Source: a virus
Lineage: Duplodnaviria; Caudoviricetes
Reading direction: 5' to 3' (one strand)
DNA length: 36,855 nucleotides
Virus record (IMG/VR): IMGVR_UViG_3300037461_000269
Location: 1 to 36,855 of that record
Shown: in pieces, positions 1 to 36,855 of the stretch
How the letters are laid out: each line of letters opens with the position of its first letter
How positions within the stretch are numbered: the stretch's first letter is position 1
Translations under genes and position numbers: made by a program
The notes under the pieces: generated by a model
The model's input: only the letters and a program-made list of their open reading frames with translations
Told to the model about the DNA's origin: nothing
Database searches by the model: none

Positions 1-1
1 A

Positions 2-781
2 ATGAAAATTGAAATCAAAAACAGATTTACGGATAATATAATAATTGTCGGGGAATATGAGTCAATAAAAGATTCATTGATAAAAAACCGCGGGGCGAAC
101 TTGTACGGGGCGGACTTGCGCGGGGCGGACTTGCGCGAGGCGGACTTGTACGGGGCGGACTTGCGCGGGGCGAACTTGCGCGGGGCGAACTTGCGCGATG
201 CGGACTTGCGCGGGGCGAACTTGTGCGAGGCGGACTTGCGCGATGCGAACTTGTACGGGGCGGACTTGCGCGAGGCGAACTTGTACGAGGCGGACTTGCG
301 CGAGGCGAACTTGTACGAGGCGGACTTGCGCGAGGCGAACTTGTACGGGGCGAACTTGCGCGGGGCGGACTTATGCGATGCGGACTTATGCGATGCGGAC
401 TTGCGCGGGGCGAACTTGCGCGATGCGGACTTGCGCGGGGCGAACTTGTGCGAGGCGGACTTGCGCGGGGCGAACTTGTACGGGGCGGACTTGCGCGATG
501 CGGACTTGCGCGGGGCGAACTTGTGCGAGGCGGACTTGCGCGGGGCGAACTTGTGCGAGGCGGACTTGTACGAGGCGGAAATAAAATTACCTATTATATC
601 AATAGCCGGGTCAATGCATTTCTTTTTTTATCAATCGGGTAATATTACAATTGGCTGTGAAAGCCACAGTATTGAATACTGGTTAATTATGTATAATATA
701 ATTGGCCGTGAATACGATTACACGCCGGAACAAATACGGGAATATGGCGAATACATAAAGATGTGCAAGAGGTTTATATGA
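2..781 (+). CDS. Pentapeptide repeat protein
   Basis: 32 tandem A(D/N)L(R/Y/C)(G/E/D) repeats (aa 32-191) flanked by MKIEIKNRFT N-terminus and ITIGCESHSIEYW C-terminal region typical of phage pentapeptide proteins. Confidence 0.95.
   Translation: MKIEIKNRFTDNIIIVGEYESIKDSLIKNRGANLYGADLRGADLREADLYGADLRGANLRGANLRDADLRGANLCEADLRDANLYGADLREANLYEADLREANLYEADLREANLYGANLRGADLCDADLCDADLRGANLRDADLRGANLCEADLRGANLYGADLRDADLRGANLCEADLRGANLCEADLYEAEIKLPIISIAGSMHFFFYQSGNITIGCESHSIEYWLIMYNIIGREYDYTPEQIREYGEYIKMCKRFI
95..574 (+). repeat. 15-bp tandem repeat x32 (gcg RAC ttR nnC gnn) encoding the pentapeptide array
   Basis: Directly visible; near-invariant gcg and ttg codons. Confidence 0.95.
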
Positions 782-927
782 TCGCAATCAAAAAAGGCAG
801 GGCGGGATTATTGGTTCATGTTGCCGTAAAATGTAAAAAATGCGGTGCGGTGGTTATCGTCCATACGGATGAAAAGAATTTTGATTCATCGAAAATAATA
901 TGCTCAAAATGCAAGGAGGGGAAATGA
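778..927 (+). CDS. Small zinc-ribbon protein (49 aa, not in ORF track)
   Basis: MIAIKKGRAGLLVHVAVKCKKCG...ICSKCKEGK; two CxxC motifs; ATGA overlaps with both neighbours. Confidence 0.65.
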   Translation: MIAIKKGRAGLLVHVAVKCKKCGAVVIVHTDEKNFDSSKIICSKCKEGK

Positions 928-1274
928 AACCGATAAAAGTTGAAATACAAGACGATTTTGAAGTTATCATTCGCGGGAATTTTTATCCTGGATATCCTGC
1001 GCCGAATTGTCAAGACCACGACGATCCACGTTTCGGTGATCCAGGGGCGGACGATGAAATAGATGATATTTCGATATCTTTGATATTTTTTAATAATGGA
1101 GAAAAATCTGAAATCGAAATTCCGTTGACAGAACAGCAAATTGATCAGATACTCGATATTGACCATGTCGCTGAAAGCATCGATGAAAATCTCAGACAGG
1201 CGGGGAATGATATTCTCGATTGCAGAAAAACAGATTATGAAGAACAATCCCGCCGGGACAGGGAGGCGAGATGA
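924..1274 (+). CDS. Hypothetical acidic phage protein
   Basis: GGAGGG RBS before ATG 924; ATGA coupling at both ends. Confidence 0.75.
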   Translation: MKPIKVEIQDDFEVIIRGNFYPGYPAPNCQDHDDPRFGDPGADDEIDDISISLIFFNNGEKSEIEIPLTEQQIDQILDIDHVAESIDENLRQAGNDILDCRKTDYEEQSRRDREAR

Positions 1275-2056
1275 TGGATCATTTTAGTTTTAGTCAATTC
1301 AATATGTTTCTGAAATGCGGTGAACAATACCGCCGCCGATATGTTGAAAAAGAAATCATCCCGCCGGGTATAGCGCTTGTGCGCGGGTCGGCGACTCATA
1401 CCGGGATTGAAGTTAATCATCGGCAAAAAAAAGAGACCCGGCAGGATCTCGAAAAAAACCATATCATCGATATAGCCGTCGATGAATTTGATAAAAAAAT
1501 AAACCGGGATGGAATCGCGACAAATGGAGACAGGCCGGTCAAGGATATCATCGGTGAAGGCCGAGATCAGACCGCCGCGCTCGCGGGCGTGTACGCTGAA
1601 CAAGTCGCGCCAAGTATTCAGCCGGTTATGGTCGAGGAAAAAATAACAATCGACATTCCGGGATTGAAACCGATTTACGCGGTGCTTGACTGCCTGGATG
1701 AAAACCATAACATCCGCGAATTTAAAACAGCGGGAAAATCTAAACCGCAGTCAGAGGCCGACAATAATCTGCAATTCTCAATTTACGGAATCGCAGTTAA
1801 AGAAAAAACCGGACGTATGCCGGAGAATATGTACATGGATGTTTTGATATCAACTAAAGAACCGAAATATCAGAGGCTTGAAACGCATCGCGCCGAAGAT
1901 TCGTATTTACACGTTATCCGACTGGCCGCCCAGGTTCAACGGGCGATTGAAAAAGGTGTTTTCCTTCCGGCGATGCCGGGGTCATGGTGGTGTTCTGACA
2001 AATGGTGCGGGTACTGGAAAAATTGTCCGTACACGCAGAATAAGATTTTTATGTGA
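1271..2056 (+). CDS. PD-(D/E)XK nuclease, RecB/Cas4-like (exonuclease, Fe-S type)
   Basis: HFSFSQ...LKCG N-terminus, GSATH, VEE...LD..D...REFKT nuclease core, QFSIY, C-terminal WWCSDKWCGYWKNCP Cys cluster. Confidence 0.88.
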   Translation: MMDHFSFSQFNMFLKCGEQYRRRYVEKEIIPPGIALVRGSATHTGIEVNHRQKKETRQDLEKNHIIDIAVDEFDKKINRDGIATNGDRPVKDIIGEGRDQTAALAGVYAEQVAPSIQPVMVEEKITIDIPGLKPIYAVLDCLDENHNIREFKTAGKSKPQSEADNNLQFSIYGIAVKEKTGRMPENMYMDVLISTKEPKYQRLETHRAEDSYLHVIRLAAQVQRAIEKGVFLPAMPGSWWCSDKWCGYWKNCPYTQNKIFM

Positions 2057-2063
2057 GGTTGAA

Positions 2064-2291
2064 ATGATAAGTTACAAAAAGAACATGGATTTAACAACAC
2101 CGCAAAAAGAACTGCTTTACTACATAATTAAACATACCAGCTCAGACGGATTCCAGCCGTCAATCTATGAAATTGCAGAGGCAACCGGGAAGGGCCCGGC
2201 GGCGGTGTCGTCCATGCTGGCATTGATTGAGCGTAAAGGATATATCCGCAGATCAGGGCATAGGCGGATTGAATTTATCAAGAAATTTTAA
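2064..2291 (+). CDS. LexA-like winged-HTH DNA-binding protein (N-terminal domain only)
   Basis: LTTPQKELLYYI...GFQPSIYEIAEATG...LERKGYIRR-like pattern matches the LexA DNA-binding domain; GAGG RBS before ATG 2064; no peptidase domain. Confidence 0.85.
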   Translation: MISYKKNMDLTTPQKELLYYIIKHTSSDGFQPSIYEIAEATGKGPAAVSSMLALIERKGYIRRSGHRRIEFIKKF

Positions 2292-2297
2292 AAATGC

Positions 2298-2326
2298 TTG
2301 ACAATGGGATCGGCGTGTAATATGGT
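2298..2326 (+). promoter_or_regulatory. sigma70-type promoter
   Basis: TTGACA (2298-2303), 17 nt spacer, TATGGT (2321-2326), in intergenic DNA. Confidence 0.7.
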
Positions 2327-2346
2327 CAATTATTGATTATGAATTG

Positions 2347-2446
2347 ACGAAGAATCTGGCCCTTCGTGAGTTTGTAAAAACTCAAAGGATTATTCATAGA
2401 GCGGTCAGAGCGGAGAAATCCGTGCTTTATGGATAATCCTTTTTTA
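2347..2446 (+). ncRNA. Candidate structured RNA / leader (three consecutive hairpins ending in a U-tract)
   Basis: ACGAAG/CTTCGT stem; GAGTTT-GTAA-AAACTC; 19-bp stem 2384-2402/2424-2442 (2 G-U pairs) enclosing CGGA-GAAA-TCCG; followed by a T-run. Confidence 0.55.
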
Positions 2447-2461
2447 ATTTTAGGTTTATCG

Positions 2462-3016
2462 ATGTCAAAAAAAAGAAAATCATTATCAAAAAAAATAAGA
2501 TTTGAAGTTTTTAAAAGGGATGGTTTTACTTGTGCGTATTGTGGAAAAACCCCACCCGAAGTTATTCTTGAAATTGATCATATTGATCCGATATCGAAGG
2601 GCGGCAAAGATAATATAAATAATTTAATTACAGCTTGTTTTGATTGTAATAGAGGGAAGGGAGATATTAAATTAAATTTAATTTCTCCTGGAATGATTGA
2701 AAATTTTGAAATTTTAAAATTAAAAGAAGAACAATTAAAAGAATATAAAAAACTAACCGCCGAAATAAAAAGACGAATAAATAAAGATATAAAAAAAATT
2801 GAAAATATTTTTATAAAACATTTTCCTCAATATGGGTTTTCGGATTCTTTCAGGGTGTCAATAAAGATTTTTTTAAAATCTTTTACTGTTGATCAATTAT
2901 GTGATAATATGCAAATATCATGTTCTAAATTTTATAATGAAGAAAATTGTGATATTTTATTAAGATATTTCTGCGGAATATGCTGGAATCAAATAAGAGA
3001 AAAAAAGAATGGCTAA
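2462..3016 (+). CDS. HNH endonuclease domain protein
   Basis: RFEVFKRDGFTCAYCG...LEIDHIDPISKGGKDNINNLITACFDCNRGK. Start could be 2429 or 2462. Confidence 0.9.
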   Translation: MSKKRKSLSKKIRFEVFKRDGFTCAYCGKTPPEVILEIDHIDPISKGGKDNINNLITACFDCNRGKGDIKLNLISPGMIENFEILKLKEEQLKEYKKLTAEIKRRINKDIKKIENIFIKHFPQYGFSDSFRVSIKIFLKSFTVDQLCDNMQISCSKFYNEENCDILLRYFCGICWNQIREKKNG

Positions 3017-3821
3017 AAAAAGATATATCAATACTGTTTTTTGGGATGATAGTTATATTTCAAATCTCGACCCTTCCGAAAAATTACTTTTTGTTTATTT
3101 AATAACAAACTCTTGTACGAATATAAGCGGTATTTATCAAATACAAATGAAAAGGATTTCTCTTGATACGGGAATTGAAAAAGAAATGTGTCAAAAAATT
3201 ATGGATCGTTTTCAAAAAGATGAAAAAATATTATTTAAAGACGGATGGATTGCAATTAAGAATTTTATCAAACATCAGAATATAAATAGTCCACAGGTTA
3301 TCCAGGGAATTAAAAACGAATTTTCTTTGGCACCGAATGAATTAAAAATATGGATTAAATTGAATATATCATCATTTACCGAAATATTAGATACTGTATC
3401 CATAGAGTATCCATACAGTATAGATACTCAATCACATCTTAATCTTAATCTTAATCTTAATTCTGATCTTAATCTTAATCTTAATTCTGATCTTAATCCT
3501 GATCTCAATCTTGATCTTAAAAAAGAGAGTGCCTTCCGGCCACCCTCTCTTGAAGAAATCAAGGCACATATGACTGAAAATAATATTACATCCTTCACGG
3601 CCGAACAGTTTTATTATTTTTACGATTCTAAAAACTGGATGATCGGAAAGAACAAAATGAAAAAATGGAAATCTGCGATACAGACGTTTAAGCACCGGGC
3701 GGACAGCGAGGTCAAAAAAGACCGGCGGATGTTTTCCGAGCGCAACGCATATATAGATTCCTTGCCGGCGGCGGAGCGTCAGAAATTGATTGACCAGGCG
3801 AAAAAGGATAAAATAAAATGA
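3009..3821 (+). CDS. Phage replication initiation protein
   Basis: RYINTVFWDD...EKLLFVYLITN N-terminal wHTH-like domain, low-complexity NLNLN linker, FRPPSLEEI...FYYFYDSKNWMIGKNKMKKWKSA C-terminal domain typical of phage replication proteins. Confidence 0.8.
   Translation: MAKKRYINTVFWDDSYISNLDPSEKLLFVYLITNSCTNISGIYQIQMKRISLDTGIEKEMCQKIMDRFQKDEKILFKDGWIAIKNFIKHQNINSPQVIQGIKNEFSLAPNELKIWIKLNISSFTEILDTVSIEYPYSIDTQSHLNLNLNLNSDLNLNLNSDLNPDLNLDLKKESAFRPPSLEEIKAHMTENNITSFTAEQFYYFYDSKNWMIGKNKMKKWKSAIQTFKHRADSEVKKDRRMFSERNAYIDSLPAAERQKLIDQAKKDKIK
3390..3518 (+). repeat. Iteron-like repeats inside the replication gene (candidate origin)
   Basis: ATACTGTAT/ATACAGTAT inverted pair and GTATCCATA direct pair at 3391-3421, then a degenerate AATCTT hexamer array 3435-3518. 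Confidence 0.55.
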
Positions 3822-4411
3822 TTAAAAAAATGATGGAAAAATTCTGCGTTGTTTATCGGCAACCATTGTATATTAAAACGCCGGACGAAAAAGGCGCAAT
3901 GCAAGAAGTACCGAATATCTCGTTGATCGAATCTTTCCGGTGGTTAGAGGAAAATATAAAGTCAGACTTTATATCTGAATTTACGCGCCTGGTTCTGGAA
4001 TCATTCGAGCCGACCACGTCCGCGCCTTTTCCACTTCCGGCTCATTTTAAAAAGATTTACGATCAATGGAATGTGTACCGGGTTCCCGATGGAATTCCCA
4101 ACCGGATCCGGCCGGATAAACAACTGACCGAAAATTCAGCGGTTCAAGGGTTTATAGAAACTGCACCGTTTGATTTACCAGAAGGTCCTGTGGACGTGTC
4201 CCTGGATAAACTGGTATTTGACGGAAATACGATGCCGGAAAAAATGTTATTGCAAAAATACGGCGTTGAAATGTGCGGGCGGTTATGGACAGCACAGGGT
4301 GAATACGCCGTCGAGCATGGGCTGGAAGGTGAAAAATTACAGGCGCACGTATTCAAGGCTGAGGATCTGGAAAAATATTTTAACAAAAAAGGAAATATAA
4401 ATGTACTGTAA
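3818..4411 (+). CDS. Hypothetical protein (position of a helicase loader/replication accessory gene)
   Basis: 197-aa ORF coupled by ATGA to the replication gene; no motif recognised. Confidence 0.7.
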   Translation: MIKKMMEKFCVVYRQPLYIKTPDEKGAMQEVPNISLIESFRWLEENIKSDFISEFTRLVLESFEPTTSAPFPLPAHFKKIYDQWNVYRVPDGIPNRIRPDKQLTENSAVQGFIETAPFDLPEGPVDVSLDKLVFDGNTMPEKMLLQKYGVEMCGRLWTAQGEYAVEHGLEGEKLQAHVFKAEDLEKYFNKKGNINVL

Positions 4412-4607
4412 TAAATGCGGGAAAGAAATTTATCACATTAAAGATTTTGCGGATTCGCATACTTGTACCTCATGTGCAAAATATAAGGCGCGAGAATGGC
4501 GGATAAAAAACAGGGATAGATTTTTAAAAGAAAATCCGGTTTATACAGTTTGCCGGAACGGAAAAATAAACATCCATGATCGATTAACCAGGATAAAGAT
4601 CGCATGA
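4401..4607 (+). CDS. Small zinc-finger protein
   Basis: CNKC...CTSC; AGGA RBS. Confidence 0.7.
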   Translation: MYCNKCGKEIYHIKDFADSHTCTSCAKYKAREWRIKNRDRFLKENPVYTVCRNGKINIHDRLTRIKIA

Positions 4608-4671
4608 AAAAAATAAAAAAATGCTTGTAAAAAAATAAGGGAATATTACAGTAAAAAAAGAGGTCTTGACA

Positions 4672-6054
4672 ATGGATGAATATGAAAAGTTTTTAGAAAA
4701 AAAAATTCACCTATCGGGGGAATTTGGATTTAAACCTGTATTCTTACCGGATTATTTATTTGATTTTCAGAAATTTTTAATTGAATGGTCTGTCAAAAAG
4801 GGCAGAGGGGCTATTTTTGCAGATTGCGGACTCGGTAAAAGTCCTATGGAATTGGTATGGGCGCAAAATATAGTTCAAAAAACGAATGGGAATGTTTTAC
4901 TTTTAACGCCGCTTGCCGTTGGGGCACAAATGAAAAGAGAGTCTGATAAATTTCAAATTGAAGCCGAGCGGTCAAGAGACGGTAAAATTCACGGGAAAAT
5001 AACAATCACGAATTATGAACAGCTCCATCATTTTGACCCAAATGATTTTCAAGGGGTGATATGTGATGAGTCCAGTATTTTAAAAAATTTTAATGGAACG
5101 TATAAACACGAAATAAATATTTTCATGCGAAAAATTAAATATAGATTGCTTGCGACGGCTACCGCCGCGCCGAATGATTTTATAGAACTCGGAACATCCA
5201 GCGAGGCGTTAGGATATCTCGGATATATGGATATGCTAAATAAATTTTTTAAAAATGATCAGAATAATAGCGCAACTAATAGACGCGGAAGATTTACGGA
5301 AGAAACAAAATGGAGACTAAAGGGTCATGCTCATGAATTTTTTTGGAGATGGATAACTTCATGGGCCAGGGCTGTGAGATTTCCGTCAGATTTGGGATTT
5401 AATGATGACGGATATATTTTGCCGGAATTGATAGAAAAAGATTTTGAACTCGAATGTGAGGGACGATACATAGAGGGTGTACTCCCCGGATGTGCTTTAC
5501 CCGCTCATGGATTAAAAGAGCAAAGAGATGAGAGGAGGGCGACGATTTCAGATCGTTGCGAGCGGGTGGCGGAAATTATAAATAACCATGATGATTTTTC
5601 TGTGGCATGGTGTAATTTAAACGACGAGGGGGATTTGCTTGAAAAAATAATAAAAAATTCCGTGCAGGTTAGTGGACGTGATTCTGATGAATCGAAAGAA
5701 GAAAAACTGATTTCTTTTTCTGAAGGAAAAATAAAAAATCTTATTATAAAACCAAAAATAGGCGCATGGGGGCTAAATTGGCAACATTGCAATCACATGA
5801 CTTTTTTCCCAACTCATTCGTACGAACAATTATATCAATCGACGCGGCGATGCTGGAGATTTGGGCAAAAAAGACCCGTGACCATAAATATGATTTTTAC
5901 ACGTGGAGATGAACAGATGATAGGAAATTTAAAACGAAAGCAGAATCAGGCAATAGAAATGTTCAATCATCTTGTTGCGGAAATGAATAATTCAATTTCA
6001 ATAAACCATGTTAAAAAATTTGAAAATAAAATGGAGATACCATCATGGCTATAA
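4672..6054 (+). CDS. SNF2-like / DEAD-box superfamily 2 helicase
   Basis: ADCGLGKS (Walker A), ICDESS (Walker B), ATATAAPND (motif III), GLNWQ and QSTRRCWRFGQ (motifs V/VI); GAGG RBS before ATG 4672. Confidence 0.92.
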   Translation: MDEYEKFLEKKIHLSGEFGFKPVFLPDYLFDFQKFLIEWSVKKGRGAIFADCGLGKSPMELVWAQNIVQKTNGNVLLLTPLAVGAQMKRESDKFQIEAERSRDGKIHGKITITNYEQLHHFDPNDFQGVICDESSILKNFNGTYKHEINIFMRKIKYRLLATATAAPNDFIELGTSSEALGYLGYMDMLNKFFKNDQNNSATNRRGRFTEETKWRLKGHAHEFFWRWITSWARAVRFPSDLGFNDDGYILPELIEKDFELECEGRYIEGVLPGCALPAHGLKEQRDERRATISDRCERVAEIINNHDDFSVAWCNLNDEGDLLEKIIKNSVQVSGRDSDESKEEKLISFSEGKIKNLIIKPKIGAWGLNWQHCNHMTFFPTHSYEQLYQSTRRCWRFGQKRPVTINMIFTRGDEQMIGNLKRKQNQAIEMFNHLVAEMNNSISINHVKKFENKMEIPSWL

Positions 6055-7016
6055 AAGATTTAGTTATTAAAAAAAATTATGCTCTGTATAACGGTGACTG
6101 TATTGATGTTATGAGGGATATGCCGGGATCATCCATTCATCTATCTGTATATTCTCCACCATTCGGCGGATTGTATCATTATTCCAGTTCGGAACGAGAT
6201 CTATCAAATTGTGATTCATATGATGATTTTTTTAATCATTATGAATATGTGGTAAAAGAAATCGAACGAATAACCAAAAAGGGAAGATGTACCGCGGTTC
6301 ATTGTATGGATGTCCCGTCTGGAAATTCAGGTAGTGACCATTTAAAAGATTTTCCCGGTGATATTATTCGATTACACGAAAGACTCGGTTTTGATTGGAT
6401 AGCTCGACATTGCATATGGAAAGAACCCCTGACGGTTAGAAATAGAACAATGCAAAAAAATCTTGCTCATAAAACCGTGGTGGATGATTCTATTTATTGT
6501 GGTGTAGCAAGCGCAGATTATTTATTGATATTCAGAAAAAAAGGAGATAATGAAAATCCAGTCTCACATCCCACAGGACTGGAATATTACGCGGGAGAAA
6601 GACAGATTCCAGATGAATTAAAAACATATAAAAATCATTCTGGAAATCAAATTGAAAATAGATATTCTCACTGGATATGGAGGCAATATGCGTCAAGTTT
6701 TTGGGATGATATACGACTTGATCATGTTTTGCCGTACAGGGAAGGAAAGGATGAGGATGACGAAAAGCATGTTCATCCCTTACAATTAGATGTTATTGAC
6801 CGCATTGTGGTTTTAAGATCGAACCCCGGAGATGTTGTTTTTACTCCTTTTATGGGAGTGGGATCTGAAGTTTTTAGCGCAGTTGAAAATAACAGGAAGG
6901 GAATAGGGGTGGAATTAAAAGAGAGTTATTATCGTCAGGCAGTTAAAAATATGAAATATGTTGATGAACATAAAGAAAAAGAGATGTTATTATTTGACAA
7001 TAATGAAGAGGTTTAA
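6045..7016 (+). CDS. Site-specific DNA methyltransferase (N4-C/N6-A, beta class)
   Basis: GDC, catalytic SPPF, HVHPLQ and SAM-binding TPFMGVGS...GIGVELKESYY in beta order. Confidence 0.92.
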   Translation: MAIKDLVIKKNYALYNGDCIDVMRDMPGSSIHLSVYSPPFGGLYHYSSSERDLSNCDSYDDFFNHYEYVVKEIERITKKGRCTAVHCMDVPSGNSGSDHLKDFPGDIIRLHERLGFDWIARHCIWKEPLTVRNRTMQKNLAHKTVVDDSIYCGVASADYLLIFRKKGDNENPVSHPTGLEYYAGERQIPDELKTYKNHSGNQIENRYSHWIWRQYASSFWDDIRLDHVLPYREGKDEDDEKHVHPLQLDVIDRIVVLRSNPGDVVFTPFMGVGSEVFSAVENNRKGIGVELKESYYRQAVKNMKYVDEHKEKEMLLFDNNEEV

Positions 7017-7017
7017 A

Positions 7018-7335
7018 ATGGACGCAAATAAAATTCTTGATACTTTGATAAAATTCCGAGATGATCGCGACTGGACAAAATTTCACACGTTGAAAAATTT
7101 GATATGTGCGTTCAACGTCGAGGCGGGCGAAATGCTCGAGATCGTGCAATGGCAGAGCAGGCCCGCGCTTAATGATTACGACAAAATGAGATTTGAAATC
7201 GCCGATTGTTTTATTTATCTTTTTAATATCTGCATATATTTCGGCATGAATGGAAAAGACATCGAGCAATTGATTTACAGAAAAATAGAAATGAATGCGG
7301 AGAAATATCCGGTAGGCACGGAAGGTGAAAAATGA
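7018..7335 (+). CDS. MazG-like nucleotide pyrophosphohydrolase (dCTP pyrophosphatase type)
   Basis: FRDDRDWTKFHTLKNL...VEAGEMLEIVQW...EIADCFIYL...KIEMNAEKYP; GAGG RBS before ATG 7018. Confidence 0.9.
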   Translation: MDANKILDTLIKFRDDRDWTKFHTLKNLICAFNVEAGEMLEIVQWQSRPALNDYDKMRFEIADCFIYLFNICIYFGMNGKDIEQLIYRKIEMNAEKYPVGTEGEK

Positions 7336-7727
7336 ATCTATTTGGGTTAATTCAAAAATCAAAAATAAAAGAATACGTCATTGAGGAACGTCGCAAAGAA
7401 CGTCGCGAAGTTGAAAAGATATGGCGGGATAAAATAGAAAACGCACTTGTCACCCAAGATAACGAACATAATATTCAGATACAAATCAAGGATGCGGAAG
7501 TTGCGGAAATGGTCAGGATAGTCCAGCAGTATAAACAGCGGATTAAAGAGGCCGAGGAAAAAGAATTCAACGCAAAAAAAATAATGTTCGCCGTCAAAGA
7601 GATGGTAGACCGTTTAGATTTTGAATATAAATCTCATGCTGAAAACGATGCGAGGTCGTATCATAATGTCAGCCTGATAAAAGACGACCTTGATAATCAT
7701 ATTAAATCTATAGGTTATAAATCATGA
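7332..7727 (+). CDS. Hypothetical coiled-coil protein
   Basis: Charged helical ORF, AGGTG RBS, ATGA overlaps. Confidence 0.7.
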   Translation: MNLFGLIQKSKIKEYVIEERRKERREVEKIWRDKIENALVTQDNEHNIQIQIKDAEVAEMVRIVQQYKQRIKEAEEKEFNAKKIMFAVKEMVDRLDFEYKSHAENDARSYHNVSLIKDDLDNHIKSIGYKS

Positions 7728-7936
7728 TAGAAATCAGAAATAAAAATAAGGCGAAAAGATTTATTATTATTGAATTTAAAAATTTAATTATTTTTTTGAT
7801 TGCTTTTTTGGTCGGGTTCATAATAATAAATCAGGTCATATTTTTTAAGGCAATTAACAGGATCGACAATAAAATGGAATCCTGGATGGAGACGGCGCAA
7901 CCGATTAAATTGATTGAGCCGTGTAAATGCAAATGA
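7724..7936 (+). CDS. Small single-pass membrane protein
   Basis: Hydrophobic LIIFLIAFLVGFIIINQVIFF segment. Confidence 0.65.
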   Translation: MIEIRNKNKAKRFIIIEFKNLIIFLIAFLVGFIIINQVIFFKAINRIDNKMESWMETAQPIKLIEPCKCK

Positions 7937-8124
7937 AAAGAGATGAAGGCGTCATGTATTCCGATTATGTTGTCTGCCGTCAATGCGGCAAGAGATTATT
8001 CAGGGATGACGCATGGAAGAAAATCATTCCAGGGATTAAGACTGATAAAGGCGAAGCCTTTTATTATTTTCATAAAGAATGCTACGAGCTTAGGAATCCG
8101 CGATGGGTTCGCAGGGGGTGTTAG
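7933..8124 (+). CDS. Small zinc-finger protein
   Basis: CRQC...HKEC; ATGA overlap at 7933. Confidence 0.65.
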   Translation: MKRDEGVMYSDYVVCRQCGKRLFRDDAWKKIIPGIKTDKGEAFYYFHKECYELRNPRWVRRGC

Positions 8125-8346
8125 ATGGGATACGGAAAAATAGAGCGTAAATGTGATTTCTGCCCGGAGGTCGTCATCGTGTCAGCATCCGACCCGCATG
8201 TTTTAGAGATTAACGGTTATGTTTGTTTTTCGCAGGATTATATCTGCCCGAAGTGCGTAAAGAGTCCGAAGAAAAAACAGGCAATCATGGATAAAATCCG
8301 AGAGATAAAAGAAATTGAAATGGACATGCTGGAAAACGGCAGATGA
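8125..8346 (+). CDS. Small zinc-finger protein
   Basis: CDFC...CPKC; GGGGGTG RBS. Confidence 0.7.
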   Translation: MGYGKIERKCDFCPEVVIVSASDPHVLEINGYVCFSQDYICPKCVKSPKKKQAIMDKIREIKEIEMDMLENGR

Positions 8347-8624
8347 AAAAACAGGGTGAATCCATAATTTTAAATCAAGTTCGCGATTATCTCCGTCTGT
8401 CCGGATGGTTCGTAATTCGATTCCAACAGGGGTTGGGAAGTCACCGGGGATTATCTGATTTACTCGCGGTCAAGGGCGGCCGTCATGTATTTATCGAGGT
8501 GAAGGTTCCTGCGGGAAAGCAATCCGAATATCAAATAAAATTTGAATCTGAAATTTTACAGCATGGCGGGGAATATGTTTTGGTGCGATGTCTGGAGGAT
8601 GTTTTATTTCTGGGGGTGAAATAA
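8343..8624 (+). CDS. VRR-NUC domain nuclease (Holliday junction resolvase-like)
   Basis: ESII...GLSDLLAVKGGRHVFIEVKVPAGKQSEYQ matches the VRR-NUC PD-(D/E)XK pattern. Confidence 0.9.
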   Translation: MKKQGESIILNQVRDYLRLSGWFVIRFQQGLGSHRGLSDLLAVKGGRHVFIEVKVPAGKQSEYQIKFESEILQHGGEYVLVRCLEDVLFLGVK

Positions 8625-8977
8625 TGGATGAAAAAGTTTTCCAGGTTCCGGCGGGAGTGTCACAGATTAAAACGATGTCGAATATGATCAGGATTTCATT
8701 CGATACGCAAGAAAATATTTCGGCGGAATCCCTGAAAAGGATATTTGAATGGAGGAATAAAATCGGGTGGCTACTATTCGCCGTTCGGCAGATTGAAACC
8801 GATGATCTTGATCTTCCGGCTATAAAATCGGATTCTAAAAAATCGCCGAGTGAACGCATGAGGGCTGTATTGTTCAGAATATGGGAACAGGATAATGGCG
8901 GGCATGAAGTGTTTGAAAATTTTTACGTCTGGTACATGGAAAAGATGATTGATAAATTGAAATCGAGGCTGACGTAA
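8624..8977 (+). CDS. Conserved phage hypothetical protein
   Basis: KSPSERMRAVLFRIWEQ...FENFYVWYMEKMI is a recurrent phage motif; RBS before ATG 8624. Confidence 0.75.
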   Translation: MDEKVFQVPAGVSQIKTMSNMIRISFDTQENISAESLKRIFEWRNKIGWLLFAVRQIETDDLDLPAIKSDSKKSPSERMRAVLFRIWEQDNGGHEVFENFYVWYMEKMIDKLKSRLT

Positions 8978-9156
8978 TGAAAGACAACCCGAAATATAAA
9001 GAGTGTTGTATCTGTAAAAAAAACGCATGGCATGAGAGATATTCAACGATCGGGAAAAAACATCTATGTGAAAAATGCATGAGGGTGTTTGTCGATAATT
9101 ATGAATTAGAAGACTTGCTAATAAAACACGGCAGGGTGAGGGCGGGGACAAAATGA
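8977..9156 (+). CDS. Small zinc-finger protein (59 aa, not in ORF track)
   Basis: MKDNPKYKECCICKK...HLCEKC; TAATG and ATGA overlaps; GAGG RBS. Confidence 0.65.
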   Translation: MKDNPKYKECCICKKNAWHERYSTIGKKHLCEKCMRVFVDNYELEDLLIKHGRVRAGTK

Positions 9157-9410
9157 TCTGTCAAGTTTGCAATCACGCCGAGGCAACACAACGGCATCAT
9201 AAATTCCCGCAGTACCGACGGCATAGAAAACACTACGGGAAAATACTGGACGAGCCGTTTAATATCCTTTATGTTTGCGTTGACTGTCATGTGTCTCACG
9301 GTAGAATCCCGATTGAATTTATTTGGAGTGAGTTTATTTTCAGGGCAATGGCGACGGCGCAGGGATATGTTTTACCGGGGCCGATGAAAAGTTTCAAGGA
9401 GGGCATATGA
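9153..9410 (+). CDS. Small HNH-like protein
   Basis: CQVC...QRHH...NILYVCVDCH. Confidence 0.7.
   Translation: MICQVCNHAEATQRHHKFPQYRRHRKHYGKILDEPFNILYVCVDCHVSHGRIPIEFIWSEFIFRAMATAQGYVLPGPMKSFKEGI
9352..9389 (+). repeat. 38-bp perfect direct repeat, copy 1
   Basis: cgacggcgcagggatatgttttaccggggccgatgaaa, identical to 10459-10496. Confidence 0.95.
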
Positions 9411-9592
9411 CGGTAAATGAATTTATTAAAAAATTACAAAGCTATAATAAAGGTATAAGAAAAAAGCATATCCAGATACAAGCACCGAATGGAATTTTAA
9501 TGAACCCTGAAATTAAATTAGTGCTTAAAAATAAATATGACGCATTAAATCATGGCAAAGATAATATTGAGTATTTAATAATAACGAGTTAG
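9407..9592 (+). CDS. Hypothetical protein
   Basis: AGGAGG RBS, ATGA overlap, MTVNEFIKKLQ phage-type N-terminus. Confidence 0.7.
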   Translation: MTVNEFIKKLQSYNKGIRKKHIQIQAPNGILMNPEIKLVLKNKYDALNHGKDNIEYLIITS

Positions 9593-9603
9593 GAGGGTGG
9601 GGA

Positions 9604-9810
9604 ATGAGCGGATATTGTTCAGATTGCGGGAATCAACATTGCATAAGCTCGGAAATGGCATTGCATGATATAGAGCAAATCGAAGATGCAATAAGGTTTG
9701 AGCAGGATTTAATTGACAAGCAAATATATAAAACAGAGCAAAAAATTAAGGCATATAAAGATAGGATAGAAGAATTGAAAAAGATTGCATTCAAGGAAGG
9801 CGGGGAATGA
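9604..9810 (+). CDS. Hypothetical protein (CxxC plus coiled coil)
   Basis: AGGAGG RBS; CSDC motif. Confidence 0.7.
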   Translation: MSGYCSDCGNQHCISSEMALHDIEQIEDAIRFEQDLIDKQIYKTEQKIKAYKDRIEELKKIAFKEGGE

Positions 9811-9954
9811 AATGAGTATATCAGGATTAATATTAGCGCAGAGGCAGAGGAAATGTTTTTAGAAAGTACAAAAAATGTTTCAATGGGGCATGAGTGGATT
9901 TCGACATTGAGGAAAAAATATCTTAAGGCAGTCGAGGAGGCAAAATTAACATGA
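9807..9954 (+). pseudogene. Probable frameshifted small gene (M-NEYIRINISAEAEEMFL...EEAKLT)
   Basis: RBS plus ATG at 9807 reads ATG AAA TGA; removing one A gives a 48-aa ORF ending in an ATGA overlap with the next gene. Confidence 0.4.
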
Positions 9955-10262
9955 TCTGTGAAAGATTTGATTGTTATTATTATAATCCATCTATGGAAAT
10001 GAATTGTTGTCTCGGAATATCTGGCAGTGATGCCTTCATGTGTTTGTCGAGAGATTATAGGAAATTTATGAAGAATGATATCCCGAATGATATTTTCTGC
10101 GATCCCAAGAATGGGCGGGATCGAAATTGTCTTGAGTGGTTGGTGTTTTATTGTCTATGCCGGACTGATCCGCCGATTTCAATCGGCCGCGGTCGGGAGC
10201 TTTTGGGATTTAAGGATATGCAGGAAATGCGCGACTGGATGGAAATAATGAGTACGCCATGA
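9951..10262 (+). CDS. Cys-rich hypothetical protein
   Basis: GAGGAGG RBS; C-terminal ISIGRGRELLG resembles a short HTH. Confidence 0.7.
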   Translation: MICERFDCYYYNPSMEMNCCLGISGSDAFMCLSRDYRKFMKNDIPNDIFCDPKNGRDRNCLEWLVFYCLCRTDPPISIGRGRELLGFKDMQEMRDWMEIMSTP

Positions 10263-10504
10263 GTAGTAATGTAAAATATCAAAGAATTTATTGTCCTCAA
10301 TGCGGAACAATTTTATCCGGAAGGATTATAAGTCGTCAAGCGTACCCCTTTGACGTTTATGATGCCTATTGTCCAGATTGTGATTATTATGTAACAGAAA
10401 GTGAATGGGGAACAGTTGAAGAGTACAAAAAAATGCTTGATGATAAAGCCGCACAGGACGACGGCGCAGGGATATGTTTTACCGGGGCCGATGAAATCAT
10501 TTAA
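10259..10504 (+). CDS. Small zinc-ribbon protein
   Basis: CPQC...CPDC; its C-terminus runs through repeat copy 2. Confidence 0.7.
   Translation: MSSNVKYQRIYCPQCGTILSGRIISRQAYPFDVYDAYCPDCDYYVTESEWGTVEEYKKMLDDKAAQDDGAGICFTGADEII
10459..10496 (+). repeat. 38-bp perfect direct repeat, copy 2
   Basis: Identical to 9352-9389. Confidence 0.95.
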
Positions 10505-10693
10505 GGAAGTTAAGTGATATAGAATGGCAATGAAAGAGAAAGCGTATGTCAAAATGCCCGACCATCTACGGGAAACACGGCCAGGCGGAAACCATGTGAC
10601 GATGACAGAATCCTGGTGGGCCCCGATGCCCTTAAAATCACAGATGGATTGCCATTCTATTTCGCTCAACAATTTTTGCAAGGAGGGCTGGGA

Positions 10694-10930
10694 ATGACAG
10701 TCGGTGAAATTATTAAAAAATATCTCGATGATAATGGTTATGACGGATTATGCGGAGATGAGTGTGGTTGCTCTAAAGACAACCTATTTCCCTGTGGTAT
10801 GGCTTCATTGGATTGCGTACCGGGGTATAAATGTGAATGTAACCATGAATGTAAAAATGAATATTCTGATTGTTTTAGCACAACGAAAAAATGTTGGCTG
10901 ATCAAGGAGGGCGGGGAGTGGATTAAATGA
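10694..10930 (+). CDS. Cys-rich hypothetical phage protein
   Basis: MTVGEIIKKYLDDNGYDGLCGDECGC...; AGGAGG RBS before ATG 10694. Confidence 0.75.
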   Translation: MTVGEIIKKYLDDNGYDGLCGDECGCSKDNLFPCGMASLDCVPGYKCECNHECKNEYSDCFSTTKKCWLIKEGGEWIK

Positions 10931-10968
10931 AACAAAATAAAGTATATTTCCGGCTTTCGCTTACCCGC

Positions 10969-11240
10969 TGTTAGGCGTAGTATTTTTGGCGATCACAGTA
11001 GGAGGTTCTTATGTATGATTATTCCAAAGGCGAAAATTTAGCAAGCGATATTATTACGGACAAGATACGAGTGTCAACGGCTATGTTCCCCGGCGATCAC
11101 GGAAATGGGTTTGAGACGTGGATTTTTAGCGATGACGCTCGGCAAAATTCAGTCCAAATATGGCACAGGACAAAACAAGCGGCATTAAAGGTTCATAGAT
11201 ATGTTACACAGAATATGCGCCAAAAATATTGCGCCTAACA
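10969..11240 (+). mobile_element. Integron gene-cassette-like unit (core site GTTAGGC, ORF, inverse core GCCTAAC)
   Basis: 20-bp inverted repeats 10969-10988 / 11221-11240 (18/20); GTTRRRY at 10970-10976; ORF stop codon inside RYYYAAC at 11233-11239. Confidence 0.6.
11011..11238 (+). CDS. Hypothetical protein (cassette ORF)
   Basis: AGGAGGT RBS; VSTAMFP...FETWIFS motif. Confidence 0.8.
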   Translation: MYDYSKGENLASDIITDKIRVSTAMFPGDHGNGFETWIFSDDARQNSVQIWHRTKQAALKVHRYVTQNMRQKYCA

Positions 11241-11268
11241 ACTCTTATACGACAAAGGAGGGCGGGGA

Positions 11269-11415
11269 ATGATTAAAGAAGGCGAATTGAGATTGACACG
11301 CGGCGGGCGACTTGTGACTATAAGCGACTGGAAGGTTGTTTTATTCGCGGCGATTGCGGGGATAATTATCGTTTCGTTTTTTGTGGGAGTTGTTACTCTG
11401 GTATCATATATTTGA
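11269..11415 (+). CDS. Small membrane protein (48 aa, not in ORF track)
   Basis: AGGAGG RBS; hydrophobic VVLFAAIAGIIIVSFFVGVVTLVSYI. Confidence 0.6.
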   Translation: MIKEGELRLTRGGRLVTISDWKVVLFAAIAGIIIVSFFVGVVTLVSYI

Positions 11416-11431
11416 TTTATAGGTGGTGGCC

Positions 11432-12658
11432 ATGAAAAAGAAAAAAGTATTATTTCTCGGCGGGTCTGCTTTTCAGGTATTCCCGATTATGTACGCAAAG
11501 GGAAAATATAAAACGATTCTGTGTGACTGGGGGCATTGCCCAGGTGAAAAAATTGCAGATGTATTTTATAAAGTCAGCACGACGGATGTAAAAGCGTTAA
11601 TCAAGGTATGCGATAAAGAAAAGCCGGACGCCATTGTTTGCTATGCGTCCGACCCGGCGGCCCTTCCAGCGGCGATACTATGCGAAAAATACGGACTGCC
11701 GACGAATCCCGTTTCGGCGGTCGAGATCCTTTCGGATAAAAATAAATTTCGGTCGTTTTTGAGAGATAATAATTTTCATACGCCGCGCCATGCTGAAATT
11801 GAAAAAATAGACTATAATTATGTGTTTATCAATGATGTTAAATCTAAAGATTTTATTTTTCCGGTTGTCGTCAAGCCTTCCGATTCATCCGGGAGCCGGG
11901 GCGTAACGGTTGTAAAAAATGAAAAGGATATTTTTGACGCGCTTGTTTTTGCTGAAAAATATTCCCGAAACGGAAAATTTATCATCGAGGAATATGTCGA
12001 GAAAAAGGGCCCGCAGATAGCCGGGGACGGATTCGTAATTGACGGGAAACTGGTTTTTCGATGTTTTATGAATGAACATTTTGACGAAGGGTCACTCGTG
12101 CCGATAGGAGAGTCATATCCCTGTTTACATAGTGAGAAAATCCAAAAAAAAGTACATAACGAAATTCAGCGGCTTTTTGTTTTGCTCGGCATTAAACATG
12201 GTGCGTTTAATTTTGATGTTCGCATCGATAAAAAAGATAATGTTATTCTCATGGAAATCGGGCCGCGAAATGGTGGAAATCTTATTTCTAATGCGATTAA
12301 ATATATTACAGGAATTGATTTAATAGCCGCGACAGTTGAGGCCGCATTTGGCAATTATAAAGATGTATATCAGATTTTGCCGAATTTACCGGAACACGTT
12401 AAGTGGGGCGGATATTTTTCAACATTTATAATTCACGGGTATAAAAGCGGAAAATATAAAAATACATGGATGTCCTTGCCGCCTATTATTTCAAAAATAA
12501 ATAATCTTGTATTTATGAAAAAATTTGGCGACCATATTGAACGCTTCACCGGTTCCGATAATACGATTGGTGCATTCGTCGCGAATTTCCCGACTATGGA
12601 AAAAATGCTTGATTTTATGAATGATTCTGATAAATACATTAGAGTAGAGGTCGAATGA
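11432..12658 (+). CDS. ATP-grasp domain protein (sugar-nucleotide cluster type)
   Basis: LFLGG, DKNKFRSFL, FPVVVKPSDSSGSRGV, IIEEYV, MEIGPRNGGN. Confidence 0.92.
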   Translation: MKKKKVLFLGGSAFQVFPIMYAKGKYKTILCDWGHCPGEKIADVFYKVSTTDVKALIKVCDKEKPDAIVCYASDPAALPAAILCEKYGLPTNPVSAVEILSDKNKFRSFLRDNNFHTPRHAEIEKIDYNYVFINDVKSKDFIFPVVVKPSDSSGSRGVTVVKNEKDIFDALVFAEKYSRNGKFIIEEYVEKKGPQIAGDGFVIDGKLVFRCFMNEHFDEGSLVPIGESYPCLHSEKIQKKVHNEIQRLFVLLGIKHGAFNFDVRIDKKDNVILMEIGPRNGGNLISNAIKYITGIDLIAATVEAAFGNYKDVYQILPNLPEHVKWGGYFSTFIIHGYKSGKYKNTWMSLPPIISKINNLVFMKKFGDHIERFTGSDNTIGAFVANFPTMEKMLDFMNDSDKYIRVEVE

Positions 12659-13359
12659 ATTTCGGAATATATACATCGGGGAACGCGACAAGAATTCGAT
12701 CGCTTTTATCAAATATTGAGAATTCATCCTGGACCGTTTTCCCGGTCTTTCCAAAAATTTTAAACGGAATAAAAGCGATAGTTTACGACGGTAAAAATAC
12801 AGAGGTATGTTCGGAACTTGAAAAGCATATCCCGAATACCGTCTTGATTGATTATACCGATATACCGAAGGAATTGAAAAATAAATATTTATCCGATGAA
12901 ATCCTGAAAATATCGCATGAAGAAAAAATCGATTACTGGATTGTAAACGGCGGGCGGATCCTTGAGGGCAAATTATTAACAGAATATGAAAACAGAATGA
13001 TAAATTTTCATCCAGGATTATTGCCCGCATATGCCGGACCGCTTGCGATTACAAGGGCAAGGCAGGACGGTGCGGTTTTATCCGGAATAACTGCTCATTT
13101 TATAGATGCCGGAATGGACACGGGGCCGATCATTTTGCAGGGCGTTGCCCCGATTCGGGGAATGACGGACGATCAGATTTTAAATTCTCAGATGTCGGCT
13201 ATGCTTCAAGTTTTTGTCTGGTTGATTGACAATCGAATTTCAGTAAATGGCCGGATCGTCACCGTTAAAGATGCGGAATTTCCGGCGGGATTTTACTATC
13301 CGAATCTTGATTTTTTTCGGGGTTTTTCTGAACCGAAAGACGGGGAAAAAATACAATGA
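12655..13359 (+). CDS. Formyltransferase (PurN/Formyl_trans_N fold; likely sugar N-formyltransferase)
   Basis: SGNAT, INFHPGLLPAYAG, GITAHFIDAGMDTGPII. Confidence 0.88.
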   Translation: MNFGIYTSGNATRIRSLLSNIENSSWTVFPVFPKILNGIKAIVYDGKNTEVCSELEKHIPNTVLIDYTDIPKELKNKYLSDEILKISHEEKIDYWIVNGGRILEGKLLTEYENRMINFHPGLLPAYAGPLAITRARQDGAVLSGITAHFIDAGMDTGPIILQGVAPIRGMTDDQILNSQMSAMLQVFVWLIDNRISVNGRIVTVKDAEFPAGFYYPNLDFFRGFSEPKDGEKIQ

Positions 13360-14429
13360 CCATTCAATTAACACGGCCGATACTGCCGCCGCTTGAGGAA
13401 ATTATGGCGGAACTGTCCCCATCCTGGGAATCGGGTCGGATTTCAAATTTCGGTCCGAAACATTTTGAACTTGAGGAAAAATTAAAAGATCGTCTCGGGG
13501 TTGAATATGTATCGTTATTCAATAACGGGACGACGGCCCTGATTTCAGCGATTCAGGCGTTGCGACTTTCGGGTGAGGTTATCGTCTCGCCGTTTACGTT
13601 CCCGGCGACGATTCACGCCCTTGAATGGAATGGCATAACCCCTGTTTTTTGTGATATTAAAGAATCGAATATGACAATTGACCCGCTGAAAATTCCGGAA
13701 TTGATTACATCAAAAACGACCGGAATAATCGGGGTTCATGTTTTCGGAAATACTTGTGATCATATTGAAATTGACAAAATCGCCAGGGAATACGGATTGA
13801 AGGTTATATATGACGCGGCCCATGCGTTCGATCGGAAGGGGATCGGAAACGTCGGGGATGTTTCAATGTTTTCATTTCATCCGACTAAATTGTTTCATAC
13901 GGGCGAGGGGGGGGCTTTAACATTCAAGGATCCCGATTTATATAAACGACTTTATTATTCCAAAAATTTCGGCATAAAATCCGAAACGGAAATCGTGTCA
14001 GCGGGAATAAACGGCAAAATGTCGGAAATCCAGGCCGCCCTCGGTCTTGTCATATTGCGATATGTTGACGAAGAAATTAACAATCGGAAAAAAATCAGTT
14101 TTATTTATGATGAATTTTTTATGAAAAATTCTGATAATTTTTTGATTTCGTTCGCAAGATCGGCGGGAATGCAATATTATTTAATAAAGTGTTATGATGA
14201 TGGGAAATTTTCAAGGGATTCGATTTATAACAGATTGCGGCAACATGACATTTTTTCACGTAAATATTTTTATCCCTTATGTTCGGATCTTGCTTGTTAT
14301 AGGAATTCACCCAGGGGGGATTTGAGTGTTTCGGAAGATACATCGAAACAGGTCCTTTGTCTCCCGTTTTACGGGGACCTTAAAAAAATGGAGGTTGAGC
14401 AAATATGCGACATTTTATTAAATGCTTAA
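13356..14429 (+). CDS. DegT/DnrJ/EryC1/StrS aminotransferase (VioA-like NDP-4-keto-6-deoxysugar transaminase)
   Basis: NNGTTAL, PFTFPAT, VIYDAAHAF, FSFHPTKLFHTGEGG (PLP lysine), GINGKMSEIQAALGL, RKYFYP. Confidence 0.95.
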   Translation: MTIQLTRPILPPLEEIMAELSPSWESGRISNFGPKHFELEEKLKDRLGVEYVSLFNNGTTALISAIQALRLSGEVIVSPFTFPATIHALEWNGITPVFCDIKESNMTIDPLKIPELITSKTTGIIGVHVFGNTCDHIEIDKIAREYGLKVIYDAAHAFDRKGIGNVGDVSMFSFHPTKLFHTGEGGALTFKDPDLYKRLYYSKNFGIKSETEIVSAGINGKMSEIQAALGLVILRYVDEEINNRKKISFIYDEFFMKNSDNFLISFARSAGMQYYLIKCYDDGKFSRDSIYNRLRQHDIFSRKYFYPLCSDLACYRNSPRGDLSVSEDTSKQVLCLPFYGDLKKMEVEQICDILLNA

Positions 14430-14971
14430 CAATTATTATTATCGTTTTATGCGGATGCGGGATCGCATTTAGAGAAAAGGCGGGGCCGTCGCCGTCGATC
14501 TGCTGGGTCGGGGATAGTCGGATCGAATGGTTTCAAAACGAAAAATATTTCAATAATCATCAATGGAATATCGGATTGCGGGGGATGACGTCGGAAATGA
14601 TGATCTCCGAAATATTTGAAATTAAGTTATTGAATCCCGATATAACGATTATTTCAATTGGCATAAATGACGAGGTATTGTATAATTATTCTGGATTCAT
14701 CGGGCGTCTTGATTTTATGATTTCTGAATTGTCCCCATTTACTCGGTTGATTATAACAAACATCGTTCCGAATGTATACTATAATGAAACCCGGCAAATA
14801 ATGAATAATAATTTAAACGCATTATGTATGGCCAGGGGCGTTCAATTTGTCGATTTGGTCGGGATGGAATTGACCGACGGTGTCCTGAATGATATTTACA
14901 CTTATGACGGATGTCATTATAACGAGGCCGGACAAGCAGAATTTGCGGCATTGATTAAAGCGGCTTTATGA
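14405..14971 (+). CDS. SGNH/GDSL hydrolase with lipoprotein-like signal peptide
   Basis: GDS, GLRG, GIND and DGCH blocks; N-terminal MRHFIKCLTIIIIVLCGC. Confidence 0.85.
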   Translation: MRHFIKCLTIIIIVLCGCGIAFREKAGPSPSICWVGDSRIEWFQNEKYFNNHQWNIGLRGMTSEMMISEIFEIKLLNPDITIISIGINDEVLYNYSGFIGRLDFMISELSPFTRLIITNIVPNVYYNETRQIMNNNLNALCMARGVQFVDLVGMELTDGVLNDIYTYDGCHYNEAGQAEFAALIKAAL

Positions 14972-15061
14972 TTGATCTTAAATCCCCTTCGGTGAAGATA
15001 AAAAATCGGCAGGCAATAGTAAACGCGGTTCAGTATGAAAATAAAATCAGGGAGTTAATCG

Positions 15062-15274
15062 ATGTTGAAACGACTTCGGAATATTCCATTAGGAACGGCT
15101 TTAATCAGAAAAAGTAATAATGAGCATTGTCCTTTTCGTGGGGAGATGAAGATCAATAATTCAAATTATTTCTGTTTTGACGGATTTATAGTAAATAAAG
15201 ATATCATGTCAAGATTTTTCAAGGTCGTTGACGAAGGTGATTTCGGGATATATTATGTCGTAAAGGATGATTAA
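15062..15274 (+). CDS. Hypothetical protein
   Basis: GGGAG RBS, 70 aa. Confidence 0.55.
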   Translation: MLKRLRNIPLGTALIRKSNNEHCPFRGEMKINNSNYFCFDGFIVNKDIMSRFFKVVDEGDFGIYYVVKDD

Positions 15275-15277
15275 GAC

Positions 15278-15306
15278 TTGACAAAAATTATGAATGTGTA
15301 TATTAT
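15278..15306 (+). promoter_or_regulatory. sigma70-type promoter for the packaging operon
   Basis: TTGACA, 17 nt spacer, TATTAT, then GGAG RBS and terS ATG. Confidence 0.8.
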
Positions 15307-15326
15307 TTGATAATGGAGCTTTTTAA

Positions 15327-15749
15327 ATGACAAATCCAGTAGGGCGACCGCTTAAATACCAGACGGCAGATGAATTACAAGCGGCCATTGATGAATATTT
15401 CGAGATATGCAAGCCTGATTTTTTAAAGGACGCGAAGGGAGACCCCTTCCTGGATAAATTCGGTAAACCTGTTATAGTTTTAAATCCGCCTACTATTTCC
15501 GGACTTGCTTTATTTTTGGGATTTGTTAATCGTCAATCAATGTATGATTACGAAGATCGAGGTGAATTTTCTTGCACTATAAAGACGGCACGAACTAGAT
15601 GCGAAAACTGGGTTGAAAATGCAGGACTATCTGGGAATACTCCGCCTGCTATGGCAATATTCGCGCTTAAAAATTACGGATGGAAAGATAAAACGGAAAC
15701 CGAGTTGACCGGAAATCAAAATATAAATGTTAATATCGTGCGGAAGTAA
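15327..15749 (+). CDS. terS: Terminase small subunit (gp3-type DNA packaging protein)
   Basis: GRPLKY...IDEYFE...PTISGLALFLGF...AIFALKNYGWKDK; directly upstream of terL. Confidence 0.88.
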   Translation: MTNPVGRPLKYQTADELQAAIDEYFEICKPDFLKDAKGDPFLDKFGKPVIVLNPPTISGLALFLGFVNRQSMYDYEDRGEFSCTIKTARTRCENWVENAGLSGNTPPAMAIFALKNYGWKDKTETELTGNQNINVNIVRK

Positions 15750-15776
15750 ATTATAGACATAAATTTTGAATACGAA

Positions 15777-16964
15777 TTGCCGCCGAAATTAAAACCGCTT
15801 TACGATGCACGGGAGCGGTTAATTTATTTAGAGGGTGGACGCGGATCGGCTAAGTCCTGGGCGGTTGCTTATACATTGCTTGACAGGGGGCTTGCCGCAC
15901 GATGTCGGATGCTATGCACGAGGGAGATACAGAATACAATCAAGGATTCTGTTCATAAGTTATTATCTGATAGGATTTACGAGCATGGCCTTGATAAATT
16001 TTATGAGATTAAAAATGATTCAATAATCGGCAGGAACGGAACAGAATTTATATTCAAGGGTTTACTGCGGAATATTCAAGACATTAAGAGCATTGAGGGA
16101 ATAGATTATTGCTGGATTGAAGAGGCGCAGTCTGTTAGCCGTCGATCACTGGAAGTTTTAATACCGACAATCCGAAAAGAAAATAGTCAGATATTTTATA
16201 CATACAATCCTGTTAATGATGATGACCCGGTTTATGTCGATAGTCAGAAAACAGACAGAATTGATCAATTAAAAATCATTTCAAATTATTATGACAACCC
16301 GTGGTTTCCCGCGGTTCTTAAAAATGAAATGGAATATGACCGGGCGCACGATTCAGATAAATATTTTCACGTCTGGGAAGGGCATCCGGTAAAGCATAGT
16401 AAGGCTCAGATATTTTTCGGGAAATGGGTAGTTGATGATTTCGATACTCCCAGGGATGCGGATTTTCTTTTTGGGGCTGACTGGGGATTTGCCAACGATC
16501 CAGTCGCGCTTGTGCGGTCGTATATCCAGGGAGGGTGCTTGTTTATAGATCATGAAATCGGCGGGGTAGGGATTGACATAAATGAATACCCTGGATTATT
16601 CGCCGAGATTGAAGAGTCGGATAAATATCCTATTATAGCAGACAGCGCACGTCCGGAAACTATCTCATATGTTAAGAAGCGCGGATTCCCGCTCATGCGT
16701 GCGAGCGTCAAGGGGCCAGGGTCTATTGAAGACGGCATATCGTTTATTCGTTCGTTTGATAAAATAGTTATTCACCCCAGATGCAGAAAAACTATTGACG
16801 AATTCAGGCTATATTGCTACAAAATACACCCATTAACAGGCGACGTGACAAATAAGATTGAAGATAAGCATAATCACTATATAGACGCTTTGAGATATTC
16901 GCTTGAAAAATTTTATTTAAAATCCGGTCGGGAATTGCAAGACCGATTTGGTATTCAACCATAA
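15777..16964 (+). CDS. terL: Terminase large subunit, PBSX family (true start may be ATA at 15753)
   Basis: GGRGSAKS Walker A, WIEEAQ Walker B, YNP coupling motif, GADWGFANDP and DKHNHYIDALRYS nuclease motifs. Confidence 0.96.
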   Translation: MPPKLKPLYDARERLIYLEGGRGSAKSWAVAYTLLDRGLAARCRMLCTREIQNTIKDSVHKLLSDRIYEHGLDKFYEIKNDSIIGRNGTEFIFKGLLRNIQDIKSIEGIDYCWIEEAQSVSRRSLEVLIPTIRKENSQIFYTYNPVNDDDPVYVDSQKTDRIDQLKIISNYYDNPWFPAVLKNEMEYDRAHDSDKYFHVWEGHPVKHSKAQIFFGKWVVDDFDTPRDADFLFGADWGFANDPVALVRSYIQGGCLFIDHEIGGVGIDINEYPGLFAEIEESDKYPIIADSARPETISYVKKRGFPLMRASVKGPGSIEDGISFIRSFDKIVIHPRCRKTIDEFRLYCYKIHPLTGDVTNKIEDKHNHYIDALRYSLEKFYLKSGRELQDRFGIQP

Positions 16965-16978
16965 CAGAGGGGATTGAA

Positions 16979-18379
16979 ATGATAAAACAATATATACAGC
17001 GCAGGCTTAAAAATTTTGTTGTTGATATGCTTTACGACGAAACAACGGGCCGGGGCGGTGAATACGATTCTACGACCAGGCTAACCGGACAGCGCGGAAT
17101 ACGGTCAAGCGTTCAGTACAGGACATTATATTCGTCAAATGGATTTATTCAGAATATCATTGAACAGCCTGCCGAGGATGCGACGCGAGAATGGATTGAT
17201 GTCGAAACCAACCGAGATGAAGATTTAAAAATAAATCGCTTAATTTTGAACCGTATGGACGACCTGGGATTACAACGCAAAATAAAGGACCTGATAAAAT
17301 TTTATCGGATGTTTCCTAAAGGGTCGATGTTGTTTTATGGCGTTATCGCTGATAAGCCGGTGACGGATGAAATATTAAAAACTCCAATTATGCTTGAAAC
17401 GGTTCAGGAAATAGATTTTATAAACGTGCTTGAAAACCCCGACCATTTTCATTTCAGGATTGAAAACCAGACTGACCCGACAAAGGCTGATTTCAATAAA
17501 CCGAGTTTCATGTTGATGGGGAAACCGGTTGATTCAAGCCGCGTGTCATGGATGTGTAATAATTTCGATCCGACCTTGTTAATGGGCATATCCATAATCG
17601 ACGTTATCTTTGATGCTATATCCGCCCAGGATTCCGCGTTATGGTCAGTGTCATCAATGGTTCAGGACATGGCGACAAAGATTTTTAAAAGCGATATAAT
17701 CCGATCGATGAAGAAATCCAAAATAACCGAATTGCTTTTAAAACTGAAAAATGACATGAACACCGCTTCCGCCGTTGCAATCGGCAATGATGAAGATTAT
17801 CAAAAACTTATTCATGGTGTGACGACGGGCATGGGCGAAGTGTTTGAATTTATTTTTGATAACCTCGGCGGAGTGTCCAGGATGCCGAGAAATACATTGC
17901 TCGGGAAGGCGCATGGAGTCGTTACCCAGGGCGAATATGACACGTTGAATTATTACGCAAATATAGCAAAATTTCAGGAAAATGATGTACGGGCAGTTAT
18001 CAAGAAAAATATTGATTTAATCATACATGAACAGCGCGGCGAGATATACAAGGCGCTTGGCGGGAAGGTCGAATCTCTTGACGTTGAATTTACATTTAAA
18101 AGCTTGTGGAAACTTGACCCGGTAAGTCAGGCGGATTCAGATCTTAAAAACTCACAGCGAGACCAGATAGACATTGACTGCGGGAAATGTAATCAGATTG
18201 AAGCGCGCTCCCTTGACCCGCGTATGGATAACTTGGAAGATTTCAGGGAGATACCAGAGATAACTCCGGAGCAGGCGGCGATTAAAAATCCGGATGTCCC
18301 GGTCATCGAAAAGGCTCCCGGAGTTGACCCTCGGACAGGAAAGGAATTTAATATCCCGGAGACGAAACCGGCAGAATGA
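16979..18379 (+). CDS. Portal protein (DUF1073 type)
   Basis: Position after terL; LYSSNGFIQNIIEQPAEDATREW, SRMPRNTLLGKAHG, YYANIAKFQEN, FKSLW. Confidence 0.88.
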   Translation: MIKQYIQRRLKNFVVDMLYDETTGRGGEYDSTTRLTGQRGIRSSVQYRTLYSSNGFIQNIIEQPAEDATREWIDVETNRDEDLKINRLILNRMDDLGLQRKIKDLIKFYRMFPKGSMLFYGVIADKPVTDEILKTPIMLETVQEIDFINVLENPDHFHFRIENQTDPTKADFNKPSFMLMGKPVDSSRVSWMCNNFDPTLLMGISIIDVIFDAISAQDSALWSVSSMVQDMATKIFKSDIIRSMKKSKITELLLKLKNDMNTASAVAIGNDEDYQKLIHGVTTGMGEVFEFIFDNLGGVSRMPRNTLLGKAHGVVTQGEYDTLNYYANIAKFQENDVRAVIKKNIDLIIHEQRGEIYKALGGKVESLDVEFTFKSLWKLDPVSQADSDLKNSQRDQIDIDCGKCNQIEARSLDPRMDNLEDFREIPEITPEQAAIKNPDVPVIEKAPGVDPRTGKEFNIPETKPAE

Positions 18380-20040
18380 AAGTAAAAAAGAAATCATATC
18401 CGCACCACCTTGAAAAAATGATGGAGGGGATTTATCTTTCCGTTATTAAGGATCTGGACAAACGCATGAGGGCACGGATAATAGCATCCTACGAATCGAA
18501 CATAAAAGTAGACGCGTCATTCAACGACGGCATAAAAGAAATAATTGACGATGCAACAGGGTATTTGAAATCAATTTATATGTCGCATATGATTGAACAG
18601 GTTACAAAGAAGATTGCTAAATGGTCACAAGATCAGGTTTACGGGATGCTGAACAAATTAAAAGACATGCCGTCAACCCGTGACTTTGCCGAACTCGCAG
18701 TAAAGTACGCAATGGACGACCCACTGGTCGAAGCATTTTCCGCTGACTATGTTCAGAAAAATATTGAACTCGTCGATGCACTCGGCAAGGAATATATCGA
18801 TGGAGTGGCGCAGGCCGCGCAGGATACGTTTATTAACGGCGGGTCAATGGCAGAATTGACGGAAACCATGTCGGGGTTTACTGCGGGCAGTATGGAAAAG
18901 GCCGCGTTCTGGGCGCGTGATCAGGTCGGGGATGCTTACGCCTCATTTACGGAAACGATGCATAAAAAGGCCGGGTTTCCCAACTATATCTGGCATACCG
19001 TCGGGGATAGTCGTGTTCGAGGTATGAAGAAATCAGATCAAACAAGCCATGTTATTTTAAACAACCGTGTTTTCTCATGGGAACGTGGGGCCGCATATAC
19101 GGGACAGATTAGCAAGCCGGGCGGAAAGCATCCCGGACAGGATTATAATTGCGTGACACCCAAAACGCAAATTTTATTCGACTCTGATGTAAAAAGATGT
19201 TACCGGCATTTTTTTAAAGGTGAATTGACCCATATTGTTACGGCTACGGGAATAATTTTGGACGTGACACCGAACCATCCTATACTGACGACTTCCGGAT
19301 GGAAAGCCGCGAAGGACATTAATTTCGGAGATTATCTTATTAAGATTTCCGATAAGGCTGTCAACATCTGCAAAGAGGATGTACATTACGGAATAGGAAT
19401 GGCCGAGGAGGTATTTGATTTTTTTAAGTTGCGCTTTCCGGTAAAAAGGGTTTGTGGTTTCACATCTCAATTCCACGGCGACGGCTCCGATCAGGAAGTC
19501 GATGTTATAACCATTGACGGGGGCCTGATGGATAAATTCAATTTCAAGTTTTTCAAGGGCGTTTTTAAATTCGTTCTCTCCATGACCAATAAGATGTGGC
19601 CGTGGATTATTAAAACGACTTATGGCTCTTTTCCTGATTTCTTTAATCGTATGTTTTCTTCCGGTGCAAGCGCGTCGCGCGGCCTCGGTAATTTTTTTTA
19701 TTTCATCCGTGGACATTTTGGAAAATCGGATACAGCTGGCTTGCGATCCGTTGCGGGGAATGACGCCATGAGATATGAGTCTTTTACGGATAGACGGGCG
19801 GGATATTTTATATTTCCGAGAACATTCAAACTCGCTCATGCCGGAAATATAATCCTTAACAAGAGATTTCTCATCGATAAATTTGAAGTTGCGCGGGTGA
19901 CTTCTGTCGATAGGATTCATTATGATGGCCTCGTTTATAATTTTGAGACATCCGATGGTATATATTATACAAATCTATTGTCAAGTCATAATTGCAGATG
20001 CAATGCCGAGGGAACCTTCGACAAGGCCGAGGACGAATGA
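18376..20040 (+). CDS. Head morphogenesis protein (MuF / SPP1 gp7 family) containing an intein; spliced product 273 aa
   Basis: WARDQ, YIWHTVGDSRVR...H and HPGQDYN|CRC motif split by a 281-aa insertion. Confidence 0.93.
   Translation: MKVKKKSYPHHLEKMMEGIYLSVIKDLDKRMRARIIASYESNIKVDASFNDGIKEIIDDATGYLKSIYMSHMIEQVTKKIAKWSQDQVYGMLNKLKDMPSTRDFAELAVKYAMDDPLVEAFSADYVQKNIELVDALGKEYIDGVAQAAQDTFINGGSMAELTETMSGFTAGSMEKAAFWARDQVGDAYASFTETMHKKAGFPNYIWHTVGDSRVRGMKKSDQTSHVILNNRVFSWERGAAYTGQISKPGGKHPGQDYNCVTPKTQILFDSDVKRCYRHFFKGELTHIVTATGIILDVTPNHPILTTSGWKAAKDINFGDYLIKISDKAVNICKEDVHYGIGMAEEVFDFFKLRFPVKRVCGFTSQFHGDGSDQEVDVITIDGGLMDKFNFKFFKGVFKFVLSMTNKMWPWIIKTTYGSFPDFFNRMFSSGASASRGLGNFFYFIRGHFGKSDTAGLRSVAGNDAMRYESFTDRRAGYFIFPRTFKLAHAGNIILNKRFLIDKFEVARVTSVDRIHYDGLVYNFETSDGIYYTNLLSSHNCRCNAEGTFDKAEDE
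19174..19920 (-). CDS. Antisense-encoded putative homing endonuclease (HTH + NUMOD3-like + DUF559/Vsr-like PD-(D/E)XK domain) nested in the intein
   Basis: DYISGMSEFECSRKYKISRPSIRKRL (HTH), TGRKHTIKEIRKRAIS (NUMOD3-like), GENEFKNALEKLEIEFIHQAPVNGYNIDFLIGAVAVEL (DUF559-like); own GAGG RBS and promoter. Confidence 0.82.
   Translation of the reverse strand: MNPIDRSHPRNFKFIDEKSLVKDYISGMSEFECSRKYKISRPSIRKRLISHGVIPRNGSQASCIRFSKMSTDEIKKITEAARRACTGRKHTIKEIRKRAISRFNNPRPHLIGHGENEFKNALEKLEIEFIHQAPVNGYNIDFLIGAVAVELRCETTNPFYRKAQLKKIKYLLGHSYSVMYILFADVDSLIGNLNKIISEINVLRGFPSGSRQYRMVRCHVQNYSRSRNNMGQFTFKKMPVTSFYIRVE
19929..19984 (-). promoter_or_regulatory. Antisense sigma70-like promoter and RBS inside the intein C-terminal coding sequence
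   Basis: Minus strand: TTGACA (19984-19979), 18 nt, TACCAT (19960-19955); GAGG (19932-19929) 8 nt before ATG 19920. Confidence 0.65.
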
Positions 20041-20315
20041 GCGGACTTGTTGAGATGTATCTTGACTATTGCTCCGGGATGAAAATTAGGGAGCTTGAAC
20101 GTAAGTATCATTTATCTAAAGCCTCGATCTTGAATAAATGCAAGCAGATAACCGTCCAGTTATACACGAGAGATGGTTATTTTGTATATCGCAATATTTC
20201 TAAAATTAAAAACGACATAAGCGTGGCCGTGCAAATTTTGAACACCTGTCCGCATTGCGGTCAAGAAATATCAGAGGAGAGCGAAAGTGAAGAAATCCCT
20301 TCCGAACAGAATTAA
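20037..20315 (+). CDS. Small HTH protein with C-terminal CPHC
   Basis: GAGG RBS, ATGA overlap with the MuF stop; DYCSGMKIRELERKYHLSKASI. Confidence 0.7.
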   Translation: MSGLVEMYLDYCSGMKIRELERKYHLSKASILNKCKQITVQLYTRDGYFVYRNISKIKNDISVAVQILNTCPHCGQEISEESESEEIPSEQN

Positions 20316-21291
20316 AATCAAGGTCATGTCAGAGGCGTCATTCGGCGCGTGTTCATGGTATCGATCGTTTGGAGTATTGTCAAAATTAAGTCACAAGATC
20401 CCCGGTTTATTTGTGGAGCCGCTAAATCTGCGCGACTGGAACGACATAGCAGATACGGACGTAGTATTTTTTGAGCGTCCAGGGCAATTGCATTTCGAGC
20501 CGAGCTTCAATCTTATAAAAGATTACGGGTTGAAATTATGGCTCGATTTCGACGATGATCTTTTCAGCGTACCAATTAAACCATTTAATCCATCCGGAAA
20601 TCATTTCAACGACCCTAAAGTGCAAAAAGTCATTCAGAAATATTTAAGCATGGCGGATGTTGTAACCGTATCAACCGAGGCAATAAAAGACGCATACAAG
20701 GAATACTGCGACCCGATAATTATCCCGAACGCTTTTAATGATTATAATTACGACTGGACATACAGGCGGTCAACAGCAAAGGGGATAATGTGGCGCGGGT
20801 CGATCTTCCATCGATTTAATTTGAAAATTGCAAAGCAAGCGATTCTTGCCGCAGAGAAAAACTTTCCCGAATGGAGATGGAAATTTATAGGCGAGGCAGC
20901 GGGGGATATATGGTCGGAAATGAAAAACGCTGATTTATTTTTTGATACGGCCACGGTTAAATACATGAAGATGCTCCCCGAAATGAATTGTTCAATCCAG
21001 GTTTTCCCACTTGTGGATGATAAATTTAATAGGGCGAAGTCAAACTGCTCATGGGTTGAGGGAACATGGGCCGGGGCGGTTATGCTCGCTCCTGATTTTC
21101 CGGAATATAGACGACCGGGAATAACCAACTATACGGATATGCCGGACTTCTATCAGAAATTGTTGCACTTGATAACCGAGGATGGAACGCGTAAAAAGAA
21201 TTTTGACGATTCTTTTAAGTTTATAAAAGAAAATTATCTGTTATCTCATGTCAACGATCAGCGCGTCGAGATACTAAAAGGACTCTTATGA
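20287..21291 (+). CDS. Glycosyltransferase (GT-B / GT4-like)
   Basis: ACSWYR, DFDDDLF, ADVVTVST, IPNA, WRGS, PLVDDKFNRAKSN..WVE pattern of phage glycosyltransferases. Confidence 0.85.
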   Translation: MKKSLPNRIKIKVMSEASFGACSWYRSFGVLSKLSHKIPGLFVEPLNLRDWNDIADTDVVFFERPGQLHFEPSFNLIKDYGLKLWLDFDDDLFSVPIKPFNPSGNHFNDPKVQKVIQKYLSMADVVTVSTEAIKDAYKEYCDPIIIPNAFNDYNYDWTYRRSTAKGIMWRGSIFHRFNLKIAKQAILAAEKNFPEWRWKFIGEAAGDIWSEMKNADLFFDTATVKYMKMLPEMNCSIQVFPLVDDKFNRAKSNCSWVEGTWAGAVMLAPDFPEYRRPGITNYTDMPDFYQKLLHLITEDGTRKKNFDDSFKFIKENYLLSHVNDQRVEILKGLL

Positions 21292-21869
21292 TTCACCCTG
21301 AAAACAACTGGTTCACATATCCCAGTCTATATCAGTCAATGGTTGACCGGTTCGCGTCCGGGGCGTGGTTCGTCGAAGTTGGCTCATGGACGGGCATGTC
21401 TGCGGCGGGTATGGGCCGAATGATAAAAGAGTCAGGGAAGGATATTCGCCTTGACTGCGTCGATGCGTGGAACCCCTGGCGATATCCGGAATTATTCCCG
21501 ATTTCCAAGTCGAGCGCATACTGGGAAACCGTATTTGAATTATTGACTGACTGGGATTCTGTTTATCGGTCATTTCTGAAAAATACCGAATCGTTTAAGG
21601 GGATTATAAATCATATCAAGGGCAGGTCGATTGACGCGGCCAGACTATATCCAGATAGGTCTATAGATTTTATTTTTATCGACGCCGGACACGAAAAAGA
21701 AGATGTTATCGAAGATGCGACGGCCTGGTTTCCGAAAATAAAAAAGGGCGGCATAATGGCGGGACACGATTATTATTCACATCCCGGAGTCAGACAAGCA
21801 GTCGATGAATTTTTTGGTAGCGACGTTGAATTATCCGAAAAAGAAAACACATGGCTGGTTTATTTATGA
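21288..21869 (+). CDS. Class I SAM-dependent methyltransferase (Methyltransf_24-like)
   Basis: FVEVGSWTGMS, CVDAW, DFIFIDAGH, KKGGIMAGHDY. Confidence 0.92.
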   Translation: MIHPENNWFTYPSLYQSMVDRFASGAWFVEVGSWTGMSAAGMGRMIKESGKDIRLDCVDAWNPWRYPELFPISKSSAYWETVFELLTDWDSVYRSFLKNTESFKGIINHIKGRSIDAARLYPDRSIDFIFIDAGHEKEDVIEDATAWFPKIKKGGIMAGHDYYSHPGVRQAVDEFFGSDVELSEKENTWLVYL

Positions 21870-22465
21870 ACCTGTTTGAATATATTTTCAGGAAGTATGA
21901 AACCGACAAAGTAACAGCGTGGGGATATCAAGATGCATATGAAGATTCATTTTTGGCGATTCGATTTGATGTAAAGCTTGTGTTTGAAATCGGCGTATTT
22001 CAGGGCGGGAGCCTTCACGGATTCAGCGAGTATTTCCCGAATGCCTTGATTATCGGGATTGACGTAAATGAAAAATGTTATTTCGGGCATGACAGAATAA
22101 AAGTTGAAATCGGGGACGCGACAGATAAAGAATTTATCGACGGCCTTGTTTTAAAATATGGCGAACCTGATATCGTTATTGACGATGGATCACATACGAG
22201 CCTGGCAATCCGAAGGTCCTTCGATCTGCTTTTTAACAGGACTAAAATCTGTTATGTCATAGAAGATTTGACAACTCAATATCAAGAATACTGGACAGCG
22301 GGAAATGAGTCATTTTCCGTTATGATTCATCATTTAGTCGACGAGATACTCATGGCGCGGGACATGCTGAAATCAATAAGGATTTATCATTCAATTTTAT
22401 TTTTATTCAAAAAGGTGGTGGCTGATGAAAACGATAGTTGCGACTCAGGCATTTTGCAGAGCTGA
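21866..22465 (+). CDS. Class I SAM-dependent (sugar O-)methyltransferase
   Basis: YETDK, FEIGVFQGGS, IIGID, DIVIDDGSH, YVIEDL. Confidence 0.88.
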   Translation: MNLFEYIFRKYETDKVTAWGYQDAYEDSFLAIRFDVKLVFEIGVFQGGSLHGFSEYFPNALIIGIDVNEKCYFGHDRIKVEIGDATDKEFIDGLVLKYGEPDIVIDDGSHTSLAIRRSFDLLFNRTKICYVIEDLTTQYQEYWTAGNESFSVMIHHLVDEILMARDMLKSIRIYHSILFLFKKVVADENDSCDSGILQS

Positions 22466-23207
22466 ATTACTGGATAAATGTCTCGGTAATTTCTATGCCC
22501 GCAGGCGCGGGGATTATGAACACTGGATTTTGGTAAAGGGATATCCGATAAATCAGAAAACCAATGATGAGAACACGGTCAAAGTCGCCGAGAAATACGG
22601 ATGTAGAGTATTTTTTTGTGACGAGGAACATGTCGGCGTACATCAGGGATTAAACCAGTTTATTGAATTATGTCCAGCGGTTCAAGAGCCGGGAACGGCA
22701 TTGATAATATTCGAGCAGGACGCGCTGGTTGAGCGACTTTCAACCGGATTTGACGTTGCACTTGCCGAAACTATGGATCAGGCGCGAAACATCGCTCCGG
22801 TGATTTGTATGTGGGGCCGCCATATTGATGAGAAATATTTCGGACAAAAAAAGATATATGACGCGGGGAAAGTAATCGTTGCGGGAAACACCTTGATTTT
22901 AACGCCGACGACCCTGGAGGTATATTCCGTCGCCGTGTACGACCTGGATTTCGTGCGGAAGATTGGCGGGTTCAACGAGCCGAATCCGTTTTATGGTTAT
23001 TGGGAATGGTTTTTTGCTGAAAAACTTCTTGAACATGGGAAGCGACTTGGATTTTTAACGGAATATCGCGAACATTACGAGGATATATCCGCGTTCGTCG
23101 ATCCTGAATATAATCAGTACAAATGGGATGCGGCGCACGCCGAAAAACGATTTAACGGGTCATTTCGGGACTGGTTGAAAGAAAAACATCCCGATTTGAT
23201 CGATTAG
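22425..23207 (+). CDS. Putative glycosyltransferase (GT-A / GT2-like)
   Basis: RAELLDKCL N-terminus, GVHQGLN, FEQD (DxD-like), VRKIGGFNE...YGYWE. Confidence 0.6.
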   Translation: MKTIVATQAFCRAELLDKCLGNFYARRRGDYEHWILVKGYPINQKTNDENTVKVAEKYGCRVFFCDEEHVGVHQGLNQFIELCPAVQEPGTALIIFEQDALVERLSTGFDVALAETMDQARNIAPVICMWGRHIDEKYFGQKKIYDAGKVIVAGNTLILTPTTLEVYSVAVYDLDFVRKIGGFNEPNPFYGYWEWFFAEKLLEHGKRLGFLTEYREHYEDISAFVDPEYNQYKWDAAHAEKRFNGSFRDWLKEKHPDLID

Positions 23208-23230
23208 ACACTTTTTCGTGTGTCTAATTT
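23203..23230 (+). terminator. Hairpin (possible weak terminator or operator) closing the glycosylation block
   Basis: ATTAGACAC (23203-23211) / GTGTCTAAT (23220-23228) perfect 9-bp inverted repeat; only a short T tail. Confidence 0.4.
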
Positions 23231-23240
23231 GCCCCAACTA

Positions 23241-23270
23241 TTGACAAAATAAAACATCCGCCTATATATT
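23241..23270 (+). promoter_or_regulatory. sigma70-type promoter for capsid genes (possibly leaderless)
   Basis: TTGACA, 18 nt, TATATT; ATG lies 8 nt downstream with no SD. Confidence 0.65.
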
Positions 23271-23277
23271 ATGTCAC

Positions 23278-24540
23278 ATGTTAAAATGTGACTTTTCTGA
23301 ATTAAGAAATATTGAAATCACCCCGGAAGGCTTTTTGAAAGCCCGCGTCACGTTCGCCGTGCCGGGGGTTTTCCCATATGTAAAGCCTAACGGATTACAA
23401 CTCGAAGCAAAACTCCCTGCGGATATCCTGTCAAACGAAACCATCCAGTCGGCAAAGGGCGTTCCGATAACTGACGGTCATCCGAAAAACAATGACGGAA
23501 AATTCGTCGAGGTCACCCCGGAAAACTATCAAGAATTTTCAAAAGGGAATTTGTCGGAACCTCATATAGAATTCGATGAGGCTGGGCGTCCCGTCGGCGT
23601 GGGGCTTGTGACTATTTATGACATTCCGCTTATTCAAGAAGTATTATCCAAAAAGAAGGTTGAGGTGTCAGTCGGATTTACGGACACGCTCATGCCGGAA
23701 ACGGGAACTTATAACGGCGTTGAATATGATGCTGTTCAGAAAAATATACGAATAAATCACCTTGCTTGTGTCGAGCATGGCAGGGCGGGTGAAACCAAAA
23801 TACACATCGATCACAAAGAGGTAGATATGGAAGTAAAGGTTGACGAAACCAAATTGACCGCCAAGACGATTGACGGGAAAAAAGAACTTGTTTTTGACTC
23901 AAAGGAATTATTCGAAGAGTACGTCAAGGCGCTTGATGAGATTAAGGCCAGGGGCGAAAAAATCACCGCGGACGCCGAGAAAATCAAGGCAGATGAGGGA
24001 GTAATCGACGATATGAAAGCGAGGCTTGACAGCATAAATCCGTCGACTCCCGACCCGAAAGGCGTTAAAGAAAAAGATGCGCTCACGAAAGAGATTGAAG
24101 CGTTGACGGGTCAGCTTGAAGCCGCGAACGCAAAACTTGCCGCCCTCGAAGAAAAGTACAAAACTGAGGTGGAGGCGATACCGGAGGCAGTCGATCAGGC
24201 CGCCGCAGAAAAGGTCGATCTCATGCAGTCAGCGGATGCGCTCGGCGTAAAATGTGACGGACTTTCAAGCAAGGAAATCAGGATGATCGTCATCGGAAAG
24301 TATTTCCCATTTAAACCGGAAATCAAAGTTGACGAACTTGATGAGGCGATGATCAGGGCAAGATATGACGCGGCGGTGGAGATCGCTAAAATTAAAACTA
24401 ACCGCGTTGATTATACAAGCGCGAAGCGGATATTTGCCGACGAGGTAAAGGTCGACGAGACTGTGCTTGCCGAGAAAAAAAGGTATATGAGCAATCCGTT
24501 TCAGTATGAAAGAGAAAAATTAGACAGGGAGAAAAAGTAA
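23278..24540 (+). CDS. Prohead protease/scaffold (DUF2213 family)
   Basis: ITPEGFL, GVPITDGHP, EVSVGF, YDAVQKNIRINHLACVEHGRAG; coiled-coil C-terminal half. Confidence 0.9.
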   Translation: MLKCDFSELRNIEITPEGFLKARVTFAVPGVFPYVKPNGLQLEAKLPADILSNETIQSAKGVPITDGHPKNNDGKFVEVTPENYQEFSKGNLSEPHIEFDEAGRPVGVGLVTIYDIPLIQEVLSKKKVEVSVGFTDTLMPETGTYNGVEYDAVQKNIRINHLACVEHGRAGETKIHIDHKEVDMEVKVDETKLTAKTIDGKKELVFDSKELFEEYVKALDEIKARGEKITADAEKIKADEGVIDDMKARLDSINPSTPDPKGVKEKDALTKEIEALTGQLEAANAKLAALEEKYKTEVEAIPEAVDQAAAEKVDLMQSADALGVKCDGLSSKEIRMIVIGKYFPFKPEIKVDELDEAMIRARYDAAVEIAKIKTNRVDYTSAKRIFADEVKVDETVLAEKKRYMSNPFQYEREKLDREKK

Positions 24541-24541
24541 A

Positions 24542-25051
24542 ATGGCAATACCTAAAGAAGATCTCTATGTATCAAAGGCACTCGGTGCCGGGAAAATGCC
24601 TTCACACGATCCCGCAGATATGATCCGTACAATGGCGAACGGTGACAGCGTTGTTATTCCGTTCGGATATGGACTTATGAGGGATTCATCCGATCCGATA
24701 CTTGCAAAGATATTCGCAAGCGATACCGGCGAATTTGTCGGCGTTGCTGTCAACGCGGTTGACACGCATGAATCGGATTCTGAAACGAAGGCTTATGAAG
24801 TCGGGGCGGCTCTGGGCGTATGTGACAGGGGTTCAGTTATGGTCGTAGTCGAAGAGGCTCTCGGGCCTGGTGATGCGGTCAGGATTAGACATACCGACAA
24901 CGGGATTAAACTCGCCGGCATGTTCGGCAAGACTTCAGATTCGGGAAAAACTGCGGTAATAACTGGCGCAAAATGGCTGGGGACAGCGTCCGCCTCTGGC
25001 GTAAACGAACTGTATCTCGGCGGCATTTACGTCGTTACTGCGGATTCATAG
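24542..25051 (+). CDS. Head decoration / minor capsid protein
   Basis: Position between scaffold and MCP; IPFGYGL...FVGVAV...RGSVMV pattern. Confidence 0.75.
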   Translation: MAIPKEDLYVSKALGAGKMPSHDPADMIRTMANGDSVVIPFGYGLMRDSSDPILAKIFASDTGEFVGVAVNAVDTHESDSETKAYEVGAALGVCDRGSVMVVVEEALGPGDAVRIRHTDNGIKLAGMFGKTSDSGKTAVITGAKWLGTASASGVNELYLGGIYVVTADS

Positions 25052-25069
25052 GAAGGGGGATAAAAGACG

Positions 25070-26050
25070 ATGCCTATATTTGATAAAAATCTTTTCACAG
25101 CGGACGATTTTAAACAGATTGAAAACGTCCTATATACTCCTCGCGAAGAAGAGATGCCCGCTCGTAGGCTCCTGAATATAAACAGGAATTACGACGACTT
25201 CGCAAGGGAAATCGGATTCGATTACTATCAGCGCGAAGGCTCCGCAAGGATTCTCGCCGGTGGCGCATCCGCGAAGGACGTTCCATTCGTCGGAGAGAAG
25301 GGCGGCAGGGTAACAAACCTGGTATATGATATCGCAACCGGTATCAGATATACCGAAGCCGAAAGAAAAGCCATGCTTGCAAAACAGGCACTTGGCAAAG
25401 GCCCGGGGACGCAGATTGACACGCTCCGCGTATCTTCCGCAAGGCGTTTTATTCTCGAAAGGGAAAACATCGCCACGTTCCTCGGCGCAACTGGCCTGTC
25501 AAGCGGCGGTACGAATTACAGCATTAAAGGTTTGCTTGATTCCAGCTTTTACGGGACTGACCTCGGAACCAAAGAAAACGTCGCGACAGGAGCGGCAGGA
25601 ACAGGCGACGCAGAGAAAAGGCTATGGGCAAACAAGACCACGGCTGAAATTTTGACTGACCTTCATACTGCAATGTCAACCGTAGAGGGAGACGGCCTTT
25701 TTAAGGCACGCGCACTAGTGCTTGACCCTGCAAGTTTTAATCTTCTCAGGAAGCCATATTCTGCATATGCTTTGCAGACTACCCTTGCATGGTTGCAGTC
25801 AGAAGGGATGTACTTCGATACTATCATAACGACCCGCGCCATGAGGGCCGGAAATAATGGCGACACCGTCAATTACTTCATGGTTCTTGATAATGACCCG
25901 GAAGTCGTCGAACTCGCGCTGACGTATGATATAACCCTGGGCAACCCGGTTTATGACATACTGAATACGATGGAGCAGGCGGTCATCGAAGGATACGGCG
26001 GCGTATTGTTCAGGCATCCCGCCGGTTGCTATGTCGGTAAAGGGATTTAA
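25070..26050 (+). CDS. Major capsid protein (DUF2184 type, HK97 fold)
   Basis: FKQIENVLY, ENIATFLG, WANKTTAEILTDL, C-terminal GGVLFRHPAGCYVGKGI. Confidence 0.9.
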   Translation: MPIFDKNLFTADDFKQIENVLYTPREEEMPARRLLNINRNYDDFAREIGFDYYQREGSARILAGGASAKDVPFVGEKGGRVTNLVYDIATGIRYTEAERKAMLAKQALGKGPGTQIDTLRVSSARRFILERENIATFLGATGLSSGGTNYSIKGLLDSSFYGTDLGTKENVATGAAGTGDAEKRLWANKTTAEILTDLHTAMSTVEGDGLFKARALVLDPASFNLLRKPYSAYALQTTLAWLQSEGMYFDTIITTRAMRAGNNGDTVNYFMVLDNDPEVVELALTYDITLGNPVYDILNTMEQAVIEGYGGVLFRHPAGCYVGKGI

Positions 26051-26062
26051 CGGATAGAAATC

Positions 26063-26401
26063 ATGTCAGCGGCCACCACTGATGATATGATTGCAATGTT
26101 GCCGGAGTTGACGACAGTTAGCTCCGGCACTATTGCGCTTTATCTTGATGATGCCGCACTCAGAATACAAGATGTTGACGAGTCGGACGCGGGATATGGG
26201 GCATTGCACCGCTACATGGCCGCGCACCTGCTCGCGGTAAACAATATTATTCGCGGGGAAATCACATCGGAAAGAGTCGCGGACGTGGGCGTGGGATACG
26301 CAAACGCGGCACAAACACCCGGCGGATATGCCGATAAATGGGAGCGCGCTTATTATCAGTTGCTTTCAAATTATTTCGGCCCGGATGAAAGGATATCATG
26401 A
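26063..26401 (+). CDS. Head-tail adaptor (DUF4054-like)
   Basis: PEL...YMAAHLL...SERVADVGVGY; follows MCP. Confidence 0.8.
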   Translation: MSAATTDDMIAMLPELTTVSSGTIALYLDDAALRIQDVDESDAGYGALHRYMAAHLLAVNNIIRGEITSERVADVGVGYANAAQTPGGYADKWERAYYQLLSNYFGPDERIS

Positions 26402-26931
26402 TTGTACGAGATATCGATTATTCACAAAAAATATTGAATGAGATTGCAAAGCTAAAAAATACCGAGATAAGAATCGGTTTTTTTGGCGATAAAGACGCGC
26501 ACATGGTTATGGTTGCGGCGGTTAATGAATTCGGAGCCTTCATTTCTGTGGACAGCGAAAAAAGAAAAAAAGCACTCGCATATCTATTCGCTAAAATGAA
26601 AGAAGCGGGAATATCAGTAAAGAAGGGTGCAGGAAATGGAAGCAAGGCAATAACTATTCCAGAACGTCCGTTTTTCCGTAATGCGATGGACGATGAAAAT
26701 AACGGCAAGGCCGCAATTGCAAAGGGCGTCGAAGCATATAATAAAACAGGGGATTTTATGTCAATCCCGTATGCAATCGGTTCGTCGTTTGTTGCGGCTG
26801 TTCAGGCAAGTATAAGGTCGGGCATATCTCCGGCCAACCATCCATATACCGTGGCGGCGAAGGGGTCAAACAAGCCGCTTGTTGATTCTGGACGGCTCGG
26901 GCAGAGTGTTATTTTCAAGGTGATAACATGA
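26398..26931 (+). CDS. Neck / virion morphogenesis protein
   Basis: AAVNEFGA, IPERPFFR, NHPYTVAAKGSNKPLVDSGRL. Confidence 0.82.
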   Translation: MIVRDIDYSQKILNEIAKLKNTEIRIGFFGDKDAHMVMVAAVNEFGAFISVDSEKRKKALAYLFAKMKEAGISVKKGAGNGSKAITIPERPFFRNAMDDENNGKAAIAKGVEAYNKTGDFMSIPYAIGSSFVAAVQASIRSGISPANHPYTVAAKGSNKPLVDSGRLGQSVIFKVIT

Positions 26932-27293
26932 GCATATTGAACGCCGCCCGCGCTATTGACCGATTCATGATTGATCATAATTATTATGAGATATCTCAGG
27001 AATACATAGACGGCGAAAACGTCGAAACCTATCCCGTCAGCGGAACGCGTAAAATGGCGGGTTTTCAGATGACAGCAGAGTCGTTGAAATATCTTCCCGA
27101 GGGCGCGTATAACGGACAGGATTTTAAATTCTACGACAAGGAAATTGACGCGCTTATCCCGGAAAGGTCAATCATCGAACGCGCAAATGGAGACCGGTTC
27201 AGAGTCAAGGACATTTCGGATAGGACATTCGAGGGCGGATTCAATGCCTATCTGACAAAAAAAATCCAGGTGAATGATGGTTCCACTGACTGA
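26928..27293 (+). CDS. Head closure / head-tail joining protein
   Basis: LKYLPEG motif; synteny. Confidence 0.7.
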   Translation: MSILNAARAIDRFMIDHNYYEISQEYIDGENVETYPVSGTRKMAGFQMTAESLKYLPEGAYNGQDFKFYDKEIDALIPERSIIERANGDRFRVKDISDRTFEGGFNAYLTKKIQVNDGSTD

Positions 27294-27861
27294 CATTAAA
27301 AATCTTTTTGCAGAATCCGGATTGCTAATAGCCGCTGTCCGTGCGGTTTATCCTGATTTTAAATTGATACGCGCTAACCAGACTGGTGAGCCTCCGGCGT
27401 ATCCATACGGAACGTACCTGATAATGTCGGATTCAAACGAATCGTCGTATCAAAATATCAGAGTCGCGACTGTAAACGAAGATGACGACCAACTCGTAGA
27501 TGTCAAACGATATGAAAAAACTAAAATTAAAATCAGCCTGACATTTCTTGATAAAAATAAAACCGAACGTCCGTATGCAATAGCGGAATTGATTTTAAGA
27601 TGGATGAAGTCCACGGCGGGAAAAGAAGAATGTTTGAAAAACAATCTCGTTCCGATCCTGGTTAATCCTATGATACAGGATAGGACGGTTTTAAATGATG
27701 ATCTATACTGGGAAACAAGATGGGGATTCGATTTGAGATTTGATACATCTACCAGCACGACCGAAGAAATTGAAACCGTCGATTCAATTACGATGACTAC
27801 CGAGGTGAACGACGAGAATGAAGAGACGCATATTATAGATATGGCACCCGAAGGTGCTTAA
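27274..27861 (+). CDS. Tail terminator / neck protein
   Basis: IRANQTGEPPAYPYGTY, WETRWGFDLRF; directly before sheath. Confidence 0.75.
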   Translation: MMVPLTDIKNLFAESGLLIAAVRAVYPDFKLIRANQTGEPPAYPYGTYLIMSDSNESSYQNIRVATVNEDDDQLVDVKRYEKTKIKISLTFLDKNKTERPYAIAELILRWMKSTAGKEECLKNNLVPILVNPMIQDRTVLNDDLYWETRWGFDLRFDTSTSTTEEIETVDSITMTTEVNDENEETHIIDMAPEGA

Positions 27862-27882
27862 AATTATTACAGGGGTGAAAAA

Positions 27883-28917
27883 ATGGCGTATATAAACGAC
27901 ATAAGTATTCAGATCAGTTTAGCCACGCTTGCGCTGACTGAAAAATCTTTTGACCCGCTTATCCTAGGGATGAACGCGGTCGGGAAATCTGAAAAAATTT
28001 ACACGAACGCGCAGACGATATTAACCGACATGATATCGGACGGATTTTTAATAACCGATCCTGAATATCTTATGGCGGCGGCCCTCATGAGCCAGGATGT
28101 TCAGCCGGAAACGGTCAAGGTTTTAAGATGTCCGTCGTCTGGGACATACGTTGAGGCACTCGCGGAACTTCGAGGAACGGATGACGCTTTCTATGGCGTT
28201 ATGATTGATTCTCGAACCGTTGCCGACTTGCAGGCCGTCGGGGACTGGGCAGAATCGAATTATAAACTGTTCGTCGGATGTTGCGATGATCTTTCCGTAC
28301 TGACTGATAGGAACGGGACGCGCGAAGCGTATTTACTGCATACAACCCCGGAGGACTATCCCGAATGTGCATGGGTCGGGAAATGCCTTCCGAAACAGCC
28401 GGGGAGTGTTGACTGGAAATGGAAAGTCCTCACGGGTCAGAACGCGGCAGAATTCGGATCAACCGACCTATCAACAATAAGAACGAATCACGGACAGACC
28501 ATTCAAGAACAGGATGGAGTGAGTTTTACAAATGAGGGCATAACGACCAGCGGGACGTTTATCGATACGATTATCGGGCGCGACTGGGTACAGAACCAGA
28601 TGGAAATTGAACTGCTCGCACTCCTGTTAAAGAATGATAAAATCAGTCTTGACGATACGGGAATTGCGCAGATTGAAAGCGTGGTACGCGGAGTCCTGAA
28701 AAGGGCCGGGGATGCGGGGATAGTTGCGCGGGCCGTATCTGATGAAGACCTTCTCTTGTCAGATGACAAAAAGTATATGTTCCAGGTTACCGTTCCCAAA
28801 CGCGCCGACCTGTCATCGAATGACAGAGCATCCCGCGCGTTGACGGGCGTTAAATGGGTGTACTATGAGGCAGGCGGAATCCATACGCTGTCAATAACTG
28901 GCCTGATAACGGCTTAA
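27883..28917 (+). CDS. Tail sheath protein (DUF3383-like)
   Basis: PGSVDWKWKVLTG, GTFIDTIIGRDWV, KISLDDTGIAQI, DRASRAL...AGGIH. Confidence 0.9.
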   Translation: MAYINDISIQISLATLALTEKSFDPLILGMNAVGKSEKIYTNAQTILTDMISDGFLITDPEYLMAAALMSQDVQPETVKVLRCPSSGTYVEALAELRGTDDAFYGVMIDSRTVADLQAVGDWAESNYKLFVGCCDDLSVLTDRNGTREAYLLHTTPEDYPECAWVGKCLPKQPGSVDWKWKVLTGQNAAEFGSTDLSTIRTNHGQTIQEQDGVSFTNEGITTSGTFIDTIIGRDWVQNQMEIELLALLLKNDKISLDDTGIAQIESVVRGVLKRAGDAGIVARAVSDEDLLLSDDKKYMFQVTVPKRADLSSNDRASRALTGVKWVYYEAGGIHTLSITGLITA

Positions 28918-28932
28918 AGGGAGGAATAAAAA

Positions 28933-29346
28933 ATGGGTGTATTTTTAGGAACATACGATCCCGAAAAAGTCACAATGAATTTCGGGCCTTATACAATATC
29001 TGGATTCTCTGACGGTGATTTTATCAAAGCATCTCCAATGGATGCAGACCTTTACAAGATCCATGTCGGGGCGCACGGCGAAATGGCAAGAACGAAAAAT
29101 CCCAACAAGGTCGGGTTTATTACGTTCACGTTGAAAGCGACTTCGCCGTCAAACAAAATCCTTGATGCTATTAAAAACAGCGGAACGCCGGTTCCCGTGT
29201 TGATGAAAGACTCGTCTGACTCGGCGTTTATCGCAACCGCCGCTAATGCATGGGTCACAAAACAACCGGAGCATACGAGGGGAGTTGAAGAGTCAAAGGT
29301 CGAATGGGTCGTCGCTTGTGACGAACTGTTAATGTCAAATATCTAA
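28933..29346 (+). CDS. Tail tube protein (DUF3277-like)
   Basis: TYDPEKV...ISGFSDGDFI...VGAHGE...ITFTLKATSPSNKIL. Confidence 0.88.
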   Translation: MGVFLGTYDPEKVTMNFGPYTISGFSDGDFIKASPMDADLYKIHVGAHGEMARTKNPNKVGFITFTLKATSPSNKILDAIKNSGTPVPVLMKDSSDSAFIATAANAWVTKQPEHTRGVEESKVEWVVACDELLMSNI

Positions 29347-29361
29347 TCGGAGGTGGTGGCC

Positions 29362-29715
29362 GTGGACGTGGTTATAATCAACATCGTATTTTTTGGGAAA
29401 AAGTACAAGCTTCAGCATCCAGGCGGGCGCGAATGGTTAAGACTCAAGCAGACCATGTATAAACCCGCACTTGACCAGATGGATCTTGAATCGTTGCTTA
29501 ATTATTTTTTTGAACATTGCTGTTTCCCGGAAGAGGGAGAAAAATTAAGTCTGGATTCTTTTACGGGTACTCGGGATTCAATGCTGGAAATGGAGGCGTG
29601 GGGCCTTTTGGCTCCCCGGTTTTTTAGAGGGGACGTGGCCAATGGATACATCTTTCCGGAAAGTGAGAACGGTAAACAGCCTGGAGGACTTAAATCCGCT
29701 CGATCTGCGGAATGA
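29362..29715 (+). CDS. Tail assembly chaperone
   Basis: GGAGGT RBS before GTG 29362; KYKLQHPG motif; lies between tube and tape measure genes. Confidence 0.75.
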   Translation: MDVVIINIVFFGKKYKLQHPGGREWLRLKQTMYKPALDQMDLESLLNYFFEHCCFPEEGEKLSLDSFTGTRDSMLEMEAWGLLAPRFFRGDVANGYIFPESENGKQPGGLKSARSAE

Positions 29716-29866
29716 AGATATTTTTAAACACCGCGTTTTAGATAGCGCGGTTTTCTGGAAACCGGTTTTACATGGTCTGTTGACGTACACCGAGGCTAGG
29801 GGGATGCACCCTCAAGAATTGCGCGAAGCGTGCGCCGCGCTCGACATGAAGGGCAAGGATTTATAA
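29642..29866 (+). CDS. Second tail assembly chaperone ORF (overlapping, +1 frame)
   Basis: FWKPVLHGLLTYTEAR...ELREACAALD; stop abuts the tape measure ATG. Confidence 0.65.
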   Translation: MDTSFRKVRTVNSLEDLNPLDLRNEDIFKHRVLDSAVFWKPVLHGLLTYTEARGMHPQELREACAALDMKGKDL

Positions 29867-31324
29867 ATGGAAACCAACCTCCGCGAACTATACGCTTCTA
29901 TTAAATTCAGGGATGAAGCGTCGAAAGAAATCAACCGCGTTAAACAGTCGATGGACGGCGCACGAGAGGCCGCGCATGAACTGGTTGCGCTCGCCGGGGT
30001 CGGATTCGGCCTTGAAAAAATAAAAGACATTACGATTGAATCTTTAAAACTTGCCGCAAATCTTGAGTCACAGGATTTGAGATTAAAACACCTGTCCGAT
30101 GAATCGTATCCCGAATTAAAAAAATCAGTCGAAGAAGCCGTCGAAGCATCGAAGGGTATGGTGGATGAATCTTCAATGCTTGCCGCCGCAAATGCATCTC
30201 AAGAATTTGGCGCGTCGATGGAATTTGTACGGGATAATTTGTCGAATGTTCAAAAGCTCGCCGCCATAACCGGGAAAGACACTACAACCATGATGCAAAA
30301 ATTAACAATGGCCGCAGAATTTGGCGCGCCTAAAGCGTTGAAATCAATCCCGATTTTAAATAAACATATGGCCGAGTTTAAGAAATTATCTCAGATATCC
30401 GGAGAGGAAGGAAAACGACAACGCGAATTATGGATATCGAATATTTTATCGAAGGAACAGAATAAACTCGCTGCGGATTACAACGAAGTTTTAAATACAA
30501 ACGCGGCACGATTGCAGAAATTAAAAGTTGCATGGGAAGAAACAAAAGAGGCTTTCGGCGGGGCATTGTTCAAAGAATACGGTTCAATATTTGATACTAT
30601 CGACAGAATACGCGGACACATCCAAGCTTTTCAAAAAGAATTTAAGGATGTTGCGGTTATTCAGTTTTTTTCAGATTGGTTTGAGGGGGTGTCCACGTTA
30701 TTGAATCCATTGAAAGGCATTATTAAACTATATGATGCACTACTAATAGCGATTGAGGATGTGATGGCATTTACGCGCGGATGGGGATCGGTGACCGGGG
30801 ATAACATCGCAAAAATAAAAGGATTCCTTTCATCTTTCGGCGGATTTTGGAGGGAGTTATTTGTCAGCATGAAAAGTGCCGTTTACGATTTAATGTCCAG
30901 TGTCGTTGATTTGTTCGCATCTCTTCCGGGGAAAATTATAGATTCAATCCTGTCAATTCCGGCGCAAATAAGACAAAGCATTCCAGATATCCAGGGTGCT
31001 GCATCCGAAGTATGGAAAACAATCAAGGAAAATGTCGGGGTCAATCTTCCAGGGAAGGCGGGCGGCGGCGATGTCACAGCGGGCGAGCCGTACCTGGTAG
31101 GCGAAAAAGGGCCAGAGATATTCAGACCGTCATCTTCCGGTTCTATAACTCCAAATAATCAGATAGGCGGATCGATTAACATAGCGTCGATTGTCGGGTC
31201 AATGACGTTCAACGTCAATGGCGGAAGGGAAGCGGCGGCAGAGGTTGAATCTGCTGTCATGTCGGCGCTTGATAAAATCGGGCGTATGGATTTACGCGCC
31301 CAGTTGGGGATGTCGTTATCATGA
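29867..31324 (+). CDS. Tape measure protein (short, 485 aa)
   Basis: LRELYASIKF N-terminus, helical Ala/Lys-rich body, AGGGDVTAGEPYLVGEKGPEIFRP motif. Confidence 0.88.
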   Translation: METNLRELYASIKFRDEASKEINRVKQSMDGAREAAHELVALAGVGFGLEKIKDITIESLKLAANLESQDLRLKHLSDESYPELKKSVEEAVEASKGMVDESSMLAAANASQEFGASMEFVRDNLSNVQKLAAITGKDTTTMMQKLTMAAEFGAPKALKSIPILNKHMAEFKKLSQISGEEGKRQRELWISNILSKEQNKLAADYNEVLNTNAARLQKLKVAWEETKEAFGGALFKEYGSIFDTIDRIRGHIQAFQKEFKDVAVIQFFSDWFEGVSTLLNPLKGIIKLYDALLIAIEDVMAFTRGWGSVTGDNIAKIKGFLSSFGGFWRELFVSMKSAVYDLMSSVVDLFASLPGKIIDSILSIPAQIRQSIPDIQGAASEVWKTIKENVGVNLPGKAGGGDVTAGEPYLVGEKGPEIFRPSSSGSITPNNQIGGSINIASIVGSMTFNVNGGREAAAEVESAVMSALDKIGRMDLRAQLGMSLS

Positions 31325-31896
31325 GTTTAACCGGACTGACCAAAACATTATTCGGAGGCCGCGCTCATGCGTATTTGAGCGATGATATTGACGATGTACT
31401 TTTCAACGTCGTGACGGATGAATCGGTCACAGATGCGAACGATGTCACGCAACACGCTATTGAAGACGGGAGCGATGTTGAGGATCATGTCATAAGCAAG
31501 CCGCGCACATTCGCGGTCAATATTGTTTTATCTGATAATACCATCGATCTTCTTGATCCGATGTCGGTTATTAATAAATTCACAGCGACGATTAAAGACA
31601 GAATAGAAATACTGGATAACTGGCTTGCATTGAAAAAGGTATTAACCTATTACGCCATTGATGAGGATATAGAAGATGTTGTTATTCAGTCGCTCACCCG
31701 CAGGCGTTCGCTCGACCTCGGGACGGGCGCGGGATTTAATCTCGTTTTATCGCAGGTTAATATCGCGGATTCAGACGAGGTTAATGTCAAGGTCAAGACG
31801 GCTAAACCGGCAAATCCGAAAAGCAAAACAAAGGCCGGAGAAGTCAATCAATCGAAATGGAAGCAGACAGGAAGTTTAATACCGGCGGGTAAATAA
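31321..31896 (+). CDS. Baseplate / tail initiator (Dit-like) protein
   Basis: VTQHAIEDGSDVEDHVISKP. Confidence 0.8.
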   Translation: MSLTGLTKTLFGGRAHAYLSDDIDDVLFNVVTDESVTDANDVTQHAIEDGSDVEDHVISKPRTFAVNIVLSDNTIDLLDPMSVINKFTATIKDRIEILDNWLALKKVLTYYAIDEDIEDVVIQSLTRRRSLDLGTGAGFNLVLSQVNIADSDEVNVKVKTAKPANPKSKTKAGEVNQSKWKQTGSLIPAGK

Positions 31897-32246
31897 TGGC
31901 TGATTATCAATTTGACTATATCCCGATAACAAGCGCAGAGTGTCCGGTTTCTAAATATCTGGCGTTGAATAACGTCATTTATATTTTTGATTTTTCGTAT
32001 AACGCTTATTCCGATACAGTTTCAGTCGTCATAAAAGACGCGGACGAAAATATTCTTTATTCGTCAAGGTTGACGTATGGCGCGAATATAATAAACGCGG
32101 TTGTAAAAGACCTGGATTTATTTTATATTTTCGTTCCTGTTAATCTGGACGATCTTTTTACAGAATTGCAGATTGACGATTCGGTGGTGAACGCGGCAAA
32201 TTTAGGGGATACGGTTCAATTATACTACAATGGCCGAACTGTTTAA
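31896..32246 (+). CDS. Baseplate plug-like protein
   Basis: FDFSYNAYSD...RLTYG...NLGDTVQLY; synteny. Confidence 0.7.
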   Translation: MADYQFDYIPITSAECPVSKYLALNNVIYIFDFSYNAYSDTVSVVIKDADENILYSSRLTYGANIINAVVKDLDLFYIFVPVNLDDLFTELQIDDSVVNAANLGDTVQLYYNGRTV

Positions 32247-33039
32247 TAAAGTTTGCACTATGACAATTGGTGATTCGCCGGGGCGTGTTTTTAAATCCCC
32301 GCCGTTTTCTCTCGGCTTCGAGCAGAAAATAGCCGGGGGCGTTGCAAATGCAACGACGGCGCAATTATACAATCCGAATCCTGACACTATCGCGGCGGCG
32401 ACTCCCAAAAATGTCGGCGGTGTTATGAGAATGCCGCAGATAATCATCGACGCGGGATATGAAGATGAACATGGAGTTTGCATCCTCGGCCAGATATATG
32501 CTACCGAGGTAAAACGTCAGGGGTCAAACGTGATTCTCGAAATGAAAATATCAGAACAGACCGCGAAATGGACAGGCGCAATTATAAATAAAACCTATGT
32601 CAAGATGACGGCGACTGCTATTATTTATGCGATGCTCGGAGAGGTCGGAATCGCTCCGGGAAGTGTCAAGGTCGGGAAAGAAAAGACATATAAAACACCA
32701 TTTACAGCTGGGACTTTATCCTGGGCATTGCAACAGATTTGCAGGGATACGGATTCAACATTGTATTTTGGCGCGGGAGTGGTGACGATCCAACCGAAAA
32801 CTCCAGCGGGAACGAAGATGGCCGTTTTTTTAAATTCAGGAAGTGGCCTTTTAAATCGACCGGAAAAAACATCCATAGGTGTAAAATTCCAGACGCTTTT
32901 TTTATATAAACTCGGCGGCGGGTCGCTTGTGAAAATAGAATCTAAAACGATTAACGGATTATATTCCATCGTTGCCGGGTCGAAGAAATTTTCAACATTT
33001 CAAAATTCGGAATGTGATTTCGAGGCTGTGGCAGTATGA
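32230..33039 (+). CDS. Baseplate hub protein
   Basis: AQLYNPN, IDAGYE, LNSGSGLLNRPEK; synteny. Confidence 0.78.
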   Translation: MAELFNKVCTMTIGDSPGRVFKSPPFSLGFEQKIAGGVANATTAQLYNPNPDTIAAATPKNVGGVMRMPQIIIDAGYEDEHGVCILGQIYATEVKRQGSNVILEMKISEQTAKWTGAIINKTYVKMTATAIIYAMLGEVGIAPGSVKVGKEKTYKTPFTAGTLSWALQQICRDTDSTLYFGAGVVTIQPKTPAGTKMAVFLNSGSGLLNRPEKTSIGVKFQTLFLYKLGGGSLVKIESKTINGLYSIVAGSKKFSTFQNSECDFEAVAV

Positions 33040-33650
33040 ATTTTGCGGTATTTTTACAAGATTTTTTTCATGAGTTTGCACAGCGGATTCAGTTGGGGCT
33101 TCCGGCTAAAATAGTCAGATTTGATAAATCCAGAATGAGGGCAGATGTTGAATTTTATCTTCAATCCGAAAATGAAAAAGGAATTGCCGTAAACTATCCG
33201 ATTTTGTCAGATATTCCCGTTCAATATGTCAGCGCGGGCGGATATTATATCAGGCCGGATTATCAAAACGGCGATAAAGTCTGGGTGACGTTTTCGACTC
33301 ATGACATATCGGACGCGCTTTATAATGTCAAGAGTTTAGAGAGTGAAGGAATTTTCAATCTTAATAATGCCGTTGTATCCGGCGGAATCGCTGAAAATAA
33401 TTTCACTCCGCCGTCTGAATTTTCTTCCGAAGATGGACTTCTAATCGGAGAGAAAACAGGCAACTCATTTATGGTTTTTGGCAAGGATAGTATAAAAATG
33501 AAATTTTCAAAGGGCGGAATTACAACGACGTTTGACTCGACCGGAATAAAAACCGACGGCGATATTAAATGGATGGGCGGGTCACATTCAGGAACGTCGC
33601 ACGTTCATAGCGTAGTTGGGCCGATTGTCACAAGCCCGGCAGTGGGATAA
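33036..33650 (+). CDS. Baseplate spike (Gp138/gpV-like)
   Basis: LPAKIVRFD, LSDIPV, GDKVWVTF, C-terminal metal-binding HVH. Confidence 0.85.
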   Translation: MNFAVFLQDFFHEFAQRIQLGLPAKIVRFDKSRMRADVEFYLQSENEKGIAVNYPILSDIPVQYVSAGGYYIRPDYQNGDKVWVTFSTHDISDALYNVKSLESEGIFNLNNAVVSGGIAENNFTPPSEFSSEDGLLIGEKTGNSFMVFGKDSIKMKFSKGGITTTFDSTGIKTDGDIKWMGGSHSGTSHVHSVVGPIVTSPAVG

Positions 33651-33651
33651 T

Positions 33652-33996
33652 ATGAAACTAAAAACAATAAAGATAGTTGACAACGATATTTCAATCACGA
33701 CTGGCGCGACTGATTTATTGACTGACCTTGAAGCAATGGCGCAGATAATTAAAAACGAATTGCGGTTATGGTTGGGAAGTTGGTGGAAAGATACGACGCT
33801 CGGTCTTAACTGGCTGAATCTTTTAGAGGAAGGTGACACTGACCGGATTAAAATAGCGATGCTCCGCGTATTGCGAAAAGATCCACGAGTCGTCAAGGTT
33901 CAGAATCTAACGCTTGCAGTTGATAGGCAGACGCGGGCATGTACGGGATCGTTTATAATCCAGACAACAATCGGACAAATATCAGGGAGCATATAA
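33652..33996 (+). CDS. Baseplate wedge / sheath initiator (gpW/gp46-like)
   Basis: QIIKNELRLWLGSWWKDTTLGLNW. Confidence 0.8.
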   Translation: MKLKTIKIVDNDISITTGATDLLTDLEAMAQIIKNELRLWLGSWWKDTTLGLNWLNLLEEGDTDRIKIAMLRVLRKDPRVVKVQNLTLAVDRQTRACTGSFIIQTTIGQISGSI

Positions 33997-35201
33997 TGGC
34001 ATACGGGATAACAGATCAGGGATTCATTCTAAAAACCGAAACGGATATTTTAACCGAGATGACGGACGACGCGATGCTGGCCGAGAATTTCGGGCCGCTT
34101 CAGGACGTGTCAATTTACGATCCTATCGGACAGGTTTTAAATGTTGCGGCAAAGGCCCTCGCGGATGTCTGGGAAAATATCGAGGACGTTTATTATTCGT
34201 CATTTGTCGATACCGCGGTTGGTGTTTCCCTTGACAGGGTTCTCGCTCTCGGTGGATTCACTCGTCAGGCGGCGCAACCCGCTACGGTTACGATTACGTT
34301 TACGGGTACTCCGGGGACTGTTATAACCGCCGGAGATATCACAGCAAAAACCGCGCAGGATATAGAGTTTGAAAATGTTTATGAAGGAACGATTTCGGGC
34401 GGCGGTACGGTTGATATTATTTGCCGTGCAATTGTTGACGGCGCAGATGGACTTGTTCCGCCAAATACAATAAATATCGTATCGGCTTTTTCTGGGGTAA
34501 CGGCGGCGAATAATGAGCTTGCATCCAGAGGCGGGAAAGATATAGAGACGGATGCGGCTTTCAGATATCGTTATAAAACACGCGGGACAGCGGGCGGATC
34601 GAGCGTGCCGGCTATTATTTCCGCGCTGTCAAACGTGTACGGGGTGACGCGACTGAACGTGTACGAGAATCCAACTCATTTACTCGATTCACAGGGCCGG
34701 ATGCCGAATTCGATTGAGTGCGTTATTGCGGGGACTGCATCTGATGAAGATATCGCAAATTGTATTTACGGCGTGAAGGCGGCAGGGATTGAAAGTTTAG
34801 GCAGTGATAAAACCGTGACAATCACGGATTCAAACGGGGACACGCACCCGATAAAATGGACAGTACCGGAAGAGGCTCTCATAAATGTGCTTGTCAAGGT
34901 CAAGAAAAATTCCAAATGGGTCGATGCGAATGAAACACTCATAAAAACGCGAACGGTTCAGGTTATCGGCGGCGCGGACACTATCGGGTCAGTCGTTACT
35001 GATTATGACGGCCTTTTAGTCGGGACAAATATAGAGGCATGGCAAGTCATCGCTAATTTTGATGGAATCGATGGTATGGATGAGGTGGATGTCCTTGTGG
35101 CGTTCTCTCCGGTCATACCGACAACCTTAGAATTTTTAACGATGCCTTATAATCAATACGGGAGATGTGACACGGCGAATGTCACGATTGAATATGTATG
35201 A
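33996..35201 (+). CDS. Baseplate J / gp47 family protein
   Basis: MAYGITDQGF, AVGVSLD, GGKDIETDAAFRYR, VYEN...NSIECVI, KAAGI. Confidence 0.92.
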   Translation: MAYGITDQGFILKTETDILTEMTDDAMLAENFGPLQDVSIYDPIGQVLNVAAKALADVWENIEDVYYSSFVDTAVGVSLDRVLALGGFTRQAAQPATVTITFTGTPGTVITAGDITAKTAQDIEFENVYEGTISGGGTVDIICRAIVDGADGLVPPNTINIVSAFSGVTAANNELASRGGKDIETDAAFRYRYKTRGTAGGSSVPAIISALSNVYGVTRLNVYENPTHLLDSQGRMPNSIECVIAGTASDEDIANCIYGVKAAGIESLGSDKTVTITDSNGDTHPIKWTVPEEALINVLVKVKKNSKWVDANETLIKTRTVQVIGGADTIGSVVTDYDGLLVGTNIEAWQVIANFDGIDGMDEVDVLVAFSPVIPTTLEFLTMPYNQYGRCDTANVTIEYV

Positions 35202-36091
35202 GCGGCGCGATTGATTATCTAAATCTATTTACAGAATCGTTTTTAAATCACGATCCGACTTCTAATCTCGGGAAAATCTGGAAAATTATTTCAACCCAGA
35301 TTGACGAGGTAACGGTTCAGCTGGATTTAATCCGCGCAATGCTTGACCTGGATACTCAAACGGGAATAACGCTCGACTACATTGGAGCTGGGCTTAATCA
35401 GGCGCGGGCGGGCGGACAGGATGACGATGAATACAGAATTTTTTTGAAAGTCGCTCTTGTTTGCCGATATAGCGGTGGGAACATCGACGATCTTGTGACA
35501 ATCGGGCAGGCAGTCGATGAGGACGATCCGGACAGAATGATTCGGCCTTATGAATTGCCGTATGAACCGGACACTATTTTTCTTGATGGCGATGACGTTC
35601 TTGACGGGGCCGATCCGTTATCTCCGTCAGAGGCGTATCCGGCAAGCGTTGTATCTAAAATCGATCAATGGATGGATGATACAGATGTGCCGACAAACCA
35701 GGCTCTTGTATTTGACAGTTTAAGAGCGGGCGGTATTTTCGGAAAATTTCACATGACTTATAATATCCTGGAATCCGACATGACGGCCTATGCCGGAGAT
35801 CCTGTGTCGGGGACATATATCGCGCTCGGCGATGGAAGGACGGGTGCGCCAGGGCCGGGAGATACCGGACTCGAGAATGAGGTTTACAGGGCGGCATGTT
35901 CGCATGGTACGTCCGGAGTTGATACTCTTTACATAAATATTTCAGAAAAAGATTTAAACGATAAAGAAATAAATGAAATCGCATTGTTTGACGTGAATCT
36001 TGATCTTGCCCTGAAAGCGTCATGGGTGAAAGGAATTTCAAAAAATTCGGCGATGATTGACACATACCAAATTATTTTAGACGAGGAATGA
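35198..36091 (+). CDS. Baseplate wedge (gpI/gp48-like) with tail-collar-like C-terminus
   Basis: GITLDYIG...R...DDDEYRIFLK; IALGDG...LENEVYR...INEIALFD. Confidence 0.78.
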   Translation: MSGAIDYLNLFTESFLNHDPTSNLGKIWKIISTQIDEVTVQLDLIRAMLDLDTQTGITLDYIGAGLNQARAGGQDDDEYRIFLKVALVCRYSGGNIDDLVTIGQAVDEDDPDRMIRPYELPYEPDTIFLDGDDVLDGADPLSPSEAYPASVVSKIDQWMDDTDVPTNQALVFDSLRAGGIFGKFHMTYNILESDMTAYAGDPVSGTYIALGDGRTGAPGPGDTGLENEVYRAACSHGTSGVDTLYINISEKDLNDKEINEIALFDVNLDLALKASWVKGISKNSAMIDTYQIILDEE

Positions 36092-36093
36092 TA

Positions 36094-36855
36094 ATGGGAT
36101 ATAATGAGAGTAAAACAAGAACATGGGATAGGACGACCCCGAATGACGGTCTTTTATTCGAGGCTGAATTTCAGCGGCTTTATGATAATTTTATTGCGAT
36201 TGTTAATAACGGCGGCGCGGCTCCGACGGCTGACATGATGGCACTTTACGCATCGATCCAGGCTATTCTCCCGACTATATACATTCGAGGGTTGATTGTC
36301 GGCGGTCTTTTATACCGTGACTCATCACACTGGCCCTATATCATGCCGGGAACATATGAGGTTTACGACGGTACGCTCGTAAAATTAACATCCGTTCTCG
36401 ACCCATCAAGTGGAGGTCTGATAGGTGACGCATCGGCTCGTGCCTATTATCATTATTATATAATGATGAATAACGCAGGCTCGGCGAAATTACAGCTTGC
36501 TACGGGACATTCAACCGGTAAGAATTACAATGTAAATTCGATAACGGGCGGGAATACAATCAACGTAGACGCGAGCGCGGGCGGTGTCCAGCCTGCGGCG
36601 GGAATGATCGCCGTCCTTGAATCTTTAACGGCCAGCGGAGAAGTTGGTTTTTATCCGATCGCTTCTGTGGTTGGGTCTCCGGTGACTGCAATAACTTTAT
36701 CGGGTTCACTGACCAATCAGGGCGCGGCGGCGGGGACGTGTAAAATATACTATCCGCACTCCACCCTGCATGGGGCGGGAACGGCGGCGCATATTACAAC
36801 GATGTCAGAGATGTTGAAATATACCCCGGCCCCGGACGATGATTTATACGCGACC
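36094..36855 (+). CDS. Tail fibre protein (N-terminal part, runs off window; not in ORF track)
   Basis: GAGG RBS; open frame MGYNESKTRTWDRTTPNDGLLFEAEFQRLYDN... to the window end; Gly/Ser/Thr-rich; follows baseplate genes. Confidence 0.75.
   Translation, partial: MGYNESKTRTWDRTTPNDGLLFEAEFQRLYDNFIAIVNNGGAAPTADMMALYASIQAILPTIYIRGLIVGGLLYRDSSHWPYIMPGTYEVYDGTLVKLTSVLDPSSGGLIGDASARAYYHYYIMMNNAGSAKLQLATGHSTGKNYNVNSITGGNTINVDASAGGVQPAAGMIAVLESLTASGEVGFYPIASVVGSPVTAITLSGSLTNQGAAAGTCKIYYPHSTLHGAGTAAHITTMSEMLKYTPAPDDDLYAT

What the first reader, a model, noticed from the sequence alone, without database searches (positions are those of the whole stretch)
19921..19992. Promoter and Shine-Dalgarno for the antisense gene are written into the intein's C-terminal splicing motifs
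Seen on the minus strand: gacTTGACAatagatttgtataatataTACCATcggatgtctcaaaattataaacGAGGccatcataATG. This gives a perfect -35, an 18-nt spacer, a TAnnnT -10 (plus an exact TATAAT within the spacer) and GAGG 8 nt before the start. The gacTTGACAa context matches the terS promoter at 15275-15284. The intein end reads NLLSSHN rather than the usual NG(I/V)(I/V/L)(V/S)HN, and the L-S codons (ttg tca a) are exactly the reverse complement of TTGACA. Inference: about 70 bp code for splicing blocks F/G, a promoter and an RBS at once. This would uncouple nuclease expression from late head-gene expression and produce antisense RNA against MuF/portal.
Basis: partly seen in the sequence, partly recalled or inferred. 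Interest (0 to 1): 0.82.

Follow-up and report, generated by a model that had tools for sequence, protein, structure and literature searches.

The report
Nuclease start signals inside intein codons
A self-splicing protein insert (intein) in a phage head gene carries a predicted DNA-cutting gene on its opposite strand, and the intein's last 25 codons also spell that gene's start codon, a likely ribosome-binding site and a likely promoter; the layout is in print, but these shared signals, seen across dozens of relatives, appear not to be.

Summary
The sequence is as described. The MuF intein (19150-19992) holds an antisense Vsr-like nuclease gene (19920-19174); Gosselin 2025 published this architecture. 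Alone, the promoter is modest: p about 0.04 against synonymous shuffles, SD p 0.03. Across 46 non-redundant relatives the signal is strong. Promoter scores beat the null in 14 of 46 against 5 of 93 ordinary inteins; SD energies reach -5 kcal or lower in 27 of 46 against 5 of 93. TTGACA lies in the last ten codons in 11 of 46 (1.3 expected). All five members of the window's clade keep it at Leu-Ser codons. In 35 of 46 the start is the reverse of block-F His. Here, as in 10 others, it has moved; in 9 of these 11 a stronger SD sits at the new place. Unsupported: a special terS link, timing uncoupled from head genes, antisense reaching portal. No RNA data exist, and the EDxHD histidine is missing. 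The scan noted this before on other genomes (four notes).

The parts
18376..20040 (+). MuF-like minor capsid / head morphogenesis gene with intein (554 aa)
   Evidence: Pfam Phage_Mu_F E=1e-4, TIGR01641 E=5e-6, both below their cut-offs; follows terS, terL and portal
19150..19992 (+). Class-1-type intein, 281 aa, Cys1...His-Asn, followed by Cys; inserted in HPGQDYN/CRC
   Evidence: Pfam Intein_splicing E=1e-7, below cut-off; block B TPNH conserved; same site in relatives
19174..19920 (-). Antisense Vsr/DUF559-like nuclease gene, 248 aa, codon-aligned with the intein frame
   Evidence: 342 relatives at E<=1e-30; model pLDDT 88, best fold match I-Bth0305I 3r3p E=6e-4; conserved in its own frame
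19918..19920 (-). Nuclease ATG, the reverse of intein His codon CAT, four codons further in than the family's usual block-F His
19929..19932 (-). Likely Shine-Dalgarno GAGG from Gly-Leu codons, 8 nt before ATG
   Evidence: duplex -5.9 kcal, synonymous p=0.033; the family's usual SD position scores +2.2 here
19933..19944 (+). Intein block F core V-Y-N-F (block name recalled)
   Evidence: sequence; aligned with relatives
19955..19960 (-). Likely -10 box TACCAT from Asp-Gly-Ile codons
   Evidence: clade relatives keep A and T at the key positions with 16-17 nt spacers
19964..19969 (-). Alternative -10 hexamer TATAAT from Tyr-Tyr-Thr codons; no good -35 at proper distance
   Evidence: largely forced by the amino acids (inference)
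19979..19984 (-). Likely -35 box TTGACA from Leu-Ser-Ser codons just before the terminal His-Asn
   Evidence: synonymous p=0.018; same place in 5 of 5 clade members
15278..15306 (+). terS promoter-like site TTGACA-17-TATTAT (comparison; would be convergent with the nuclease promoter)
   Evidence: 11 of 12 consensus
18970..18984 (-). Weak terminator-like hairpin 190 nt after the nuclease stop
   Evidence: folding no better than shuffles, z=-0.54

Best explanation
The intein's last 25 codons also spell, on the opposite strand, the start codon of an antisense nuclease gene and what are likely its ribosome-binding site and host-type (sigma70) promoter, so the predicted homing nuclease likely has its own transcript and the signals would travel with the intein. 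Steps: (1) MuF precursor is made from the head operon and the intein splices out (inferred from motifs). (2) Host RNA polymerase starts near 19948 on the minus strand from TTGACA-18-TACCAT (predicted). (3) Ribosomes load at GAGG and start at 19920 (predicted; the ORF is shown to be conserved in its own frame). (4) The nuclease cuts intein-free MuF alleles near N/CRC and repair copies the intein (inferred from homing endonucleases in general). The signals look selected: synonymous choices favour them family-wide, lineages build the -35 from different amino acids, and start and SD have moved together in this lineage.
For: Promoter p<=0.05 in 14 of 46 relatives (combined z 7.5). Controls: 5 of 93 ordinary inteins (z 0.4), 2 of 46 sense strands, 3 of 40 N-extein segments. 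One row drawn per group still gives z 2.8-6.2 over 24 groups. TTGACA in the last ten codons: 11 of 46 (1.26 expected) against 0 of 93 (0.56 expected). It is built from L-S-S/I, V-K, V-S-S, V-S-N and L-C-Q in different branches. The window's clade (99/99) keeps xTG-TCA-A in 5 of 5 while nearby codons vary. Start at block-F position 1 in 35 of 46 (34 CAT, 1 CAC read as GTG); His stands there in 4 of 93 controls. The SD-forming Leu is CTC in 22 of 32 against 5 of 36 (p=5e-6). In 11 relocated starts the CTN codon is mostly lost (2 of 11 against 29 of 35, p=2e-4) and the new SD is stronger than the old position in 9 of 11. Nuclease-frame identity exceeds intein-frame identity in 5 of 5 pairs.
Against: No RNA evidence. 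The window alone is borderline (p 0.03-0.05 over three runs; about 0.10 with an extended -10). An equally good minus-strand site, TTGACA-17-TACCAT, lies at 20383 inside another gene. 32 of 46 relatives do not reach p<=0.05, and L002, L022 and L026 have weak -10 boxes (CAnnnT). L022 keeps the signals but has an in-frame stop. Starts were picked as the first ATG/GTG 57-81 nt in, so '46 of 46 have a start' is by construction. Controls have a different block F type. The weight matrix is a recalled E. coli one and the host is unknown. The EDxHD His is absent in the window protein.
Confidence: 0.7

Rival explanations
1. Start codon and SD are real, but this promoter is not the one used. The transcript comes from elsewhere: the TATAAT at 19969, the TTGACA-17-TACCAT at 20383, or a phage-specific promoter.
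For: SD and start signals are more uniform than promoter signals. A second consensus site lies 400 nt upstream. L021 has TG-n-CATAAT at the place of the window's TATAAT.
Against: TTGACA is kept at synonymous sites in 5 of 5 divergent clade members, each with an A...T hexamer 16-18 nt on. The 20383 site would lie outside the mobile unit and falls on Trp-Tyr codons.
Confidence: 0.17
2. The signals are inherited relics. An ancestor expressed the nuclease, but this copy is decaying, silent or catalytically dead.
For: The EDxHD His is missing in 31 of 41 rows where the motif was read, including the window. It lacks the first helix-turn-helix of longer relatives. L022 has a stop.
Against: Intact 248-aa ORF with no listed differences in two runs that may be its source. 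E115, D141 and E150 are invariant in 20 rows, and E-x-R/K resembles PD-(D/E)xK. The SD and start were rebuilt in this lineage.
Confidence: 0.09
3. The motifs are chance by-products of intein amino acids in an AT-rich genome.
For: 49 TTGACA sites in the window; 42 promoter-like sites against 25.5 expected in 9 kb.
Against: Synonymous nulls hold the amino acids fixed and are exceeded only on the antisense strand of nuclease-bearing inteins.
Confidence: 0.04

Closest known systems
Anti-sense VSR-like HEN inteins of actinobacteriophages (Gosselin, Arsenault, Gogarten; bioRxiv 10.1101/2025.01.02.630785; sections 8 and 15 and passages read)
   Same: Contiguous intein, Vsr-like nuclease on the antisense strand, match to 3R3P; minor capsid is among their host genes. 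The window's nuclease hits MuF genes of Gordonia phages such as Vivi2 and Keitabear.
   Different: [quoted passage not shown] Here the start, SD and promoter lie in blocks F/G, and the nuclease end overlaps the N-terminal splicing region.
EDxHD homing endonuclease I-Bth0305I (PMC3239194, passages read)
   Same: Vsr-like catalytic fold behind helical DNA-binding repeats.
   Different: Intron-encoded; the catalytic His is not kept in the window protein.
T-even intron and free-standing homing endonucleases with their own embedded promoters (PMC2988022, passages read)
   Same: Nuclease-specific promoter and SD embedded in a host transcription unit.
   Different: Those are sense-strand, use T4 middle or late promoters and often RBS-hiding hairpins; none is written in protein-splicing codons. 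No significant hairpin here.
Fractured genes with Vsr-like nucleases between split inteins (PMC2677866, passages read); out-of-frame dnaX intein nuclease (10.64898/2026.09.14.751524, introduction and section 11 read)
   Same: Nuclease as a separate ORF within or between intein parts; upstream signals noted (late promoter and hairpin; putative SD).
   Different: Split intein in one case, +2 frame LAGLIDADG in the other; no antisense promoter in blocks F/G described in what I read.

Membership tests
Class 1 intein | Cys/Ser at position 1, block B TxxH, terminal His-Asn, Cys/Ser/Thr at +1 (features recalled) | tested here: met
   C1, T40-P-N-H43, H-N/C; Pfam E=1e-7, below the curated cut-off
Class 1 intein | Removal restores the host protein motif | tested here: met
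   Flanks read HPGQDYN and CRC, matching the MuF end; intein-free relatives show a like Cys motif (L067, L060)
Class 1 intein | Splices as protein | not testable with these tools
   needs expression
Anti-sense VSR-like HEN inteins (Gosselin 2025) | Both frames open; nuclease ORF on the antisense strand inside a contiguous intein | tested here: met
Anti-sense VSR-like HEN inteins (Gosselin 2025) | Vsr-like nuclease matching 3R3P; homologous to those in actinophage minor capsid genes | tested here: met
   profile hit 3r3p E=1e-4, Foldseek E=6e-4, Gordonia MuF hits to E=6e-22
EDxHD homing endonucleases | Vsr-like fold with conserved acidic residues | tested here: met
   E115, D141, E150 invariant in 20 rows, aligned to 3r3p
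EDxHD homing endonucleases | Catalytic histidine (H213 of I-Bth0305I) | tested here: not met
   Asn seven residues after E150; His there in 10 of 41 rows read. Not filed as EDxHD; likely works like one.
EDxHD homing endonucleases | Cleaves the uninterrupted allele | not testable with these tools
   needs assay
Sigma70-type promoter | TTGACA, 16-18 nt, TAnnnT | tested here: met
   10 of 12, spacer 18
Sigma70-type promoter | Conserved beyond coding need | tested here: met
   borderline for the single site
Sigma70-type promoter | Mapped transcription start | not testable with these tools
   no RNA holder listed

The most novel reading that the evidence does not exclude
Intein blocks F and G work as a portable expression cassette. 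A nuclease lying antisense and codon-aligned gets ATG from His and an SD from Asn-Leu, and selection for its promoter then rewrites the splicing motif's amino acids, repeatedly and by different routes (L-S-S, V-K, V-S-S). With the promoter wholly inside the intein, the element makes its nuclease from host polymerase as soon as the DNA enters a cell, independent of the host gene, while its RNA dampens head-gene expression. This would explain why antisense nuclease inteins persist and spread widely.
Probability: 0.4. Interest if true: 0.72.

Novelty: new variant of a known kind. Interest (0 to 1): 0.55.

Why it matters
Gosselin 2025 leaves open whether antisense intein nucleases are expressed or become pseudogenes. 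A sense mRNA cannot yield them, so they need their own promoter and ribosome site. These data place both in the splicing motifs and make the question testable with a 75-bp reporter. It is a compact case of one stretch coding a protein motif, a promoter and an RBS, with natural relocation events as built-in controls. The family is wide and mostly unannotated: 100 phage records matched, and only 1 of the 14 records opened annotates the nuclease, the free-standing one.

Tried and rejected
Pfam, NCBIfam, PHROGs and single-sequence PDB searches do not name the nuclease; profile and fold searches were needed. A viral scan with the intein protein found nothing. Scans with alignments A2 (genomes) and A3 (viral) could not run for lack of conserved stretches, so no control set of same-site MuF inteins without a nuclease was obtained; a MuF-site DNA pattern gave one locus, which also has the nuclease. 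Sequencing runs: no RNA holder listed; the DNA contigs show no variants or joints, and two may be the source. The terS context match was rejected as a by-product of Ser-His codons. No significant RBS-hiding hairpin (z -0.3 and +0.3). A crude terminator scan found a hairpin of -8 kcal or lower before a U run in 1 of 40 loci and missed the window's weak site, so it is only a hint. Rows dropped: of 75 loci plus the window, 5 had no NCxC end in range (L050 cut; L060, L067 free-standing; L071 ends NCRS; L074 another host gene), L072 was mis-parsed (second site), L041 is a broken near-copy of L056; 69 were reduced to 46 at 85% identity. L056 was too short for the tree. Controls: 120 loci, 119 parsed, 93 kept; two with long antisense ORFs (L136, L155) stayed in unexamined. 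Literature: searches found no paper placing these signals in blocks F/G; Gorbalenya 1998 is not held, and bioRxiv supplements were closed.

Full report
Setting. The window is a 36,855-base linear virus record with a contractile-tail gene set. All long ORFs are on the plus strand except one. The head module runs terS, terL, portal, MuF. MuF (18376-20040) holds a 281-aa intein at 19150-19992 that starts with Cys, has TPNH in block B and ends His-Asn before Cys. Inside it, on the minus strand, lies a 248-aa ORF (19920-19174).

Observation. The -35 comes from Leu-Ser-Ser codons, the -10 from Asp-Gly-Ile, the GAGG from Gly-Leu and the ATG from a His codon. The exact TATAAT lies 9 nt after the -35 and cannot pair with it. 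TTGACA alone is weak evidence, with 49 copies in the window. I therefore held the amino acids fixed and resampled synonymous codons. The best promoter score has p=0.036 and the SD p=0.033. Only 2 of 193 antisense tiles score as high. The weight matrix and anti-SD were recalled E. coli values.

The antisense gene is real. A profile finds 342 representatives at E<=1e-30. The AlphaFold model (pLDDT 88) matches the I-Bth0305I nuclease domain best, and the family profile hits the same structure. Against five relatives, identity is higher in the nuclease frame than in the intein frame, and the nuclease's third codon position varies most, except near the intein's N-terminal blocks. E115, D141 and E150 are invariant. 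The EDxHD His is absent here and present in 10 of 41 rows, so activity is inferred, not shown.

Relatives. I gathered 75 loci. After the drops listed under Tried and rejected, 46 non-redundant rows remained, all with the nuclease antisense in a MuF-type intein before C-x-C. Controls were 93 ordinary viral inteins found by a block F pattern.

Start and SD. In 35 of 46 the start codon is the reverse of the residue before V-Y-N-L: 34 CAT and one CAC. Controls have His there in 4 of 93. The Leu that forms the SD is CTC in 22 of 32 against 5 of 36 controls. SD energy is -5 kcal or lower in 27 of 46 against 5 of 93. The window is one of 11 exceptions: that His is Leu, Asn-Leu is Asn-Phe, and a His four codons further in supplies the ATG with a new GAGG. 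Among the 11, the CTN codon survives in 2 (against 29 of 35), and the new position scores better than the old in 9. They sit in several branches of the tree. This joint movement is the best sign of selection on translation.

Promoter. Scores exceed the synonymous null at p<=0.05 in 14 of 46 (15-16 in repeat runs), combined z 7.5. Controls give 5 of 93, the sense strand 2 of 46 and N-extein segments 3 of 40. One row per group keeps z between 2.8 and 6.2. Exact TTGACA lies in the last ten codons in 11 of 46 (1.26 expected) and 0 of 93 (0.56 expected). The window's clade (five rows, 99/99, nearest 49% identical) keeps xTG-TCA-A in all five, each with an A...T hexamer 16-18 nt on, though three of these -10 boxes are weak. 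Other branches build the box from V-K, V-S-S or V-S-N, L051 and L054 reaching a perfect TTGACA-17-TATAAT; some put the -35 in the C-extein. Against this: most rows are not individually significant, the window is borderline, and an equal site lies at 20383.

The gac context shared with terS follows from Ser-His codons and is not kept in three clade members. terS and the prohead protease have the same promoter type, so timing need not differ. The nuclease RNA must be complementary to about 775 nt of MuF-intein message. Whether it runs on to portal is unknown: the one hairpin downstream is weak and no conserved terminator appeared in a crude scan.

Mechanism. Shown: the overlap, the conserved ORF, and the excess and joint movement of the signals. 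Inferred: transcription from near 19948 by host polymerase, translation from 19920, cutting of intein-free MuF alleles and homing. Since the -35 lies inside the intein here, the whole unit would move together.

Known and new. Gosselin et al. described antisense VSR-like nuclease inteins, with minor capsid among the host genes of non-canonical inteins. Their main text does not contain 'promoter'. T-even nucleases with embedded promoters are a sense-strand analogue. My searches found no paper on signals in blocks F/G. Four earlier notes of this scan report the same idea on other genomes; they are unchecked, and I tested the claim afresh. Verdict: a new variant of a known kind, interest 0.55.

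Noticed in passing
L067:455-1348 (Acinetobacter phage IME285) and L060:~1270-2109: Relatives of the nuclease stand free, convergent, just downstream of an apparently intein-free MuF gene, with upstream signals in intergenic DNA: a possible before or after state of the intein form.
   Followed up: partly
L072:~1140-2100 (Mycobacterium phage Sejanus gp8): Same intein type at a second MuF site (before CTIDG); the nuclease ATG is again the reverse of the block-F His, with AAGG from Asp-Leu.
   Followed up: partly
L074:865-2217 (Rctr197k_003): Same intein type inside what looks like a dCMP-deaminase gene (my reading of the sequence), annotated 'head morphogenesis protein'; the nuclease match is partial.
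   Followed up: no
L022:~1474-2231: Nuclease has an in-frame TGA at codon 33 yet keeps GGAGGT and TTGACA; recent loss or sequencing error.
   Followed up: partly
window 20383-20355 (-): Second TTGACA-17-TACCAT on the minus strand inside the glycosyltransferase-like gene, 400 nt upstream of the first.
   Followed up: partly
window 2298, 15278, 23241 (+): Sigma70-like promoters in gaps before the HNH/replication genes, terS and the prohead protease.
   Followed up: partly
window 11423-14971 and 20287-23207: Sugar-modification-like genes (formyltransferase, aminotransferase, glycosyltransferase, methyltransferases) flank and interrupt the head module.
   Followed up: no
window 2429-3016: Free-standing HNH endonuclease gene.
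   Followed up: no
L071:~1090-1200 (Salmonella phage vB_STM-ZS): Same layout with TG-n-TATAAT from Ile-Ile-Ala codons; 62 Salmonella phage records matched the nuclease.
   Followed up: partly
L155, L136: Two control inteins have long antisense ORFs (343 and 190 aa) starting near block F.
   Followed up: no
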